63,218 nt of DNA, from assembly GCA_964601175.1 (NCBI GenBank), contig CAZRMJ010000004.1, forward strand, positions 1-63,218. The letters run 5' to 3'. Origin of the DNA: Candidatus Woesearchaeota archaeon (lineage in GTDB: Archaea > Nanobdellota > Nanobdellia > Pacearchaeales > GW2011-AR1). Positions 1-63,218 of the stretch are shown here, piece after piece. The notes beneath the pieces were generated by a model that did not search any database, was not told the DNA's origin, and saw only the letters and a program-made list of their open reading frames with translations. Position 1 is the stretch's first letter, and each line of letters starts with the position of its first letter. Position numbers and translations under genes: made by a program.

Positions 1-665
1 TTAATCAATGAAGGCAAAGTAATAGTCTCCACTATACCTTTTATCATTGTACTTATCAGCTCGTTTGCAACTGCGAAAGCTTGTTCCATTGGAAGATTAC
101 CTGCAATATCTACAAGTCTGTTATTGTCTATAACTATAACTGTATCAACTACTTCTCTTAGTTCCTGCAATCCAAATTCTGCTTTATCAATTCTAGCCTT
201 TTCGCACTCGAATGGCATAGTAACTACTGCAATAACTACTGCACCAGCTTCCTTTGCCAGTTGACCAACAACAGGAGCAGCTCCAGTACCTGTTCCTCCA
301 CCCATACCAGCACATATGAAAACCATATCTGCAGCACTAACGGATTTCTTCAATTCTGAAACAGATTCTTTTGCAGCTTCTCTACCCTTTTGAGGCCAAC
401 CACCACAACCAAGACCTCTAGTAAGTTCCTTTCCAATAAGGATCTTCTCATCAGCTTTAGTTATGCTAAGGTGCAATGCGTCTGTGTTAATGCCATATAT
501 TGTTGCTCCATTAATTCCCTTGTTAAATAACCAAGTAATAGTGTTACAACCTGCACCACCACAACCGAAAGCCTTTATGTTAGCCTTTCCAGCGCGAAGT
601 TCATCAAAATTTATGCTATGAGTTGAAGCATTCTGAATTGCTTCTTTTGCAAAATCAAGAACCAT
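1..665 (-). CDS. ftsZ: Cell division GTPase FtsZ, N-terminal ~221 aa (gene runs off the window start)
   Basis: Not in ORF track because it is open at the edge. Manual translation from ATG at 665: MVLDFAKEAIQN..NIKAFGCGGAGCNTI..FICAGMGGGTGTGAAPVVGQLAKE, which carries the tubulin/FtsZ GGGTGTG signature. Confidence 0.85.
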   Translation of the reverse strand, partial: MVLDFAKEAIQNASTHSINFDELRAGKANIKAFGCGGAGCNTITWLFNKGINGATIYGINTDALHLSITKADEKILIGKELTRGLGCGGWPQKGREAAKESVSELKKSVSAADMVFICAGMGGGTGTGAAPVVGQLAKEAGAVVIAVVTMPFECEKARIDKAEFGLQELREVVDTVIVIDNNRLVDIAGNLPMEQAFAVANELISTMIKGIVETITLPSLI

Positions 666-752
666 TTCGCTTCTTTTTTCATACCTCCTTTCAAATTATC
701 GATTTGAAATGTGAAATCTCTTTAAATAATTGTGTATGCCAAAAGATACAAT

Positions 753-1739
753 TTAGCTACAAAAAGTCTTAGCAACCAATAAAGGAAAAACTAGAGTCGC
801 ATCAGCAAAAACCTTGATACTAGAAGAGTTAGGTAATATTTTTCCCCAGGAAACCGCCTCTGAAGGCATAGCACCAGCATCACTCCCATCAAATTCCTGA
901 CTTGTATTTATGTAAACAGTATAATCTAAACCATTACGAAGCATATTTGCATTAAGTATGGCATGTTTAACAACTCCTGCTCCTAAAATAATTGCTCCAG
1001 ATTTTTTTAAGCCAATAGTAGTGTTGTTAAACTCTACAATGTCACTAATCAAATCCATCTCAAAGTCAGGCCTCTTAAATTTGAAAAAATAAACGTTGTC
1101 TCCGAGAGCTCCATCGAAAAGAGCAGGGCAATAAACTTTTATTTTGTTTTTCCAAGCCCAATAATAAATACTATTTTTATCATTGATTTTTTCTCCAAGC
1201 TTCCAAATAAGATCATTACCTGTAATTTTCTTACCATTATCTTTACTCTCAGAATAAAGTTCTTCAAGCACTTGTTGCACAAATTTCTCAAAAGCAACAT
1301 ATCTTGAATTAGGAACCAAAATATTTCCGATTCTATTAATCCCTTTATCGCGAAGATGAGCACCATCAAGATTAAAATCTCCGATTTTGAAATCCCCAAG
1401 ACATTTTATTATATCCTCTTCAATACCTCCGCAAGTTGTAACTAAAACATTTACCTTTTTATTTTCAACAAGAAAACGAATAATATCTCTCAATCCAGAA
1501 GAAATCATATTAGAAGTATATCCTAAAAAAATAAATGCTTTGTTAGAAGTCATTTCATTAACAATATCAACAGCCTTAGAAAAATGAGTAGCTTGAAATC
1601 CAGTTGAAGAAAAACTATCTATTAATTTTTTATAATCAAGCCCATTGTCAAAATTATAACCTTTTACAGATAATCCATTAGGTTCAGAGCTATCTCTAAG
1701 TAAATTCTCGCGAGCAATCTTCTCATTATTTGTAACCAT
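753..1739 (-). CDS. dys: Deoxyhypusine synthase
   Basis: 328 aa; GYTSNMISSGLRDIIRFLVENKKVNVLVTTCGGIEEDIIKC and SEAVSWGK are typical of DHS. Confidence 0.9.
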   Translation of the reverse strand: MVTNNEKIARENLLRDSSEPNGLSVKGYNFDNGLDYKKLIDSFSSTGFQATHFSKAVDIVNEMTSNKAFIFLGYTSNMISSGLRDIIRFLVENKKVNVLVTTCGGIEEDIIKCLGDFKIGDFNLDGAHLRDKGINRIGNILVPNSRYVAFEKFVQQVLEELYSESKDNGKKITGNDLIWKLGEKINDKNSIYYWAWKNKIKVYCPALFDGALGDNVYFFKFKRPDFEMDLISDIVEFNNTTIGLKKSGAIILGAGVVKHAILNANMLRNGLDYTVYINTSQEFDGSDAGAMPSEAVSWGKILPNSSSIKVFADATLVFPLLVAKTFCS

Positions 1740-1777
1740 GTATAAAAGTCAAAGGGTGCCTTTTTAAGCGTATCTAG

Positions 1778-2443
1778 TCAAATTTTATCAAGAATCTTGG
1801 CATTAATTCCCCTTTGATTGCAAAGTTCTAAAAATTTCTTAGCATCTTCAACAGTTCCATAAACTCCAGAGCCGTATCCATGAGGTATTACCAAAGTAGG
1901 ATTAAGAAATGAGGCAGCATCAGCAGCAGTCAAATAGTCCATGACCACATTACCTGAAATAGGCAAAACAACAACAAAGTTATTTTCTTTTTTTCCATAT
2001 CCGCTAACATTCTTAAGTTCAGGAGTTAGATCTGTATCTCCAGAAAAATAAAAAATATTATTCCCTGATTTAATTAAATACCCAAGCCATTCTTCTCCTT
2101 GAGGATGATGTTTGTTAAAAGTATATGCTGGAATGCATTGCATTTTAAAATCTCTAAACTCTAGAACATCATCTTTTTCAACTATATGTATTTCGACGTT
2201 TTTTACCTTCATTAAAGTACTCTGACAATCAACCGGACAAAAAACAAGAGTACCTTTTTTTACAATTTTATTTATATCCCTTATACTACAATGATCATTG
2301 TGGCTGTGAGTAATAAGAACTATATCTGCTTTAGGAACGTTATCTGAAACCCTATAGGGATCTATAATTATATTTTTACGATTCAGATTCAATAAAAATC
2401 CTGAATGTCCCAAAAATTTAATCTCACCATCTCCTATATCCAT
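1778..2443 (-). CDS. MBL-fold metal-dependent hydrolase (UPF0173-like)
   Basis: 221 aa; FLGHSGFLL..IIIDPY and the HSHNDH metallo-beta-lactamase motif. Confidence 0.7.
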   Translation of the reverse strand: MDIGDGEIKFLGHSGFLLNLNRKNIIIDPYRVSDNVPKADIVLITHSHNDHCSIRDINKIVKKGTLVFCPVDCQSTLMKVKNVEIHIVEKDDVLEFRDFKMQCIPAYTFNKHHPQGEEWLGYLIKSGNNIFYFSGDTDLTPELKNVSGYGKKENNFVVVLPISGNVVMDYLTAADAASFLNPTLVIPHGYGSGVYGTVEDAKKFLELCNQRGINAKILDKI

Positions 2444-2467
2444 AAATTACAATTATCTAAAAACTTT

Positions 2468-3784
2468 TTAAATTAAATGATTGCTAACAGCACTTTCAAC
2501 TTCTTTTGCAATAGATATCATTTTGGATTCATTACCTTTAGCACATACAATTTGAAGACCCACAGGTTTTCCATCTATTTTTCCTATCGGTACTGAAATA
2601 GCACATATTTCTGCAAGACTTCCAGGAATTGTCAAAACATCAACTGCATACAATTCTTCCATGGAGATTTTAGTGCCAAATTTCCAAGGTAAAAACGGTA
2701 CTGTTGGCATAAATATGCAATCTACTTCTTTAAGAACTCTTTCAAACTCAGATTTTATCATCTCCTTAACTGCTAAAGCTTTATGATAATATTGACCCTT
2801 GAATTCTGCTTTTGAAATCTCTTCTCCTCCGTAAATTCTTCTTAAAACTTCAGATCCTGCAGAATCTTCTATCTTCTCTCCAAAACGTCTTCCATCCATC
2901 CTCCTAGTTGCTGAAAACAATTCTGTCCAAACTAAAGGATGGTATGTCTGTATTCCCAAATCAATATATTTTAAAGAAACACTTTTATTTACCCATTTAG
3001 AATCCTTAGAAACCTTTTCAACAACTGAAGACATCAAATCAAAAATCCTTGAATCTACTAAAGGGATACTTACAATTCCAAACTTAATTTTTCCAGGTTT
3101 GGTGAAATTAATAGGTTTAGATTTAAAGGTGGTAGTATCCATTTCATCGTACCCTTTGATAACCTCTAACAATAATGCAGCTTCATATATATTTTTAGCA
3201 ATTGGACCAATTTGATCAATAGACATAGATAAGTCAATTAATCCATATCTGGAAACACAGCCATAACTTGGCTTAATTCCAACAACTCCACAAAATGAAG
3301 AGGGTACTCTTATAGATCCCCCTGTATCACTACCTAATGCCATATCACAAAATCCAGCAGCTACCGCGGCAACACTTCCAGAAGAAGATCCTCCAGGAAC
3401 GTAATCTGGTAAAATAGGATTATGAACTTTTCCAAACGCACTAGTCTCGCCAGTCCAACCACAAGCAAACTCATCACAATTAGTCATCCCTAAAATAATT
3501 CCATCTTCAGCTTTTATTCTGGATATAACTGTAGCATCATATGGAGACTCATAATCTTCAAGAGTTTTTGAAGAACAAGAAGCATGAAGTCCAGAAACAC
3601 AGATATTGCTTTTTACAGCTATAATTTTTCCATAAAGCTTACCTTTATTTTTTTTAGAGTCAATAGATCTAGCTTCATTTATAAGATCCTTTTCATTTCT
3701 AACTTCGATAAAAGCATTAATCAATTTATTATAATCTTTTATCTTCGATAGGCAATCTTTAACTCTTTCTTCAACCAAACCCAT
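2468..3784 (-). CDS. gatA: Asp/Glu-tRNA amidotransferase subunit A (amidase signature family)
   Basis: 438 aa; amidase signature GGSSSGSVAAVAAG..GSDTGGSIRVPSSFCG. Confidence 0.85.
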   Translation of the reverse strand: MGLVEERVKDCLSKIKDYNKLINAFIEVRNEKDLINEARSIDSKKNKGKLYGKIIAVKSNICVSGLHASCSSKTLEDYESPYDATVISRIKAEDGIILGMTNCDEFACGWTGETSAFGKVHNPILPDYVPGGSSSGSVAAVAAGFCDMALGSDTGGSIRVPSSFCGVVGIKPSYGCVSRYGLIDLSMSIDQIGPIAKNIYEAALLLEVIKGYDEMDTTTFKSKPINFTKPGKIKFGIVSIPLVDSRIFDLMSSVVEKVSKDSKWVNKSVSLKYIDLGIQTYHPLVWTELFSATRRMDGRRFGEKIEDSAGSEVLRRIYGGEEISKAEFKGQYYHKALAVKEMIKSEFERVLKEVDCIFMPTVPFLPWKFGTKISMEELYAVDVLTIPGSLAEICAISVPIGKIDGKPVGLQIVCAKGNESKMISIAKEVESAVSNHLI

Positions 3785-3834
3785 GTAATTTAATTAAAAG
3801 TAACCATTAAATATGTTACTAAACCAAAAAACCA

Positions 3835-4392
3835 ATGGTTGAATTAAAAAGATGCCCTTGGGTAAACGATAATCCTCTAATGGTAGAATACCATGACAAA
3901 GAATGGGGAAATCCATTAAAAGACGACCTCAAGCTATTTGAATATCTTATTTTAGATGCATTCCAAGCAGGTTTAAGTTGGAATACTATAATTAACAAAA
4001 GAGACAATTTCAAAAAAGCATTTGACAATTTTGATCCAGAAAAAATATCTAAATACACTGAACAAGATGTAAAAAGATTAATGAATGATTCTGGAATAAT
4101 AAGAAATAAATTAAAAATCGAATCAACAATAATCAATGCAAAAAAATTCTTAGAACTAAAAAAATCTCAAACATTCTCTGATTATTTATGGTCTTTTGTA
4201 AACAATAAAACGATAGATAATAAAATCAAAACAATCAAAGATTACCAATCTAAAAGTCAAGAGTCCGATGCAATGTCAAAATCTCTAAAAGAAAAAGGAT
4301 TCAAATTCGTAGGCACGACAATATGCTATGCATTTATGCAAGCCTCAGGTCTAGTGAATGATCATAGCGAAGATTGTTTCAGAAGGAATTAA
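3835..4392 (+). CDS. tag: DNA-3-methyladenine glycosylase I
   Basis: 185 aa; CPWVNDNPLMVEYHDKEWGNP..LILDAFQAGLSW is the Tag family pattern. Confidence 0.85.
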   Translation: MVELKRCPWVNDNPLMVEYHDKEWGNPLKDDLKLFEYLILDAFQAGLSWNTIINKRDNFKKAFDNFDPEKISKYTEQDVKRLMNDSGIIRNKLKIESTIINAKKFLELKKSQTFSDYLWSFVNNKTIDNKIKTIKDYQSKSQESDAMSKSLKEKGFKFVGTTICYAFMQASGLVNDHSEDCFRRN

Positions 4393-4683
4393 TTACCATT
4401 CAATTTTGTCTATCTCAACTTCATCATAGACAATTTCTTTAAGTTCATAAAACTTCAAAGTATCTGGAACTTGATCATCGAAATACCTTATTTGATAATC
4501 CTTATCAGTTTTAGAATCAAAAAGCTCGATCAACATTTCTTTAGTAGTTTTATAGTCCTCAAAAACATAATGGGCATCTACCTCAAGTTTCTTACCATTT
4601 ACAGTTATAAAGTCCCCTTTCTTAACGTCTGAAAGCTTCTTAGATTGCTTAACCACATTCATGTTACAGAAGAGAATAATCAA
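4393..4683 (-). CDS. Hypothetical small protein (start may be the internal Met at 4662)
   Basis: 96-aa ORF filling the gap on the dominant coding strand; no recognisable motif. Confidence 0.35.
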   Translation of the reverse strand: MIILFCNMNVVKQSKKLSDVKKGDFITVNGKKLEVDAHYVFEDYKTTKEMLIELFDSKTDKDYQIRYFDDQVPDTLKFYELKEIVYDEVEIDKIEW

Positions 4684-4700
4684 TTTTTAAAGGTTCTCTT

Positions 4701-4747
4701 TATAGTCAAGGACTCTCAAAATTGAACAAGTTTTGTCTTTGACTATA
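4701..4747. other. Long intergenic hairpin (13-bp stem, 21-nt loop)
   Basis: TATAGTCAAGGAC (4701-4713) pairs with GTCTTTGACTATA (4735-4747) with one G.T. The loop contains, on the minus strand, ACTTGTTCA, the same 9-mer as the apex of the tRNA-associated H2 hairpins. Confidence 0.4.
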
Positions 4748-4755
4748 GTACAATC

Positions 4756-5514
4756 TTAATCTAAAATATGAGGCTTACACATCTCATAACCCTCATCAAT
4801 GGGGCTATAACCAACTAGATTTTTAGTTTCATTCAAATCCATATATTCATTTTTGCTCTTAGAAGAACCAGCAAGAATTGCAAATTTCAGGTCTTTTGAA
4901 GCAAATATACTTTTATAGATTAATTGAGCAAAATCCCTCTGAGAAATAATATAATCAAAATTACTTCTAGTAGGGCAAGCAATCTTTAACATAGAATCAG
5001 AAATATATGCACCTATTCTAATAGCAAAACAACTCAAACCATAAGTTGCAGAATAAACATGACACATAGATTCAACAAAAACTTTAGTAGCCCCATAATA
5101 ATTCAGAGGTTTACCTGCATCAGCAGATTTAACATTTTTCCCTATAGAATATCCTCTAATAGCATGAACGCTACTAGCCATTATTACTCTTTTAATTCCA
5201 ACGCGTTTAGCAGCTTCTAGAACATTATAGGTCCCAATAATGTTAGGCTCAATAAAATTCATAAAATTTTGGTCTTTCTCATCAGAATTTCCCGCCAAAT
5301 TAATTACTACATCAAAACCAGAGAATACTTCCATCAAATTATTTAAATCAGACAAATTAACTTTAACAGTCCTATATCCTGAAAGAGGAGTCTTATTTAT
5401 TCCAACAGTTAAGTCATATTTATCTCTATAATTTTTATCATATTCCTCTAAAAAACTAGGCCCAATAGAATTCAACCTTTTCCCAGTCAATCCAATAATT
5501 AAAACTTTCATCAT
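4756..5514 (-). CDS. NAD-dependent epimerase/dehydratase family protein (short-chain, Rossmann)
   Basis: 252 aa; N-terminal VLIIGLTGKRL glycine-rich loop and YGATK (YxxxK) catalytic motif. Confidence 0.7.
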   Translation of the reverse strand: MMKVLIIGLTGKRLNSIGPSFLEEYDKNYRDKYDLTVGINKTPLSGYRTVKVNLSDLNNLMEVFSGFDVVINLAGNSDEKDQNFMNFIEPNIIGTYNVLEAAKRVGIKRVIMASSVHAIRGYSIGKNVKSADAGKPLNYYGATKVFVESMCHVYSATYGLSCFAIRIGAYISDSMLKIACPTRSNFDYIISQRDFAQLIYKSIFASKDLKFAILAGSSKSKNEYMDLNETKNLVGYSPIDEGYEMCKPHILD

Positions 5515-5535
5515 AAAAATTTAAGATTAGAATTA

Positions 5536-6138
5536 TTAAATCTTACCAACCAAATTAATTCCAGGTTTCAAAGTTTTATTTCCTGCTTCCCATTCGACAG
5601 GACAAACTTCTCCACCATGTTCTCTAACATACTTAGCAGCTTGAAGTTTACGCAAAACTTCTTTTACACTACGACCTATTGAGTTATCATGAATATCTGC
5701 ACTCCTAACAATTCCATCAGGATCTATAATGAATGTAGCTCTTAAAGCACGGCCCTCATCTACTCCACTATCTATGTAAACCCCATACATTTTAGAAATT
5801 TTTCCAGAGTTATCAGCGACCATCGGATAACTTATTTTTTTTATTGAAGGAGATTGATCCCACCAAGCCTTATGGACATGTTCGCTATCTGTACTTATGC
5901 TTAATACTTCAGCATTAGCAGCCTTAAAATCTTTATACATATCAGCAAATCTACTAAGTTCAGTAGGACAAACAAAAGTAAAATCTCCTGGATAAAAAGC
6001 AACAACAACCCATTTACCCTTCAAACTACTAAGTCTAAGTTGTTTAAACTTACCTTGATGAAAAGAATGAGAGATAAAATCAGGAGCTTTTCTTCCCACA
6101 AGTGTCCCAAAACCAGAATTTATTAAATTTTGTTGCAT
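5536..6138 (-). CDS. Peroxiredoxin (2-Cys Prx/AhpC type)
   Basis: 200 aa; FYPGDFTFVCPTEL active-site motif and C-terminal GEVCPVEW resolving Cys. Confidence 0.9.
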   Translation of the reverse strand: MQQNLINSGFGTLVGRKAPDFISHSFHQGKFKQLRLSSLKGKWVVVAFYPGDFTFVCPTELSRFADMYKDFKAANAEVLSISTDSEHVHKAWWDQSPSIKKISYPMVADNSGKISKMYGVYIDSGVDEGRALRATFIIDPDGIVRSADIHDNSIGRSVKEVLRKLQAAKYVREHGGEVCPVEWEAGNKTLKPGINLVGKI

Positions 6139-6142
6139 GTTA

Positions 6143-6370
6143 TTAATTCCAAGAACCTTTTTCTAACAAAAGGTACATATCATTCTTATGTTTAGCATTT
6201 TTAAACATTATTGTCTTAAATTTAACATCACAATCATTCCCTTCTCCTTCTTTTCTAAAAGAAGCAACAGAAGTTTTTTTAGAAGATATATTTTCCAAAT
6301 TAAGAGCTTCTAAATCTTTTGCAAATTTATCTAATATTTGCCTTGCTTCAGATTTATGATCTTCTTTCAT
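6143..6370 (-). CDS. gatC: Putative GatC-like amidotransferase subunit C (N-terminally short)
   Basis: 75 aa from ATG 6370; the track's TTG at 6373 is less likely. The ATG overlaps the aspS TGA by 1 nt (TGATG). ILDKFAKDLEALNLENI..FRKEGEG..MFKNAKHKNDMYLLLEKG parallels the GatC pattern (L..l.e.d...v.p...lReDe.....l.NAP...dgyf.VPk). Confidence 0.45.
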   Translation of the reverse strand: MKEDHKSEARQILDKFAKDLEALNLENISSKKTSVASFRKEGEGNDCDVKFKTIMFKNAKHKNDMYLLLEKGSWN

Positions 6371-7701
6371 CAAGGCACCAACCTATCTCTATCTCTAGGA
6401 AACATTGTAGCTTCTCTTACATTATCAAGTTCACAAACAAGCATGGTAAATCTTTCAAGACCTATAGACCATCCAGAGTGAGGAGGAGCACCATACCTGA
6501 ATGAGTTAACATAATCCATAAGACCTTCTGTCTTAAGACCCTTATGTTTAATTCTAGATAAAAGCAATTCAGGATTATGAATACGTTGACCTCCAGAAGT
6601 TATTTCAAGACCCCTATAAATACAATCAAATCCTTCAGAATATTTAGCATTAGAATTTTCTCCCTCCGGCATTATATAAAATGGTTTCAAAGATGAAGGC
6701 CATAAATAAACAAAAACAAGAGTATCTGGGAATAACTCTCCTAGTTTCTTTTCAGCTTCAGGATTAAGATCATCTCCAGATGAAATCTTAATACCATTTT
6801 TTTTAAGTAAAGCAATTGTATCTTCATAAGTAAGATACTTAGCACCAGGGACTTTAAGTTTCAAACCCAATAACTCAATCTCATCTTTATTTTTCTTTAT
6901 TATTTCAGAGATTACATGTTTTACACATTCTTCTTCTAATTTCATTACATCCATTTGATTCATGAAGGAACATTCGATATCCATCTGGCGAATCTCGTTA
7001 ATGTGTCTAATAGTATTGTGTTTTTCAGCTCTCCAAACAGGAGTAATCATAAATGTCTTTTCCATAGAACAAGCAACCATTTCTTTATACAACTGAGGAC
7101 TTTGCGCAAGACAAGCTTCTCTTTCAAAATATTTGACCTTGAATACATCAGCTCCACCTTCAGAAGCAACTCCTATTATACAAGGAGGTTGCATCTCCAA
7201 GAATCCAGAATTTGCAAAAAACTCTCTGAAAGAAACCGAAATAGTGTGTTGTATCTTGAAAATTGCCTGTGTTCTTCTTCTATGAAAATCAACATATCTA
7301 TAATCTAATCTTTTTGGCAATTCAGTTTTAGAAAAATCAGAAACATCTACAGGCAATGGTTGTTCAGCATTATTCAAAACTTCAAAAACTTCAGGAATAA
7401 TTTCTCTTCCTCCAGGAGCTTTTTCACTCTTTTGAACCTTGCCATGGATTAAAACAGAACTCTCTCTAGATATCTTTTGCATCAAATCAAAAACTTTCTT
7501 GTCCGATTTATCCTTATGAGCCGTAACTTGTACATCTCCACTAAAATCTCTCAAAACTAAAAAGCGGACTTTTCCCAAATCTCTTTGATCATATACCCAT
7601 CCAGCAACAGTCACAGGCTTTCCAGCATCCTTAGAATTCAAAGAAGAAATCATCTTTCTATCCTTAAGAAGTTTCCAATATTCCATATTTATGTCAAACA
7701 A
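6370..7701 (-). CDS. aspS: Aspartyl-tRNA synthetase, archaeal type (probably non-discriminating)
   Basis: 443 aa; class II motifs FRAE-like VWRAEKHNT and FRYGAPPHSGWSIGLERF. Confidence 0.9.
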   Translation of the reverse strand: MFDINMEYWKLLKDRKMISSLNSKDAGKPVTVAGWVYDQRDLGKVRFLVLRDFSGDVQVTAHKDKSDKKVFDLMQKISRESSVLIHGKVQKSEKAPGGREIIPEVFEVLNNAEQPLPVDVSDFSKTELPKRLDYRYVDFHRRRTQAIFKIQHTISVSFREFFANSGFLEMQPPCIIGVASEGGADVFKVKYFEREACLAQSPQLYKEMVACSMEKTFMITPVWRAEKHNTIRHINEIRQMDIECSFMNQMDVMKLEEECVKHVISEIIKKNKDEIELLGLKLKVPGAKYLTYEDTIALLKKNGIKISSGDDLNPEAEKKLGELFPDTLVFVYLWPSSLKPFYIMPEGENSNAKYSEGFDCIYRGLEITSGGQRIHNPELLLSRIKHKGLKTEGLMDYVNSFRYGAPPHSGWSIGLERFTMLVCELDNVREATMFPRDRDRLVP

Positions 7702-7731
7702 ATCGCTTTTTTAAGCATTGCGAATCTATTT

Positions 7732-8802
7732 TCAATGTTTCCTATAAAGATTCGCACATGCCTCTAAACCTGCACCATATCCAAACATAAGGATATAATC
7801 TCCTTGAGGAGCTGCATCCAAAAGTTGCCTAACTCTCCTACCTTGAGAAGCAGTAGATGTATTAAAGAAAAAATTCTTAATATCTAGTGGATCAGTCAAC
7901 CCACATTTTTTTAAAAATTTTGGAAATTCCCTATCTATATTTTCAAAACATCTTAGATTAGCCAAATAACCTGCAATACCGAATAAATCATCGAACTTAA
8001 GCCCTTTAGGGTTTAATTTAGAATTAACCTCGAGACCATTAAGAAGATCTTTCCAAATTCCAGTTACATAGGTAAATACTCTCCTGCCATCCATTTTCAA
8101 TACCTTGCCAGAAGTTCTAATGGGAGAAGCATTTCTTTCAAGAGCACTTAAAGCATCATCAAGAGTTACCTTTTCCGAACTAACACATTCAATAAGACCT
8201 CTTTTTGTCCCATCACCCATAGGAAAATGCCCCATAAAACCAAATTCCAAATCTTGAGGATTACGTGTTAATAAATAGGCAGAAGCACCATCTCCAAAAA
8301 GAATACAAGTCTGCCTATCTGAATAGTCTGTAACACCTGAGAGTTTTTCTGCACCTATGACTAAAACAGTTTCAAATTGCCCGGATCTTATTAAAGAATC
8401 TGCATTCATCAAAGCAAAATTTATTCCACCGCAGCCACCATAAAGATCTATTCCAGAAGCACCTTCAAGAATTTTAGAAGGATTAGATCCATGAACCTCT
8501 GCACAAACATAACCTGCTACATTAGGAAATGGTTGGTCATTAGTGTTAGTAGCAAATATAACATGTTCAATCGGAGGAATATCTAAATCTGATCTACTAA
8601 GAGCATCTTGAGTAACCTTAACAGCCATAGAACCTACAGTCTCATCAACACCAGCAACATTGCGTTTATGAATTCCAGTTCTTTGAACAATCCATTGGTC
8701 ACTAGTCTCTTGCCCACTAAGAGCTAATATCTTCTCCAAATCTGAGTTGGTCAAAACTCTTGGAGGAGAATAAAGCCCAACAGACTGAATTATAGAACCC
8801 AT
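7732..8802 (-). CDS. 3-oxoacyl-ACP synthase III (FabH)/thiolase-fold condensing enzyme
   Basis: 356 aa; LYGGCGGINFAL active-site Cys context, FGDGASA, C-terminal GYGAGL. Confidence 0.65.
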   Translation of the reverse strand: MGSIIQSVGLYSPPRVLTNSDLEKILALSGQETSDQWIVQRTGIHKRNVAGVDETVGSMAVKVTQDALSRSDLDIPPIEHVIFATNTNDQPFPNVAGYVCAEVHGSNPSKILEGASGIDLYGGCGGINFALMNADSLIRSGQFETVLVIGAEKLSGVTDYSDRQTCILFGDGASAYLLTRNPQDLEFGFMGHFPMGDGTKRGLIECVSSEKVTLDDALSALERNASPIRTSGKVLKMDGRRVFTYVTGIWKDLLNGLEVNSKLNPKGLKFDDLFGIAGYLANLRCFENIDREFPKFLKKCGLTDPLDIKNFFFNTSTASQGRRVRQLLDAAPQGDYILMFGYGAGLEACANLYRKH

Positions 8803-8836
8803 ATAAAAATTATAAAATGTCTATTTAAAAACAATA

Positions 8837-10048
8837 CTATGCCCAAAGTAAATTTATCAAACTAAATACAAGCATCCCTAAAGAAGAAATTATCCCTAAC
8901 AATGCCAAAACAGGAAATCTTCCTATATTCAATGGAATCTTAAACTTCCTTTCCGTTTTCAATTTATACCTTAAAACAACAACTGACAAATTAACTAAAG
9001 CAAAAGTAAAAAACATTAAAGAGGTAGTTAAATCAGCAACAAAGTTTATGTCTCCAATAAATGCGAATAATAAAGCAATTAAAGAAGTAACAAAAACTGC
9101 AACATAAGGAGTCATTCTTTTTTTATCAATTCTACAAAAAATCTTTGGTAAAGATTTTCTTTGAGACATACCATATATCATCCTAGAAGTTGTAACTAAA
9201 GTAAGTAGTATAGTATTTGAAGTAGAAAATAATGCAATTATTGCTAAAACAATAAATGCAGGTTCCCCGAAAATAGAAGCAGCAACATCTGCTATAGGGC
9301 TGTTACTTCCTGAAATCAATTGAGAAGGCAAAATGCTCACAACTGAAATAGAAACAAGTACATATACAATAGTAGTAATGACGATAGACCAAATAATTGA
9401 ATGAGGAATAGTTTTCTTAGGATTCTTTACCTCATCACTTAATTTAACTATAGTTTCAAATCCCATATAAGCAAAGAATACTAAGGCTCCTGCTTTAAAG
9501 ACCCCAAAAAGCCCATGAGGCATTTCAAGAAGATTAACTTTTCCATAATAAGGAATACCTAAAAAGATAATTATAACTAAACCTATAAATTCTACGGCTG
9601 TAGAAAACAAATTAAACTTATTGCTTTCCTTGATTCCGAAATAATTTATTAAAGTCATAACAAAAATAACGCCCAATCCTGCATAAAGATAATTAACTGA
9701 AATCAATGAAGATAAATATCCTGCAAACCCTAAAGCCACAGTAGAAGCAGTAACAATTCCCGTAAGAATAACTAAAATAGAAACAAAAATAGATATTTTC
9801 TTTCCAAATCCTTCCTTGAGATAGTCATATTCTCCAGCATCTCCTTTGAACATCGAACTCAATTCAGCATAACTTAATCCAGTGAATGCAGCAACAATTG
9901 AAGAAATCAAAAAACTAAGCCATAGGGTATTCCCAGTTTCTCCAGCAGCAATGCCTATCAAAGCATAAATTCCAGCACCAAGAATAATTCCTACTCCTGC
10001 AACGACTGCAGAAAAAAGACCAAGTTCTCTTTTTAGTTTACCGGGCAT
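8837..10048 (-). CDS. Amino acid permease (APC superfamily)
   Basis: 403 aa, about 11-12 hydrophobic helices, with the LSYAELSSMFKGDAGEY motif typical of APC transporters. Confidence 0.8.
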   Translation of the reverse strand: MPGKLKRELGLFSAVVAGVGIILGAGIYALIGIAAGETGNTLWLSFLISSIVAAFTGLSYAELSSMFKGDAGEYDYLKEGFGKKISIFVSILVILTGIVTASTVALGFAGYLSSLISVNYLYAGLGVIFVMTLINYFGIKESNKFNLFSTAVEFIGLVIIIFLGIPYYGKVNLLEMPHGLFGVFKAGALVFFAYMGFETIVKLSDEVKNPKKTIPHSIIWSIVITTIVYVLVSISVVSILPSQLISGSNSPIADVAASIFGEPAFIVLAIIALFSTSNTILLTLVTTSRMIYGMSQRKSLPKIFCRIDKKRMTPYVAVFVTSLIALLFAFIGDINFVADLTTSLMFFTFALVNLSVVVLRYKLKTERKFKIPLNIGRFPVLALLGIISSLGMLVFSLINLLWA

Positions 10049-10082
10049 AAATAATACAATTAAAGATTATTTTTAATTCTTG

Positions 10083-11543
10083 TTAGTTACTTCCAAGAAC
10101 TAATTCTATAAGTTCCATTGCTTTTTTAGCATCTATTTTACCCTTAAGTTTAGACATTAAAAGACCCATATATGCATTAGCCCTCATGCCAGGTTTCTCC
10201 TTGACAATTTTTCTTATTTCTAATTCTATTTCATCATCATTAACTTTCTCTATTTTAAGAGCATCCTTAACTTTAGATCCAGAAAGAACCTTAGAAAGAA
10301 TAGGTTTAACATCTCCAGAAACAATATTTTCATCTGCAAGCTCTCTAAGAACTTCAGCATATACAGTTTCATTCAAAATAGACCTAATTTCAGAAAAAGA
10401 TTTTTTATTTTTAGAAGCAAACTCCTGCCTCCAAAGAGTCACCATTTTAGCAACTAAATTAGCATCCATTGGATAGATATCTAATAAAACATTAAACTCA
10501 TCAAACAATTCCGAATCATCTAGAACAAGTTCAACCAAATCTTCTGAAACTCCTTTTTTACGCAATTCATCTCTAATATCCGTTTTGAGTTTAGGCAAAC
10601 TTTTTTTCAAATGATCTACTCTCTGTCTTCCAATTCTCAATAAACTCAAATCAGTTTCAGGATACATCCTATCAGCCCCAGGCATAGGCCTAAGAAATTC
10701 ACTAGTCCCATCAGGTAAAGCATTTCTAACATCTCCAGTAATCTTTTTTTTCTTAATATTTTCAATCTGCCTAGAAATTTCAGTGTCTATGGTTTTAATC
10801 ATCATTTTAGGATCTTGAAATCCTTTTATCTCAACCCTATCATGTCCTTTAATAGAAATATTAACATCTTGTCTTATTGTGCCAATACCTCTCTTAACTT
10901 TACAGGCCCTCAATATTTCTCCAATTTTCAAGGCACATTCCTTAACTTGTTCAGGACTAGTTAGATCTGGATATGTAGCTATTTCGACTAAAGGAATTCC
11001 AAGTCTATCCAATCTATAAACTACCTTTTCCTTGCTTCTAGAAATTACTCTCGCAGAATCTTCTTCTAAACAAACCGAAGCAACTCTAACATCACCATAA
11101 GAAGTTTCAATCAAACCATCATGAGCAATCAAAACAGTTCTTTGAAACCCACTAGTATTTGATCCATCAATAACCGTTTTCCTCATAACTTGAGTTACTG
11201 GATAAATCTCACAATTAAGAAGTAAAGAAACAGTAAGTGCTGTATTTAGCGCTTCTTCATTAACATTTTCAGGAGGCGCTTCATCAAGTTCAACTAAAGA
11301 AACCGTATCTTTATACCCTTCATAAAAAAATTTCTTTCCAAGAGAAGTTTCATGAACTACAGCAGTATCAACTTCTCCGCTCTCTCCAGCAACAGCATGA
11401 AGTTTCCTTTCAATAACATAATCAGGTTCATCATTTCTCAAAAAAGAGGGTGCTCCAGAAAACAACTTAGGACTATCTATTTGTTGATGTATTTCAAGTC
11501 CCGCTTTAAATCCCAGTCCAATATAATCATGTTTATCATTCAT
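10083..11543 (-). CDS. gatE: Glu-tRNA(Gln) amidotransferase subunit E (short form)
   Basis: 486 aa; N-terminus YIGLGFKAGLEIHQQIDS.KLF, RLDRLGIPLVEI, DVNISIKG, and a YqeY-like C-terminal tail. About 130 aa shorter than GatE as I recall it. Confidence 0.8.
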   Translation of the reverse strand: MNDKHDYIGLGFKAGLEIHQQIDSPKLFSGAPSFLRNDEPDYVIERKLHAVAGESGEVDTAVVHETSLGKKFFYEGYKDTVSLVELDEAPPENVNEEALNTALTVSLLLNCEIYPVTQVMRKTVIDGSNTSGFQRTVLIAHDGLIETSYGDVRVASVCLEEDSARVISRSKEKVVYRLDRLGIPLVEIATYPDLTSPEQVKECALKIGEILRACKVKRGIGTIRQDVNISIKGHDRVEIKGFQDPKMMIKTIDTEISRQIENIKKKKITGDVRNALPDGTSEFLRPMPGADRMYPETDLSLLRIGRQRVDHLKKSLPKLKTDIRDELRKKGVSEDLVELVLDDSELFDEFNVLLDIYPMDANLVAKMVTLWRQEFASKNKKSFSEIRSILNETVYAEVLRELADENIVSGDVKPILSKVLSGSKVKDALKIEKVNDDEIELEIRKIVKEKPGMRANAYMGLLMSKLKGKIDAKKAMELIELVLGSN

Positions 11544-11574
11544 AAAATTAAAACAAGAAAGGTATTATTAAAGA

Positions 11575-12492
11575 TTACTTCTTATTCTTTGGAAGATCTT
11601 TTGCAAAATTTTGAGTATTTGATCCATCATACCCTAACTTATGTGCTGAAGAATCCCACATACACTTAAAATCGCCTTCAAGCTGACCCCAACTATCTGG
11701 ATGAGATAAAAATTGAGGGTTATTACGTGCAGAATAAACATCAATTCCTTCAAAACCCATACAATTAGCAAAGGTCTCAGCAACAGATAAACAAGCAACC
11801 CCGAATTTAACTCCTTCAGGAAATCGTGCATTTCTACAAGACTGCATTTGAGAAACTAACATGCGTTCATTTTGAGGCCAAAATCCAACAACTCCAACTA
11901 ATCCAGTTTCTCCACGATTATCCTTAGAATCTTGATAAACTTCTATAATAAAAGGAGAATCTGATCTAATCCCTCCTCCATGAGTGCCTCCTTGACTTAT
12001 GGTGCCTATTCCAGTATTAACTGAAATTCTATATCCTCTCAAATCTTTTCCATCAGGGAGATGAATATCTTTAGTATCTCTGCCAAAATGTTTGGCCAAA
12101 AAACCATCCGTATGCAAAGTCATCAATGAAAGATTTCCAGCCAATTGATCGCTACACCCCATCGCCCTACTATAACGAGTTATAGCATCTAAATTGGGAG
12201 AAAGAGGAGATTCCAATAACGGAATTAATGCAAGATGACTATCTGGAGGACTCACGCGAAGACGATCTAAACTATTCTCAAAATAAGGGTCTCTAAAGTT
12301 TTGTTCTCCTAAAATTTCAGGGTAGACTAAATCCCAAACTTCCCTTAAAGAATCTACATCTACATTAGTAGCACCATCCAAAACTAAAGGAATTGCATCC
12401 TCATATAAAAAATTTCTAACAGAGCTAAATCTACCTTCACATTTAACCCTACGCCCATTAGAATTTTCTTCATTTGCCATGTAAATTATCAA
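11575..12492 (-). CDS. Hypothetical protein inserted between gatE and gatD
   Basis: 305-aa ORF on the coding strand, and it looks richer in G/C than its neighbours by eye. No firm motif; the C-terminal LVGVVGFW..MLVSQMQSCRNARFPEGVKFGVACLSVAETFANCMGFEGIDVY is loosely GNAT-like. Confidence 0.5.
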   Translation of the reverse strand: MIIYMANEENSNGRRVKCEGRFSSVRNFLYEDAIPLVLDGATNVDVDSLREVWDLVYPEILGEQNFRDPYFENSLDRLRVSPPDSHLALIPLLESPLSPNLDAITRYSRAMGCSDQLAGNLSLMTLHTDGFLAKHFGRDTKDIHLPDGKDLRGYRISVNTGIGTISQGGTHGGGIRSDSPFIIEVYQDSKDNRGETGLVGVVGFWPQNERMLVSQMQSCRNARFPEGVKFGVACLSVAETFANCMGFEGIDVYSARNNPQFLSHPDSWGQLEGDFKCMWDSSAHKLGYDGSNTQNFAKDLPKNKK

Positions 12493-12546
12493 AAAATTAG
12501 TTATTTAAACCTTTTCATTTGTAACCCTCTGGAAGTTACAACATAA

Positions 12547-13821
12547 TCAAGATGTAAGCAACTCGTTAAATTCTCCAGAAATATTTTCAAGCATTTTCTC
12601 GCGAATAAGTCCCTTCCACTGTTTATGCCCTAAAACAAAACCCAATTTGACAAATGCAGTCTCCGGAAGCATATCCTTAAGATAAATAATCCCTAAAGAT
12701 TCTAGTTCTCTTCCTGGAGAATAAACCTTAGAATTCAAAGACCCATAAAAAGTTTGAGGAGCAAAACAAATAGAAACTCCTTGTTTAATCAATCTCTTCA
12801 AACTTGGAATCCAGCTATGATCTGAATCTCCTGTTGCAACATGTCCAAATCCAGTAGCTGCAATTACAATTCCCTTATATCCTTGAACCAAATAATAATC
12901 AAGTATTGAAGGATCCTGTCCGGGATAATAATAGATTAGACCAACTTTACTAGAAAAAGAAGTATCAATTTTACATAAACCAGAATCTCTAGATTTATAG
13001 TGAGTAAAAAATTCAACTTTATCAGGATAAACTTTAGCAATAGGATCACAATTTATAGGCTTAAAAGCATCCCTTCTAGAGGAATGCATTTTTCTGACCT
13101 TAGTTCCGCGTAAAGCATAACAATAGTCATCATTTTCAGTTGCATGCCCAACAAGCATAACTTCAGCACAATCCGAAATAGCCATTCTAACAGAACATTT
13201 CAAATTAAGACTAGCATCACTTGAAGCCCGATCAATGCTTCTTTGAGAAAAAGTCAAAACGACTGGTTTCTTCAAATCTTTCAAAAAGAAGCTTAATGCA
13301 GAAGCAGTATAGTGTAAAGTATCAGTACCATGAGTCACTATAACTCCTTTGATTTCAGGATCATTTAACATCTCTTTAACATGCTCTGCAATAGTTATCC
13401 AATGTTCATAGTTCATGTTTTCTGAAGAGGTCATGAAAGGAACAGATATTTTCTTAACATTAGCCATTTCAAAAATCTCTGGATAGAATTTAGAAAATTC
13501 ATTTACATCAGTCAACCAAGAAACCCCTCCCGTTTTAGAATCCAGTTTAGCAGCAATAGTACCTCCTGTAATTATAAGCCCGATAGAATCTTTTTTACCA
13601 TCACCCTTTGGAAAAACAGATTTAGGTCTAGAGGCCTTATTAAATCCCTCAACAACTTGACAATCCAGGATATTTTCTTTAGGAATTCCTATGTTATAAC
13701 CAGATTTTAGCTTAACTAAAATAACATCTACATCATAACTTTCAAGAACGGTCCCTTCTATCTCTTCGCGAGCAAGACGAAATCTAACTTTATCTCCAGA
13801 ATTGAAATTAAATTCAACCAT
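12547..13821 (-). CDS. gatD: Glu-tRNA(Gln) amidotransferase subunit D
   Basis: 424 aa; GatD N-terminal domain (GDKVRF..IEGTVLE) followed by an asparaginase fold (TGGTIAAK, VTHGTDT). Confidence 0.85.
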   Translation of the reverse strand: MVEFNFNSGDKVRFRLAREEIEGTVLESYDVDVILVKLKSGYNIGIPKENILDCQVVEGFNKASRPKSVFPKGDGKKDSIGLIITGGTIAAKLDSKTGGVSWLTDVNEFSKFYPEIFEMANVKKISVPFMTSSENMNYEHWITIAEHVKEMLNDPEIKGVIVTHGTDTLHYTASALSFFLKDLKKPVVLTFSQRSIDRASSDASLNLKCSVRMAISDCAEVMLVGHATENDDYCYALRGTKVRKMHSSRRDAFKPINCDPIAKVYPDKVEFFTHYKSRDSGLCKIDTSFSSKVGLIYYYPGQDPSILDYYLVQGYKGIVIAATGFGHVATGDSDHSWIPSLKRLIKQGVSICFAPQTFYGSLNSKVYSPGRELESLGIIYLKDMLPETAFVKLGFVLGHKQWKGLIREKMLENISGEFNELLTS

Positions 13822-15239
13822 TAATAATTTCTAGCAACGTATGCAAGAGTTTTGGTTTTTTGTCCGCTGATAATACAAGTCCCTTCATTGCTTTCCTCCT
13901 CAACGATTCTTGAATTGGCACCAGTCTCTTTCTTCAATTGCTCTTCTATTTTTTTATCATCAACCATAAAAACTTTTACAAGTTTACCTTCATCTAATTT
14001 TTTAATTAGCTGATTTTTATCTCTAGCAGAGTCCATTCTATCATTAAGATTCTTCAAAGCATTTGAGTAAAGATCTTTTTGAATATCCTCTAAAGTTTTG
14101 TCAACAACAGATAGAATGTCCTTATCTGAAACTATCTCTTTTTTGTTATTATCTCTTCTAACGATTACAACTTGTTTTTTATCTAAATCTTTAGGTCCAA
14201 CTTCTATTCTTAATGGAACTCCTTTCAATTCCCATTCACTAAATTTCCACCCTGGAGAATATCCTTCACGATCATCTAAAAACGCACCATGTTGTTTAAG
14301 TTGATTGGCGATATGCTTACAATGACTCAAAACTTTATCCTTAGAATCTTCAAACAAGATAGGTACAATCACAATTTTATTAACTGCAATTTTTGGAGGA
14401 ATGATAAGACCTTTATCATCTCCGTGTACCATTGCAAGAGCACCAATTAAACGAGTAGAAAATCCCCATGAGGTCTGCCAAACATATTGATCATTTTCAT
14501 TTTTATCTTTAAACATAACATTAAATGATTTTGCAAAATTCTGGCCCAAGTTATGTGATGTCCCCATTTGCAATGCTTTTCCATCAGGCATTATTGCTTC
14601 CATTGTTAAAGTAGTCAAAGCTCCTGCAAACTTTTCCATTTTAGACTTACGACCAACTAGAACTGGAATAGCAAGTAAATTCTCAACTAATTGCTGATAA
14701 GAACCAATCATCTCATACATATTATTCTCAGCTTCATCTTTAGTTGCAAATGCACAATGGCCCTCTTGCCATAGAAATTCTCTAGTTCTTACAAAAGGCT
14801 TAGTCTGTTTAACTTCCCATCTTAAAACATTACACCACTGGTTTATCTTCAAAGGCAAATCTCTATGAGACCTAATCCATTTAGAATATGAATCATACAT
14901 TATAGTTTCAGAAGTAGGGCGTATTGCTAGTCTGTGATCTTCATCTTTCTGTTCAACGTAAGCCAATTCAGGTGCAAAACCCTCTGCATGTTCTGCTTCC
15001 TTCTTAAAAAAATAATCTGGAATCAATAAAGGAAAATAAGCATTAGAAACGCCTTTTTCTTTCAAAACCGCATTAAAATTATTCTGAATATTTTCCCACA
15101 AAGCATATGCTCTAGGCCTTACAATCATAAATCCCTTAACAGGAGAATAATCTGCAAGTTCTGCTTTTTGAACAACTTCAGTAAACCATTCACTAAAATT
15201 ATCATTCTTCTTGACAGTCAAACCTTTTGAGTCTACCAT
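13821..15239 (-). CDS. proS: Prolyl-tRNA synthetase, archaeal/eukaryotic type
   Basis: 472 aa; FSEWFTEVVQKAELADYSPVKG, RPTSET, WQTSWG, and a C-terminal ...Y residue. Confidence 0.9.
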   Translation of the reverse strand: MVDSKGLTVKKNDNFSEWFTEVVQKAELADYSPVKGFMIVRPRAYALWENIQNNFNAVLKEKGVSNAYFPLLIPDYFFKKEAEHAEGFAPELAYVEQKDEDHRLAIRPTSETIMYDSYSKWIRSHRDLPLKINQWCNVLRWEVKQTKPFVRTREFLWQEGHCAFATKDEAENNMYEMIGSYQQLVENLLAIPVLVGRKSKMEKFAGALTTLTMEAIMPDGKALQMGTSHNLGQNFAKSFNVMFKDKNENDQYVWQTSWGFSTRLIGALAMVHGDDKGLIIPPKIAVNKIVIVPILFEDSKDKVLSHCKHIANQLKQHGAFLDDREGYSPGWKFSEWELKGVPLRIEVGPKDLDKKQVVIVRRDNNKKEIVSDKDILSVVDKTLEDIQKDLYSNALKNLNDRMDSARDKNQLIKKLDEGKLVKVFMVDDKKIEEQLKKETGANSRIVEEESNEGTCIISGQKTKTLAYVARNY

Positions 15240-15376
15240 ATCTAAAAATTTTTCACCATAAACATAAGGACAAATCCCTTGTTTTAAATTTTTGGATGTC
15301 CAAGGTTTTCATCAAATAAACTTTGGCATTGAAAAAGAATGAAAACACTTATTAAAGCTTATCTTCAAACAAGATA

Positions 15377-17878
15377 ATGAAAAAAGAAATAGTGAGATTG
15401 CCAGATTACATAATTCCATCAAACTATTCAATAAATATAGAACCTTCAGAAGATATGAACTCATATAAGGGGTCAATTAAAATAAAAGCAGCAATAGAAA
15501 AACCAACCCAGAATATAATTCTACATTCAAAAAATCCAGAAATTAAAACTACTACAATATGCGTAGGAAACCAATGTTTGCTTCCAAAAATAACAGAAAA
15601 TAAAGATTCAGAAACAATAAACTTAGAAGTTCAAAAAACAATAAAAGGAGAAATAGAGATCCATATAGAATTCAATGGCATAGTTACTGAAGATCTGGCA
15701 GGAATTTACAAAAGCAAATATGATTATAAAAATAAAACAAATTACCTAATAACTACTCAATGTGAAGCCCCCTATGCTAGAAGAATATTTCCTTGTTTTG
15801 ATGAACCTGATAAAAAAGCTACTTTTGATTTAACAATAAAAATAAACAAAAATCTAAAGGCAATAAGCAATATGCCCACAGAATATGAAAAATCAGAAGA
15901 TAATAAAAAAATAATAAAATTCAAAACGACTCCTAAAATGTCTTCCTATCTATTCTATTTAGGAATAGGAGATTTTGAATTTGCAGAAGACAAATATAAA
16001 AACGTAAAATTAAGAGTGGCTACTACTCCTGGAAAAAGTAAAAATGCATCTTTTGCATTAGAAAAAACTAAGCAATACCTTGAATATTTTGAAAACTACT
16101 CTGAAATCCCATATCCCTTAGAAAAATTAGATCTCTTAGCAATCCCAGATTTTGGAGCTGGAGCCATGGAGAATTGGGGAGCAATAACATTTAGAGAATT
16201 ATTAATATTATTTGATAAAAAGAAAACATCTTCTAGTAGAAAGAAAAGAGTAGCAGAAGTAATAGCACATGAACTGTGGCATCAATGGTCTGGAAATCTA
16301 GTCACAATGAAATGGTGGAAAGATCTTTGGCTAAATGAAAGTTTTGCAACATATATGGCATATAAAGCAGCAGACCATTATAATCCTGAATGGAATTTAT
16401 GGAATGATTATTTAATAAACGAACTATCAACTGGACTGTATAAAGATACCCTTAAAACAACACATCCGATAGAAGTCGAAATAAAAAGCCCAGAAGAGAT
16501 AGAAGAAGTTTTTGATGAAATAAGTTATCAAAAAGGTGGCTCAGTATTAAGAATGGTAGAAAATTATCTAGGAGAAGAATTCTTCAGACTTGGAGTATCA
16601 AATTATCTAAAAAAATATGCTTATTCAAACGCTTCTGCAAGCTACTTATGGAACTCTCTAGATGAAGTATCTGGAAAGAAAATAAAAGAAATTATGAAAT
16701 CTTGGATATCTCAACCAGGATATCCTTTAGTACAAGTAGAAAAAACAAAAGATGGAATAAAAGTTTCTCAAAAAAGATGTAACAAACAAACAGATCAGTT
16801 ATGGCATATACCTCTATCGATATGCACAGAAAGCATATGCCACAACCATTTATTAGAAAAAAAAGAAGAGAATTACAAAATAAATGAACAAGACATTAAA
16901 CTAAATCATAAACAATTCGGATTTTATAGAACAAAATACTCCAAAGAGCTTTTAGATAATTTAGGAAGAATGATAAAAAACAACAAGTTAAGTGAACAAG
17001 ACAAGTGGGGAGCTAACCATGATTTATGGTCTTTAACTAGCATAAACGAAGAAAATCTAAAAAACTATATAGCTTCTCTGGACAACTACGAAACTGAAGA
17101 TAGTTACATAATATTATCTGAAATAGCTTCAAGCATAAAAAAAATTGATAGGCTTTTTTATAATGAATCTTGGTGGTTAGAAATAAAGAAAAAAATAGTA
17201 AAAAAATTATCTCCAACTTATAAAAATCAATTAACAAAACTAGGATGGGATAAAAGAAAAAATGACCAAATGGAACAAATTTTGTTAAGAAGTCTTTCAA
17301 TAAGCTTTTGTGGATTTTCCGAAGATATAGAAGTTATAGAAGAGGCTAAAAAAAGATATAATTCAAAAGACATAGACGCAGATATAGCAGGACAAGTATA
17401 CTACATAATTGCAATAAAAGGGAATAAAAAAGATTATGAAGAAATGATATTAAGATATAATAACGAGGAAGATGTTGAAAATAAGATTAAATTGTTAACC
17501 TCGATTTATCAGTTTAGAGATTCAACTATACTAAAAGATGCATTAGATTTTGCATTCACAGATAAAGTTAGAGTTCAAGATCTTAGATATATCTTTACAA
17601 GTTTGTTAAGCAATCCACTATCTCAAGAAGCTCTACTTAATTGGTTATCCCATAATTCTGAAAAAATAGAAGCATGTAAACAAAATCATTACATAATGAA
17701 AGATTTCATAGAATCAGTTATAATTTCACAAACTACAAAATCTGGAAGAGAAAAAGCAAAAGAGTTTTTAGAAAAAAGCAAAATACAATATGAAATGACA
17801 AAAACAAATGCATTTGAGATTTTAGACCAAAATCTAAAATTCATCGAAAATAACAAAGATTTTCTAAAAAATATGTAA
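15377..17878 (+). CDS. M1-family zinc aminopeptidase (aminopeptidase N / tricorn-interacting-factor-like)
   Basis: 833 aa; GAMENWG exopeptidase motif and HELWHQWSGNLVTMKWWKDLWLNESFA (HExxH-18-E). Confidence 0.9.
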   Translation: MKKEIVRLPDYIIPSNYSINIEPSEDMNSYKGSIKIKAAIEKPTQNIILHSKNPEIKTTTICVGNQCLLPKITENKDSETINLEVQKTIKGEIEIHIEFNGIVTEDLAGIYKSKYDYKNKTNYLITTQCEAPYARRIFPCFDEPDKKATFDLTIKINKNLKAISNMPTEYEKSEDNKKIIKFKTTPKMSSYLFYLGIGDFEFAEDKYKNVKLRVATTPGKSKNASFALEKTKQYLEYFENYSEIPYPLEKLDLLAIPDFGAGAMENWGAITFRELLILFDKKKTSSSRKKRVAEVIAHELWHQWSGNLVTMKWWKDLWLNESFATYMAYKAADHYNPEWNLWNDYLINELSTGLYKDTLKTTHPIEVEIKSPEEIEEVFDEISYQKGGSVLRMVENYLGEEFFRLGVSNYLKKYAYSNASASYLWNSLDEVSGKKIKEIMKSWISQPGYPLVQVEKTKDGIKVSQKRCNKQTDQLWHIPLSICTESICHNHLLEKKEENYKINEQDIKLNHKQFGFYRTKYSKELLDNLGRMIKNNKLSEQDKWGANHDLWSLTSINEENLKNYIASLDNYETEDSYIILSEIASSIKKIDRLFYNESWWLEIKKKIVKKLSPTYKNQLTKLGWDKRKNDQMEQILLRSLSISFCGFSEDIEVIEEAKKRYNSKDIDADIAGQVYYIIAIKGNKKDYEEMILRYNNEEDVENKIKLLTSIYQFRDSTILKDALDFAFTDKVRVQDLRYIFTSLLSNPLSQEALLNWLSHNSEKIEACKQNHYIMKDFIESVIISQTTKSGREKAKEFLEKSKIQYEMTKTNAFEILDQNLKFIENNKDFLKNM

Positions 17879-17882
17879 AAAT

Positions 17883-18134
17883 CTAAATTCCTAAGAATTT
17901 TAAGAGTTCATATACTAAAAATGCAGGCCAGACCATTGCTTTCAATATACCAAGAACACCCATCCAAAAACCAGTAGATATAGAAACATAGTAAATAGCA
18001 GCACCGACAGCTCCAAGACAATAAACTCCTGAGCCACATCCACCCTTGCCACGTTTACACTTATGATGCATGCACATTTCTTCATCCATATTCATCATTT
18101 TTCTATGCTTCATAGAATAACAAGAACAATGCAA
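17883..18134 (-). CDS. Small membrane protein with Cys/Met/His-rich N-terminus
   Basis: 83 aa; MHCSCYSMKHRKMMNMDEEMCMHHKCKRGKGGCGSG followed by two hydrophobic helices. Confidence 0.45.
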   Translation of the reverse strand: MHCSCYSMKHRKMMNMDEEMCMHHKCKRGKGGCGSGVYCLGAVGAAIYYVSISTGFWMGVLGILKAMVWPAFLVYELLKFLGI

Positions 18135-18145
18135 TATAAAAAGTT

Positions 18146-18243
18146 ATGGCCCTACGAGGAATACTTCAACTCTTAGTTGAAGTTAGATTACGACTTGTTC
18201 GTAATCGTACGTTCGATTCCTTGAAAATGGCCCTACGAGGAAT
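18146..18243. repeat. 17-nt direct repeat of the tRNA-Arg(TCG) 3' end flanking a 64-nt twin-hairpin cassette
   Basis: atggccctacgaggaat occurs at 18146-18162 and 18227-18243. Between them are H1 ACTTCAACT/AGTTGAAGT (18163-18183) and H2 GATTACGA-CTTGT-TCGTAATC (18186-18206). gttcgattcct (18211-18221) is the inverted copy of the T-loop region at 18238-18248. Confidence 0.85.
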
Positions 18244-18300
18244 CGAACCTCGATCACAGGATCCGAAGTCCCGTATTCTAATCCATTAAACTATAGGGCC
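18228..18300 (-). tRNA. tRNA-Arg (anticodon TCG)
   Basis: Hand-folded 73-nt cloverleaf: acceptor GGCCCTA/TAGGGCC, D loop with GG, anticodon arm CGGGA-CTTCGGA-TCCTG, T arm CGAGG-TTCGATT-CCTCG, discriminator A, no encoded CCA. Confidence 0.85.
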
Positions 18301-18321
18301 TTAAAATCAAATAAGAAGATG

Positions 18322-18330
18322 TATTTTAAA
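18322..18330 (-). promoter_or_regulatory. TATA box for tRNA-Arg(TCG)
   Basis: Minus-sense TTTAAAATA; the TTTAAA core starts 30 nt upstream of tRNA +1 (18300). Confidence 0.5.
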
Positions 18331-18331
18331 C

Positions 18332-19699
18332 TTACTTGCCAATCATTTTTTCAATTAACTTACGAACAGAATTAGAGTCAGCTCTTCTATTTGTAGCCCT
18401 CATAACTTCTCCGATCAAATAATTGAAAGCCTTAATATCTCCTCTAACAACTTCATCTACAACTTTTTTATTATCTTTAATAACTTTAGTAACAAAAGGT
18501 TCAAGTTCTTTTTCACTAGAAATCTTTCCATCAACATTAGAAGAATCAAAGCTATTAGGAACAAATTTATTCAAAATTTGTTTAGCTTGAAGCTCAGTTA
18601 TTTTCTTATCCTTTACTAAATTCAATAATTTTACAAAATGATCCGCATCTATAGAAACTTCAGAAAGTTTCTTACTGTTATAATTCAAAACTCTTAGAAG
18701 TTCTACAGTAACCCAAGGCAAAGCAAACTTACCATCTATTTTAGAAGCAACGTCCTCAAAAAACATTGCTACATCTAGATCTCTTGCAAGAACGGAAGCA
18801 TCATGAGGTTTAACCTTATATTTCTTAATTAATTTTTCAAGTTTTACAGAAGGAAGTTCCGGAATAAGTTTTTTCTGTGAATCTATAAGTTTTTTATCTA
18901 AAATCGCGACAGGCAAATCAGGATCAACAATAAATCTATAATCATCAGCTTGTTCTTTCCCACGCATCCTCATTGTAACGCCTTTAGATTCATCAAATCT
19001 TCTAGTTTCCCTAACGCTCCCCTCTTTAGATTGGCGTTCATATTCAAACAAAATTGCAGATTTCATAGCTTCGATAGAAGTAATGTTTTTTATTTCAACT
19101 CTTTCAGTTAATTGTTTACCAGAATCATCAACTAAAGAAACATTAACATCTGCTTTAATTCCAGCATTAGTATCTACAATTTTTAGATAATTCAAAGCAT
19201 GAACAAATTTATTGACCCAATTATAAACTTCATCTGCACTTTTGAAATCGGGAGCGGTAACAATCTCTACTAAAGGAAGTCCCGATCTATTGTAATCTAC
19301 TGCTCCAGATTTAGGATCCCATGATGCAGGATCTTCTTCCAAATGCATACTTTCAATATTGATATCTTCAAATTTACCATTAACTCCCAACGGAATAGCA
19401 TGAGGACCGCTCATAGTATTTTGATAACCTTTAGGTAAGTCAGGCCAATCGTAATGTTTTCTCATCCAAGGCATTTTATTATTTAATTTGCAAGATAGAA
19501 GCAATGCTATTTGTATGGCTCTTTCAATAGCAGTTAAATTTGGAGCCATAGGCTTAGCACCAGGTTGACCAGTGCAAATAGGACAGATATAAGTGTTAGG
19601 TTCAAGACCTCTTTCACGAGAAGCTTTACATCTACAGAAAAGCTTTTCTTTTGTTACAAGATATGTATGAATCTCCAAACCACATTTAAGCTTCACCAT
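18332..19699 (-). CDS. gatB: Asp/Glu-tRNA amidotransferase subunit B
   Basis: 455 aa; KCGLEIHTYL..KLFCRC, SGLPLVEIVTAPD, DVNVS, and a GatB/YqeY C-terminal domain. Confidence 0.9.
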   Translation of the reverse strand: MVKLKCGLEIHTYLVTKEKLFCRCKASRERGLEPNTYICPICTGQPGAKPMAPNLTAIERAIQIALLLSCKLNNKMPWMRKHYDWPDLPKGYQNTMSGPHAIPLGVNGKFEDINIESMHLEEDPASWDPKSGAVDYNRSGLPLVEIVTAPDFKSADEVYNWVNKFVHALNYLKIVDTNAGIKADVNVSLVDDSGKQLTERVEIKNITSIEAMKSAILFEYERQSKEGSVRETRRFDESKGVTMRMRGKEQADDYRFIVDPDLPVAILDKKLIDSQKKLIPELPSVKLEKLIKKYKVKPHDASVLARDLDVAMFFEDVASKIDGKFALPWVTVELLRVLNYNSKKLSEVSIDADHFVKLLNLVKDKKITELQAKQILNKFVPNSFDSSNVDGKISSEKELEPFVTKVIKDNKKVVDEVVRGDIKAFNYLIGEVMRATNRRADSNSVRKLIEKMIGK

Positions 19700-19733
19700 A
19701 AAAAGAATAAAAATAAAGACTATATTAAGTTAA

Positions 19734-20423
19734 TTAATTGCTTCCAAATCTTCTATTTCTATTAGAAAAGTCTTCAATAGCTTTAACCAACTCTTTAGAA
19801 GTAAAATCTGGAAAATGTATATTTGCAAAATAAAATTCACTATAAACTGATTGAAAAGGCATAAACCCGCTTAATCTTCTTTCCCCTGAAGTTCTTATTA
19901 TCAAATCAGGATCCGGAATTCCGTATGAATCAAGATTGTCTGCAATTTCTTTCTCACTGATTTCAGAAGCCCCAGATTTCAAGATCTTGTTGATAGCCCT
20001 CACAATTTCATCCCTTCCCCCATAATCAATACATAAGATAAGAGTAAAATCTTGAAAATCTTTAGTCTTAGATTCAAGCATTTCCAAACTATTAGCAACT
20101 TCTTTTGGAAGCCTATTCTTTCTACCAAAATGTTTTATTCTAATTTTATTCTTAATAGCTCCATCAAGAAGTTTAGGAACATTTTTAGAAAAATGATTAA
20201 ACAAAAAATTAACCTCTAATTTTGGCCTATTCCAATTCTCTGTAGAAAAAAACCATAGACTCATATATTTAACTCCAAGATTTTTAGCTCCAATTATCAA
20301 ACTCTCAAGATGCTCGTAATCGACTTTGGAATAACCATCCGTTTTAACTAAACCTTTAGAAGTAGCCCATCTACGATTACCATCTGGAATTATAGCAACA
20401 TGTAATGGAATTTTTTTTGACAT
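19734..20423 (-). CDS. uppS: Cis-prenyltransferase (undecaprenyl/tritrans,polycis-polyprenyl diphosphate synthase)
   Basis: 229 aa; HVAIIPDGNRRWA, FSTENWNRP, IRTSGERRLSGF. Confidence 0.9.
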   Translation of the reverse strand: MSKKIPLHVAIIPDGNRRWATSKGLVKTDGYSKVDYEHLESLIIGAKNLGVKYMSLWFFSTENWNRPKLEVNFLFNHFSKNVPKLLDGAIKNKIRIKHFGRKNRLPKEVANSLEMLESKTKDFQDFTLILCIDYGGRDEIVRAINKILKSGASEISEKEIADNLDSYGIPDPDLIIRTSGERRLSGFMPFQSVYSEFYFANIHFPDFTSKELVKAIEDFSNRNRRFGSN

Positions 20424-20464
20424 ATAAAGACTTCAAAAACCGAGTTTTTAAATCCAACTATAAG

Positions 20465-21517
20465 TTAGACTCTTTTCAAAACTTCTTCTTTGAACTTATC
20501 GAGATCTGAAGTATCAATTCTAGCACCAACTGCATCTCTGTGCCCTCCACCAGTTCCACGTCCCAAAACACCAAGGACTTCCGATAATATTTTAGAAACA
20601 TTTTTTCCCCTAAAGGAGATATTTGTAATTGGACCAGAACTATAAGCTACGCAGATATAATGCTTAGGATAAAGATATGAAAGCTCATTAGCTAAATCAG
20701 AGCTAATGCTAAGTTGCCCTCCATAATTGTAAAACAATAACTTATCCGAAGCACATTTATTAGCTTCACCTAACAAAGATTGATACTTTTTGGATATCTC
20801 TGAATATTTAGCAGCAAAAGCACTTTTGCTATCGAGCCCATGCTCTAAATCTACGGGATCCTTACAATTAATCAAAAAATTCTGTAATTCAACGACATGA
20901 GTAATAGAATCTTTAAGCCCGAAACTTAAGGATCTCGCAAGTTTTCCTATTAAAGTAGAGTAAAGTCCTTGGAACGGTTTTTTAATATCGTTAGCCCAAA
21001 AATGTTCATATTTTTCTACAAAATCTTTAACAACTGATTTGTTAAGATAGTGATCAGATAAACATCCCATCATAGCAATCCAAACATCTTCAAACCTCTT
21101 AGTGGCTTTGTAACACAAATAAGTAGTTGGCTCAGCACTTCTTCTTTTATTTTTAGAAGGATTATAAGTATGAAGCATATTGTAAGTTCCAGATTTACTC
21201 TCGACATCATGATGATCTATCCAAACAATAGGGATCTGAAGCATCTCAATTTCCTTAACAAAATCCTCTCCAAGAGAATGCCTGTCTAAAACAAAAACAT
21301 AATCTCCTCCTAATTCCTGAACCCTTTTAGCATAATTGATATCTATATTCGGATGAGATTTAACTGCAACACCTTTACCTCTTCCAATAAATCTTCTCAA
21401 AACAACATAGCTACATAATCCGTCAACATCATTATCATAAAGAAAAATAGGGTTTTGTGCCTTTTCTAAATGATTTCTAATCTCTTCTAATTGCTTCTTA
21501 CTTAACATATTAATCAA
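20465..21517 (-). CDS. DHH/DHHA1 family phosphoesterase (RecJ/NrnA-like)
   Basis: 350 aa; DNDVDGLCS (motif I), WIDHHD (DHH), GGGHRDAVGA (DHHA1 GGGH). Confidence 0.75.
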   Translation of the reverse strand: MINMLSKKQLEEIRNHLEKAQNPIFLYDNDVDGLCSYVVLRRFIGRGKGVAVKSHPNIDINYAKRVQELGGDYVFVLDRHSLGEDFVKEIEMLQIPIVWIDHHDVESKSGTYNMLHTYNPSKNKRRSAEPTTYLCYKATKRFEDVWIAMMGCLSDHYLNKSVVKDFVEKYEHFWANDIKKPFQGLYSTLIGKLARSLSFGLKDSITHVVELQNFLINCKDPVDLEHGLDSKSAFAAKYSEISKKYQSLLGEANKCASDKLLFYNYGGQLSISSDLANELSYLYPKHYICVAYSSGPITNISFRGKNVSKILSEVLGVLGRGTGGGHRDAVGARIDTSDLDKFKEEVLKRV

Positions 21518-21547
21518 AGAAAAATAGCGTTTTTAAGTCTTAATAAC

Positions 21548-23782
21548 TCAAGCTATTCCAATAACTCCATAGCCAAAGTTATTTGAAAGTTTAATAGATC
21601 CAACCTCTGACAAATTATCAATATTATTAGCCTTAATCAAATAATCAGAAACTGTATATAAAGAATCTCCTATAGTCAAAGATCTGTAAACATAACCTTG
21701 AGTTGGGAAATATTGCCTGTCTTCTCCAACGTCATTTGTAGAATCCTGTTTAAGATCATGAGCTATTTTTCCTCTAAGAGATATTCCATCACTTCCAATT
21801 TTGAAAACAAAAGCTCCTTGCCAATATTTCCAATTATTTCCTGATTGTTCAGAATAACTAACTGGAATAACTAACAAACCATTTTCATAATCTAATAAAA
21901 CAGATTTTGGTTCATACTCTGCATCCGAAGAAGAATAATCTGCATCAAGAACATAACTACTAAGCTCTTTAGGATTTTCAAAATCTGAAACATCTATTAA
22001 AGAAACCTTTAAATTCTGAGGTCCAAAACTATTTGAAGAAGCTCTTCCTATTCCTAAAACAAGATGATCTCCTATAGGTTGAAGATAGTTAGAAAATCCT
22101 TTAATTTTAGAATATCCTAAAACTTCTGGTTTAGTAGAATCAGATAAATCAATAACATAAAATTGGCTGTTCTCTCTTGATGTAGTCATATAAGCATAAT
22201 TTTCCAAAAATCTAACAGAATAAATCTGATCACCCTGAGCAAAATCTTCAATTTTACCTAAAATATTCAGATCAGAATCTAAAACATAAATATTGTTAAA
22301 AGAGTTAGAATAACCTCCAAAAATATTTCCGCTATTAGTTACAACTCTAAGATTCCCTTCAAATTCACTAATTGAAAATTGATTAAATATATACCCAGGA
22401 ATTTCTGCAACGCCACCATAAGATATATCTAATCCGTCTATATTTATCTTATGAATCAAAGTTTTTTCATATTCCTTGGAAAGTTGTGAATAATATTTAC
22501 CAATTGCAACACCATAAGACTTCTCAAAATCTTTTTTTTCATCCGAAGACAATCTGTTAAAGTATTCCTGTATTACTAATCTAATTTTGTCAGATTTAAC
22601 TGAATAATCACTATCTGAATTGATTATATCCTCTATTTTTGATCTAGAATTAGAGTCAACTAAATCAAGATAAACTTTAAGATCATCTCCTGATTGGATT
22701 TTTGAATAATCATAAGGCTTAGAACTTGCAATATAGATAGCATTATCTGAAACATAAATCGCACTTCCAGAACCTGTAATAAATACATCCCCATTAAAGT
22801 CTAAAGATTCAATATCTATGGCCATTACAGAAGTAAACATTGGATTTGATTGTAAATATCCTGGATAATAAACGCTATTCAGATCCGCTATTTTATTATC
22901 TCCGTCAGCTCCAAAAAATGGGATAACTGGATCTGCATAATTTACATATTTATTGGAAATGACATAAATTTTATTGTCGATAATTCTCGAAGAATAATAA
23001 GACCCCTCTACAGAAAAGTCCTTAAGAAGTTTAGGATCATAAACAAAATTTCCAGTTATGTCATAAATGTGTATGTTAACATAAGGACCATAACCTTCTC
23101 TAGGGGGAACTATTCCAGAATTTCCAGGAGAAGAAACTCCTTTTTCTGAAACAAATGTCTGATCAGGACCAAGATTCTGAGGATCTGCCATTATTGTAGG
23201 GTCTGGAATTCCTTTGCTCTCTTCTACAACTGAAGGAGAGCTATTTTTTACAGAGCCTTCAGGTAATTCGATAGAAGGATATTGAATATCTCCTCCTTGT
23301 CCATATGCCGACTCTAAGACAATTAGTTTGCCATCATTCACAAAAATTCCAGTTACATAATTATCAAAACTCAATTCTGAGATAATCTTCATAGAGTCCG
23401 CAGGATAAGCATTTATGATGTAAACTTTATTTGAACTAATTTTATAGATATATTTACCATCATTCTTAACAATATCAGGCTCGTCAACTCCAGAAACTTG
23501 AACATTAGTAGACGAATATGAAATTGTTTTCTGAGGATCCGCGCTTCCCTCTGAAGCTGAAACACCCGCAGCATCTTGACTAAATGAATCTAAAGAAATA
23601 GAGTTTTTAGAATTGAAATTTAAAGAGGAACTTTGCTTGTTAGATTCATCTAAATAAGAAACAAGCTCGCTATATGAGCTAACCCTCTTCAAATCATTAG
23701 AAGAGTTAGCAGAGTAATAAACAGCAAATAAAGCCAAAACAACTATACCAGATAACACTCCAATCAAAATTTTCTTATTCAT
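21548..23782 (-). CDS. Secreted beta-propeller domain protein
   Basis: 744 aa with an N-terminal anchor/signal (ILIGVLSGIVVLALFAVYY). NVQVSGVDEPDIVKNDGKYIY and repeated blade-like segments resemble the secreted C-terminal beta-propeller family that is commonly paired with an ArsR-type gene. Confidence 0.6.
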   Translation of the reverse strand: MNKKILIGVLSGIVVLALFAVYYSANSSNDLKRVSSYSELVSYLDESNKQSSSLNFNSKNSISLDSFSQDAAGVSASEGSADPQKTISYSSTNVQVSGVDEPDIVKNDGKYIYKISSNKVYIINAYPADSMKIISELSFDNYVTGIFVNDGKLIVLESAYGQGGDIQYPSIELPEGSVKNSSPSVVEESKGIPDPTIMADPQNLGPDQTFVSEKGVSSPGNSGIVPPREGYGPYVNIHIYDITGNFVYDPKLLKDFSVEGSYYSSRIIDNKIYVISNKYVNYADPVIPFFGADGDNKIADLNSVYYPGYLQSNPMFTSVMAIDIESLDFNGDVFITGSGSAIYVSDNAIYIASSKPYDYSKIQSGDDLKVYLDLVDSNSRSKIEDIINSDSDYSVKSDKIRLVIQEYFNRLSSDEKKDFEKSYGVAIGKYYSQLSKEYEKTLIHKINIDGLDISYGGVAEIPGYIFNQFSISEFEGNLRVVTNSGNIFGGYSNSFNNIYVLDSDLNILGKIEDFAQGDQIYSVRFLENYAYMTTSRENSQFYVIDLSDSTKPEVLGYSKIKGFSNYLQPIGDHLVLGIGRASSNSFGPQNLKVSLIDVSDFENPKELSSYVLDADYSSSDAEYEPKSVLLDYENGLLVIPVSYSEQSGNNWKYWQGAFVFKIGSDGISLRGKIAHDLKQDSTNDVGEDRQYFPTQGYVYRSLTIGDSLYTVSDYLIKANNIDNLSEVGSIKLSNNFGYGVIGIA

Positions 23783-24351
23783 TTAATAGGCCTCCTAGAA
23801 GACATCCAATCAAATATTAAAGCAATTGCTATAGAAAACAGAGCTCCTGCAATGAAAAATATCCATCCAAAGCTAGCAATACTAACATTTCCAGCAACCG
23901 CTGAATTTGCAGCTAGTACTGTAGCTTGAGCACTTTCAGCTAAAGCCTTATTTGAAATCTCATTAGCAGAACTATAAGAATAAGATCTCAAAAATAAACC
24001 AAGAACTGCAGAAGCAATAATAGCAGGAACAATCCCCCTGGTAGCCCTCTTAGGAGAAATTACTATTTGCTTATTTGCAACTTTGTAAACTGGAGTTTTC
24101 TTCCCCTTAACACTCCAAAAAAAGTTAGAAGATTTTTCAACAAGTCCTGAAGAGATTAATTTATCTAAATTATAGCCAGTAGTATTCAAAGGAATTCCAA
24201 GATTGCCCGCAATATCTCCTGCAGTCAATTCTTTCTCTGCAAGTAATCCAAGAATCTTTATGCAAGTTTTATTAGACAAAGCTTCAGCTACCAAAGCAGT
24301 CTTGGGATTATCCAAATCAATAACTATTGAACTTTTACTCATGGAGAACAA
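23779..24351 (-). CDS. ArsR-family winged-helix regulator fused to C-terminal transmembrane segments
   Basis: 190 aa; ALSNKTCIKILGLLAEKELTAGDIAGNLGIPLNTTGYNLDKLISSGLVEK plus 2 hydrophobic helices. There is a 4-nt overlap with the downstream propeller gene. Confidence 0.7.
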   Translation of the reverse strand: MFSMSKSSIVIDLDNPKTALVAEALSNKTCIKILGLLAEKELTAGDIAGNLGIPLNTTGYNLDKLISSGLVEKSSNFFWSVKGKKTPVYKVANKQIVISPKRATRGIVPAIIASAVLGLFLRSYSYSSANEISNKALAESAQATVLAANSAVAGNVSIASFGWIFFIAGALFSIAIALIFDWMSSRRPIK

Positions 24352-24453
24352 AGATTAAGGTAATATTTAAACCCTTAACAAAACTTCAATTCAAATTGAA
24401 CAATACAACAAAATCATAAAAATCTTTAAATAGTCATATAATTAAAGAGAACC

Positions 24454-24651
24454 ATGAATAAATGGTCTGAACTTATTGTTGGTCTTGTTCTGTTAATCGG
24501 AGTAATAGCTGGAGCATACTACTCTCAAAACTGGGGAGCATGGAACTTCTGGAACGCAGCTGGAGAATTCTTCAAAGGCGGAGTATTCTGGCTAATAGCA
24601 ATGATTGGTGCTCTTTTCATACTTTTAGGAATTTCTGACTTAAAAAACTAA
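24454..24651 (+). CDS. Small two-helix membrane protein
   Basis: 65 aa with two hydrophobic helices, in an intergenic position with a TATA-like upstream sequence. Confidence 0.4.
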   Translation: MNKWSELIVGLVLLIGVIAGAYYSQNWGAWNFWNAAGEFFKGGVFWLIAMIGALFILLGISDLKN

Positions 24652-24688
24652 TAATTAGATTTAATAACAAAAAAGTATTCTTTACCTT

Positions 24689-24952
24689 ATGAAAAATAGA
24701 AGGGTGAATAAAAATATAAGGCTGGAAGAAGAAAGCGCACTACTTGCTAACGAAAGAACTTTTCTGTCTTATATCAGAACAACATTTTCTGCATTAATTC
24801 TCGGATTCGCATTAATACAGCTATCTAATAGAAGCCCATCACTTCTAAGAATAGGTTTAGCAACAATAATCGGTGGAATAATTTTAGGATTAATAGGATT
24901 CATAGAATATAGATTACACAAAAAAAGAATAAGATTAGAAGCAATAGAATAA
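24689..24952 (+). CDS. DUF202 (YidH-like) membrane protein
   Basis: 87 aa; LANERTFLSYIRT motif followed by 2 TM helices. Confidence 0.6.
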   Translation: MKNRRVNKNIRLEEESALLANERTFLSYIRTTFSALILGFALIQLSNRSPSLLRIGLATIIGGIILGLIGFIEYRLHKKRIRLEAIE

Positions 24953-25003
24953 TATCTTGAAAAATACAATAATTTCTATAAACTTCAAATTAAACAACTA
25001 AAA

Positions 25004-26170
25004 GTGATCTGTAAAATATGCTATGAAGAGGATTGCGATAAACATTCTTTTTTTATAGGTAAAACAGTAAAACTTCAAAATTTTTCAGGTTCAACCCCTC
25101 CAGAGATATTTGTAGGAAAGTGGAATTACCCAAATGTCTATACGGGAATATTGGCACCACAAGAGACCGGGGATACTAGAATAATGTCTTCTCCAGAGTC
25201 CTGGCATGAAAATAAATTATCCATTTCTCAAATAGTAAACTACAGAAATCAATTAATTTATGGAAGAACTCAAAGCAATATAAGAAAATTAGAAACAAAA
25301 TTTTTATCTGTAATGAAAGAAGTAGCAATGACGCATAAATCCATAGCTACAGAATTTCATCTAAAAAAACCGGTAACTGCAAATAAAGAGCAAGATGATA
25401 GAAGTCCTTTAATTCCAAGAGCAGCAGAAATAGATAAAGCAGAGTTACAAGAAAATGCTCCAGTAAAACAAAAAGTAGATTATTTAGTAAATGATGTAGA
25501 AACCAAATCTGCCACAGCAATACAAGAACTACATAAGTCAAATATACAAACTTCCACGATAATAAAAATACTTTCTTCAGGACTTCTAGGTTTAAAGAAA
25601 AATAGAAAACTTGTGCCTACAAGATGGAGCATAACCGCAGTAGATGATACTATTTCAAAGAATAAACTAGAAAAGATAAAACAATATCAAGAAATATCTG
25701 AATATCTAGTATTTAACGCAGAATATTTAGGAAACCACTATGAATTTCTGCTATTGCCAGATTCATTCGCATTTGAAGTAATTGAAATAAGCATAAAAAA
25801 TCCATATCAACAGGGAGTATGGCAAGATTATGAAACAATATTTAGTAGAAAAAAATATGCGGACAATGTTACTGGAGGATATTATGCAACTAGATTAGCA
25901 TTATCAGAATACTTAGAATCGATAAAAAGACAAGCAACATGCATAGTAATGAGAGAAGTAAGACCTCAATATTATGCACCTTGCGGAGTAGGAATATTAA
26001 GGGAAACAAGCAGAGAAGCTTTCAAAAAGCAGCCAGAAAGATTCAACACATTAAATGAAGCATTAAATCAAATCCAGTCAAGATTGAAACAACCAGTATC
26101 AAATTACACATCAAGATCAGCAATACTTAAAATGAAGAAAGCTCAAACAAAACTATCTAATTTTATTTAA
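25004..26170 (+). CDS. Nre-family (archaeal NreA-like) putative DNA repair protein
   Basis: 388 aa, GTG start. It has N-terminal Cys residues, TPPEIFVGKWNYPNVYTGILAP resembles the Nre N-domain pattern, and PTRWSITAVDD is also present. Confidence 0.5.
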   Translation: MICKICYEEDCDKHSFFIGKTVKLQNFSGSTPPEIFVGKWNYPNVYTGILAPQETGDTRIMSSPESWHENKLSISQIVNYRNQLIYGRTQSNIRKLETKFLSVMKEVAMTHKSIATEFHLKKPVTANKEQDDRSPLIPRAAEIDKAELQENAPVKQKVDYLVNDVETKSATAIQELHKSNIQTSTIIKILSSGLLGLKKNRKLVPTRWSITAVDDTISKNKLEKIKQYQEISEYLVFNAEYLGNHYEFLLLPDSFAFEVIEISIKNPYQQGVWQDYETIFSRKKYADNVTGGYYATRLALSEYLESIKRQATCIVMREVRPQYYAPCGVGILRETSREAFKKQPERFNTLNEALNQIQSRLKQPVSNYTSRSAILKMKKAQTKLSNFI

Positions 26171-26191
26171 TCAATAGAGTATAACTAAAAA

Positions 26192-26626
26192 CTACCTTTT
26201 ACTCCAAGCAACAATACCAATTATGATAAGATTCACAAAAGGAATCACTGTAAGCAAACTCCACCATCCAGGATACTTAAATTTCTCAAACAATTTCCAA
26301 TGCCAAATAACTACGACAACTGAAAATACAACTTGAGCCACAAAGCTGAGAAAGTGCAAAGGCAAAAAGAATCCTGCAATCAAAATCCAAGGCCACCAAT
26401 GCATTCCAGAAGATTTATACACTATAATTAAAGGGCCTATAAATGGTATCCATGCAATCCCAGGAGATTTTTGCTTAGCCTTTTTAGCTATTGAAGAATA
26501 AGCAAAAGACAAATAAATGTAGAGAGCAATAAATGCAAAAACAAATATCAAAAATAAAGCACCAAGAACTGCGAATAAACCAGCTTTTAAATTTTCATCT
26601 GTAATTGAAAGATTTTGCAAAAACAA
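26192..26626 (-). CDS. Hypothetical multi-pass membrane protein
   Basis: 144 aa with 4 hydrophobic segments; TTG start in the track. Confidence 0.4.
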   Translation of the reverse strand: MFLQNLSITDENLKAGLFAVLGALFLIFVFAFIALYIYLSFAYSSIAKKAKQKSPGIAWIPFIGPLIIVYKSSGMHWWPWILIAGFFLPLHFLSFVAQVVFSVVVVIWHWKLFEKFKYPGWWSLLTVIPFVNLIIIGIVAWSKR

Positions 26627-26640
26627 AGCTGCAAAATCAA

Positions 26641-27210
26641 TTAAGCATTTTCCTTGTTAAGTCTCTTCAAAACATCCTTAACATTTTTATTTAGCTGTAC
26701 CATTGAATCGTCAAGTTCTGCTTTATTTTTAGTACCTGTACAAACAAGCTTTCCATTTGAAAAAAGTAAGAAAGTTGCATTAGGAGTACCTAATTTGTAA
26801 ACCAATCCAGGAAATTGTTCGGGCTCATATTCAGTATTTTCTAATTCTAAAGCAAGAATATTCAAATTCAAATCAACATCTATGCTTCCAGAAGCGACAA
26901 TATTCTGAACAGTTATCTTTGGAGTTGCAGTAATTCTAACTCCTATTTTAGAAAGCTGTTTAATAACTTGATTAACAACTTCTTTAACTTGAGCAATGCT
27001 TTTAGTACCTGTACAAACCAAGTTCCCCGAAGAAAAAACAAGAACTGCAGACTTAGGTTTCTTAACTCTTAAAACAAGTCCCGGAAACTGTTCAGGATTA
27101 TACTCAGTATTACTCTGAGTCTTAGCCAGCTTTGTCAAAGAAACTTCCTTCCCAAGAGAAGCAGTAGCGACAATATTCTGAACAGTTAAATTAGATTTTA
27201 CGTCAGACAT
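26641..27210 (-). CDS. tbp: TATA-box binding protein
   Basis: 189 aa; two direct repeats of QNIVA(T/S)..EYNPEQFPGLVLR / EYEPEQFPGLVYK ..LVCTG. Confidence 0.9.
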   Translation of the reverse strand: MSDVKSNLTVQNIVATASLGKEVSLTKLAKTQSNTEYNPEQFPGLVLRVKKPKSAVLVFSSGNLVCTGTKSIAQVKEVVNQVIKQLSKIGVRITATPKITVQNIVASGSIDVDLNLNILALELENTEYEPEQFPGLVYKLGTPNATFLLFSNGKLVCTGTKNKAELDDSMVQLNKNVKDVLKRLNKENA

Positions 27211-27250
27211 CTCAAAGGTATTTAAATAAAGGCCTTTATAAACCTTGTTT

Positions 27251-28951
27251 TTAGCTATTTTTGATAATTTTACGAAGACTTTTTGCAGATTCCCTCTTTA
27301 TATCGTCAATAGTTGCAATATCATGAATTCCCCTTTCAGGCCTATAATGAGTTATCCTAGGAAATCTCAAAGCAAAACCTGATGAATAAGTAGGACTATG
27401 TTGAATATTTTGATAACTTACTGAAACAACAACGCTAGGCTTAACAAAAACCACACTACCTTCTTCTTTAATTATCAAAGGCTGTAAAAGCGAGTCTATC
27501 TCGGAATAAGTTGTTCCTGCACCCTCTTTTTCTTTCAACCCAGAAGATACCTTACCAACTTCTAAAAATTTATCTCCTTTTTTACATGCAACAATAAAAC
27601 TAGTCAAACCTCCAGCCCTTTTTCCAGTACCATATTCTCCTCCGACAATTACTAAATCCAAATCTGCAACATCTGGTTTTAATTTAACAATATTTCCTAT
27701 ATACCTTCCAGACACGTAATTAGAGTTCAAATTTTTTACCATTACGCCTTCTTCTCCAATTTTCAATGCACTTTTGTAAAATTTATCTGCGTCTTTATCT
27801 TCAGAGGTTATTATTTGAGTAGAACAAGAAATTTTCCAAGGAACAGATTTAATTATTTTCTCAATCAATTTTCTCCTTTCAAAAAATGGAAGCTCCAATT
27901 TGTTTTCACCATTCAAATAAAGTATATCAAAAACTTTTAATTCAACAGGCATTTTTGAAGCAAGTTCTTCAATATTATATTTTCTTTTTATTCTCTGACT
28001 TATTGCTTCAAAAGGAAGATATTTCTCGGTTTTAGAATCAAAACCTACAGCTTCAGAATCCAAAATAAAACTTTTAGCCCCAACATGGTTCAAAACATTG
28101 CTTACTATATCTGGAAATTGTAATGTTACGTCTTCAAGCCTCCTAGTAAATAAATTGATTTTTTTTCCATCATAACTTACAATTAATCTAAAGCCATCAT
28201 ACTTGTGCTCGAATGCAGCAGGCCTTCCACAAACTTCAAAAGCTTCTTGAATGCTTTTAACTTTAGTAGGGAGCATAACATTCAAAGCTCTTCCTGGAAT
28301 CAAAGAGATATGTTCAAAATATTTCCTTCCAGAAAATGCAAATTTCAAAACTTGAGAAAAATCAGTTACTAGATCATAAGACCTTTGAACTTTATCTATC
28401 ATATCTGGTTCGTTAGAAAAAAAAGCTTTAACAATAGAATCTAATAAAACCGCATCTGCAACACCAAGCCTTAAGTCCCCAAGTAATGTTCTAACAATGT
28501 AACAACTTTCTCTTCCATGAGATTCTATAAGCAATTCAGATACAATTGAAACCTTAGAATCAACGCTCCCATCTCCTGAAATAGAGGTTATTTTCCTTAA
28601 GCTATCAATTACATGATTAACTGTAAGCTTCTTAGAAAATAAAGAATGTTGCTTTTTCTTCTTAAGTAGATCAAAAGCTACATCTCCCAAATCTCCTATT
28701 TCCTTAAACTTAGACACTACGTCAGATAAACTAAACCCCGAAGCAACACCTATAGCTTTAATGACTAATTGAGTAGAAATTCCCAACTCTCTCGAATCAT
28801 AATCTGGAAAAACCCTTCCCCTTAGCAAGTAAATAAAATCCTCATTGCCTTTTAATTTTGGCAAAAAATCTGAAATAAAAGAAACTTTCTCAAGTTTCTT
28901 TGTAGTAGAAGCAAGTTTCTCGTAAAGTTCTACAATTTCTGAGTAAAGCAT
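27251..28951 (-). CDS. lig: ATP-dependent DNA ligase
   Basis: 566 aa; adenylation motif EHKYDGFR, DSEAV, EGVMVK, LDLVIVGGEYGTGKRAG. Confidence 0.9.
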   Translation of the reverse strand: MLYSEIVELYEKLASTTKKLEKVSFISDFLPKLKGNEDFIYLLRGRVFPDYDSRELGISTQLVIKAIGVASGFSLSDVVSKFKEIGDLGDVAFDLLKKKKQHSLFSKKLTVNHVIDSLRKITSISGDGSVDSKVSIVSELLIESHGRESCYIVRTLLGDLRLGVADAVLLDSIVKAFFSNEPDMIDKVQRSYDLVTDFSQVLKFAFSGRKYFEHISLIPGRALNVMLPTKVKSIQEAFEVCGRPAAFEHKYDGFRLIVSYDGKKINLFTRRLEDVTLQFPDIVSNVLNHVGAKSFILDSEAVGFDSKTEKYLPFEAISQRIKRKYNIEELASKMPVELKVFDILYLNGENKLELPFFERRKLIEKIIKSVPWKISCSTQIITSEDKDADKFYKSALKIGEEGVMVKNLNSNYVSGRYIGNIVKLKPDVADLDLVIVGGEYGTGKRAGGLTSFIVACKKGDKFLEVGKVSSGLKEKEGAGTTYSEIDSLLQPLIIKEEGSVVFVKPSVVVSVSYQNIQHSPTYSSGFALRFPRITHYRPERGIHDIATIDDIKRESAKSLRKIIKNS

Positions 28952-28985
28952 AAAATCCAGAAGAAGAAAGACTATTTCAATCTAA

Positions 28986-29723
28986 TCACAACCAACCTCT
29001 TTTTCTAATACCTCCGTCATATATTTGGAAAACTAAAGATTTATCTCCTATAGATCTATGTTTCCTAAGATAAGCAATCCTTTTACCATTTTCATTACTC
29101 AATTCAATTAAACATTTACTCCAATATTTGATAATATCTCCTGCAACCATTCTTTGTTCATTATTCCAATTATATACTTGATTTGTTACTAAAACAGGGA
29201 TATCTTTTTTTCTAGCAATTTCCACTAATAATCTCATTTGTTTAGTTAAAATAGTATTAACAGATTGCATGCTCTCTATATTATTTTCATCACTATTGGA
29301 TTTATCCATCCTAGCATCTGCAAAATCAAGTCTATAAAGCATAGTCATTCCATCAACTATTATCATTGAAATTTGTTCCTTTGTATATTTCAAAAGTTGA
29401 TCAAAAACTTGTTGTTGTTCTTTAAAATTGGTGGGCTTCAGTATAAGAAGATTTGATAAAACTTGATCCAAGTTTAAATTCTCGTTAGAACCATTTGTAG
29501 ATCTAGAGGTAAAAAGTTGTTTAACCCTCTCAGAAGAAAAACCACCTTCAGTATCTATAAAAATAACCTTATTTCCCTTTTTAGCTTGAGAAACTGCAAC
29601 AGACATACAAAAGTTTGTTTTTCCACTACCTGGACCTCCATAAAGAGTAGTTACTATTCCAGGATCATATCCTCCCTTAAGCCAGACATTGAGGTCATAG
29701 CTACCTGCAGAAACCTTGCTCAT
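28986..29723 (-). CDS. radB: RadB/RecA-superfamily ATPase
   Basis: 245 aa; Walker A GGPGSGKTNFC, IFIDTEG, Walker B MIIVDG. Confidence 0.75.
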   Translation of the reverse strand: MSKVSAGSYDLNVWLKGGYDPGIVTTLYGGPGSGKTNFCMSVAVSQAKKGNKVIFIDTEGGFSSERVKQLFTSRSTNGSNENLNLDQVLSNLLILKPTNFKEQQQVFDQLLKYTKEQISMIIVDGMTMLYRLDFADARMDKSNSDENNIESMQSVNTILTKQMRLLVEIARKKDIPVLVTNQVYNWNNEQRMVAGDIIKYWSKCLIELSNENGKRIAYLRKHRSIGDKSLVFQIYDGGIRKRGWL

Positions 29724-29773
29724 AAAAAATAAAAGAATAATGCCTATAAAAAAATAATTACAAAAAAGTCTAA

Positions 29774-29992
29774 TTATCTTCTTCTCTTCTTAGAAGAATG
29801 ATTCATATGACTCATGTGTCTCATTGGCATCCTCTCATCACAAGCCTTACAACTTTTACACATTAAAGCATGTAATAAAAGCAGAATTCCTGCAACAATG
29901 ATTATCCATTGAGAAGAAGCGCTAGCCACGTAAGCAAAAACTATTATTACTATGGCAAGAATAGCTTCAGTCCAAGTACAATTGCATTTCAT
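29774..29992 (-). CDS. Small membrane protein, Cys-rich with Met/His-rich C-tail (paralog of 30049-30231)
   Basis: 72 aa; shares SQWII and a CKxC motif with its neighbour. The tail is MPMRHMSHMNH, and there is a strong SD (GGAGGTCGAT-ATG). Confidence 0.5.
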   Translation of the reverse strand: MKCNCTWTEAILAIVIIVFAYVASASSQWIIIVAGILLLLHALMCKSCKACDERMPMRHMSHMNHSSKKRRR

Positions 29993-30048
29993 ATCGACCT
30001 CCTAAATTAAATAACAAAAACAGTATATAAAAATAACGTAAAGGAAGC

Positions 30049-30231
30049 TTACTTCCTTCTTCCAGTTTTAGAGGACATATTCCCGTGAGCAAAACACTTT
30101 TTGCACGTAAAAGAATGTATTATCATTATGATTGCTGAGATGACTATTATCCATTGAGAATAAGCAGTCTGCCAAAGAGCAAAAACCAAAACGATAATTC
30201 CTAAAATAGATTCACACCAACTCTTACTCAT
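30049..30231 (-). CDS. Small membrane protein (paralog of 29774-29992)
   Basis: 60 aa; W-C-E-S-I-L..ALWQTAYSQWIIV..FTCKKCF, with SD GGAGGTAAA-ATG. Confidence 0.5.
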   Translation of the reverse strand: MSKSWCESILGIIVLVFALWQTAYSQWIIVISAIIMIIHSFTCKKCFAHGNMSSKTGRRK

Positions 30232-30276
30232 TTTACCTCCTTACAATATAAAAGAAAAAATGATTAATAAATCTGC

Positions 30277-30540
30277 CTACTTACTAACAACCTTTAAAAG
30301 TGAATTCAAATCCTTATTTATTGCAGAAATTGCATCAGCAATTGCTTTCTTTACAGTCTTTCCATTTGATTCTATCCTAAATATAACTGGCTTAGTCAAA
30401 TGATCTCTTCTCCATGCAGCAAATTTAATGCCCTCTTCGTTCAAGTAAACCCTTAGAATTTCTGCCACTGTTAAATTATCAATTCTAAGTTCAAGTTCAT
30501 CATTCTTCTGAGAGATAACTTCAATTTCCATATCAATCAT
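30277..30540 (-). CDS. rpoL: DNA-directed RNA polymerase subunit L (Rpo11)
   Basis: 87 aa; ELELRIDN.TVAEILRVYLNEEGIKFAAWRRDHLTKPVIFRIESNG follows the Rpo11/RpoL pattern. Confidence 0.65.
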   Translation of the reverse strand: MIDMEIEVISQKNDELELRIDNLTVAEILRVYLNEEGIKFAAWRRDHLTKPVIFRIESNGKTVKKAIADAISAINKDLNSLLKVVSK

Positions 30541-30576
30541 CAGAAATAGTGGTTTTTAAAGCCTTCTGTCCATAAA

Positions 30577-31170
30577 TCACTCTAAAATCTCAACATCACT
30601 TCCAGAGAATTTTGAAGAATCATTAAAGATATTAGAAGCAGATTCTTTCTTCTTTTCTTCATTACGCTTCTGCAAATCAGACAAACTAACCTGTGCAATA
30701 GAAGCTGGATGCTTTCTTAAATTAATCCCGAAAACTTGCTCAATTCTAGATATCAAAACAAAATCATCGGCAGGAAGTTCTCCCAATTCGATCATTTTAA
30801 CATCATCTTCTTTTGCATTTATCAACTGAGAAAGTTTTAATCGAGACATATTCTTCATTTTCCTATTCTTAGAAATCTCCCAATTAAAATTAGGGATTAA
30901 GTCATTCATTACATTATTTTTCTTTCCTCCAAACTTTCCATGCTTCCAATCATACATTATAGAACTATTTCGAATAGGTTCTTTATCCTTAGAGCTTCTC
31001 AAGGGACTCTGCATAGAAGGAGCACTACTTACGGGAGCAACATTAGAAATTTTCCTAAGAACAAACAAATCTTCTACTATGGCAACACTTTCAGGAACAC
31101 GAACAATCTCCCCATCTTTTATAGCTTCAACATAACCAGTCTCATCCTGCCTCAGATCTAAATAATCCAT
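30577..31170 (-). CDS. XRE-type helix-turn-helix domain protein
   Basis: I place the start at ATG 31170 (MDYLDL..). The track's 31293 start gives a hydrophobic extension that overlaps the upstream gene. The HTH is MSRLKLSQLINAKEDDVKMIELGE. Confidence 0.5.
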   Translation of the reverse strand: MDYLDLRQDETGYVEAIKDGEIVRVPESVAIVEDLFVLRKISNVAPVSSAPSMQSPLRSSKDKEPIRNSSIMYDWKHGKFGGKKNNVMNDLIPNFNWEISKNRKMKNMSRLKLSQLINAKEDDVKMIELGELPADDFVLISRIEQVFGINLRKHPASIAQVSLSDLQKRNEEKKKESASNIFNDSSKFSGSDVEILE

Positions 31171-31201
31171 AATAAAAAGTAAAAAAGCGTCTTTAAATGG
31201 T

Positions 31202-31870
31202 TTATGGCGAAGAAATAGTAGTTTTATTAAACACCAAGTTTTCCAAATCTTCAAAAGGAAGATTATCTGTAATGATTGTAGACCCATCAACAACTATTGC
31301 AGGATACTTTTCTATGGTCGCAGATTTCAAAAGAAGATCAACTGAAGAAAGATCTGTATCTATCGCAATAGGAATTAATATTATTTCTTCAGGATATTTA
31401 TTCTTCAAATCAGATACTTGCCTAGAGAAATAATTTTGTAATGCATTCAGTTCAATGTCTTCAGATTTATAATAATACAAATAGTTAACAACTTTAAAAT
31501 TATCATGACATCTTTGCTTTAAGTTATTTGCTTCAACAAGAAGCAATGTTCTAAGAAGATCGTATCTTCTGTGAAGATCAGTCAAATCCCCCAATCTTCC
31601 AGTCCCATCTACGCCTTCTAAGCTCAAAGCATCATAATAAATTTTATCTGCAAAACTAAAAAGACTATCTTTGGAGACAGAACAAGATAAATTAGAATCG
31701 GAAATAAGTTTCTGTCTAAGCTGATCATCGAGTATGTTTAGTTCAGACTGTATCAATTTAGAGTAAATCTTATCAGTTTGAACAGTTTCAATAAAAAATC
31801 CAAGAATAAGGCCTAATGAAAATACAATTACTGCAAACACAAGAGCCTGCCAAAAAGCATGTTTAGTCAT
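31202..31870 (-). CDS. Membrane-anchored hypothetical protein
   Basis: 222 aa with an N-terminal TM (FWQALVFAVIVFSLGLILGFFI); it sits 3 nt downstream of the GT2 gene. Confidence 0.4.
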   Translation of the reverse strand: MTKHAFWQALVFAVIVFSLGLILGFFIETVQTDKIYSKLIQSELNILDDQLRQKLISDSNLSCSVSKDSLFSFADKIYYDALSLEGVDGTGRLGDLTDLHRRYDLLRTLLLVEANNLKQRCHDNFKVVNYLYYYKSEDIELNALQNYFSRQVSDLKNKYPEEIILIPIAIDTDLSSVDLLLKSATIEKYPAIVVDGSTIITDNLPFEDLENLVFNKTTISSP

Positions 31871-31873
31871 ATT

Positions 31874-33118
31874 TTATCTTCCCCATGAGTATTTCCCGAC
31901 AATTTTTTTATATAATGAAGTAATCATTATAGCCGGATATATTGATAGGTACACTATCAAGTAAAATAGTATATTAAAAGTATTTGTTTCTTTCTTTGAC
32001 CTCATATCCATTATATTAAGTCCGATTAAAACAAAAATAAATCCCCAAGTAAACATTACGATTCCAAAGAAATTAAGAACTGTAGGGTGAAGGCTTATAT
32101 CTTGAAGTCTGATTAAAGTAGTCCCACCATATAAAGAATATTCAGTTACCAAAAAGTTAACCAAAACTCTCTTAACCATTAAATAAATAAAAAGACCCAA
32201 TCCAAACAAACCCAAAAAAAGAGATACGCTAAAAAAAGGAATTATGAAAGCACCCAACATTCCATTTCTAAAAATAAAAGATCTATACTTAATGAGGCAC
32301 TGCAAACCGCCAAGATTCCAACGAACACGTTGCGTCCACCATTTTTTGAATTTATCGGGAGTTTCAGAATAAACTCTAGCCCCTAAACACATTCTAGCAG
32401 AATAACCTTTAGATTTTAATCTCCAAACTATCTCTATATCTTGAGTAAGGTTATTTACATCAAATAAACCAACTTTCAAAAGCGCAGATTTTTTATATAA
32501 GGCAAATGGCCCAGGAGTAACATAAACAGCGTCGATAAAATCCAAAAGTTTTCTATTCCATGCGATTATAGAATATTCTATCATTTGAAGCTTTTGCATA
32601 AAGGTCCTAGACCCTCTTGCCATAACTGCACAAGTAACTGCAGCAACCTTGTTATCATTTTGTAAAAAACCAATCATTTTTATCAAAGCATCTGGTTCAG
32701 GAGCAGAATCATCATCCGTAACACAAATATAATCATACTTAGCAGCTTTGACACCTATGTTTGTAGGTTCAGCAGCTCCTCCGGAGTTTCTAGAATTAAC
32801 TATAAGCCTTATTTTACCAGGATAACGATCAACATATTTTTGAACTACTTTAACAGAATTATCTCTAGATTTATCATCAACGACAATTATTTCAATCATA
32901 TCATTAGGGTATTTTAAAGCAAGAACAGAATCTATAGCACCAGCAATACTATTTTCAGCATTATAACAAGGAATAATTACACTAACTGGCTGAGGTTTAC
33001 CTCTTGGATGATCAAACAATTTTTTTCTATTTGGAATCCAAAGAAAAATAAGCAAGCTAGTCATATAAAGTGAAATAAAAAGATAGACGTAAAATACAGT
33101 TTCTACAAAATCAAGCAT
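31874..33118 (-). CDS. Processive family-2 glycosyltransferase (membrane-embedded, D,D,D,QxxRW type)
   Basis: 414 aa; VSVIIPCYNAE, VTDDDS, TQDIE, QRVRWNLG, plus N- and C-terminal TM helices. Confidence 0.8.
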   Translation of the reverse strand: MLDFVETVFYVYLFISLYMTSLLIFLWIPNRKKLFDHPRGKPQPVSVIIPCYNAENSIAGAIDSVLALKYPNDMIEIIVVDDKSRDNSVKVVQKYVDRYPGKIRLIVNSRNSGGAAEPTNIGVKAAKYDYICVTDDDSAPEPDALIKMIGFLQNDNKVAAVTCAVMARGSRTFMQKLQMIEYSIIAWNRKLLDFIDAVYVTPGPFALYKKSALLKVGLFDVNNLTQDIEIVWRLKSKGYSARMCLGARVYSETPDKFKKWWTQRVRWNLGGLQCLIKYRSFIFRNGMLGAFIIPFFSVSLFLGLFGLGLFIYLMVKRVLVNFLVTEYSLYGGTTLIRLQDISLHPTVLNFFGIVMFTWGFIFVLIGLNIMDMRSKKETNTFNILFYLIVYLSIYPAIMITSLYKKIVGKYSWGR

Positions 33119-33677
33119 TTTCTTGTTCTTCGGATTTAGATTCTTTATCTTGATTCAACAATTTATCTTTTTCTACATTCGAGACATTAAAATAATTATA
33201 AAAACTTTCACTCAAATTTATCTCTGCAGTATGTCCAACTTTCTTTTTATTTATCAAACCCATTTCAACAAATTTGAGAACATGATCATATGCCTTGTTC
33301 CCTCTTATTTTTATTAAAACGCTTTGTTTGATAGGCTGTTTATATGCAATTATCGCAAGGGTTTCTTGTTCAGCCTTAGTAAATTCAGAATTCCCCGTAG
33401 CTAATCTATTAACCATATAAGTAAAGTCGGGATGAACATCCATTTTCCATAAATCTTCTCTTCTTACAACTTCGATACCCTTCCCCTGATATTTTTCTTC
33501 CAATGTCCGTAAAATGTCTCTTAAAAGCAAAGGGTTCACATCTGTTAAAGCAACAAGCTCTTTCAAACTCATAAATTTTCCAGAAACAAAAAGTGCTGCC
33601 TCTACCTTTCGGATATTATCTGCTTCCCTTGCTTCATCGAGTTCGTGAATTGATTCTTTAGCAATTATTCCTTCCAT
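33111..33677 (-). CDS. scpB: Segregation and condensation protein B
   Basis: 188 aa; VEAALFVSGKFMSLKELVALT..ETLAIIAYKQPI..IRG is the ScpB winged-helix pattern. Confidence 0.75.
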   Translation of the reverse strand: MEGIIAKESIHELDEAREADNIRKVEAALFVSGKFMSLKELVALTDVNPLLLRDILRTLEEKYQGKGIEVVRREDLWKMDVHPDFTYMVNRLATGNSEFTKAEQETLAIIAYKQPIKQSVLIKIRGNKAYDHVLKFVEMGLINKKKVGHTAEINLSESFYNYFNVSNVEKDKLLNQDKESKSEEQENA

Positions 33678-33710
33678 AAAGATCTAATCCTAACGCAATT
33701 TAAAAAGATT

Positions 33711-34307
33711 TCATCCGACAAAAACTATCAAAAAACTCTCTATAATTGCAGCTAAAATAAGTAAAGGGACGACTATGGCCAGAAAAGCTTTTAACGAATT
33801 ACTAAATCTATGCTTAAAGTTCTTAATCTTATCTCGACTAAAAAAGGAAGTTCCCAGATGAATTCCTAATCCCAATGCGATGAAAACTGCAGGCAACTCA
33901 AAAATTCCATGGGGTAAAAGTCTCCATATTACTGCATATCCTGCTATTGGAACTGCCTTGGAATAAACATACCCTAAAATGGTGCCATTAAAGAAAGAAT
34001 TAAACAAAGGAAATATTCCAAAAAATATTCCTCCAATAAAAGAGGTAACTGCGCTAGTGACATTATTACTAAATATAAACCAAACCATCTGAAGAAAATC
34101 GAGACCCTTAGTATTTTCTGCTATTTCATTAAGAAACTTATCTAATACTCCAAGATCTGAAGAATAAAAAAATCCAAAAAATGAGCTAATAAGAAAAACA
34201 AAAAATACCAAATAAATATTATATCTCTGCGCGTAAACATATCTAAAAGATTCCTCGAAGAGATCTAGAATTTCTCTCTTCCAAACATGTTTTTTATTTT
34301 TATTCAT
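33711..34307 (-). CDS. SpoIIM/DUF95-like membrane protein
   Basis: 198 aa; N..T....F.GG...G and LPHGIFELPAVFIALGLG motifs. Confidence 0.6.
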   Translation of the reverse strand: MNKNKKHVWKREILDLFEESFRYVYAQRYNIYLVFFVFLISSFFGFFYSSDLGVLDKFLNEIAENTKGLDFLQMVWFIFSNNVTSAVTSFIGGIFFGIFPLFNSFFNGTILGYVYSKAVPIAGYAVIWRLLPHGIFELPAVFIALGLGIHLGTSFFSRDKIKNFKHRFSNSLKAFLAIVVPLLILAAIIESFLIVFVG

Positions 34308-35161
34308 CTTATCATTTTATTGAGAAGTTTAACTTTCCTTGAATATTTATTCCTCAAATAAGCCCCATAAATTAAGCCAACTAAAAGACCCCCTAAGTGA
34401 GCCATATTTCCAATAGGTAACTTAACAAAGAAGCCTATAATCAACAAAGGAACAATTGCAACAATAGGGGCAATCCAAAATGAAAGACCCAGAGGAATAG
34501 CTATATTCCTTAATCTAGGGCTCGGAGAAAACATTGAGAATATCATCAAAAATATAATTATTCCAGAAACCAAATCTATTGCATTATATACGAGAGAAGA
34601 CATTCCAGGAATAGATGACAAAAGAACTTGTAAAATTATAACTATGAGTGGTCCTATAATTAAGTAAACTTTCTTTTTAGGCAAAAGCATAGCTAAAACC
34701 CCTAAAAGCCCAAATATTGCTCCTGAAGCTCCAACTGCAGAATCTTCAAGACTTCCAAAAATAAAATCTCCTCTAGTAAAAAAAGTTCCGAAATAAGAAA
34801 ACAAAACAAAAAATAAACTTCCTACAATACCTGCAACTAAATAAAACCAAATAAATCTTTTCCTCCCGAGTATCTGTTCAGTCAGGCTACCTAAAAAGAA
34901 CAAAGAAAGCATATTGACAAATAAGTGTAAGAAACTACCGTGCATGAAAATACTAGTAAAGATAGTCCAAAGATATTTTCCAGATAGAATAAAAGAAGAT
35001 TTTACTGCAACAAAGTCTAAAATTTTAGGATAAAAAGAAGAAACAATCAAAAATAAAAAAAACAGAATAACATTTACGATAATCAACGTATTAGTAAAAC
35101 TTAATCTACGTTTAGCAACAGCACGCGCGCCATTACGGCGAAAATCTCTTCTATAAACCAT
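34304..35161 (-). CDS. Rhomboid-family intramembrane serine protease
   Basis: 285 aa; HGSFLHLFVNM, catalytic GASGAIFGL, AHLGGL. Confidence 0.8.
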   Translation of the reverse strand: MVYRRDFRRNGARAVAKRRLSFTNTLIIVNVILFFLFLIVSSFYPKILDFVAVKSSFILSGKYLWTIFTSIFMHGSFLHLFVNMLSLFFLGSLTEQILGRKRFIWFYLVAGIVGSLFFVLFSYFGTFFTRGDFIFGSLEDSAVGASGAIFGLLGVLAMLLPKKKVYLIIGPLIVIILQVLLSSIPGMSSLVYNAIDLVSGIIIFLMIFSMFSPSPRLRNIAIPLGLSFWIAPIVAIVPLLIIGFFVKLPIGNMAHLGGLLVGLIYGAYLRNKYSRKVKLLNKMIR

Positions 35162-35164
35162 TAT

Positions 35165-35845
35165 TTATCTCTTCTTCCCCTTCTTTAACTTAGTACTTGA
35201 CTTCTTAGATTTTACTGCTGGTTTTTTAGGCTTTGATTTAGCAGGTTTCTTAACACTAGATTTAGCAAGTTTCTTAGCAGATTTTTTCAAAGATCTAGCA
35301 GAACTCTTAGCCAATTTTTCATTAAGTTGATCTAAAACTTCTTGTATTTGAGAAGCCTTTAATTTTAACCTCTGTATCACTTTTTCAATTTCTTTAACAC
35401 TTTCAGCAGAATCCTTCAAGGAATAAACTTCCCCGCATTCAACACAAGTAAACTGATTAATAAGTGCTTGTTCATCAGAAACTTCAATCCCACAATTTTT
35501 ACACACATAAAATTGCTTAGTCTTTTGAACTTGTAAAGAATTTTCTAAATTCTCTATTTCTTTAGTAACAGATGCCTTATAGTTAACAAGACATTTATGT
35601 TCATCTAAGGTCCAAAAATAAGTATACCATCCCCCACTCTTCAAATCTTTCTTACGCATAAAATAAACAAGACCAGCGTCGACTAACTTGTACAATATGT
35701 TTCTAGCTTGATTAATAGTCATGTTTAGCTTCTTAGCAATAAGAAATTCATTAACATTTTTCTTATTAAATAGAACCGATAAAATCTTATCCGCGCCAGA
35801 ACCAGCAATAGTAGAAATATATTCACTTAAAAACTTCTCAATCAT
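35165..35845 (-). CDS. tfe: Transcription factor E (TFIIE-alpha homologue) with Lys-rich tail
   Basis: 226 aa; winged helix (INQARNILYKLVDAGLVYFMRKKDLKSGGWYTYFW), Zn ribbon CKNCG..CVECG, and a KKxAK-rich C-terminus. Confidence 0.7.
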   Translation of the reverse strand: MIEKFLSEYISTIAGSGADKILSVLFNKKNVNEFLIAKKLNMTINQARNILYKLVDAGLVYFMRKKDLKSGGWYTYFWTLDEHKCLVNYKASVTKEIENLENSLQVQKTKQFYVCKNCGIEVSDEQALINQFTCVECGEVYSLKDSAESVKEIEKVIQRLKLKASQIQEVLDQLNEKLAKSSARSLKKSAKKLAKSSVKKPAKSKPKKPAVKSKKSSTKLKKGKKR

Positions 35846-35948
35846 GGAGAGCCTGAATAATTAAACAATAAAAACCTTTCTAAGAAAAGTGTAACTCCTT
35901 TATAATTAAGATAAACCTATATAAATAAAGTTCAAAATATACTTAAAA

Positions 35949-36539
35949 ATGTTTGGAACAAAAAAGAAAAACAACGAAGGCCAATTGCCAGACTTACCAA
36001 ATTCAGGGGCACCATCAATGAGAGACTATCAAAGAACTATGCTTCCACCAATAGGAAATGAAAACCCTGAAGAGATACATGGATTGCCATCATTTCCAGA
36101 TTCTTTAATGAATAAAGGATTTAGTCAAAGCATGATAAAAAGTGCTGTAGAAGACGAAGACAAAAATCTCCCTGAGCTACCTGAATGGAATAATGGGGGA
36201 GAAAAATCTTCTATGCAAAGAACAACAGAACTAAATGAATGGTCTCCAAAAAAAGTTATGTCTCAAGAGATGCCCGTTCAAAGAGAACCAATAAAATCCA
36301 ACAATAATCAAATAGACTACAAAAGACCAATATTTGTTAAATTAGACAAGTTCAAAGAAGCAAGAGAGTCGCTTATCAAGATATCTGAAAAATTAGAACA
36401 AATGGATGAATTACTAAAAACTGTAAGGGACTTAAAGGCGAAAGAAGATGAAGAAATAAGTGGATGGGAAAAAGATGTTGAAAGCATAAAATCAAGAATC
36501 CTCTTCATTAACAAAGAGATATTTGAAAATGCATACTGA
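35949..36539 (+). CDS. Hypothetical protein (Pro-rich N-terminal half, coiled-coil C-terminal half)
   Basis: 196-aa ORF divergent from tfe, containing KRPIFVKLDKFKEARESL..; no family recognised. Confidence 0.4.
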   Translation: MFGTKKKNNEGQLPDLPNSGAPSMRDYQRTMLPPIGNENPEEIHGLPSFPDSLMNKGFSQSMIKSAVEDEDKNLPELPEWNNGGEKSSMQRTTELNEWSPKKVMSQEMPVQREPIKSNNNQIDYKRPIFVKLDKFKEARESLIKISEKLEQMDELLKTVRDLKAKEDEEISGWEKDVESIKSRILFINKEIFENAY

Positions 36540-36876
36540 AGAGCAATTTGTAGGCTTAGAAAGGCCCCATGTTAGTGCAGGAAAAAAGCAATTACTCTAT
36601 TCTGAAATGGAAATACTAACTTCCTTGAAAAAATACAACAATTATATGAAATTCAGAAAAGAAAGTTTAGCATTAAAAAATCTATTAAAAAAAGTAATTA
36701 ATGAACTTAACAAAGAAATGGAGATCCTCCTTGAATATATCCCTAAAGTAAAAGTAGAAGAACTAAAACCTAAAGAAGTAAAGGAAAAACCAAAACCAAT
36801 ACCTCTTGTAAAAAGAGATGCGTTAGAAGAAGAAATCCAAAAAATAAGATCTAAGATCGCAATGTTGGGCAATTAA
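36523..36876 (+). CDS. Hypothetical coiled-coil protein
   Basis: 117 aa; overlaps the previous ORF by 17 nt and is K/E-rich. Confidence 0.35.
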   Translation: MKMHTEEQFVGLERPHVSAGKKQLLYSEMEILTSLKKYNNYMKFRKESLALKNLLKKVINELNKEMEILLEYIPKVKVEELKPKEVKEKPKPIPLVKRDALEEEIQKIRSKIAMLGN

Positions 36877-36920
36877 AACCAAGTAAATAATTTTAAAAAC
36901 AAAACTCTCCGGCAATATAC

Positions 36921-38693
36921 ATGGTTGAAAGAACTGATCTTATAAAAAAATACATAAAATTTTTTGAATCAAAAAACCACAAAGAAATTCCCAATTCTTC
37001 TTTAATACCAGTTAACGACCCAACAGTTTTATTTACAACTGCTGGAATGCACCCTCTAGTGCCATACCTTACTGGACAGAAACACCCATTAGGAAAAAGA
37101 TTAGTAAATGTTCAAAGATGTATAAGAACTGATGATATAGAAGAAGTTGGAGACAATACCCACCATACTTTTTTTGAGATGCTTGGAAATTGGTCGCTAG
37201 GAGACTACTTCAAAAAAGAAGCAATAGAATTCTCTTTTGAATTTCTAACAAAAATTCTAAAAATTCCATTAGACAAATTAGCAGTAACTTGTTTTGCTGG
37301 AGACAAAGATTCTGAAAAAGATCAAGAATCTTACAAAATGTGGGTTTCATTAGGAATTCCAGAAGAAAGAATAGCTTTCCTACCTAAGAAAAACAATTGG
37401 TGGGGGCCAGCAGGGCAAGTAGGCCCATGTGGTCCAGATACTGAAATGTTCTACTGGTCAAAAAATTCAAAAGTCCCTAAAAAATTTGACCCAGAAGATA
37501 ATAATTGGGTAGAAATTTGGAATGATGTTTTCATGCAATATGAAAAGAATAAAGAAGGAAATTATAACCTCTTAAAACAAAAAAATGTAGATACTGGTAT
37601 GGGCGTTGAAAGAACTGTTGCTGCACTAAACAATCTAGATGATAATTATGAGACCACATTATTCAAACCAATAATAGAAGAAATAGAAAAAATATCTCAT
37701 AAAAAATATCAAGAAAATAAAAAGGAAATGAGGATAATTGCAGATCATATAAAAGCTGCAGTATTCATAATCTCAGATGGAATATCCCCAAGTAACACAG
37801 GTCAAGGATATATATTAAGAAGATTAATAAGAAGAGCAATAAGATACGGAAAAATATTGAATATAGAAGTTAATTTTATCACAAAAATATCAGAAAAAAT
37901 ATTCAAAATATACAAAGATTATAGCGATTTGGAAAGCAACAAAAATAACATAATAATCAAGTTAGACGAAGAAGAAAATAAATTTAGAAAGACAGTTGAA
38001 AGAGGAATAAGGCAGTTTGAAAAAATATCTGCAGAACAAAAACATCTGTCTGGAAAAGACGCATTTTTATTATTCCAATCGTATGGTTTTCCAATAGAAA
38101 TGACTGAGGAAATGTGCAATGAAAAAAATATTAAACTAAATAAAAAAGAATTCCAAGAAGAATATGAAAAGCATCAACAATTATCAAGAACTACATCTGC
38201 TGGGATGTTTAAATCTGGATTATCAGATCACTCTGAAAAAACAACAAAGTTGCATACAACAACCCACATATTAAATGAAGCACTTTCAAGAGTACTTGGT
38301 CCAGAAGTTGCTCAAAGAGGATCTAATATTACTCAAGAAAGAACTAGATTTGACTTTGTATTTAGCAGAAAACTTACAGATAAAGAAATAGAAGAAATAG
38401 AAGAAATAGCAAACAAAGTTGTAAAAAAAGGTTTAACAATGAAATCTGAAGAGCTAAGTTACAAAGAAGCAATATCTTCAGGAGCAAAAGGAGAATTCGG
38501 GCACAAATATCCTGAAAAAGTATCCGTTTACACAATTATAGACAAAGATGAAAAAAAAGGATATTTCAGTAGAGAAATTTGCACAGGACCTCATGTAAAA
38601 AACACTAAAGAAATAGGCAAGATAAAAATAATAGAACAATCTTCAGTTTCTGCAGGAATCCGAAGAATAAAGGCTATAGTCGAAGATAATTAA
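36921..38693 (+). CDS. alaS: Alanyl-tRNA synthetase, bacterial-like, short form lacking the C-Ala domain
   Basis: 590 aa; DPTVLFTTAGMHP, QRCIRTDDIEEVGD..HHTFFEMLGNWSLGDYFK, and editing-domain motifs HTTTHILN and CTGPHV. Confidence 0.85.
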   Translation: MVERTDLIKKYIKFFESKNHKEIPNSSLIPVNDPTVLFTTAGMHPLVPYLTGQKHPLGKRLVNVQRCIRTDDIEEVGDNTHHTFFEMLGNWSLGDYFKKEAIEFSFEFLTKILKIPLDKLAVTCFAGDKDSEKDQESYKMWVSLGIPEERIAFLPKKNNWWGPAGQVGPCGPDTEMFYWSKNSKVPKKFDPEDNNWVEIWNDVFMQYEKNKEGNYNLLKQKNVDTGMGVERTVAALNNLDDNYETTLFKPIIEEIEKISHKKYQENKKEMRIIADHIKAAVFIISDGISPSNTGQGYILRRLIRRAIRYGKILNIEVNFITKISEKIFKIYKDYSDLESNKNNIIIKLDEEENKFRKTVERGIRQFEKISAEQKHLSGKDAFLLFQSYGFPIEMTEEMCNEKNIKLNKKEFQEEYEKHQQLSRTTSAGMFKSGLSDHSEKTTKLHTTTHILNEALSRVLGPEVAQRGSNITQERTRFDFVFSRKLTDKEIEEIEEIANKVVKKGLTMKSEELSYKEAISSGAKGEFGHKYPEKVSVYTIIDKDEKKGYFSREICTGPHVKNTKEIGKIKIIEQSSVSAGIRRIKAIVEDN

Positions 38694-39466
38694 ATCAAAG
38701 CGATTAATAAAGTCAATATACAAAGAATAAGAGTGTAAATTCCGAACCAAACAAAATTCTTTCTATTATTAAGTCCCCTTGTAAAAACAAAATGTATTGA
38801 AGCCAATCCTACGGCAAAAGAAACAAGACTGGCAGGTAAAAATTCCAGAGATAAAGAAGAACTCTTAAGGGTAGCAAGACTAGCCCCCAATATAACAGGT
38901 ATAGACATTAAAAAAGAAAATTTCATAGAAGATTTTTCATCAAGGCCAGATAAAATTCCAGAAGAAATTGTAGAACCAGATCTAGAGACTCCTGGAAGAA
39001 TAGAAACTGCTTGAGCGCATCCTATGATTATAGCATTAAAAGGTGAAACCTTAGAGATATCTTTGCCCTTGCATTTATGGACTGAGGAAATAAAAAGCAT
39101 CATGGAAGTAATCCCGAAGCCTACTCCAACAACTACAAGAGTACTTAATACGCTATCAAAATAACTCTCAACTAAAAAACCAACAATTCCTGCAGGAACA
39201 CTAGCAAGCAAGACCAAAAAACCAAGTCTAGAATTAGGGCTCTTCCATTTACCAGATAAAATATCTCTTGCAATATCAATAATATCCTTACTAAAATAAG
39301 CAAAAACTGCCATTAAAGTCCCAAAATGTAAAGTGACCTCAAAAACTAAGCCACCACTATAATCTAGTAAATCTCCAAATAAAACAAGATGCCCAGAACT
39401 AGAGATAGGAAACCACTCTGCTATCCCTTGAATAAAAGCTAGAATTAAAGCAGAAACAAATTCCAT
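38690..39466 (-). CDS. uppP: Undecaprenyl-diphosphatase
   Basis: 258 aa; GIAEWFPISSSGHL and PGVSRSGSTI motifs. Confidence 0.9.
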   Translation of the reverse strand: MEFVSALILAFIQGIAEWFPISSSGHLVLFGDLLDYSGGLVFEVTLHFGTLMAVFAYFSKDIIDIARDILSGKWKSPNSRLGFLVLLASVPAGIVGFLVESYFDSVLSTLVVVGVGFGITSMMLFISSVHKCKGKDISKVSPFNAIIIGCAQAVSILPGVSRSGSTISSGILSGLDEKSSMKFSFLMSIPVILGASLATLKSSSLSLEFLPASLVSFAVGLASIHFVFTRGLNNRKNFVWFGIYTLILCILTLLIALI

Positions 39467-39500
39467 AAAAAGAGAAAAAAAAGGGAGTTAATAAAACTAA

Positions 39501-39659
39501 TTATTCCCTTGTTTCTTCCAAATCAGAGATCCCGTGGATCACATCCAAAACGTTACGCTCTTCCGGCGTTATACCATAAAAAGAGTCCATATTTTTAAGA
39601 CTCTCAACAATAGCCATAACGCGCCTATCGCGCAAACCCTGTTGTTGTACGCCTGACAT
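39501..39659 (-). CDS. Unannotated 52-aa ORF with a strong Shine-Dalgarno
   Basis: Below the track's size cutoff. Manual translation: MSGVQQQGLRDRRVMAIVESLKNMDSFYGITPEERNVLDVIHGISDLEETRE, preceded by GAGGAGGTGATAAA-ATG. It looks G/C-richer than its surroundings by eye. Confidence 0.35.
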   Translation of the reverse strand: MSGVQQQGLRDRRVMAIVESLKNMDSFYGITPEERNVLDVIHGISDLEETRE

Positions 39660-39820
39660 TTTATCACCTCCTCAACGAAAAAGTTCAAGAGATTTATATA
39701 GAAAATAGAACCATTAACATATAAATCAAAATTAGTACTTTAGTTAAATACCAAATAACTTTTTAGTAATAACCAAGCGATTTATAAAGAGTTTCACCAA
39801 AAAAAGACAAATCGGTGTAA

Positions 39821-40336
39821 CTAAGGAATATTTAAGTGAGTTCTGTCATTAAGCACTGATATTCTCCATCTACCAGTACCATCATCTGAGCCCTCAGAGT
39901 ATTGTAAAATAGAAACTCCAGAAGGATATAAAGAAAAATGCCTTGTTTCATTTAAAGGCATTCCAGTGAGAGCACTTATCAAAACTCTATGAATCCCCCC
40001 TCCCATAGTGATTATAACATCTTTTCCAATTTCAGCAATTTCTTTAGCAAATAAATTAATGTGATCTAAGTTATTTTGATCAAAATCATCTAAGTCTCCC
40101 AAAATGACTTTTTTAGTAATCTCTACAAACCTTTCATCGCTGATTATTGGAATCTTTAAGGACTTACTCAAAATATTACCGCTCTGTCTAGAAACATCGT
40201 GACCATTAACATAAATTTTATCGAAACTAAGTTTGTCACTAATCAATTTTCTAGAAAGATTCTTCATTTGAAGAATTCCCTTAGGAGTTAAGTCATTTAA
40301 GTCGCTATCGCCTGGATGAATAAGATAAATTTTCAT
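39821..40336 (-). CDS. Divergent histidine-phosphatase-superfamily protein (SixA/PGM-like)
   Basis: 171 aa; MKIYLIHPGDSD replaces the usual RHGE, and ITMGGGIHRVLISALTG resembles the SHGG.IR.L block. Confidence 0.45.
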   Translation of the reverse strand: MKIYLIHPGDSDLNDLTPKGILQMKNLSRKLISDKLSFDKIYVNGHDVSRQSGNILSKSLKIPIISDERFVEITKKVILGDLDDFDQNNLDHINLFAKEIAEIGKDVIITMGGGIHRVLISALTGMPLNETRHFSLYPSGVSILQYSEGSDDGTGRWRISVLNDRTHLNIP

Positions 40337-40363
40337 TGGAAAAATAAATATATTTAGTTAAAT

Positions 40364-42823
40364 CTACTCTACGTAAATTCCCGGTTTTCCAGGCTTAGCC
40401 TTAGAAGCCTTATTTTCAGGATCATACTTCTTTTTATCATTGACTGCAAAAACACTAACCTCTATTCCGAGTCTTTTACTCAAATCAGAAGAATTTAAAC
40501 TTTTCAGTTCATTAGGAAGAACATACAAATAAGCATGTTCAATATCCTTACCTTTATCTCTGACTATTTTCAAAACATTTTGAACATCTAAAATAGTTTT
40601 CTCAAAACTTTCTTCAGCCCTATCAATATCTTCATTAATTTTTTTAGAATCTGAAACAGGCCAACTAGCAGTAGATATAATGTTTTTTGAATCGATGAAT
40701 TTATTCCAAAGCTCCTCTGAAATGTGCGGCGCAAAAACGCTAAGCAATTTCAAAAAGTTTCCAAAATCATACTTACTAATTTCTTTATCAAAACTATCAA
40801 ACAGAGTACGTAATTTGATGACCGCAATATTGTAATTAATATTTTCAATTTCCTTTGTAATCTCCAGGATAGCTTTATTCACTTTATGTTCGGTCCTACT
40901 ATCAGATTTAGAAAATTTAGCAATATTAGCATAATTCCAAACTCTATTTACAAATCTATTCATAGATTCAAGACCTGTAGAACTCCAAGAATAATCCTTA
41001 TCTGGAGAAGCCATACTAACTAAAAATAAACGTAATGTGTCTGCACCATACTTCTTAGTCATATCTAAAGGATCTATAACGTTACCCCTAGATTTAGACA
41101 TAACAGATCCATCTTCTCCGTGAATCATTCCTTGATTATATAATCTTGAAAATGGTTCATTTATAGTCAAATATCCCAAATCGCGCAATGCCTTTGTAAA
41201 AAATCTAGCATATATAAGATGCATACAAGCATGTTCAGCACCACCTACATAAAAGTCAACAGGCATCCAATAACTAGTATCGTCAACACTCAAAGGTAAT
41301 TTTTTATTTTCTGGATCAGTAAATCTCATATAATACCAACTAGAATCCATAAAAGTATCCATTGTATCTGTTTCACGCCTGCCAACCTTGCCGCAAGAAG
41401 GACATTTAGCTTCCAAAAATTTATCGTTTGTTTCTAGAGGGTTTCCTTTACCAAATATAACTTTTTCAGGTAACAAAACAGGTAGATCTTTCTCCGGAAC
41501 TGGAACAATGCCACACGAATCACAATATATTATTGGAATCGGAGTTCCCCAATATCTCTGCCTAGAAATTAACCAATCACGAAGTTTATAATTTACAACA
41601 GGACCTCCAAGACCTTTTTCTTTCAAAAATATTTGAATATGCTTGATAGCTTCATCGCTAGTCAAACCATTAAAATCTCCTGAATTAATTAAAACCCCAT
41701 AATTGGTGTATGCTTTATTTTTATCTGCATGTTCTCCTTTAACAGGTTTAATGACTGTAATTAGATCAATATCATATTTCTTAGCGAAATCAAAATCTCT
41801 TTGATCATGTGAAGGAACGGCCATTACAATACCAGATCCATAATCTGCAACAACAAAATTTCCGATCCATACCGGAATCTTCTTTCCGGTTAAAGGATGT
41901 ATTGCATAACTTCCTGTAAAAACTCCTTCTTTCTGGAGTTTATCTAAATCTTCTTGCTTGGTACTTTTAATTTTCTTAAGGAAGGCATCGACATGTTTCT
42001 TATTTTCTTTAGTTATAATTTCACTAAGTCTTGAATGTTGAGCGCTTATAACCAAAAAAGTAACTCCGAACAAAGTGTCTACTCTAGTTGTAAAGACAGG
42101 CCATTTTTCTCCATTTATTTCAAACAAAACTTCAGTACCCTCGCCCTTACCTATCCAGTTTCTCTGCATTGCCTTAATTCTTTCAGGCCAATCTAATTTA
42201 TCAACATCTCTAAGAAGCTCATCAGCATATTTAGTTGTTTTAATAAACCACTGTTCTAAATTTTTAATTACAACTTCTGTATCTTTATGCCTCCAACACT
42301 TACCATCATGAACTTGCTCATTAGCAAGAACACTTTCACATTTATTACACCAATTAACTGCAGAAGCTTTCCTATATGCTAAATCATTTTTTAAAAACTG
42401 TAAAAAGAAGTACTGATTCCATTTATAGTACTCCGGATCATGACTTTGAAGTTTCCTTGACCAATCGTAACTTAAGCCCAAAGATTTCTGTTGCAATATA
42501 AATCTCTTTATGGCATTATCAGTATATTTTTTGGGATGAGTCCCCTCCTTTATGGCAGCATTCTCAGCTGGAAGGCCAAAACTATCATAACCCATAGGAT
42601 ACAAGACAGATTTACCCTTCATACGCATAAATCTAGCAAGGACATCCCCTATAGTATAGTTAAAGGCATGCCCCATATGAAGCCCAGATCCAGAAGGATA
42701 AGGATACATCTCAAGAACATAATACTTTTCTTTCTTTGAATCAGCCTTAGCTTCAAAAATACCCAACTTTTCCCACTCTTTTTGCCACTTAGCATCAATA
42801 GAAGAAAAACTCACAGGTTTCAT
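40364..42823 (-). CDS. leuS: Leucyl-tRNA synthetase, bacterial-type architecture
   Basis: 819 aa; MYPYPSGSGLHMGHAFNYTIGD, GYDSFGLPAENAAIK, and VMSKSRGN (KMSKS). Confidence 0.9.
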   Translation of the reverse strand: MKPVSFSSIDAKWQKEWEKLGIFEAKADSKKEKYYVLEMYPYPSGSGLHMGHAFNYTIGDVLARFMRMKGKSVLYPMGYDSFGLPAENAAIKEGTHPKKYTDNAIKRFILQQKSLGLSYDWSRKLQSHDPEYYKWNQYFFLQFLKNDLAYRKASAVNWCNKCESVLANEQVHDGKCWRHKDTEVVIKNLEQWFIKTTKYADELLRDVDKLDWPERIKAMQRNWIGKGEGTEVLFEINGEKWPVFTTRVDTLFGVTFLVISAQHSRLSEIITKENKKHVDAFLKKIKSTKQEDLDKLQKEGVFTGSYAIHPLTGKKIPVWIGNFVVADYGSGIVMAVPSHDQRDFDFAKKYDIDLITVIKPVKGEHADKNKAYTNYGVLINSGDFNGLTSDEAIKHIQIFLKEKGLGGPVVNYKLRDWLISRQRYWGTPIPIIYCDSCGIVPVPEKDLPVLLPEKVIFGKGNPLETNDKFLEAKCPSCGKVGRRETDTMDTFMDSSWYYMRFTDPENKKLPLSVDDTSYWMPVDFYVGGAEHACMHLIYARFFTKALRDLGYLTINEPFSRLYNQGMIHGEDGSVMSKSRGNVIDPLDMTKKYGADTLRLFLVSMASPDKDYSWSSTGLESMNRFVNRVWNYANIAKFSKSDSRTEHKVNKAILEITKEIENINYNIAVIKLRTLFDSFDKEISKYDFGNFLKLLSVFAPHISEELWNKFIDSKNIISTASWPVSDSKKINEDIDRAEESFEKTILDVQNVLKIVRDKGKDIEHAYLYVLPNELKSLNSSDLSKRLGIEVSVFAVNDKKKYDPENKASKAKPGKPGIYVE

Positions 42824-42921
42824 ACAAAAACCTGTAAAAAGGCAGATTTAAAACTTACGCAAGTAAAGTTTTAAGCCTGTTAATGTCAATTAACAACGTT
42901 TAAAACTTACCATGTCCAATA

Positions 42922-43899
42922 ATGCTTGTGGAAAACACTAAAGGTTACATAAATAGAGTAATAAAAATCAAGGTCCCAAAAGTAACCAAAGAAAAAACAG
43001 TATCTCAAGTAATCGAATTTTTAAAAAAAGAAAGTAAATATTTTGAAGCAATAGATTATATTTATGTAATAGAAAAAAGTAATCAACTTATAGGCGTATT
43101 TTCTGTAAAAGATTTATTCAAATTTTCAAAAGAAACAAAAGTAGAGAGTTTTATGAAAAAGGAGATAATTTCAATATCTCCATCAGCAGATCACAAATTG
43201 ATTTCCAGATTAATTTTGAGACACGGAATAAAATCTTTACCAGTTGTAAATAAAAATAAATTAATTGGAGTGATCCCCCCAAAAGAAATAACCCAAATAT
43301 TGAACAGATCTCTAAAAGAAGATATATTGCATTTAGCAGGAATCCATAGATCTCATTCACAATATGAGAATACATTAGAAATCCCTATAAGAAAAAGTCT
43401 TCTACATAGAGCCCCATGGTTAATAGTAGGATTAGTAGGAATAATTCTAACTGCAGCGTACATAAATATTTTTGAAAAAATATTGGAGAAGTATATAATT
43501 CTTGCATTTTTCATACCTGCAATAGTTTACATAAGCGACGCCCTTGGAACTCAAATACAAACTTTGTTCATCAGAGATTTAGCAGTAATGGGCAAGGAAT
43601 TGAAACTTCACAAGTATATAGTAAAACAAGGATTCATCAGCCTTTCAATATCTCTAATTATGAGCATATTAATGTTCTTAGGGATAATATCTTTCTGGGG
43701 GCAATCTTACACTGCTATTGTAATAAGCATAGCAGCATTTTCATCTCTTATGGTAACTAGCTTTACAGCATTTCTCATAACTTTAATAATAGAAAGATCT
43801 GGAGGGGATCCAGCTTTAGGAGGAGGACCATTAGCAACAGTAATATCTGACGCAACATCAATAATAATTTACTTCTTAATAGCTACTATAATGCTTTAG
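42922..43899 (+). CDS. mgtE: MgtE-type magnesium transporter (CBS pair plus TM domain, no N-domain)
   Basis: 325 aa; CBS-like segments (IYVIEKSNQLIGVFSVKDL, LPVVNKNKLIGVI), a 5-TM domain, and GGDPALGGGPLATVISD. Confidence 0.8.
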   Translation: MLVENTKGYINRVIKIKVPKVTKEKTVSQVIEFLKKESKYFEAIDYIYVIEKSNQLIGVFSVKDLFKFSKETKVESFMKKEIISISPSADHKLISRLILRHGIKSLPVVNKNKLIGVIPPKEITQILNRSLKEDILHLAGIHRSHSQYENTLEIPIRKSLLHRAPWLIVGLVGIILTAAYINIFEKILEKYIILAFFIPAIVYISDALGTQIQTLFIRDLAVMGKELKLHKYIVKQGFISLSISLIMSILMFLGIISFWGQSYTAIVISIAAFSSLMVTSFTAFLITLIIERSGGDPALGGGPLATVISDATSIIIYFLIATIML

Positions 43900-43936
43900 A
43901 CAAATACCTTAAATATTAACATTCCCAATCAAATGA

Positions 43937-44449
43937 ATGATAACTGCACATATAACTTCCGAGAAAATACACTCCACTTCTAGTGAAGCATTTAGTTTAT
44001 ATGAGAAATCAAGATTCGGAGAAAAAGTAAGAGACAGAATAGAATATTCATGGATTGAAGCCCTATTTCTAAAAAGTAAATTCAAAATATCTTTACAAAG
44101 AAACAATAAAGAGCTTCAGTTAGAAAATGCAATAAATCTTGCAAAAAAACACGATAAAAGAATAGAAACAAAATTAGCAGTATTTGAAAGTTTAAGAAAC
44201 AAAGGATATGTTGTAAAAACAGCCTTAAAATTTGGTGCAGATTTTAGAATCTATAAAAAAGGATCAAAGCCAGGAGAAGATCACGCCCTATGGTTAGCAT
44301 ATGCTGTAAGGGAATCTGAGCCCCATACATGGCACGATTTTGCAGCAAAAAACAGAGTAGCACATTCCACAAAGAAGAAATTACTAATATGCATAGTAGA
44401 CGACGAAAATGATGTCTTATATTACGAAGTATCTTGGTTGAAGCCTTGA
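43937..44449 (+). CDS. endA: tRNA-splicing endonuclease (short, homotetramer-size subunit)
   Basis: 170 aa; YVVKTALKFGADFRIYKKGSKPGEDHALWLAYAV matches the EndA catalytic-domain pattern (Y..H..K triad context). Confidence 0.8.
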   Translation: MITAHITSEKIHSTSSEAFSLYEKSRFGEKVRDRIEYSWIEALFLKSKFKISLQRNNKELQLENAINLAKKHDKRIETKLAVFESLRNKGYVVKTALKFGADFRIYKKGSKPGEDHALWLAYAVRESEPHTWHDFAAKNRVAHSTKKKLLICIVDDENDVLYYEVSWLKP

Positions 44450-44532
44450 TTTGAACATATCTCGATCCAATTATTAGCTTAAAAATCACGGGGAATAACA
44501 ATCTTTATAACAAACATATCTATCAAATTAGA

Positions 44533-45483
44533 ATGCCTGATATGCAAAAGTTGATGCAAATTAAGGACAAAATCCTTGAGATCATAAAACAAAGAGGTCC
44601 TGAACTCCCTGTAAAAGTTGCAAGTACTATAGGTCAAAACAATATATTTACTGCAGCTTTTATGTCTGAATTAGTCGGAGAACAAAAACTAAAGATCAGC
44701 AATATGAAAGTTGGAGGATCTCCATTATATTATATTCCTGGACAAGAAGAGCAATTACAAAAATTTACAGAATACTTAAACCACAAAGAAAGAGAAGCAT
44801 TCAAGATATTAAAAGAAAAAGAAATTTTAGAGGATGATGAACAAGAACCAGCAATAAGAGTGGCATTAAGAAGCATAAAAGACTTTGCATTCCCTATAAA
44901 AATAATAGACAAAGGAATAGAGAAAACATTCTGGAAAATACACACTATTAGCAACGATAAAGCTAAAGAATCCATAGAACAAAAGATAAATCCTAAGCCA
45001 GAAATCAAAGAAAAAATAGAGGAAGCAAAAGAAGTTCCACAGATTAAAGAAACAATAGAAACAAAAATACCGGAAACAGAAGGCAAGCAAGAAATTGAAC
45101 TAAAAAAAGAAGAAAATCTTAACATCTTCGACAAACCGGTTCAAAAAAAACAAAAAGTTAAGGAAGTGTTTTCAAACTTCTTAGATAATTTAAAGACCCA
45201 AATCAAAGAAAAGGACTATGAAATCCTTAAGGAAATTTTAGTAAAAAAGAAAGAATTTGTAGCAAAGATAAGAATGGATACAAATCTTGGAAAACAAGAA
45301 ATTTACCTTGTTGCAAAAGACAAAAAGAAAATAACCTTAGATGATATTGTAAACACTTTACAAAAAGCACAAGCAGAAAAAATGCCTGCCCTTATAATCT
45401 CAAATGGAGACATAGACAAAAAGGCATTAGAGTACTATAAAGAATGGTCTAATCTAGTAAAACATCAGAAACTCAAGCTTTAA
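44533..45483 (+). CDS. Hypothetical protein: N-terminal winged-helix-like, K/E-rich linker, C-terminal globular domain
   Basis: 316-aa ORF directly after endA; no family recognised. Confidence 0.4.
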   Translation: MPDMQKLMQIKDKILEIIKQRGPELPVKVASTIGQNNIFTAAFMSELVGEQKLKISNMKVGGSPLYYIPGQEEQLQKFTEYLNHKEREAFKILKEKEILEDDEQEPAIRVALRSIKDFAFPIKIIDKGIEKTFWKIHTISNDKAKESIEQKINPKPEIKEKIEEAKEVPQIKETIETKIPETEGKQEIELKKEENLNIFDKPVQKKQKVKEVFSNFLDNLKTQIKEKDYEILKEILVKKKEFVAKIRMDTNLGKQEIYLVAKDKKKITLDDIVNTLQKAQAEKMPALIISNGDIDKKALEYYKEWSNLVKHQKLKL

Positions 45484-45488
45484 AAATC

Positions 45489-45548
45489 TTCAACTTTAAG
45501 GTATTTTAAGTTGAATGGGTTAAAAAACTACAATGGTTAGTTTTTTAA
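45489..45548 (+). terminator. Twin hairpin after the 316-aa gene (H1-like hairpin plus an 11-bp A/T hairpin)
   Basis: TTCAACTT (45489-45496)/AAGTTGAA (45508-45515), then TGGG, then TTAAAAAACTA (45520-45530)/TAGTTTTTTAA (45538-45548). The H1 stem and the following TGGG match the tRNA-Arg(TCT) cassette. Confidence 0.3.
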
Positions 45549-45571
45549 AGCCATAATAACAAAAAACAATA

Positions 45572-45820
45572 ATGGGTAGAATAAAACAATTAATGGTAAA
45601 GAGAGCTAGTAAGGAGCTTGTCTTAAAGGAATCTTCATTTAACGAAGCTTTCGATGATAACAAAAAAATACTTGGAAGCACAATGCCTAGTAAAAAGGTA
45701 AGAAACAAGATAGCAGGGTATATTGCTAGGTTAAAGAAAGCAGAAAGAATTGCAAAAGAAAATCCCCAATCTAGAATAAGAAAAACAGAAGACGTCGAAA
45801 AAGAAACATCTTATTCTTAA
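45572..45820 (+). CDS. rps17e: 30S ribosomal protein S17e (eS17)
   Basis: 82 aa; MGRIKQLMVKRASKEL..SKKVRNKIAGYIARL. Confidence 0.8.
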   Translation: MGRIKQLMVKRASKELVLKESSFNEAFDDNKKILGSTMPSKKVRNKIAGYIARLKKAERIAKENPQSRIRKTEDVEKETSYS

Positions 45821-46020
45821 GATTTTTTAACAATATTATTTATTCTACTTTCAATACGTTTAAGCCTTTCATCTATATCGTGAAGTAACATTCTTCTTTT
45901 TCTATTAAAATAAAGAGTAATAGCTTGTATTATTATCCAAATAACTACTACAAGACCAACGGCCTGTATCCATAATCCAATTTTTCCAAGCTGAATAGCC
46001 ACATCTTCAATAACAGCCAT
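45817..46020 (-). CDS. Small single-pass membrane protein
   Basis: 67 aa with one TM helix and a basic coiled C-terminus. Confidence 0.35.
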   Translation of the reverse strand: MAVIEDVAIQLGKIGLWIQAVGLVVVIWIIIQAITLYFNRKRRMLLHDIDERLKRIESRINNIVKKS

Positions 46021-46042
46021 AGAATATCATAGCACAATATCT

Positions 46043-46050
46043 TTAAAAAA
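46043..46050 (+). promoter_or_regulatory. TATA box for tRNA-Met
   Basis: TTTAAAAA starting 29 nt upstream of tRNA +1 (46072). Confidence 0.5.
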
Positions 46051-46071
46051 GCTGGCCAGCATATCAATTTT

Positions 46072-46143
46072 GGCTGTGTAGCTTAGTGGTAGAGCGCGAG
46101 TCTCATAAGCTCGAGGTCGGGAGTTCAATTCTCCCCACAGCCA
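46072..46143 (+). tRNA. tRNA-Met (anticodon CAT; elongator-like, but Ile2-type cannot be excluded)
   Basis: 72-nt cloverleaf: GGCTGTG/CACAGCC, D arm GCTT-AGTGGTA-GAGC, anticodon arm CGAGT-CTCATAA-GCTCG, T arm GGGAG-TTCAATT-CTCCC, discriminator A. Confidence 0.85.
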
Positions 46144-46259
46144 TTAGAGAATTGAATGGAGTTCAATTACTTTAACTCGTAAGAGTTTAAGTCACATTTG
46201 TGACTTGTTCACAAATAGTGCTCCCCACAGCCATTAGAGAATTGAATGGAGTTCAATTA
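46131..46259. repeat. 39-nt perfect direct repeat (tRNA-Met 3' end plus 26 nt of trailer) flanking a 51-nt twin-hairpin cassette
   Basis: ctccccacagccattagagaattgaatggagttcaatta occurs at 46131-46169 and 46221-46259. Between the copies are H1 CTTTAACTC-GTAA-GAGTTTAAG (46170-46191) and H2 ATTTGTGA-CTTGT-TCACAAAT (46196-46216). Confidence 0.9.
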
Positions 46260-46267
46260 ATCAATAA

Positions 46268-46633
46268 TCAAACTCTAGTCAAAAATCTCAGACCATCCGA
46301 GTCTTTTCTTGGAATTACATGAAGGTGAGCATGCATAACTTGCTGACCTGCAACACTCAAGTTGTTCATAATTAAATTAAATCCATCTCCGTATCTTTTA
46401 TCCATTAAATCTGATGCAATTTTTTTAGTAAAGTCGAGCATTTCTGCTCCAAATTTATTAGGAATATCAAGAAGAGTAACTAAATGCTGCTTAGGAATAA
46501 CAAGAGCATGTCCTTTGATACTTTGATCCTTATCAAGAATAGAAACAAAAGAATTACTCTCTGCAATTAAATCAGATTTAATCTCTTTTCTAACTATCTT
46601 GCAAAAGATGCAATCCTTGTCTGATTTAACCAT
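46268..46633 (-). CDS. HIT-family (histidine triad) nucleotide hydrolase
   Basis: 121 aa; CIFCKI.. and HAHLHVIP. Confidence 0.85.
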   Translation of the reverse strand: MVKSDKDCIFCKIVRKEIKSDLIAESNSFVSILDKDQSIKGHALVIPKQHLVTLLDIPNKFGAEMLDFTKKIASDLMDKRYGDGFNLIMNNLSVAGQQVMHAHLHVIPRKDSDGLRFLTRV

Positions 46634-46637
46634 TAAT

Positions 46638-47438
46638 CTAATTAAAAACGCCTTTATAAAAATCCTTGGACATTACAGCCCTATTAACTTTCTCAAGACT
46701 CTCATCATTCTTAAACAACTTGCTCAAAAATCCTTGCTTTTCAGGTAACCCAAGAACAGCTCTGCAAAATCTGTCAATTTCCTTTGTAAATGCAGTTCTT
46801 CCTGCAAAAAGAGGAGCAGGGACCCTTTCAGAAAGAGCCATATGCTGAATATCATCATATTTTATTTTTGCAACCACCGGAATTCCAGTAGATTCCTGTA
46901 TTTCATCTAAATTGACATCGTAATGGCCTTTAGATTGATTAACTATGATTCCTGCAATAGGCCTATGCCTCTGTTTAGCAAGCTGAGCAGCCCTTATTGT
47001 ACAACTCAAAGTAGGATAATCTGGGGTAGACACTGCAAACAAATGATCTGAAGCAATAATAGTAGCTAACATTTCATCATTTAAACTAGGAGAAGAATCC
47101 AAAACAACAAAGTCATAATCTTTCTTTATATGCCCTATTCTATCCTTCAAAAGCATAGGGTTAATTTCTTTATTATTCAAAAAATTACCTGGAATTACAT
47201 CAACACCATACTGATGATGTATTGCAGATGAAATCCCATCACCCAGTAAAACATCGTGAATTGTTTTTTGAGGAGAAACTATGTCCATATGAAGACCTAA
47301 ATTTGGAGCAGAAAAATTAGCATCGACAAGTAAAACTTTTTTATGATAAGTATTTGACAAATGAGTAGCAACGGCAGCAGATAATGTAGTCTTACCAACA
47401 CCACCCTTCAAAGAAATAAAACCAAGAGTTTTCGTCAT
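46638..47438 (-). CDS. MinD/ParA-family P-loop ATPase
   Basis: 266 aa; deviant Walker A SLKGGVGKTT and VLDSSP. Confidence 0.8.
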   Translation of the reverse strand: MTKTLGFISLKGGVGKTTLSAAVATHLSNTYHKKVLLVDANFSAPNLGLHMDIVSPQKTIHDVLLGDGISSAIHHQYGVDVIPGNFLNNKEINPMLLKDRIGHIKKDYDFVVLDSSPSLNDEMLATIIASDHLFAVSTPDYPTLSCTIRAAQLAKQRHRPIAGIIVNQSKGHYDVNLDEIQESTGIPVVAKIKYDDIQHMALSERVPAPLFAGRTAFTKEIDRFCRAVLGLPEKQGFLSKLFKNDESLEKVNRAVMSKDFYKGVFN

Positions 47439-47439
47439 C

Positions 47440-47682
47440 TTACTTTTTAGCTAAACCGGAACGGTTAAGCGACCTTATTACTATGAAATAAGCTAATGCT
47501 CCAATCCATCCCAACAAAACAACTACTACTATCCAAACTATTTTTTCAACATGGTTCTTGAAATTTCTCTTCGCACAATCAACTAACATCCAAATCCAGA
47601 ATATTACAAGAAGCACACTCAAAATAAACATAGCACCGCCAAGAGCAAAAGCAAACGGCCAGAACAAACCTATCATCCCCAT
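47440..47682 (-). CDS. Small membrane protein with PLD-nuclease-N-like domain
   Basis: 80 aa; IWMLVDCAKR..KIVWIVVVVLLGWIGALAYFIV. Confidence 0.5.
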   Translation of the reverse strand: MGMIGLFWPFAFALGGAMFILSVLLVIFWIWMLVDCAKRNFKNHVEKIVWIVVVVLLGWIGALAYFIVIRSLNRSGLAKK

Positions 47683-47704
47683 AACAAAACTTGGAAATTA
47701 TTAT

Positions 47705-49138
47705 TTATAAACCTAACTTATTCCTCAGATATTCTGAAAGATCTTTTATCTTAATTCTTTCTTGCTTAGTACTATCCCTATCCCTTATAGTCACATCTTT
47801 TCCTTTTATGGAATCTCCATCGATAGTTATGCAATAAGGAGTACCTATTTCATCATTTCTTGCATATCTTCTTCCTATACTTCCACTATCATCATATACT
47901 GCTTCAAATTTTTCCTTAAGCTCATTAAATACATCTCTAGACAGTTTAACCACATCTTCATCTTTTTTAACAATAGGAAAAACTGCAACCTTGACTGGAG
48001 CAAGTCTAGGATGCAATTTCAAAACAATATTATCTCTAGACTTATCATAATTATATGCTTCAAGTAAAATTATCATAAAAGTTCTTTCGACACCCAATGA
48101 GGGCTCGCAAACAACTTCAGGCAATATTTTACCAAATTTAGGATCCATAATTTCTAGATTCTTTCCAGAAAATTTTTGATGTTGAGTCAAATCATAATTA
48201 GATCTATCTGCAAATCCTTGAAGTTCTCTCCAACCCATAGGGAAATTATATTCTAAGTCCCAAGTATCTGAAGAATAATGACTTTTCTCTTCAGGTAAAT
48301 GTTGCCTTATCCTAAAATTATTTAGATTAACTCCAAGAAGTTTAAACCATTCAAGTTCTTGACTTATCCAATAAGCGTGCCAATCTCTTTTTATGACCTT
48401 ATCTTTGAGAGCTTTTGAAATCTTCATCTTAACAGGATCTTTTCCATTTTTTTGCATGTCTGAAGAATAAATAAGAATTTCATGATCTTTTATATCATAA
48501 TCACATTTTTGATTTGGAGCAATAAAATATTCTATTTCCATTTGTTCAAGTTCTCTATCTCTAAATATAAACTCCCTTGGAGAAATCTCATTACGAAATG
48601 CCTTTCCTATTTGAGCAATTCCAAACGGAAGACTCATACGCGAATTTTCTTGAACTAATTTAAAATTAGCAAATATTAATTGGGCAGTTTCTCCTCTCAA
48701 ATAAGCTTCAGTAGGGTTTAATGCTCCTACGCTAACAGGGAAAAGTTGATTAAACTTTCCAAGCACTTCAAACTGTCCTCCGCATTTATCGCACTTAACT
48801 TTCCCAACTTCATTAGAATCAATCTTAGTTGCATTCTTACATTTTTTACATTTAACAGCAACATCGTAAAAGCTAGATAAGTGACCTGAAGCTTCCCACA
48901 ACTTTCTTGGAGTTATAATAGCGCCATCTATTCCAACAAGATCTTCTCTCCTCTTAACATGAAAATTCCACCATTCTCGTTTTATATTATTTTTAAGCTC
49001 AACTCCAACAGGACCAAAATCCCAAACTCCTGCCATTCCCCCATAAATTTCAGCAGAAGGATAAACAAATCCTTTTCTTTTACAAAAAACAGCTAAATCC
49101 TCTACACTTATTTTACTGTCAGAAATCTTATCAACCAT
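47705..49138 (-). CDS. glyS: Glycyl-tRNA synthetase (alpha2, archaeal/eukaryotic type)
   Basis: 477 aa; RGFVYPSAEIYGG..G.WDFGP, FRNEISPR, EPSLGVER, and the anticodon-binding C-domain. Confidence 0.9.
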   Translation of the reverse strand: MVDKISDSKISVEDLAVFCKRKGFVYPSAEIYGGMAGVWDFGPVGVELKNNIKREWWNFHVKRREDLVGIDGAIITPRKLWEASGHLSSFYDVAVKCKKCKNATKIDSNEVGKVKCDKCGGQFEVLGKFNQLFPVSVGALNPTEAYLRGETAQLIFANFKLVQENSRMSLPFGIAQIGKAFRNEISPREFIFRDRELEQMEIEYFIAPNQKCDYDIKDHEILIYSSDMQKNGKDPVKMKISKALKDKVIKRDWHAYWISQELEWFKLLGVNLNNFRIRQHLPEEKSHYSSDTWDLEYNFPMGWRELQGFADRSNYDLTQHQKFSGKNLEIMDPKFGKILPEVVCEPSLGVERTFMIILLEAYNYDKSRDNIVLKLHPRLAPVKVAVFPIVKKDEDVVKLSRDVFNELKEKFEAVYDDSGSIGRRYARNDEIGTPYCITIDGDSIKGKDVTIRDRDSTKQERIKIKDLSEYLRNKLGL

Positions 49139-49186
49139 AAATGTCTTATCTAAAACATCTCTTTAAATCTTTCTAATAAAAACAAA

Positions 49187-49259
49187 AGCGCGGAACAGGA
49201 TTCGAACCTGCGAATACTCGGGCTGCAGCCGAGCGCGTTAACCACTTCGCCATCCGCGC
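49187..49259 (-). tRNA. tRNA-Cys (anticodon GCA)
   Basis: 73-nt cloverleaf: GCGCGGA/TCCGCGC, anticodon arm CTCGG-CTGCAGC-CCGAG, T arm GCAGG-TTCGAAT-CCTGT, discriminator U as expected for Cys. Confidence 0.85.
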
Positions 49260-49311
49260 ATACGCATGTATGGAGGATACTGTGAATTTCAATTCACTCC
49301 ATCCGCGCATA
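49250..49311. repeat. 13-nt direct repeat of the tRNA-Cys 5' end flanking a 36-nt hairpin-containing insert
   Basis: ccatccgcgcata occurs at 49250-49262 and 49299-49311 (minus sense TATGCGCGGATGG = 3 leader nt plus tRNA nt 1-10). The insert at 49263-49298 contains GTGAAT-TTCA-ATTCAC. Confidence 0.85.
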
Positions 49312-49331
49312 AAACAACAGATGGAAGTTGT

Positions 49332-49339
49332 TATTTAAA
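49332..49339 (-). promoter_or_regulatory. TATA box positioned for the DISTAL copy of the tRNA-Cys 5' end
   Basis: Minus-sense TTTAAATA; the core starts 31 nt upstream of the distal GCGCGGA (G at 49308), the same spacing seen at the other tRNAs. Confidence 0.5.
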
Positions 49340-49378
49340 CCTTATTTAATAAAAAAAATCAAAAAATAAAAATCACCC

Positions 49379-49534
49379 TCACTCTCTAGCAGAGAGTTCT
49401 TTTATTCTTTCTGCAACACCTTGTGCTTCATTTTCAAGACTTTTTTTGTATTCTTCAAGCATCTCAATTTTTTCAGTTCTTGTCAAAAAGCCTCTACTAG
49501 ATTCACAAGAATTACCGTAACATTGCCAACCCAT
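49379..49534 (-). CDS. Unannotated 51-aa DUF5320-like protein
   Basis: Manual translation: MGWQCYGNSCESSRGFLTRTEKIEMLEEYKKSLENEAQGVAERIKELSARE, with SD AGGAGG 9 nt upstream. It is divergent from the PadR gene. Confidence 0.5.
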   Translation of the reverse strand: MGWQCYGNSCESSRGFLTRTEKIEMLEEYKKSLENEAQGVAERIKELSARE

Positions 49535-49615
49535 TATATTGTTCCTCCTTTCATTTATATGTATCGTATATGCGATACATTAACTATATAAATATATCGG
49601 TCGTCCAATAATAAA

Positions 49616-49906
49616 ATGGAAAAAGGTTACTGTGACATGAGGGGTTTTCTCTCATTTCTTATATTATTCATGTTATCGAAAAAACCAATGCACGGTCAAG
49701 AGATAGCCAACGAAATAGAAAAAAGAAAGGGGTGTAAACCTTCTCCTGGAACAATATACCCGGCATTGAAACAACTAAAAGAAAATGGATTAATAAAAGA
49801 AAAGAAAGAAGGAAAAATAATAACTTATTCTATAACACCTCAAGGTAAAAAAGAATTTGAACATGCAAGGGATCAATTTTGCAAAACATTTAGTGATGTA
49901 TTTTAA
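49616..49906 (+). CDS. PadR-family transcriptional regulator
   Basis: 96 aa; RGFLSFLILFMLSKKPMHGQEIANEIE...SPGTIYPALKQLKENGLI. Confidence 0.85.
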   Translation: MEKGYCDMRGFLSFLILFMLSKKPMHGQEIANEIEKRKGCKPSPGTIYPALKQLKENGLIKEKKEGKIITYSITPQGKKEFEHARDQFCKTFSDVF

Positions 49907-49930
49907 TAAACAATATCTAGATAGTATATT

Positions 49931-50045
49931 ATGTTCAAATCCTTAACGACCCCGACAGGATTCCTTCAACTTTTAAAAGTTGAATGGGACTGAAGTGACT
50001 TGTTCACTTCAGGATGTTCAAATCCTTAACGACCCCGACAGGATT
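49931..50045. repeat. 32-nt perfect direct repeat (tRNA-Arg(TCT) 3' end plus 18 nt of trailer) flanking a 51-nt twin-hairpin cassette
   Basis: atgttcaaatccttaacgaccccgacaggatt occurs at 49931-49962 and 50014-50045. Between the copies are H1 TTCAACTTTT/AAAAGTTGAA (49966-49985) and H2 CTGAAGTGA-CTTGT-TCACTTCAG (49990-50012). Confidence 0.9.
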
Positions 50046-50104
50046 TGAACCTGCGGCCTGCTGATTAGAAGTCAGCTGCTCTATCCAGGCTGAGCTACGG
50101 GGTC
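50030..50104 (-). tRNA. tRNA-Arg (anticodon TCT)
   Basis: 75-nt cloverleaf: GACCCCG/CGGGGTC, D arm GCTC-AGCCTGGATA-GAGC, anticodon arm GCTGA-CTTCTAA-TCAGC, T arm GCAGG-TTCAAAT-CCTGT, discriminator G. Confidence 0.85.
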
Positions 50105-50127
50105 ACGAAAATGAGAATAAAAAATCC

Positions 50128-50135
50128 CTTTTAAA
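50128..50135 (-). promoter_or_regulatory. TATA box for tRNA-Arg(TCT)
   Basis: Minus-sense TTTAAAAG starting 31 nt upstream of tRNA +1 (50104). Confidence 0.5.
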
Positions 50136-50190
50136 CTTATGTAAGTAAAAGCATGGAGAGCTATTTAAACAATAAAAAATACATATTAAA

Positions 50191-51087
50191 ATGGAAATGG
50201 AAGTAGTCTGCCTAGGTACGGCAAGTGCGGTACCAAGTAAAAAGAAAAATCATAGCGGATTTTTAGTAAAAACAGAAAAGCACAAAATTCTAGTAGACTG
50301 TGGGGAAGGAATACAAAGACAATTTAAATTTGCAGAAGAACCCGTAACAAAACTAACACACTTACTTATAACCCACTGGCACGAAGACCATTCTATTGGA
50401 CTATTTCCCTTACTAAAATCAATGGGCATGAACAATTATAGTCAAACTCTTCAAATTTACGGACCCAGAACAACAAAAGAAAAAATAGATTTACTACAAA
50501 AGATATATTCTAAATATAGGATAAACGTAAAAGTAAATGAAATAAGTTCAAAGTTAGTTTACGAAGACAATGACTTAAAAATAGAAGCTGAAGAGATGGA
50601 TCATGGAATAGAAACTCTTGCATACAATATAATTTTAAAAGATAAATTAAGAATAGACAAATCAAAAATAAAAAAATTAAAACTCCCAAATTCTCCCTTG
50701 ATAGGCCAACTTCAACAAGGAAAAGATATCAAATTTAATAATAAGACAATAAAATCCAAATCGGTAACTTATATTGAAAAAGGAAAAAAATTGACTATAA
50801 TCCTAGACACTGCAATGAATCAAAATGCTATAAAAATGACAAAAGATTCCGATTTACTAATATGTGAATCAACATATTCCAAAGAAGAGCCAGAACAAGC
50901 AAAAGAATACAAACATCTTACAACTATTCAAGCAGCAGAAATTGCAAAAAAAGCAAAAGCAAAAAGACTAGCGCTAGTCCATATCTCAGATAAGCATCTT
51001 CACAGAACCAATCAACTACTAAAAGAAGCAAAATCAATATTCAAAAACACATCAATCCCAGAAGATTTGCAAAAAATAAAGATATAA
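50191..51087 (+). CDS. rnz: Ribonuclease Z (tRNA 3' endonuclease, MBL fold)
   Basis: 298 aa; LGTASAVPS, LLITHWHEDHSIGL, and a C-terminal LVHIS. Confidence 0.8.
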   Translation: MEMEVVCLGTASAVPSKKKNHSGFLVKTEKHKILVDCGEGIQRQFKFAEEPVTKLTHLLITHWHEDHSIGLFPLLKSMGMNNYSQTLQIYGPRTTKEKIDLLQKIYSKYRINVKVNEISSKLVYEDNDLKIEAEEMDHGIETLAYNIILKDKLRIDKSKIKKLKLPNSPLIGQLQQGKDIKFNNKTIKSKSVTYIEKGKKLTIILDTAMNQNAIKMTKDSDLLICESTYSKEEPEQAKEYKHLTTIQAAEIAKKAKAKRLALVHISDKHLHRTNQLLKEAKSIFKNTSIPEDLQKIKI

Positions 51088-51100
51088 CTAAAAAATAAAT

Positions 51101-51331
51101 TTAAGCAGGAGAGATAAAGATTATTGTATCTCCTCTCAAAAAGGTAGATCCATAGTTTCTCTTCAATTCACCGTTAATCATTTCTTTAGCATTGTCAAGA
51201 ACAATATTTATGTGAATGTCAAAAGCTTTCAGAACTCCAGAGAACTGTCTATCGTTCTTCAACTGAACGATAACTTCTTTACCCTTGGAGTTATTCAAGA
51301 GATCTAAAGGCCTTTCAATAATGTTTGCCAT
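51101..51331 (-). CDS. Sm-like archaeal protein (SmAP/LSm)
   Basis: 76 aa; PLDLLNNSKGKEVIVQLKNDRQFSGVLKAFDIHINIVLDNA..LRGDTIIFI (Sm1 and Sm2 motifs). Confidence 0.85.
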   Translation of the reverse strand: MANIIERPLDLLNNSKGKEVIVQLKNDRQFSGVLKAFDIHINIVLDNAKEMINGELKRNYGSTFLRGDTIIFISPA

Positions 51332-51388
51332 AATAGATTGATGTGCACAAAAAGACTATTTAAACATTATGTATCTGAAAAATAAGGT

Positions 51389-52072
51389 TTAGTAAGGTGC
51401 AGGAAAAACAGTCGCAGTTATTGTATCCCCAAGCGCTCCAGTAAAAGAATCTGAAGGAACTGTAAGATTAAAGTCTATACGAATAGAATCTTGGCTATCT
51501 TGATAAGAAAAGAAAGTACAGAATAAAGCAGTAGTCGTATTCACATTATAAAACACATCTAATGGAAGATTCGAAGTACCACCAGTAGAATTCCTACAAC
51601 TTCCAGTTTCTGCATTAGAAATATTCCATTTATAAGTCGGTCCAGTTCCCCCAATAAACTGAGCAGCAGTCTTAGTCCCACTTAAGTTTAAAGTAACGTT
51701 TATGTTCCCATTATTTTGCAGTCTCAAACCACCTGCATTTTGAAGTGTCCAGTTCCCATTAGTAACGTTATTAGTTTCAAATGTATTGAGGCCTGCAGAA
51801 CTATACCCTAGATTAACTCTTCCAGATCCCCAATTAATTTGAGAAGTAGTAAATGTAACTGTAGAATCAAATTCAACACTTAAATTAACTTCTCCAGTAG
51901 AAGTAGCATATCCTGAAAAGACATTAAAAAGATCTCTAGCTGAATGATAAAAAACCCCCAATGAAATTAATGAAGTCAAAACAAGTAAAAGCGCTAAAAC
52001 AAAAACAAATTTATTATCGTCACCTTTCATAAAAAAAAGAAAACTGGCAAGTTTATTAAGCATTCTATTCAA
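51389..52072 (-). CDS. Secreted/anchored beta-rich hypothetical protein
   Basis: 227 aa with N-terminal TM FVFVLALLLVLTSLISLGVF, followed by S/T/N/G-rich beta-type sequence. The true start may be the internal MKGDD. Confidence 0.4.
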   Translation of the reverse strand: MNRMLNKLASFLFFMKGDDNKFVFVLALLLVLTSLISLGVFYHSARDLFNVFSGYATSTGEVNLSVEFDSTVTFTTSQINWGSGRVNLGYSSAGLNTFETNNVTNGNWTLQNAGGLRLQNNGNINVTLNLSGTKTAAQFIGGTGPTYKWNISNAETGSCRNSTGGTSNLPLDVFYNVNTTTALFCTFFSYQDSQDSIRIDFNLTVPSDSFTGALGDTITATVFPAPY

Positions 52073-52119
52073 AATGACACACTAGAAACCTTTAAAAACA
52101 ATAATCCGAAAAGGAGTAT

Positions 52120-52482
52120 ATGAATAAAGGAAGAAAGATCACTGGAGGAAAATACCACAGAGATAGAAAGAAAAGGTTAGACGAGTATAAAGCTCAAGAG
52201 AACAAAACATCTCTAGGAGAGATAAAAAGAAAGATTTTAAGAGTCAAAGGCGGAAATAAAAGAATAATTCTCCTAAAATCAAATAAAGCAAATCTGACTA
52301 TAGGAAATAAAACTGAACAAGTAGATATAAAGAATGTACTTCAAACACCTCAAGACGTATTCCTTGCAAGACAAAACAGATTGATAAAGGGAGCAATAAT
52401 AGAAACATCAAAAGGAAAAGCAAAGATCACTAATAGGCCAAGCAGAGAAGGCGTAGTAAATGCAATCCTTATAGAAAGTTAA
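52120..52482 (+). CDS. rps8e: 30S ribosomal protein S8e (eS8)
   Basis: 120 aa; GRKITGGKYHRDRKKR...RVKGGN.K..LL. Confidence 0.85.
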   Translation: MNKGRKITGGKYHRDRKKRLDEYKAQENKTSLGEIKRKILRVKGGNKRIILLKSNKANLTIGNKTEQVDIKNVLQTPQDVFLARQNRLIKGAIIETSKGKAKITNRPSREGVVNAILIES

Positions 52483-52483
52483 C

Positions 52484-52768
52484 ATGCTTAAAGAAGAGTT
52501 GATGAATAAACTTAGGAACATATTCAATATGTGGGACATTTCCCCATATCCTGAAGAAAAATTCAAAGATTTTAAGCAATACGATGAAGCAATAAAAGAC
52601 CTCCTAGAAAAAATAAGCAAGGTAAAAAACAAAGAAGATTTAGAAAAAATATTAAAAGAATCGTTTGGAGAGCAATTCTGGATAAAAACCGCCAATAAAA
52701 ATAATAAAGAAAACTTAGTCAAGGATTTGTATAATTTCTTCAAATCTAATAATTTAATAAGAGGATAG
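52484..52768 (+). CDS. Hypothetical protein
   Basis: 94-aa ORF starting 1 nt after rps8e; no motif recognised. Confidence 0.35.
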   Translation: MLKEELMNKLRNIFNMWDISPYPEEKFKDFKQYDEAIKDLLEKISKVKNKEDLEKILKESFGEQFWIKTANKNNKENLVKDLYNFFKSNNLIRG

Positions 52769-52824
52769 AAATAGAAAGATTTATAAAGTATAAGTGAAAG
52801 TCTTATTTAAAAACCTTTCGCCCA

Positions 52825-53769
52825 ATGAATTTTGTCAAAAGATGCCCAGAGTGTAACAGTATAAATTTAACACATGATGATCAGAAAGGTGAAATAATTT
52901 GTGGTGATTGCGGACTTATTATAGAAGATAAAATGGTTGATACTGGCCAAGATGTCGGAGGCCAATTTGATAAATCTGAAAAAAAGGGTAGAGGGGGAGC
53001 TCCAATATCCAGACAAAAATTTGATCAAGGATTAACAACAAATATAGGAGAAATTTCAGATATTTACAAATTAGAAGCAGGTCAAACAAGAAAATTCTTA
53101 AGATTAAAAAAATGGCAGGAAAGAGTTTCAACTTCCATTGAAAGAAATCTCAGATTGGCAATGGCAGAGTTAAGAAGAGTATCTTCATTCTTAACCTTAC
53201 CTTCAGTAGTTAGAGATGAAGCTTCTAGAGTATATCAATTCGTTCTTCAAAGAGGTCTAGTAAGAGGAAGATCTATGGAATCAGTTATAGCAGCATGTAT
53301 ATATGCAGCATGTAGATCTTATAACATCCCAAGAACATTAGATGAAATAGCTAACGCATCTGATGTAGCAAGAAAGGAAATAGGAAGAACATACAGATTC
53401 GTAATAAGAAAATTAGGAATAAAAGTTAAACCTTCATCTCCAAAAGACTACATTTCAAGATTTTCATCAATTTTACATTTGAGCCCACATGCGCAAAATG
53501 AAGCAATCAAAATACTAAAGAAAGCTGATATCTCCGAACTAACATCTGGAAGAGGTCCAGCAGGAATAGCCGCCGCAGCATTATACGTCTCTGCATTAAT
53601 CAATGATGAAAAAAAGACACAGAGAGAAGTAGCAGATGTAGCAGGAATAACTGAAGTAACTATAAGAAACAGATACAAAGAATTAATCGACAGATTAGGA
53701 ATAGAAGACAAATTAAAACTAAAAGAAGTAGAAAATAAGACTGTAAAACCTCAAGTTAATGAAAAGTGA
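52825..53769 (+). CDS. tfb: Transcription initiation factor IIB (TFB)
   Basis: 314 aa; Zn ribbon CPECNS..CGDCG, B-reader, and two cyclin folds (RGRSMESVIAACIYAACR, GRGPAGIAAAALYVSA). Confidence 0.9.
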   Translation: MNFVKRCPECNSINLTHDDQKGEIICGDCGLIIEDKMVDTGQDVGGQFDKSEKKGRGGAPISRQKFDQGLTTNIGEISDIYKLEAGQTRKFLRLKKWQERVSTSIERNLRLAMAELRRVSSFLTLPSVVRDEASRVYQFVLQRGLVRGRSMESVIAACIYAACRSYNIPRTLDEIANASDVARKEIGRTYRFVIRKLGIKVKPSSPKDYISRFSSILHLSPHAQNEAIKILKKADISELTSGRGPAGIAAAALYVSALINDEKKTQREVADVAGITEVTIRNRYKELIDRLGIEDKLKLKEVENKTVKPQVNEK

Positions 53770-53772
53770 TTT

Positions 53773-56700
53773 CTAAAAATTTAATCCATTAACAACATCT
53801 GAAACAGATATCGTCTTTTCATCAAACATATCATAAGCTCCACTAAATAAATTTGAATCAACTAATTCTTTTTCAGAAACAAAAAGAATTCTGCCATTGT
53901 TTACAGATCCAACTCTTTGCTCACTTTGTCCAAAATCGATATAGACCCCATTTCCTAAAACAAAAACAAAGGTCTTTTTACCATCAAGATAAAAATAATT
54001 TCTAGAAGAGCTAGAGTAATTTTTAAAAGACAAACTTTTAGTCTGAGGAAGATTAGCATTATTTGATGCTGTAGAACTAGAATCGGCCACGTTAGCAACA
54101 GATTTAATCGAAACAGCGTTGTTAGAAACAGATTTGGCAAAAACATTAGAATAAAGTTTAGCCCTCAATAAAAGAACGCTAGCTTTGTCCGAATTCCAAA
54201 ATGCCTTATCCATTAAAGAATTTATTTTAATTAATAATCCATTAAAGCTAGAAGAATCTGCACTATCTATTGAGCCTTGAAGATCATTTATCTCTGAAGC
54301 AATACTAGTAGGACTAGAATATTTTTGAGAATTTAAGTTATCTTGTTGAACTTTAGTAATTTCACTTAAAGTCTCATTTTTTAATCCAGCATTAGAATCA
54401 CTTATAGCATTTTGAACACTATTCTTATCCAACCAACACTTCAATCTATCACTTCCACAAATTCCAACTTGAACGAATCTAGAAGGATCTGTGGCACTTC
54501 CAGGATTATCTGTAGAACATATTCTTACAATACCCCTATTATATATTGAAGGATTAAGAGCTTCTTCTCCAGCACTTTGTAAATTAGGATTAAGAAGCGA
54601 AGTTGGACTTAAGCTTCCAGATACACATTCAGTTTCTGTAGTTATATCAGTTCTAGCTAATTCATCTGAAACAATTTTATCACTGACATAATTAACTGCA
54701 AAGCTACTAGAGACTTCTTTAAATCCACATTCTTCTTTATCATTTATTCTAACGCACAATTGCTTATACCCTTTAGGAGCAGTAAAGTCTTTGCTTTCAG
54801 TAGCGTATTGCCCTTTAGAGATAAATCCAGTAGAAACTACAACTACTGGAGATGTAGCATATTGCGAATTAGAAGGAGGATCTTTCAAGTAAACGCTATA
54901 TGAAACACCCCTATCATTTCCTGCAAATATGTGATAAAACACCTTATACTGAGAAGTAGCAGGGAAAGTAGCATCTGTAAAGTCTATCGAACTATACCAA
55001 GCATGGAATTGAGGAGGCGAATCAGCTTGAACAAGAGTTTCAAAAGTATTAGGGACCTTAGCAGAAATAAATGCTCTACAAAGTTCAGTTCCTGCTTCTT
55101 CAGTACTTCTTATTTTAAATGCATCAAATGAATTAGATGCATAACTTTGTGTAAAGTATTCTGCAGAGTCCTGGGCGTTCTGCCAACTACTTTGAACCGT
55201 CAAATATTCTCCTCCACCTCTAACGCTCTTCTGTCCTCCAGTATAAGCAGTTTCAACAAGCTTAGGAACAAGAGTCTTAGCCAAAGGTGCTGCTTGTCTC
55301 CAGAAAAATTCACAAAGATAAACTGAACTAATTTGATCACAAATTCCAACATACTGACCGGTATCTATTGACTCTTGTAAGCACTGTTGATGAGATTTCA
55401 AAATAGAAAGATATCCATCAACTCCAGCTTTAATTCCGGTCAAACAAACAGGAACTACAATTCCATCATTTATGTTAGGCAAACAAAGTAATGCGCTTCC
55501 AACTATTCCAGATTGAACAACATCTGAAACATAATATTCTCCTCCAAAGTTACATCTAGATACAGGACATATTACAGGGTCACAAACGTTAAACAATATT
55601 TTACATTCTTCAGGACTCATATAATCTTGGCACTGGCTTCCAGGCAAAAGAGAAGCAGAATCTCCTACATTTAGAGTGTTAGAACCAATTCTAACATTCT
55701 TTTTACCATATTGTTGAGCAGCATCTTGCAAGGCCTTAACTGCATCATTAACAAGCTTCTTACTTTCAGATTCACTTAATCCAGGGAAATTAGAATAAGA
55801 CTGTCCAGTATAAGCATTAAATTGAACGCATTCATCATCTCCATAATTTGGAGCATTAAAGTCAACTCTTTTATTACCCATTATATTACAAACAAAGAAG
55901 TTTGAAGGTTTTCCATTATCTTCGTAAGATTTAGTGCCTCCAAAAATAGGCAAAGCCTGAGAAGTAGCAGCGTAAAATCCCCTATTCAAATCAAATGGAA
56001 CTATCGCAGGCATTCCCTTGTACGGCTCAGTTTCAAAGTACTTAACTACATTTTCTCCTGGAGAAAATTGATTGTTATACCTTCCGGAGCCAACTTCATT
56101 AAATACGCCAGGAAGGTTCTTTAAAGCATTATTAGAAGCAAGATTAACTTCTGAAGATATTACCTTATGATCATTACCAGTTAATGTATAAACCTTATCT
56201 GAAACGTATTGATCTCCTTGTTTCTTCAAGGTAACCAAATAATTATTTCCATCATCTGCCTTGATAATCTGAGCATAAGCTCCATTGTCAATACTAACTC
56301 CAGAAGATGTACTAAAGGAATTTTGATTTATCAAAGAACTAACTGTCGATCCATAATAATTTCCAGGTCTACTTGAAGATATAGAATAAACTTGAGCCCC
56401 GTTATAATTTTTCAAAGTATTTTGATAATTCAAGTTATCACCTATAGTTTTACCCAAAGAATCTAATTCGGAAGAAGATCTTAACTTGCCTTGAGTGCTA
56501 GTCTGAGGATCATTAACAACTTTGCAATTAAAGTAAACATCTCTCAATTCACTATATGAATAACTAGTAGCATTAAGTTCAGAAGGTAAAAGAGATCCGA
56601 CACTAGAATAACCTATTCCAGAGCTTTTAATTCCAAGATTAACATTACTACATTCACTTCTTATTTTATTGATTAATTCAGTTCTGGCAGTAACATCATC

Positions 56701-58983
56701 AAAAGAAGTTCCAGCAAAAACACCATCTCTACTTTGGAATGAATTTCTTTTTTCTATATCTTGAGTAATCCTATTAGTATCTTCTATAGCTTTTTGTCTA
56801 GCAGAGACATCACTTGCAATCTTTTGAGAGTTTGCATTATAACAAGCAGTTAATGAAGTGTAATTATGAGCATTCACAGCGTTTTGACAGAAGTTTGTCC
56901 ATCCATTTTCTCCAGACATAGCACCTCTTCTAGCAAGAGCCCCTCCACTCAATCCAGTAAAGAAATTCTTAACTGTAAGAACTCCAGCAGTAGCAAAACA
57001 AGCAGCATTAAGATTAGTAACTACTCCATTAAGAGTTTTAGAAATAGACTCAAATTTCTGAATAGTTTTATTCAAATTTTCTATTTTCTTATTAGCCTTA
57101 GCAGGAGTCAGTTCTATAGCTCTTTTTTCTATACCTATTCCAACAGTAAAGTTAGTAATTTCTCCAGATCTAGTTACTGGAGATATCCTTACCTTATAAT
57201 AACTCTGAGCATCAATTTTAGAAACTTTAATTATTTGACCACATGCTTTAACAGTATTCAATAGCCTAACATTTCCATTAAAGTCATTTTTCCTATCTTC
57301 TCCAGTGCATTTAGCAGATATTTCTACAGTTTGAGAATCTTTTATTGAAGTCAATGACAAAGTTCCAAAAGAGAAATCAAAATTACCTCCTTGTTCGACG
57401 GTCTTTTCTTCCCTTCCCCAAGAGATAGTTGCACTTGATTTTTTGGAAGCACCATTTACATCTAAAAGCCTTATCAAGTGATATCCATCATCCGATTGAA
57501 CGACAGTTCCAGAAATAGAAGAATCAACAGAATAAATATTGTTTAAAGCATTTGTGAAATCTACTGCACTACTTCCATCCGGATAAAGATCTAAATATTT
57601 TTCAATTAATCTTATAGCTTCAGTATTCTTTCCATACTTAAGATTAAGATTAATTGCATTACTTAGTGCAAAGTCCCCATAAGTTTTTCCAAGTTCTTTC
57701 TTTTCATCACCATAAGAGTCTGCTATAGCCTCATAATCTTGAGTCGCATTTCTCAAATAAGATTCATAATCTCCATAATTGGCATCTTGTAAAACATTAG
57801 ATGAAATAGGCCTAACAAAACCAGATAGAACTATTGAACCATCATTTAGTTTATAGAATACCCCAGATTCATTTCTAATAACTTCCAAAACGGAATATTC
57901 TTTACTTTTATCAACTGAAAGATCTTTATTGATCTTCCAAACTCTTTCTCCAGAACTTAAAGAAATATCTGAAGAATTCAAGAAGATTTTCTGATTACCG
58001 CAGCTTATATCAATACTACCACTAACAGAATCTCCATAAACTTTTCTAACGGTACATTTATTATTCAAAAATCTAGATCCACCATATAAGTCAAGAATAT
58101 CATCATCAACTCTCAACCTAGCAATAAGAGATGGAGAAATAAAGTCAGTATAACTAAATTGCAAAGCAGTCTGGCAATAACTTCCGGGCAAATAAACTGG
58201 AGTAGGTTGAACTTGGTTCTTTCTCAAAGTCAATTCAGAATATTTTCTATCCCCTGAATAAATTTCAAGACCTAAAGTGTTATTAGAGTCCACTTCTGAA
58301 ACTCTAACAGACATTTTTCCATTAAACAATGTTTGTTTGTTCTTAACGATGTTCCATTCAGCATCATTAGTTTCTTTTAACAACAACTCAGTAGCTCCTA
58401 TTCCTACAGAATTTCCAGAATAATAGTCCACGCTAGCACTTAAGGTGAAGTTGAAAAAATTAGGAATGGTTTTCTCATCAGGATTCCTCTTCAAAACAAC
58501 TACAACATAACCAATATTACTTTGTAGAGGGGTTCCCAACAAACTATTTGTAGTCCTTAATGCAGCGTTAGCTGGATGAAACCCAACTCCTGCAACATAA
58601 TCTGGATAACGTCCACTAAATCTAATATTTCTAATTTGTTTAATATCTATAATTGGGTTAATTTGTAATAAATCCAATTGACAAAATACAGGAACATTCT
58701 GCTCAGCAAGCAAATCGCTTCTAACAACTGAAGGCTGACAACCAACAGGAGAAACCTGTATCAATATATCTTGACTAGAAGTACAAGAGTCTCTGTTAGA
58801 TAAAATAGGCCAGTAAGTATTAGCATTAGATCCATAATAACTGGAAAAACTACTTCCGTAACTTGTAAAACTAGCAGTCCTAGTTAATCCATTACCCAGA
58901 AAATTAGGATCTGAAGTAACAACCTGAGCACTAACAAACCCAATAAACAAAACAAAAGCAAAAGCAAGAATTAATTTATTCAT
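53773..58983 (-). CDS. Giant secreted protein (1736 aa), Sec signal peptide, central Cys-rich module, no recognisable domain
   Basis: Uninterrupted 5.2-kb ORF with N-terminus MNKLILAFAFVLFIGFVSA|QVV. It is S/N/G/T-rich and has a Cys cluster around CQDYMSPEECKILFNVCDPVICPVSRC. The ATGA overlap links it to the upstream 609-aa gene. Confidence 0.7.
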   Translation of the reverse strand: MNKLILAFAFVLFIGFVSAQVVTSDPNFLGNGLTRTASFTSYGSSFSSYYGSNANTYWPILSNRDSCTSSQDILIQVSPVGCQPSVVRSDLLAEQNVPVFCQLDLLQINPIIDIKQIRNIRFSGRYPDYVAGVGFHPANAALRTTNSLLGTPLQSNIGYVVVVLKRNPDEKTIPNFFNFTLSASVDYYSGNSVGIGATELLLKETNDAEWNIVKNKQTLFNGKMSVRVSEVDSNNTLGLEIYSGDRKYSELTLRKNQVQPTPVYLPGSYCQTALQFSYTDFISPSLIARLRVDDDILDLYGGSRFLNNKCTVRKVYGDSVSGSIDISCGNQKIFLNSSDISLSSGERVWKINKDLSVDKSKEYSVLEVIRNESGVFYKLNDGSIVLSGFVRPISSNVLQDANYGDYESYLRNATQDYEAIADSYGDEKKELGKTYGDFALSNAINLNLKYGKNTEAIRLIEKYLDLYPDGSSAVDFTNALNNIYSVDSSISGTVVQSDDGYHLIRLLDVNGASKKSSATISWGREEKTVEQGGNFDFSFGTLSLTSIKDSQTVEISAKCTGEDRKNDFNGNVRLLNTVKACGQIIKVSKIDAQSYYKVRISPVTRSGEITNFTVGIGIEKRAIELTPAKANKKIENLNKTIQKFESISKTLNGVVTNLNAACFATAGVLTVKNFFTGLSGGALARRGAMSGENGWTNFCQNAVNAHNYTSLTACYNANSQKIASDVSARQKAIEDTNRITQDIEKRNSFQSRDGVFAGTSFDDVTARTELINKIRSECSNVNLGIKSSGIGYSSVGSLLPSELNATSYSYSELRDVYFNCKVVNDPQTSTQGKLRSSSELDSLGKTIGDNLNYQNTLKNYNGAQVYSISSSRPGNYYGSTVSSLINQNSFSTSSGVSIDNGAYAQIIKADDGNNYLVTLKKQGDQYVSDKVYTLTGNDHKVISSEVNLASNNALKNLPGVFNEVGSGRYNNQFSPGENVVKYFETEPYKGMPAIVPFDLNRGFYAATSQALPIFGGTKSYEDNGKPSNFFVCNIMGNKRVDFNAPNYGDDECVQFNAYTGQSYSNFPGLSESESKKLVNDAVKALQDAAQQYGKKNVRIGSNTLNVGDSASLLPGSQCQDYMSPEECKILFNVCDPVICPVSRCNFGGEYYVSDVVQSGIVGSALLCLPNINDGIVVPVCLTGIKAGVDGYLSILKSHQQCLQESIDTGQYVGICDQISSVYLCEFFWRQAAPLAKTLVPKLVETAYTGGQKSVRGGGEYLTVQSSWQNAQDSAEYFTQSYASNSFDAFKIRSTEEAGTELCRAFISAKVPNTFETLVQADSPPQFHAWYSSIDFTDATFPATSQYKVFYHIFAGNDRGVSYSVYLKDPPSNSQYATSPVVVVSTGFISKGQYATESKDFTAPKGYKQLCVRINDKEECGFKEVSSSFAVNYVSDKIVSDELARTDITTETECVSGSLSPTSLLNPNLQSAGEEALNPSIYNRGIVRICSTDNPGSATDPSRFVQVGICGSDRLKCWLDKNSVQNAISDSNAGLKNETLSEITKVQQDNLNSQKYSSPTSIASEINDLQGSIDSADSSSFNGLLIKINSLMDKAFWNSDKASVLLLRAKLYSNVFAKSVSNNAVSIKSVANVADSSSTASNNANLPQTKSLSFKNYSSSSRNYFYLDGKKTFVFVLGNGVYIDFGQSEQRVGSVNNGRILFVSEKELVDSNLFSGAYDMFDEKTISVSDVVNGLNF

Positions 58984-60809
58984 TGAAAGTCCACCTCCAA
59001 TCCAATACTATTGAAAACTTCATAATTGTATTGTAATTGCTCCAATGAACTAGGCTTAGGAAGTTCACTAGCATGAATTATCAAATTGCCATTAGAAAGT
59101 TCGCTATCAAGCAGATAATATTCAGTGAGTTTACCTCCTCCAATTAAAGCATAATCTATCTTTGTTGAAGGGATATCTACATTAACACACTTCTCAGTTT
59201 TAGCACCTAAGAAGCCAGCAATTCCACCTTTGCTAACTTGAACACATTCAGTTTTAGTAGTAGATGGTATAACAATACTAGAATTTCCATAAATGTAAAC
59301 CTCTATATCATAAAGACCCTCTTTGAGCTTCACACTAGAACTATCAGGGATAATTGCATTAGATGAATATCCGTCAGTGCCTATAAAGTGGACAATCGCA
59401 TTACTTTGAACCTTATTTCCAATCATTACTTGAACATTTAGATTATGTTCTTTCTGCAAAACAAGCTCTGCAGAGCTTTGAGAATTAGAAGAGAATAATA
59501 TTTTAGAGTCTGCATAACCATCTGCAGAAGCTATAAGATATCCATTAACACAAGCAGGAACTTTAGTATCAACTCTTCCTGAAGAAGAAGTTTGCCCGAT
59601 ATTACATAAACTATCAAAACAATTATAGCTCAAGTTAACAGATAAAGGATTAAGAGATGAATCATAAGCATTTACTGTAAGATCATTTTCAGCAAAAGAG
59701 CAAACATCAACTTCCTCATCAGCATTAGCATAAGTAAGATTCAAAGAATTTACAAGATTATTATCTATATTTACTATAACTGGAAATTGGAAATTATCAA
59801 TGCCATCTCCAACTTGTACTAAAACTGGAAATCTAAGGTCATAAACAAAATGATAAGGAACATAACAAAATCCCATAATCCCCATTCCTTCTTGAGTTCC
59901 TACAGGTTCAGCAACCATTAAAGCTTGAGAAGCTGGAGTAATCTCAATTTTACTTGGAAAAGATTCAGGCAAGTAAATAAAGTTAGCACCATTATTGACC
60001 CTAATATTTTGGTTGAAATATTTATCTCCAGACCCATCTACCTTTATATTACCTATATTTGCTTGAAGACCATCTTTTATTTCCTTAACTACATCTTGTG
60101 TCTTCCATATTTTTGGAGAACATTGTATTTCGACACCATCAACTGGAGCATAAGATTGTAAAACGTCTAAAGCATAATTTTCCAAAAACAAACTACTTCT
60201 TTCATTATTATATATGGAAACAGCTTCCCCGTATAATGATCCAAGCTTGCTATCTAATTTAACATCATGAGTTCTCTTAACTGCTGTATCGTCACCAAAA
60301 CCAGTAGAAAGGGAAGATTTAACTGAAACTGAAACTGAATTATCTGAGATCTTTACAGTAGCATCAGCCGAAGATTTGTCTATAGAAAATCCTTTAGCAT
60401 AAAAATCTGAAAAGTCACAATCTCCAATTCTTGAAGATACAAATGAACCAAGGTCTTTCTCCATATCAGAAATAGAAGGAACATCATTGATAACTAAATT
60501 ATTTCCCGAAATTCCATACCAATAAGGAACCCTAAGTCCTAGAAAATTAAGGTTAGAAGAAAAAGGATTAAAATCACTAGCAGAAGCGGTTTCCTCTACA
60601 TTCAATCTACCACCTTGAGCTTGAAGTAATTTAATTCCGTTAGATAATTCCTGAGAGATACACTCGGAGTATCTATCATAAACAGGTACAAGTGAAGCAG
60701 GGATATTGCTTCCAAAAATGCTACTCCTAAAAAAGAAAAATAAAGCTATGGCTGCAACAATTATTATTGCAAAAATCACGAAACCAGTTACCTGACCTCT
60801 TCTAATCAT
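58980..60809 (-). CDS. 609-aa extracellular protein with class III (type IV pilin-like) signal peptide
   Basis: N-terminus MIRRGQVTGFVIFAIIIVAAIALFFFF has the basic-Gly-Gln cleavage-type motif followed by a hydrophobic helix. The remainder is beta-rich with no known domain. Confidence 0.65.
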   Translation of the reverse strand: MIRRGQVTGFVIFAIIIVAAIALFFFFRSSIFGSNIPASLVPVYDRYSECISQELSNGIKLLQAQGGRLNVEETASASDFNPFSSNLNFLGLRVPYWYGISGNNLVINDVPSISDMEKDLGSFVSSRIGDCDFSDFYAKGFSIDKSSADATVKISDNSVSVSVKSSLSTGFGDDTAVKRTHDVKLDSKLGSLYGEAVSIYNNERSSLFLENYALDVLQSYAPVDGVEIQCSPKIWKTQDVVKEIKDGLQANIGNIKVDGSGDKYFNQNIRVNNGANFIYLPESFPSKIEITPASQALMVAEPVGTQEGMGIMGFCYVPYHFVYDLRFPVLVQVGDGIDNFQFPVIVNIDNNLVNSLNLTYANADEEVDVCSFAENDLTVNAYDSSLNPLSVNLSYNCFDSLCNIGQTSSSGRVDTKVPACVNGYLIASADGYADSKILFSSNSQSSAELVLQKEHNLNVQVMIGNKVQSNAIVHFIGTDGYSSNAIIPDSSSVKLKEGLYDIEVYIYGNSSIVIPSTTKTECVQVSKGGIAGFLGAKTEKCVNVDIPSTKIDYALIGGGKLTEYYLLDSELSNGNLIIHASELPKPSSLEQLQYNYEVFNSIGLEVDFQ

Positions 60810-60943
60810 TTTCTATCACCTTTGTCAACCTTATCCTTAACAAGCTCCATAAGTGCGGAGTTAATATCCTTATCTATACTATCTTTGAACTTCTCCCACA
60901 ATTTCTCGTCTTCAATAAGCAAAAGATATTTCTTCACAATCAA
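60806..60943 (-). CDS. Putative small ribbon-helix-helix-like protein (43-45 aa, TTG/GTG start)
   Basis: Manual translation: (LI)VKKYLLLIEDEKLWEKFKDSIDKDINSALMELVKDKVDKGDRK. Its stop overlaps the 609-aa ATG (ATGA), and GAGGT lies upstream. Confidence 0.35.
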   Translation of the reverse strand: MIVKKYLLLIEDEKLWEKFKDSIDKDINSALMELVKDKVDKGDRK

Positions 60944-60985
60944 AACCTCTAAAATAAAAAACAAAATTAGTATATAAATATTATT

Positions 60986-61021
60986 AGTAACTTAATCAGT
61001 AAGTTACTTACTTAGTAAGTA
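60986..61021. promoter_or_regulatory. Operator-like palindromes upstream of the RHH/609/1736 operon
   Basis: AGTAACTTA-ATCAG-TAAGTTACT (60986-61008) followed by TACTTA-G-TAAGTA (61009-61021). The half-site TAAGT(T/A)ACT recurs, and TATATAAATA (60971-60980) lies between these palindromes and the ORF. Confidence 0.3.
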
Positions 61022-61056
61022 TAATTAATCCTAAAAATAAAAAATCAAATAAAAAA

Positions 61057-61127
61057 TGGCCCCACCAAGAATCGAACTTGGGCCTCGTCCACGTCAAAGA
61101 CATGTTCTACCATTAGACTATGGGGCC
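61057..61127 (-). tRNA. tRNA-Val (anticodon GAC)
   Basis: 71-nt cloverleaf: GGCCCCA/TGGGGCC, anticodon arm TGTCT-TTGACGT-GGACG (two G.U pairs), T arm CCAAG-TTCGATT-CTTGG, discriminator A. The D stem has one mismatch. Confidence 0.75.
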
Positions 61128-61194
61128 TTTTCACACTCGGCAGTGAGAAGGTCCACAACGAAGTGAGGAACCTCGCAACAAGAGAGGGTGAAAA
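61128..61194 (-). other. 67-nt stem-closed structured element between the promoter and tRNA-Val +1
   Basis: Minus sense: TTTTCAC..GTGAAAA 7-bp closing stem abutting the tRNA, with internal hairpins CCTC-TCTTGTTGC-GAGG, GGTTC..GGACC and CACT-GCCG-AGTG. Confidence 0.4.
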
Positions 61195-61218
61195 TATATT
61201 AACAAATCCAAACGAGCG

Positions 61219-61227
61219 TATAAAAAG
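61219..61227 (-). promoter_or_regulatory. TATA box positioned for the start of the 67-nt element upstream of tRNA-Val
   Basis: Minus-sense CTTTTTATA; the TTTATA core starts 30 nt upstream of 61194. Confidence 0.45.
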
Positions 61228-61270
61228 TTATGTGAGCAAAACTTTTAAACAAAATAATCCTTAATAAAAC

Positions 61271-61540
61271 ATGTTTGGTAAAAAAAAGAGCAAACAACAA
61301 GAACATAAATTCTGTCCTTCATGTGGTACAACTTTAAAGGCAACAGACACTTATTGTATAAAATGCGGATATTCCTTTGCAGAAAGAGCTGAAAAAAAGA
61401 AAAAAGTAAAAAAAAGGAATCTTTTCATAATAATCTCGATAATTGTAATAGCCTACTTTGGATTAAGATACTCCAATAATCAAACAATAATCCCGACATC
61501 TTTCTCTGATGCCATACAAACAATCTTCCCTAAAAAGTAA
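61271..61540 (+). CDS. Zinc-ribbon protein with C-terminal TM helix
   Basis: 89 aa; CPSCG..13..CIKCG, a lysine patch, then LFIIISIIVIAYFGL. Confidence 0.55.
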   Translation: MFGKKKSKQQEHKFCPSCGTTLKATDTYCIKCGYSFAERAEKKKKVKKRNLFIIISIIVIAYFGLRYSNNQTIIPTSFSDAIQTIFPKK

Positions 61541-61657
61541 TTGGCGCAAACTAATAAGGTTTAAAAACCAACAATTCTGAGGTCTAGAAGCATTAACCCT
61601 CAAGCTACCTGGCCAGCAAGAGGTTAGCTAACAAAATCCTGCCAGATTAGAAGTAAA

Positions 61658-61987
61658 ATGAAATTACCAGAACAAACAAACAGATACTGCCCTTATTGTA
61701 AGAAGCAGACAAAGCAAAAGATTAGCGTAGCGAAGCAAAAATCACGTTCATCTGCACACCCATTATCAAGAGGTTCTACAATGAGAGTTCAAGCAAGAGG
61801 ATTTCGTGTAGGAACAGGAAACCAAGGAAGATACTCAAAACCTGCAATAAAATCATGGAAGAGAAAAACAAAACAAACAAAGAGATTACCTCTATTGTAC
61901 ACATGTACAGTTTGTAATAAATCAAAAGGAATTAAAAAGGCATTAAGAGTATCTCGTATTCAAATAGGAGAAAAAATAGCAAAGTAA
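61658..61987 (+). CDS. rpl44e: 50S ribosomal protein L44e (eL42)
   Basis: 109 aa; YCPYCKKQTKQK...TCTVCNK zinc ribbon and a basic core. Confidence 0.85.
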   Translation: MKLPEQTNRYCPYCKKQTKQKISVAKQKSRSSAHPLSRGSTMRVQARGFRVGTGNQGRYSKPAIKSWKRKTKQTKRLPLLYTCTVCNKSKGIKKALRVSRIQIGEKIAK

Positions 61988-61988
61988 A

Positions 61989-62606
61989 ATGGCAGAAAAA
62001 AAATCAAAAAAACTAATTAAGAAAAAATTCTTTGACATTCCAGTACATTTGACAGCCTCAAAAGTAAAACTATATGCTTCAGAGGTTGAAGAACTAGATG
62101 GAAAAATAATCAAGTTAGATATGACCAAAAACCTAAAGGGTAAAAATGTAGAGTTAAAAGCAAAAGTAATTAGCAAAGACGGAAAAATAGAAAGTGAACT
62201 AATTAGCATGATTCTATTGCCTAGTTTCATAAGAAGAACTATGAGAAGAGGAATTGATTATGTAGAAGACTCATTCAAAGCATCATGTAAAGATGCAGAA
62301 CTTTTGATAAAACCCTTTATGATAACAAGAAATCACGTATCTAGAGATGTAAGAAAAGAAATAAGAAATACTGCTCGTAAATTTATAGAAAGCAGAGCAA
62401 GAATAAAAACATTAATTGAATTGTTCTCTGAAATTATGACTGGAAAATTACAAAAAGCAGTATCTACAAGAGTAAAAAAAATATATCCCCTAGCATTTTG
62501 TGAAATACGTTGGATAGAGAGAGTAGGGCCTCCAATAAAAACAAAAGATTCTGAAAAAGTAGAGGAAGAAGAATTTGAAGCAGAAGAAGCTCCAGAACAG
62601 CAATAA
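61989..62606 (+). CDS. rps3ae: 30S ribosomal protein S3Ae (eS1)
   Basis: 205 aa; KKKFFDIPVH..LYASEVEELDGKIIKLDMTK and an acidic tail. Confidence 0.85.
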   Translation: MAEKKSKKLIKKKFFDIPVHLTASKVKLYASEVEELDGKIIKLDMTKNLKGKNVELKAKVISKDGKIESELISMILLPSFIRRTMRRGIDYVEDSFKASCKDAELLIKPFMITRNHVSRDVRKEIRNTARKFIESRARIKTLIELFSEIMTGKLQKAVSTRVKKIYPLAFCEIRWIERVGPPIKTKDSEKVEEEEFEAEEAPEQQ

Positions 62607-62674
62607 TCAATAAACAAAATTCTCAACCGAACTATTAATAATAGAAAAAATTATAAAGACCAGCCTCATAGTAT

Positions 62675-63082
62675 GTGATAGGTATGACTAATAAAAAGCA
62701 ACTATCTAAAGAAGGAGAACTAAGGTTTGCATCTGAATTCATAAGAAAAGGATGGAATGTTTTCTTACCCTATGGAGAAGATGGTCCAATAGATTTGCTT
62801 TTAGAAAAAGAGGGTCAATTTAAAAGAATACAGATAAAATCAACATCTCCAATAAATGGTACTATACATTGCAGAATAAAATCTTCTAATAACTGGCAAA
62901 TCAAAAAGTATACAAAAAAAGATATAGATTATTTCGGAATTTATGATTATTCCAATAAAAAAGGATACTTTATACCAATAGAAGAAATGGAAGGATTTGG
63001 AGAAACAATATTAAGAATAGAAAAAACAAAAAACAACCAGTCCAAGGGAGTTAGGCTGGCAGAAAATTATGTTTATTTCTAA
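62675..63082 (+). CDS. PD-(D/E)XK-fold nuclease-like protein
   Basis: 135 aa (GTG start, or ATG at 62684); GELRFASEFIRKGWNVFLPYGEDGPIDLLLEKEGQFKRIQIKST fits a D..(D/E)xK/QxK nuclease core. Confidence 0.5.
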   Translation: MIGMTNKKQLSKEGELRFASEFIRKGWNVFLPYGEDGPIDLLLEKEGQFKRIQIKSTSPINGTIHCRIKSSNNWQIKKYTKKDIDYFGIYDYSNKKGYFIPIEEMEGFGETILRIEKTKNNQSKGVRLAENYVYF

Positions 63083-63093
63083 AAAGAATAGCA

Positions 63094-63101
63094 TTTTTAA
63101 A
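63094..63101 (+). promoter_or_regulatory. TATA box for tRNA-Thr
   Basis: TTTTTAAA; the TTTAAA core (63096) lies 29 nt upstream of tRNA +1 (63125). Confidence 0.5.
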
Positions 63102-63124
63102 CCAAGAATTTCATTAAATTTTAT

Positions 63125-63216
63125 GCCTCTGTAGCTCAACGGTTAGAGCAATAGTTTTGTAAATCCAGAGATTTCAAAACAACTATAGGTTGGGGGTTCG
63201 ATTCCCTCCAGAGGCT
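63125..63216 (+). tRNA. tRNA-Thr (anticodon TGT) with a ~19-nt canonical 37/38 intron
   Basis: GCCTCTG/CAGAGGC acceptor, D arm GCTC-AACGGTTA-GAGC, anticodon stem ATAGT/ACTAT, loop TTTGTA|intron 63162-63180 (aatccagagatttcaaaac)|A, T arm GGGGG-TTCGATT-CCCTC. Confidence 0.8.
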
Positions 63217-63218
63217 TT

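What the first reader, a model, noticed from the sequence alone, without database searches (positions are those of the whole stretch)
53773..60943. Translationally coupled three-gene operon: small RHH-like ORF, pilin-signal 609-aa protein and 1736-aa secreted giant with no known domains
About 7.2 kb (11% of the window) is devoted to two large extracellular proteins with no motif I can assign. They are linked by ATGA stop/start overlaps (60806-60809 and 58980-58983) and preceded by a 43-45-aa ORF with a ribbon-helix-helix-like pattern. The giant has a classical Sec signal (VSA|QV), the partner a class III (type IV pilin-like) signal. In host-dependent small archaea, giant surface proteins are the prime candidates for cell-cell attachment, so a co-translated pilin-anchored partner plus a dedicated small regulator looks like a self-contained surface or adhesion module. 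This functional reading is speculative.
Basis: partly seen in the sequence, partly recalled or inferred. Interest (0 to 1): 0.7.

Follow-up and report, generated by a model that had tools for sequence, protein, structure and literature searches.

The report
Conserved Pacearchaeal surface-complex operon with regulator
A three-gene operon conserved across a large group of tiny, probably host-dependent archaea encodes a small probable regulator with its own DNA palindrome, a membrane-anchored 609-aa protein and a 1736-aa secreted protein whose variable outer end carries bacterial-cell-wall-cutting enzymes in some relatives, making it a strong candidate for the cell-contact apparatus.

Summary
In detail: three minus-strand genes (43-aa, 609-aa, 1736-aa) joined by ATGA overlaps. 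None matches Pfam, NCBIfam, PDB sequences or, for the two large proteins, a known fold.

The gene order small->partner->giant recurs in almost all of 80+ related loci from Pacearchaeota/Nanoarchaeota-type genomes, always between tRNA-Val/rpS3Ae and TFB/rpS8e.

New points:
1. A 13-bp palindrome (CTTACTAAGTAAG) lies just upstream of the TATA box. It occurs in 61/64 loci that have the small ORF, 0/13 that lack it, and almost nowhere else in 1.18 Mb. The small protein is therefore probably a dedicated autoregulator, though RHH homology is not demonstrable.
2. The giant is a mosaic. Its core is about as conserved as ribosomal proteins (58% median identity) and keeps ~32 cysteines. Its C-terminal tail is hypervariable.
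3. In orthologues at the same locus the tail carries phage-tail lysozyme, SLT, GH3, ankyrin or LRR domains.

Best reading: an autoregulated, membrane-anchored extracellular two-protein complex for contact with other cells, in some lineages bacteria. An S-layer is less likely because sequons are depleted and conservation is high. Function remains inferred. The giant family may be the "fam00969" noted by Castelle et al. 2021.

The parts
61057..61127 (-). tRNA-Val(GAC), the conserved upstream neighbour on the same strand (context; not shown to be co-transcribed)
   Evidence: ARAGORN. The same tRNA lies upstream on the same strand in 30 of 32 related loci.
61007..61019 (.). Perfect 13-bp palindrome CTTACTAAGTAAG, a candidate operator
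   Evidence: With <=2 mismatches it lies within 200 nt upstream of the small ORF in 61/64 loci that have the ORF and in 0/13 that lack it, with 16 hits in 1.18 Mb elsewhere.
60991..61003 (.). Second, degenerate copy of the palindrome (CTTACTGATTAAG, 2 mismatches)
   Evidence: Thirty-one of 64 related upstream regions hold 2-4 such sites.
60971..60978 (-). TATA-like box TTTATATA, 33 nt before the GTG start
   Evidence: Read from the sequence. A TATA-like box lies downstream of the palindrome in 60 of 64 loci. Promoter function is inferred.
60945..60949 (-). GAGGT Shine-Dalgarno-like motif 7 nt before GTG 60937
   Evidence: Read from the sequence. Many related loci have GAGG at the same place.
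60806..60937 (-). Small ORF, 43 aa (GTG start; TTG 60943 is the alternative). Cytoplasmic, with a beta-alpha-alpha pattern and a basic tail. Probable autoregulator.
   Evidence: The family has 2544 clusters, with consensus MKKYLLLIEDEKLWEKFK..I.KDINSEI.ELIK.KV.
58980..60809 (-). Partner, 609 aa: N-terminal anchor plus ectodomain
   Evidence: The AF2 model has pLDDT 83: an alpha/beta domain at 86-350 with no structural match, and beta-sandwiches at 374-600.
60717..60809 (-). Partner residues 1-31: class-III-like signal / transmembrane helix (RRG|QVTGFVIFAIIIVAAIALFFFF)
   Evidence: G5 and Q6 are >=90% conserved in 41 homologues. This is the only such N-terminus in the window.
53773..58983 (-). 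Giant, 1736 aa, secreted. The mature protein is about 187 kDa, pI 5.4, with 32 Cys.
58927..58983 (-). Giant residues 1-19: Sec signal peptide (cleavage VSA|QV)
   Evidence: Sequence. The family consensus is F.SAQ.
57994..58905 (-). Giant residues 27-330: conserved N-terminal module (not modelled)
   Evidence: median identity 49%.
56794..57183 (-). Giant residues 601-730: conserved helical module with a hydrophobic Gly/Ala-rich stretch (653-690)
   Evidence: median identity 54%; 52-residue helix in the AF2 model.
54364..56106 (-). Giant residues 960-1540: Cys-rich conserved core
   Evidence: Median identity is 58%, against 63% for rpS8e and 52% for rpS3Ae. There are 1090 cluster representatives. 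There is no fold match.
53776..54363 (-). Giant residues 1541-1736: hypervariable C-terminal tail (helical linker plus an ~90-aa terminal domain here)
   Evidence: Only 2.9% of tail pairs are alignable. Orthologues carry lysozyme, SLT, GH3, Ank or LRR domains here.

Best explanation
The locus is an autoregulated operon for a two-protein complex on the outside of the cell.

1. Transcription starts at a TATA-box promoter. Just upstream of it lie one or two copies of the palindrome CTTACTAAGTAAG.
2. The first product is a 43-aa cytoplasmic protein. It probably dimerises and binds that palindrome, setting the level of the operon (inferred).
3. Ribosomes pass by stop/start overlap to the 609-aa partner. 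The partner inserts N-in/C-out through a pilin-like (class III type) N-terminal helix and displays an alpha/beta domain plus beta-sandwich stalk domains.
4. Ribosomes then pass on to the 1736-aa giant. It is exported by Sec, loses a 19-aa signal peptide, has no anchor of its own, and is therefore probably held by the partner (inferred from coupling, strict co-occurrence and topology).
5. The giant is a disulfide-rich chassis under strong purifying selection. Its C-terminal tail is exchanged freely between lineages. That tail is proposed to be the distal, target-contacting end. In some orthologues it is a murein hydrolase or a protein-binding repeat, which points to contact with, and local breaching of, the envelope of other cells, bacteria included.

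Shown: gene structure, conservation, synteny, the specificity of the palindrome, the mosaic conservation, and the tail domains in orthologues.

Inferred: DNA binding by the small protein, partner-giant binding, the orientation of the tail, and the biological target.
For: - Gene order and overlaps are conserved in about 80 loci. The locus sits in deep synteny with tRNA-Val, rpS3Ae, TFB and rpS8e.
- Selection is purifying: 67 nt but only 12 aa differences from a sister strain.
- The palindrome is specific to this promoter and co-occurs with the small ORF: 61/64 against 0/13, Fisher p 3e-12, with 16 background hits in 1.18 Mb.
- Partner: the [KR]GQ motif followed by a hydrophobic helix is conserved. 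Its ectodomain model has beta-sandwich domains like those of surface stalks and pilins, including SlaB 8qox_B.
- Giant: it has a Sec signal and no anchor. Its core is as conserved as ribosomal proteins while var1, var2 and the tail are not. Thirty to 37 Cys are kept across the family.
- Tails: only 679 of 23653 tail pairs are alignable, against all core pairs.
- Tail domains in orthologues: PF18013, PF01464, PF00933, Ank and LRR, each verified to sit at the same locus next to a partner gene.
- Literature: large extracellular lytic-transglycosylase-domain proteins of Pacearchaeota/Woesearchaeota have been proposed to bind bacterial walls (PMC8204110).
Against: - There is no direct evidence that the partner and the giant bind each other. 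No complex prediction was possible.
- The window's own tail (196 aa) has no recognisable domain. Hydrolase, Ank or LRR tails were detected in only 8 of 218 tails, so the contact or breaching role may apply to few lineages.
- The small protein has no significant similarity to any DNA-binding family. Its beta-strand is unusually hydrophobic for an RHH DNA-reading strand.
- The 13 loci without the small ORF and palindrome may be one clade, so the co-occurrence statistic overstates independence.
- No prepilin peptidase or pilus ATPase is in the window or in the inspected flanks.
- The most conserved part of the giant (1118-1310) is modelled with low confidence, so its structure is unknown.
Confidence: 0.5

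Rival explanations
1. Two-component S-layer. The giant is the lattice-forming canopy (SlaA-like) and the partner is the membrane stalk (SlaB-like). The operon then encodes the cell wall and not a contact device.
For: - A large anchorless secreted protein and a smaller membrane-anchored protein with beta-sandwich domains are encoded in one operon, as in slaAB (PMC5744192).
- Foldseek matches the partner to SlaB 8qox_B at E 1e-4.
- The pair is near-universal, usually single-copy and sits in the core genome.
- Both proteins are acidic and Ser/Asn-rich.
Against: - N-glycosylation sequons are depleted, not enriched: 11 against 24.9+-4.4 expected, and 4-14 across the family.
- The core is as conserved as ribosomal proteins, whereas archaeal S-layer proteins diverge fast (bioRxiv 10.1101/2023.10.27.564410).
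- About 32 Cys are invariant.
- The modelled part of the giant is largely helical, not Ig-like.
- Enzyme, Ank and LRR tails are odd for a lattice protein.
- Nanoarchaeota S-layer proteins have been predicted to be MSTP-like beta-sandwich proteins (bioRxiv 10.1101/2024.05.28.596244).
- The SlaB match has TM 0.13-0.17, which is generic beta-sandwich similarity.
Confidence: 0.15
2. Tip complex of a type-IV-like filament. The partner is a large minor pilin processed by a class III signal peptidase and incorporated into a pilus. The giant is a PilY1-like non-pilin adhesin carried at the tip.
For: - The [KR]-G-Q motif before a hydrophobic helix is conserved.
- The pairing of a Sec-secreted large protein with a pilin-like protein mirrors bacterial PilY1 with minor pilins. 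Archaeal TFF subsystem 4A also has a PilY-like adhesin (bioRxiv 10.64898/2026.04.22.720090).
- Small pilin-like ORFs with KRG/KKG N-termini exist in related loci.
Against: - There is no Pilin_N Pfam hit even at E 10.
- No TFF ATPase, platform protein or peptidase lies in the window or within +-10 kb of the inspected loci.
- A 609-aa globular pilin is very large for incorporation into a filament.
- There is no structural match to PilY1.
Confidence: 0.15
3. Extracellular scavenging enzyme complex. The conserved core is an unrecognised hydrolase or binding platform used to harvest polymers (murein, glycans, nucleic acids) from the environment, with no cell-cell contact.
For: Some tails are glycoside or murein hydrolases. 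These organisms have minimal metabolism and must import building blocks (PMC8204110).
Against: - The core shows no similarity to SLT or lysozyme or to any enzyme fold.
- Ankyrin and LRR tails are binding modules, not catalytic ones.
- Most tails have no enzyme domain.
Confidence: 0.1
4. The small ORF is not a DNA-binding regulator. It could be a chaperone or assembly factor for the partner, or a coupling leader peptide. The palindrome is then bound by some other factor.
For: - There is no significant match to RHH or any DNA-binding family.
- The presumed beta-strand YLLLI is hydrophobic on both faces.
- The small ORF is tightly coupled translationally to the partner.
Against: - The palindrome and the small ORF are gained and lost together.
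- The palindrome is essentially unique to this promoter.
- Size, a beta-alpha-alpha pattern, an N-capping N26, an Arc-like 'INSEI' second helix and a basic tail fit small dimeric operator-binding proteins.
Confidence: 0.25

Closest known systems
Sulfolobales SlaA/SlaB two-component S-layer (PDB 8qox)
   Same: A large anchorless secreted protein and a smaller membrane-anchored protein built partly of beta-sandwich domains, encoded by adjacent co-transcribed genes. The complex is extracellular.
   Different: - There is no sequence homology, and only a generic beta-sandwich structural match (TM 0.13-0.17).
- The gene order is reversed.
- The anchor is N-terminal and pilin-like, not a C-terminal TM plus coiled coil.
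- The giant is sequon-depleted, Cys-rich, partly helical and highly conserved.
- It has a swappable C-terminal tail with enzymes or repeats.
Bacterial type IV pilus tip complex (minor pilins + PilY1) and the PilY-like adhesin of archaeal TFF subsystem 4A
   Same: A pilin-signal protein is paired with a large Sec-exported non-pilin protein thought to mediate adhesion. The genes are adjacent.
   Different: - No homology to PilY1 or to Pilin_N was detected.
- No assembly ATPase, platform or peptidase lies nearby.
- The partner is far larger than known minor pilins.
Ribbon-helix-helix operator-binding repressors (Arc, Mnt, CopG)
   Same: A protein of about 45 aa with a beta-alpha-alpha pattern, encoded as the first gene of the operon it would control. 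Its target would be a short palindrome, sometimes tandem, at the promoter. Helix 2 starts INSEI as in Arc (VNSEI).
   Different: - There is no statistically significant similarity (hhalign 9%).
- The strand residues are hydrophobic where RHH proteins read DNA with polar or basic side chains.
- The site lies upstream of the TATA box, so the mode (repression or activation) is unknown.
[quoted passage not shown] 2021, PMC8204110)
   Same: Same lineages and the same size range (up to ~3000 aa). The proteins are extracellular, some members carry an SLT domain, and a role in attachment to bacterial walls was proposed.
   Different: - Identity of the two families could not be verified, because the supplement is not held.
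- That paper does not describe the partner, the small ORF, the palindrome, the conserved core or the tail-swapping.
- The window's own protein has no SLT domain.
SPEARE giant surface proteins of Nanohaloarchaeum antarcticus (own knowledge, Hamm et al. 2019; not tested here)
   Same: Very large DPANN surface proteins that combine adhesion and hydrolytic domains and are proposed to attach to and open the host envelope.
   Different: No relationship was tested. SPEARE proteins are much larger (>5000 aa), have recognisable domains throughout, and belong to another phylum.

Membership tests
Ribbon-helix-helix (Arc/MetJ/CopG) superfamily - small ORF | Significant sequence or profile similarity to an RHH family | tested here: not met
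   Pfam on 32 members: the Arc family is hit by 1 member at E 0.2, and nothing is above any cut-off. The profile against PDB gives no RHH hit. hhalign of the profile against Arc (sequence verified against 1arq) gives probability 9%.
Ribbon-helix-helix (Arc/MetJ/CopG) superfamily - small ORF | Beta-strand / helix / helix topology in ~45 aa forming a dimer | not tested
   This is only a pattern reading of the alignment.
Ribbon-helix-helix (Arc/MetJ/CopG) superfamily - small ORF | Binds a (pseudo)palindromic operator at its own promoter | tested here: inconclusive
   A conserved, operon-specific 13-bp palindrome co-occurs with the ORF. Binding itself cannot be tested with these tools.
Class III (type IV pilin-like) signal peptide proteins - partner | Short basic N-terminus, G/A at -1, then ~20 hydrophobic residues | tested here: met
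   The sequence is MIRRG|QVTGFVIFAIIIVAAIALFFFF. G5 and Q6 are >=90% conserved, and K/R precedes them in almost all of 41 homologues.
Class III (type IV pilin-like) signal peptide proteins - partner | Match to archaeal pilin N-terminal models | tested here: not met
   No Pilin_N or related Pfam hit at E<=1 for the protein or at E<=10 for its first 71 residues.
Class III (type IV pilin-like) signal peptide proteins - partner | Cognate prepilin peptidase and TFF ATPase/platform in the genome or neighbourhood | tested here: inconclusive
   None among the window ORFs scanned or in the gene calls of L001-L003 and L084-L087. The rest of the 674-kb genome could not be read.
SlaA/SlaB-type two-component S-layer | Homology to SlaA or SlaB | tested here: not met
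   No PDB sequence hit with either profile. The partner matches 8qox_B at E 1e-4 but with TM 0.13-0.17. The giant fragment has no hit with E<0.03.
SlaA/SlaB-type two-component S-layer | Heavily N-glycosylated (sequon-rich), fast-evolving lattice protein | tested here: not met
   Sequons are depleted: 11 observed against 24.9+-4.4 expected. The core is at 58% median identity, similar to ribosomal proteins.
SlaA/SlaB-type two-component S-layer | Forms a 2-D lattice; among the most abundant proteins | not testable with these tools
   No expression or imaging data are available.
Lytic transglycosylase / lysozyme-like murein hydrolases - giant | SLT, lysozyme or GH domain present in the protein | tested here: not met
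   For the window's giant: no Pfam hit at E<=1, and the core profile against the SLT and Phage_lysozyme2 segments gives probability <1%. The feature is met only in the tails of some orthologues: P0305, P0358, P0304, P0270, P0283, P0308.
Conserved Pacearchaeota-type giant/partner families (this operon) | Full-length similarity and the gene order small-partner-giant at the tRNA-Val/TFB locus | tested here: met

The most novel reading that the evidence does not exclude
The operon encodes the lineage-wide host-contact and envelope-breaching machine of Pacearchaeota-type archaea. The partner anchors it. The giant's invariant, disulfide-locked core, with its conserved hydrophobic Gly/Ala-rich segments (653-690 and 1155-1195, which AlphaFold models poorly), would be a metastable membrane-inserting or pore/bridge-forming device of a new fold. 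The exchangeable C-terminal tail would choose and locally digest the target envelope, bacterial murein in some lineages. That would be the first molecular handle on how these uncultured archaea connect to hosts, and it would imply bacterial hosts for some of them.
Probability: 0.12. Interest if true: 0.9.

Novelty: new variant of a known kind. Interest (0 to 1): 0.62.

Why it matters
Pacearchaeota-type archaea are abundant in groundwater and lakes, have genomes of about 0.7 Mb, and have never been cultured. Their hosts and their means of attachment are unknown.

This operon is a concrete, testable candidate for that means:
- It is present in hundreds of species at a fixed core-genome locus.
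- Its core is as conserved as ribosomal proteins.
- It has its own regulator and operator.
- Its exchangeable outer end is a bacterial-wall hydrolase in some lineages.

It offers a marker for predicting host type from the tail domain, an antigen for labelling contact sites in cryo-ET or FISH, a simple protein-DNA pair (43 aa and 13 bp) that can be tested in vitro, and two large protein families with apparently new folds.

Tried and rejected
- **Family libraries:** Pfam and NCBIfam on the three proteins gave nothing.
- **Sequence profiles against PDB:** profiles of the partner, the giant and the small ORF gave nothing meaningful.
- **Partner structure search:** Foldseek of the partner model against PDB found only generic beta-sandwich matches (TIE protein, SlaB, Gram-positive pilins, usher domains). 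The N-terminal alpha/beta domain was unmatched.
- **Giant structure search:** Foldseek of giant residues 495-1640 against PDB and BFVD gave no hit below E 0.03.
- **Core as a cryptic lysozyme/SLT:** rejected by hhalign.
- **Small ORF as an Arc homologue:** hhalign gave 9% probability, so this is not supported.
- **Remote relatives of the core:** the exhaustive profile search returned a sharply bounded family (1090 hits, 958 of them below 1e-30). All 150 listed hits were full-core matches, so no bridge to a known family was seen.
- **Extra upstream genes:** the two extra genes seen in 13 loci (about 167 aa and about 195 aa) have no Pfam match.
- **Pilin-like small ORFs in related loci:** no Pilin_N match.
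- **fam00969:** looking up its membership in the supplements of PMC8204110 found nothing, as it is not held as text.
- **Rejected submission:** This was solved by using fragments that are exact substrings of proteins already returned.
- **S-layer reading:** considered and down-weighted (sequon depletion, conservation, Cys content).
Full report
**1. What is in the window.**
On the minus strand there are three consecutive ORFs:
- 60806-60937/60943, 43-45 aa;
- 58980-60809, 609 aa;
- 53773-58983, 1736 aa.

Each junction is a 4-nt ATGA overlap. The window is AT-rich (about 32% GC) and archaeal. Its neighbours are TFB, rpS8e, rpS3Ae, aminoacyl-tRNA synthetases, GatDE and DNA ligase. It is 98.7-99% identical to part of a 674-kb JGI metagenome contig. 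That size fits the reported median Pacearchaeales genome of 739 kb (bioRxiv 10.64898/2026.05.13.725050).

The giant has a Sec signal (cleavage VSA|QV after residue 19) and no other membrane segment. The partner has a single N-terminal hydrophobic helix after MIRRGQ. Neither large protein hits Pfam or NCBIfam.

**2. These are real, conserved genes.**
The giant has >500 homologues and the partner >1000, at 40-68% identity over the full length. They come from MAGs labelled Pacearchaeota, Nanoarchaeota or (in one TPA series) Woesearchaeota. The 'Woesearchaeota'-labelled loci have TFB 97% identical to the window's, so they belong to the same clade.

A scan of one genome per GTDB species found 460 loci encoding the partner. 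An exhaustive profile search with the giant's core found 1090 50%-identity clusters, 958 of them below E 1e-30.

Against the sister strain:
- the giant shows 67 nucleotide differences but only 12 amino-acid differences;
- the partner shows 13 and 5;
- the small ORF shows none.

**3. Synteny.**
- In the 83 loci examined, partner and giant are adjacent and co-oriented wherever the contig allows.
- The small ORF is detected in 68 of them.
- The partner->giant junction is a 4-nt overlap in 45 loci. The small->partner junction overlaps by 4-14 nt in most.
- The locus sits at a fixed place: tRNA-Val(GAC) upstream on the same strand in 30 of 32 loci, rpS3Ae further upstream, and tRNA-Leu, TFB and rpS8e downstream.
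- In 13 loci, two extra genes for small secreted or C-terminally anchored proteins lie between the tRNA and the partner. Nine of these loci lack the small ORF.

**4. The small protein and its palindrome.**
The small protein family (2544 clusters, 43-67 aa) has the consensus MKKYLLLIEDEKLWEKFK..I.KDINSEI.ELIK.KV followed by a basic tail. The pattern is strand-helix-helix, and helix 2 resembles that of Arc (INSEI against VNSEI). However, no RHH or other DNA-binding family is hit significantly, and hhalign to Arc gives 9%.

There is independent evidence for a regulatory role:
- A perfect 13-bp palindrome, CTTACTAAGTAAG, lies at 61007-61019, with a degenerate second copy at 60991-61003. Both are just upstream of a TATA box (60971-60978) that is 33 nt from the GTG start.
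- The 12-mer TACTWAGTAAGT occurs in 43 of the 83 loci, and only at this position.
- Allowing 2 mismatches, the palindrome lies within 200 nt upstream of the small ORF in 61/64 loci that have the ORF and in 0/13 that lack it. There are 16 hits in the remaining 1.18 Mb.
- It lies 8-43 bp upstream of a TATA-like box, often in 2-3 copies.

I infer that the 43-aa protein binds this element and autoregulates the operon. The 13 negative loci may be one clade, so the statistic is not made of independent events.

**5. The partner.**
In 41 homologues the N-terminus reads [KR]-(x)-G-Q followed by about 22 hydrophobic residues. G and Q are >=90% conserved. That is the form of an archaeal class III (prepilin-type) signal, and such conservation is not needed for a plain anchor. 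It is the only such N-terminus in the window. Small pilin-like ORFs with KRG/KKG N-termini occur in related loci. However, no pilin Pfam model matches any of them, and no peptidase or pilus ATPase is nearby.

The AF2 model (pLDDT 83) has four parts:
- the TM helix;
- a second helix;
- an alpha/beta domain (86-350) holding the invariant motifs PVDGVE.QC and GFCYVPYHFVYD;

Foldseek matches only the beta-sandwiches (TIE protein, SlaB, Gram-positive pilins), with low TM. Ten Cys are invariant.

**6. The giant is a mosaic.**
Median identity to the window across loci:

| Region | Median identity |
|---|---|
| N-module 27-330 | 49% |
| var1 331-600 | 29% |
| Mid module 601-730 | 54% |
| var2 731-959 | detectable only in close relatives |
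| Core 960-1540 | 58% |
| Tail 1541-1736 | detectable only in close relatives |
| TFB | 88% |
| rpS8e | 63% |
| rpS3Ae | 52% |

- Cysteines: about 32 are kept in nearly all members.
- Sequons: N-glycosylation sequons are depleted, 11 against 24.9+-4.4 expected (p about 5e-4), with 4-14 in homologues.
- Model: the AF2 model of 495-1640 (pLDDT 70.5) shows a beta domain, a long helical module that includes a 52-residue helix carrying the hydrophobic stretch 653-690, a mixed core, a beta-sandwich and a helical tail. The most conserved, Cys-rich, partly hydrophobic stretch (about 1118-1310) is modelled with pLDDT 35-60.
- Fold search: neither PDB nor BFVD gives a match below E 0.03.

**7. The tail is exchangeable and sometimes enzymatic.**
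Among 223 complete-looking family members the core is always alignable (24753/24753 pairs). Only 679 of 23653 tail pairs align. Tail length ranges from 0 to 1076 aa; the window's tail is 196 aa.

Domains found in long tails:
- Phage_lysozyme2 (P0305, E 2e-36);
- SLT (P0358);
- Glyco_hydro_3 (P0304, E 3e-33);
- ankyrin (P0355) and LRR (P0375).

By phmmer, 3, 2, 1, 1 and 1 of 218 tails respectively carry these domains. Four of the five proteins were looked up. Each sits directly after a 616-633-aa partner gene with a 4-nt overlap, or in P0305 a 1-nt gap. Three of them also lie in the same rpS3Ae ... TFB/rpS8e neighbourhood. They are therefore orthologues with swapped tails. The conserved core itself is not SLT- or lysozyme-like.

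Three unrelated wall or glycan hydrolase families and two protein-binding repeat families recruited to the same position argue that this end meets other cells' surfaces. Murein hydrolases point to bacteria.

**8. Interpretation.**
The best-supported model is an autoregulated operon for a membrane-anchored extracellular heteromer. The conserved chassis is essential-like, and the distal tail adapts to targets. It adds the operator, the mosaic conservation and the tail evidence.

It remains inferential. No binding, localisation or expression data exist, and the window's own tail has no recognisable domain.

An S-layer role is less likely for four reasons:
- sequon depletion;
- high conservation and many Cys;
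- enzyme and repeat tails;
- a different predicted S-layer type in Nanoarchaeota.

A pilus-tip complex is possible but lacks the machinery nearby.

**9. Relation to the literature.**
Castelle et al. [quoted passage not shown] They proposed that it binds bacterial walls. This is plausibly the same giant family, but I could not verify it. I found no description of the partner, the small ORF, the palindrome, the ribosomal-protein-like conservation of the core or the tail swapping.

I therefore rate the finding as a new variant of a known kind (DPANN surface or host-interaction proteins). The protein folds are apparently new.

**10. Limits.**
- Giant residues 1-494 were not modelled.
- No complex prediction was possible.
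- The rest of the genome could not be searched for a prepilin peptidase, AglB or an S-layer gene.
- Taxonomic labels are those of the records, not GTDB.

Noticed in passing
L003:7086-8148; also L033, L035, L036, L040, L043, L050, L053, L061, L066, L067, L074, L083: In 13 related loci two extra genes lie between tRNA-Val and the partner. One encodes a ~167-aa secreted protein. The other encodes a ~195-210-aa protein with a signal peptide and a C-terminal TM anchor. Neither has a Pfam match. Nine of these loci lack the small ORF and the palindrome; four have both. The genes are absent from the window.
   Followed up: partly
window 49138-50014 versus L001:18970-22484: The 99%-identical sister contig carries about 2.7 kb more here (a TrmB-family regulator, a 140-aa ORF and a 435-aa ORF) next to tRNA-Cys and tRNA-Arg. 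This is a strain-variable islet beside tRNA genes.
   Followed up: partly
window 21548-24351 (-): A 744-aa protein with a Beta_propel domain (PF09826, E 4e-125) has no cysteine at all. It is overlapped by 4 nt by an upstream 190-aa HTH_20 gene. This is another regulator-plus-large-protein pair.
   Followed up: no
window 63125-63216 (+): ARAGORN reports a 92-nt tRNA-like gene with an undetermined anticodon at the very end of the window. It may be an intron-containing archaeal tRNA cut by the window edge.
   Followed up: no
window 53769-53776: The giant and the convergent TFB gene end only 3 nt apart (TFB ends at 53769, the giant's stop is at 53773-53775). There is no room for separate terminators. 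In many relatives a tRNA-Leu(TAG) sits between them.
   Followed up: no
P0133 and P0143 (assembly J4416); L021 and L048 (MAG CAZVKQ01): Two partner genes occur in one assembly or MAG. This could be paralogous second copies of the operon or mixed strains in the bins.
   Followed up: no
L087:12183-13190 (-): In the locus whose giant has an ankyrin tail, the gene just downstream (335 aa) has a faint LysM (peptidoglycan-binding) hit.
   Followed up: no
window 53773-58983 (giant residues ~1118-1310): The most conserved stretch of the giant (73-79% column identity, many invariant Cys, hydrophobic segments) is the part AlphaFold models worst (pLDDT 35-60). This is unexplained. It may need the partner, oligomerisation or disulfides.
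   Followed up: partly
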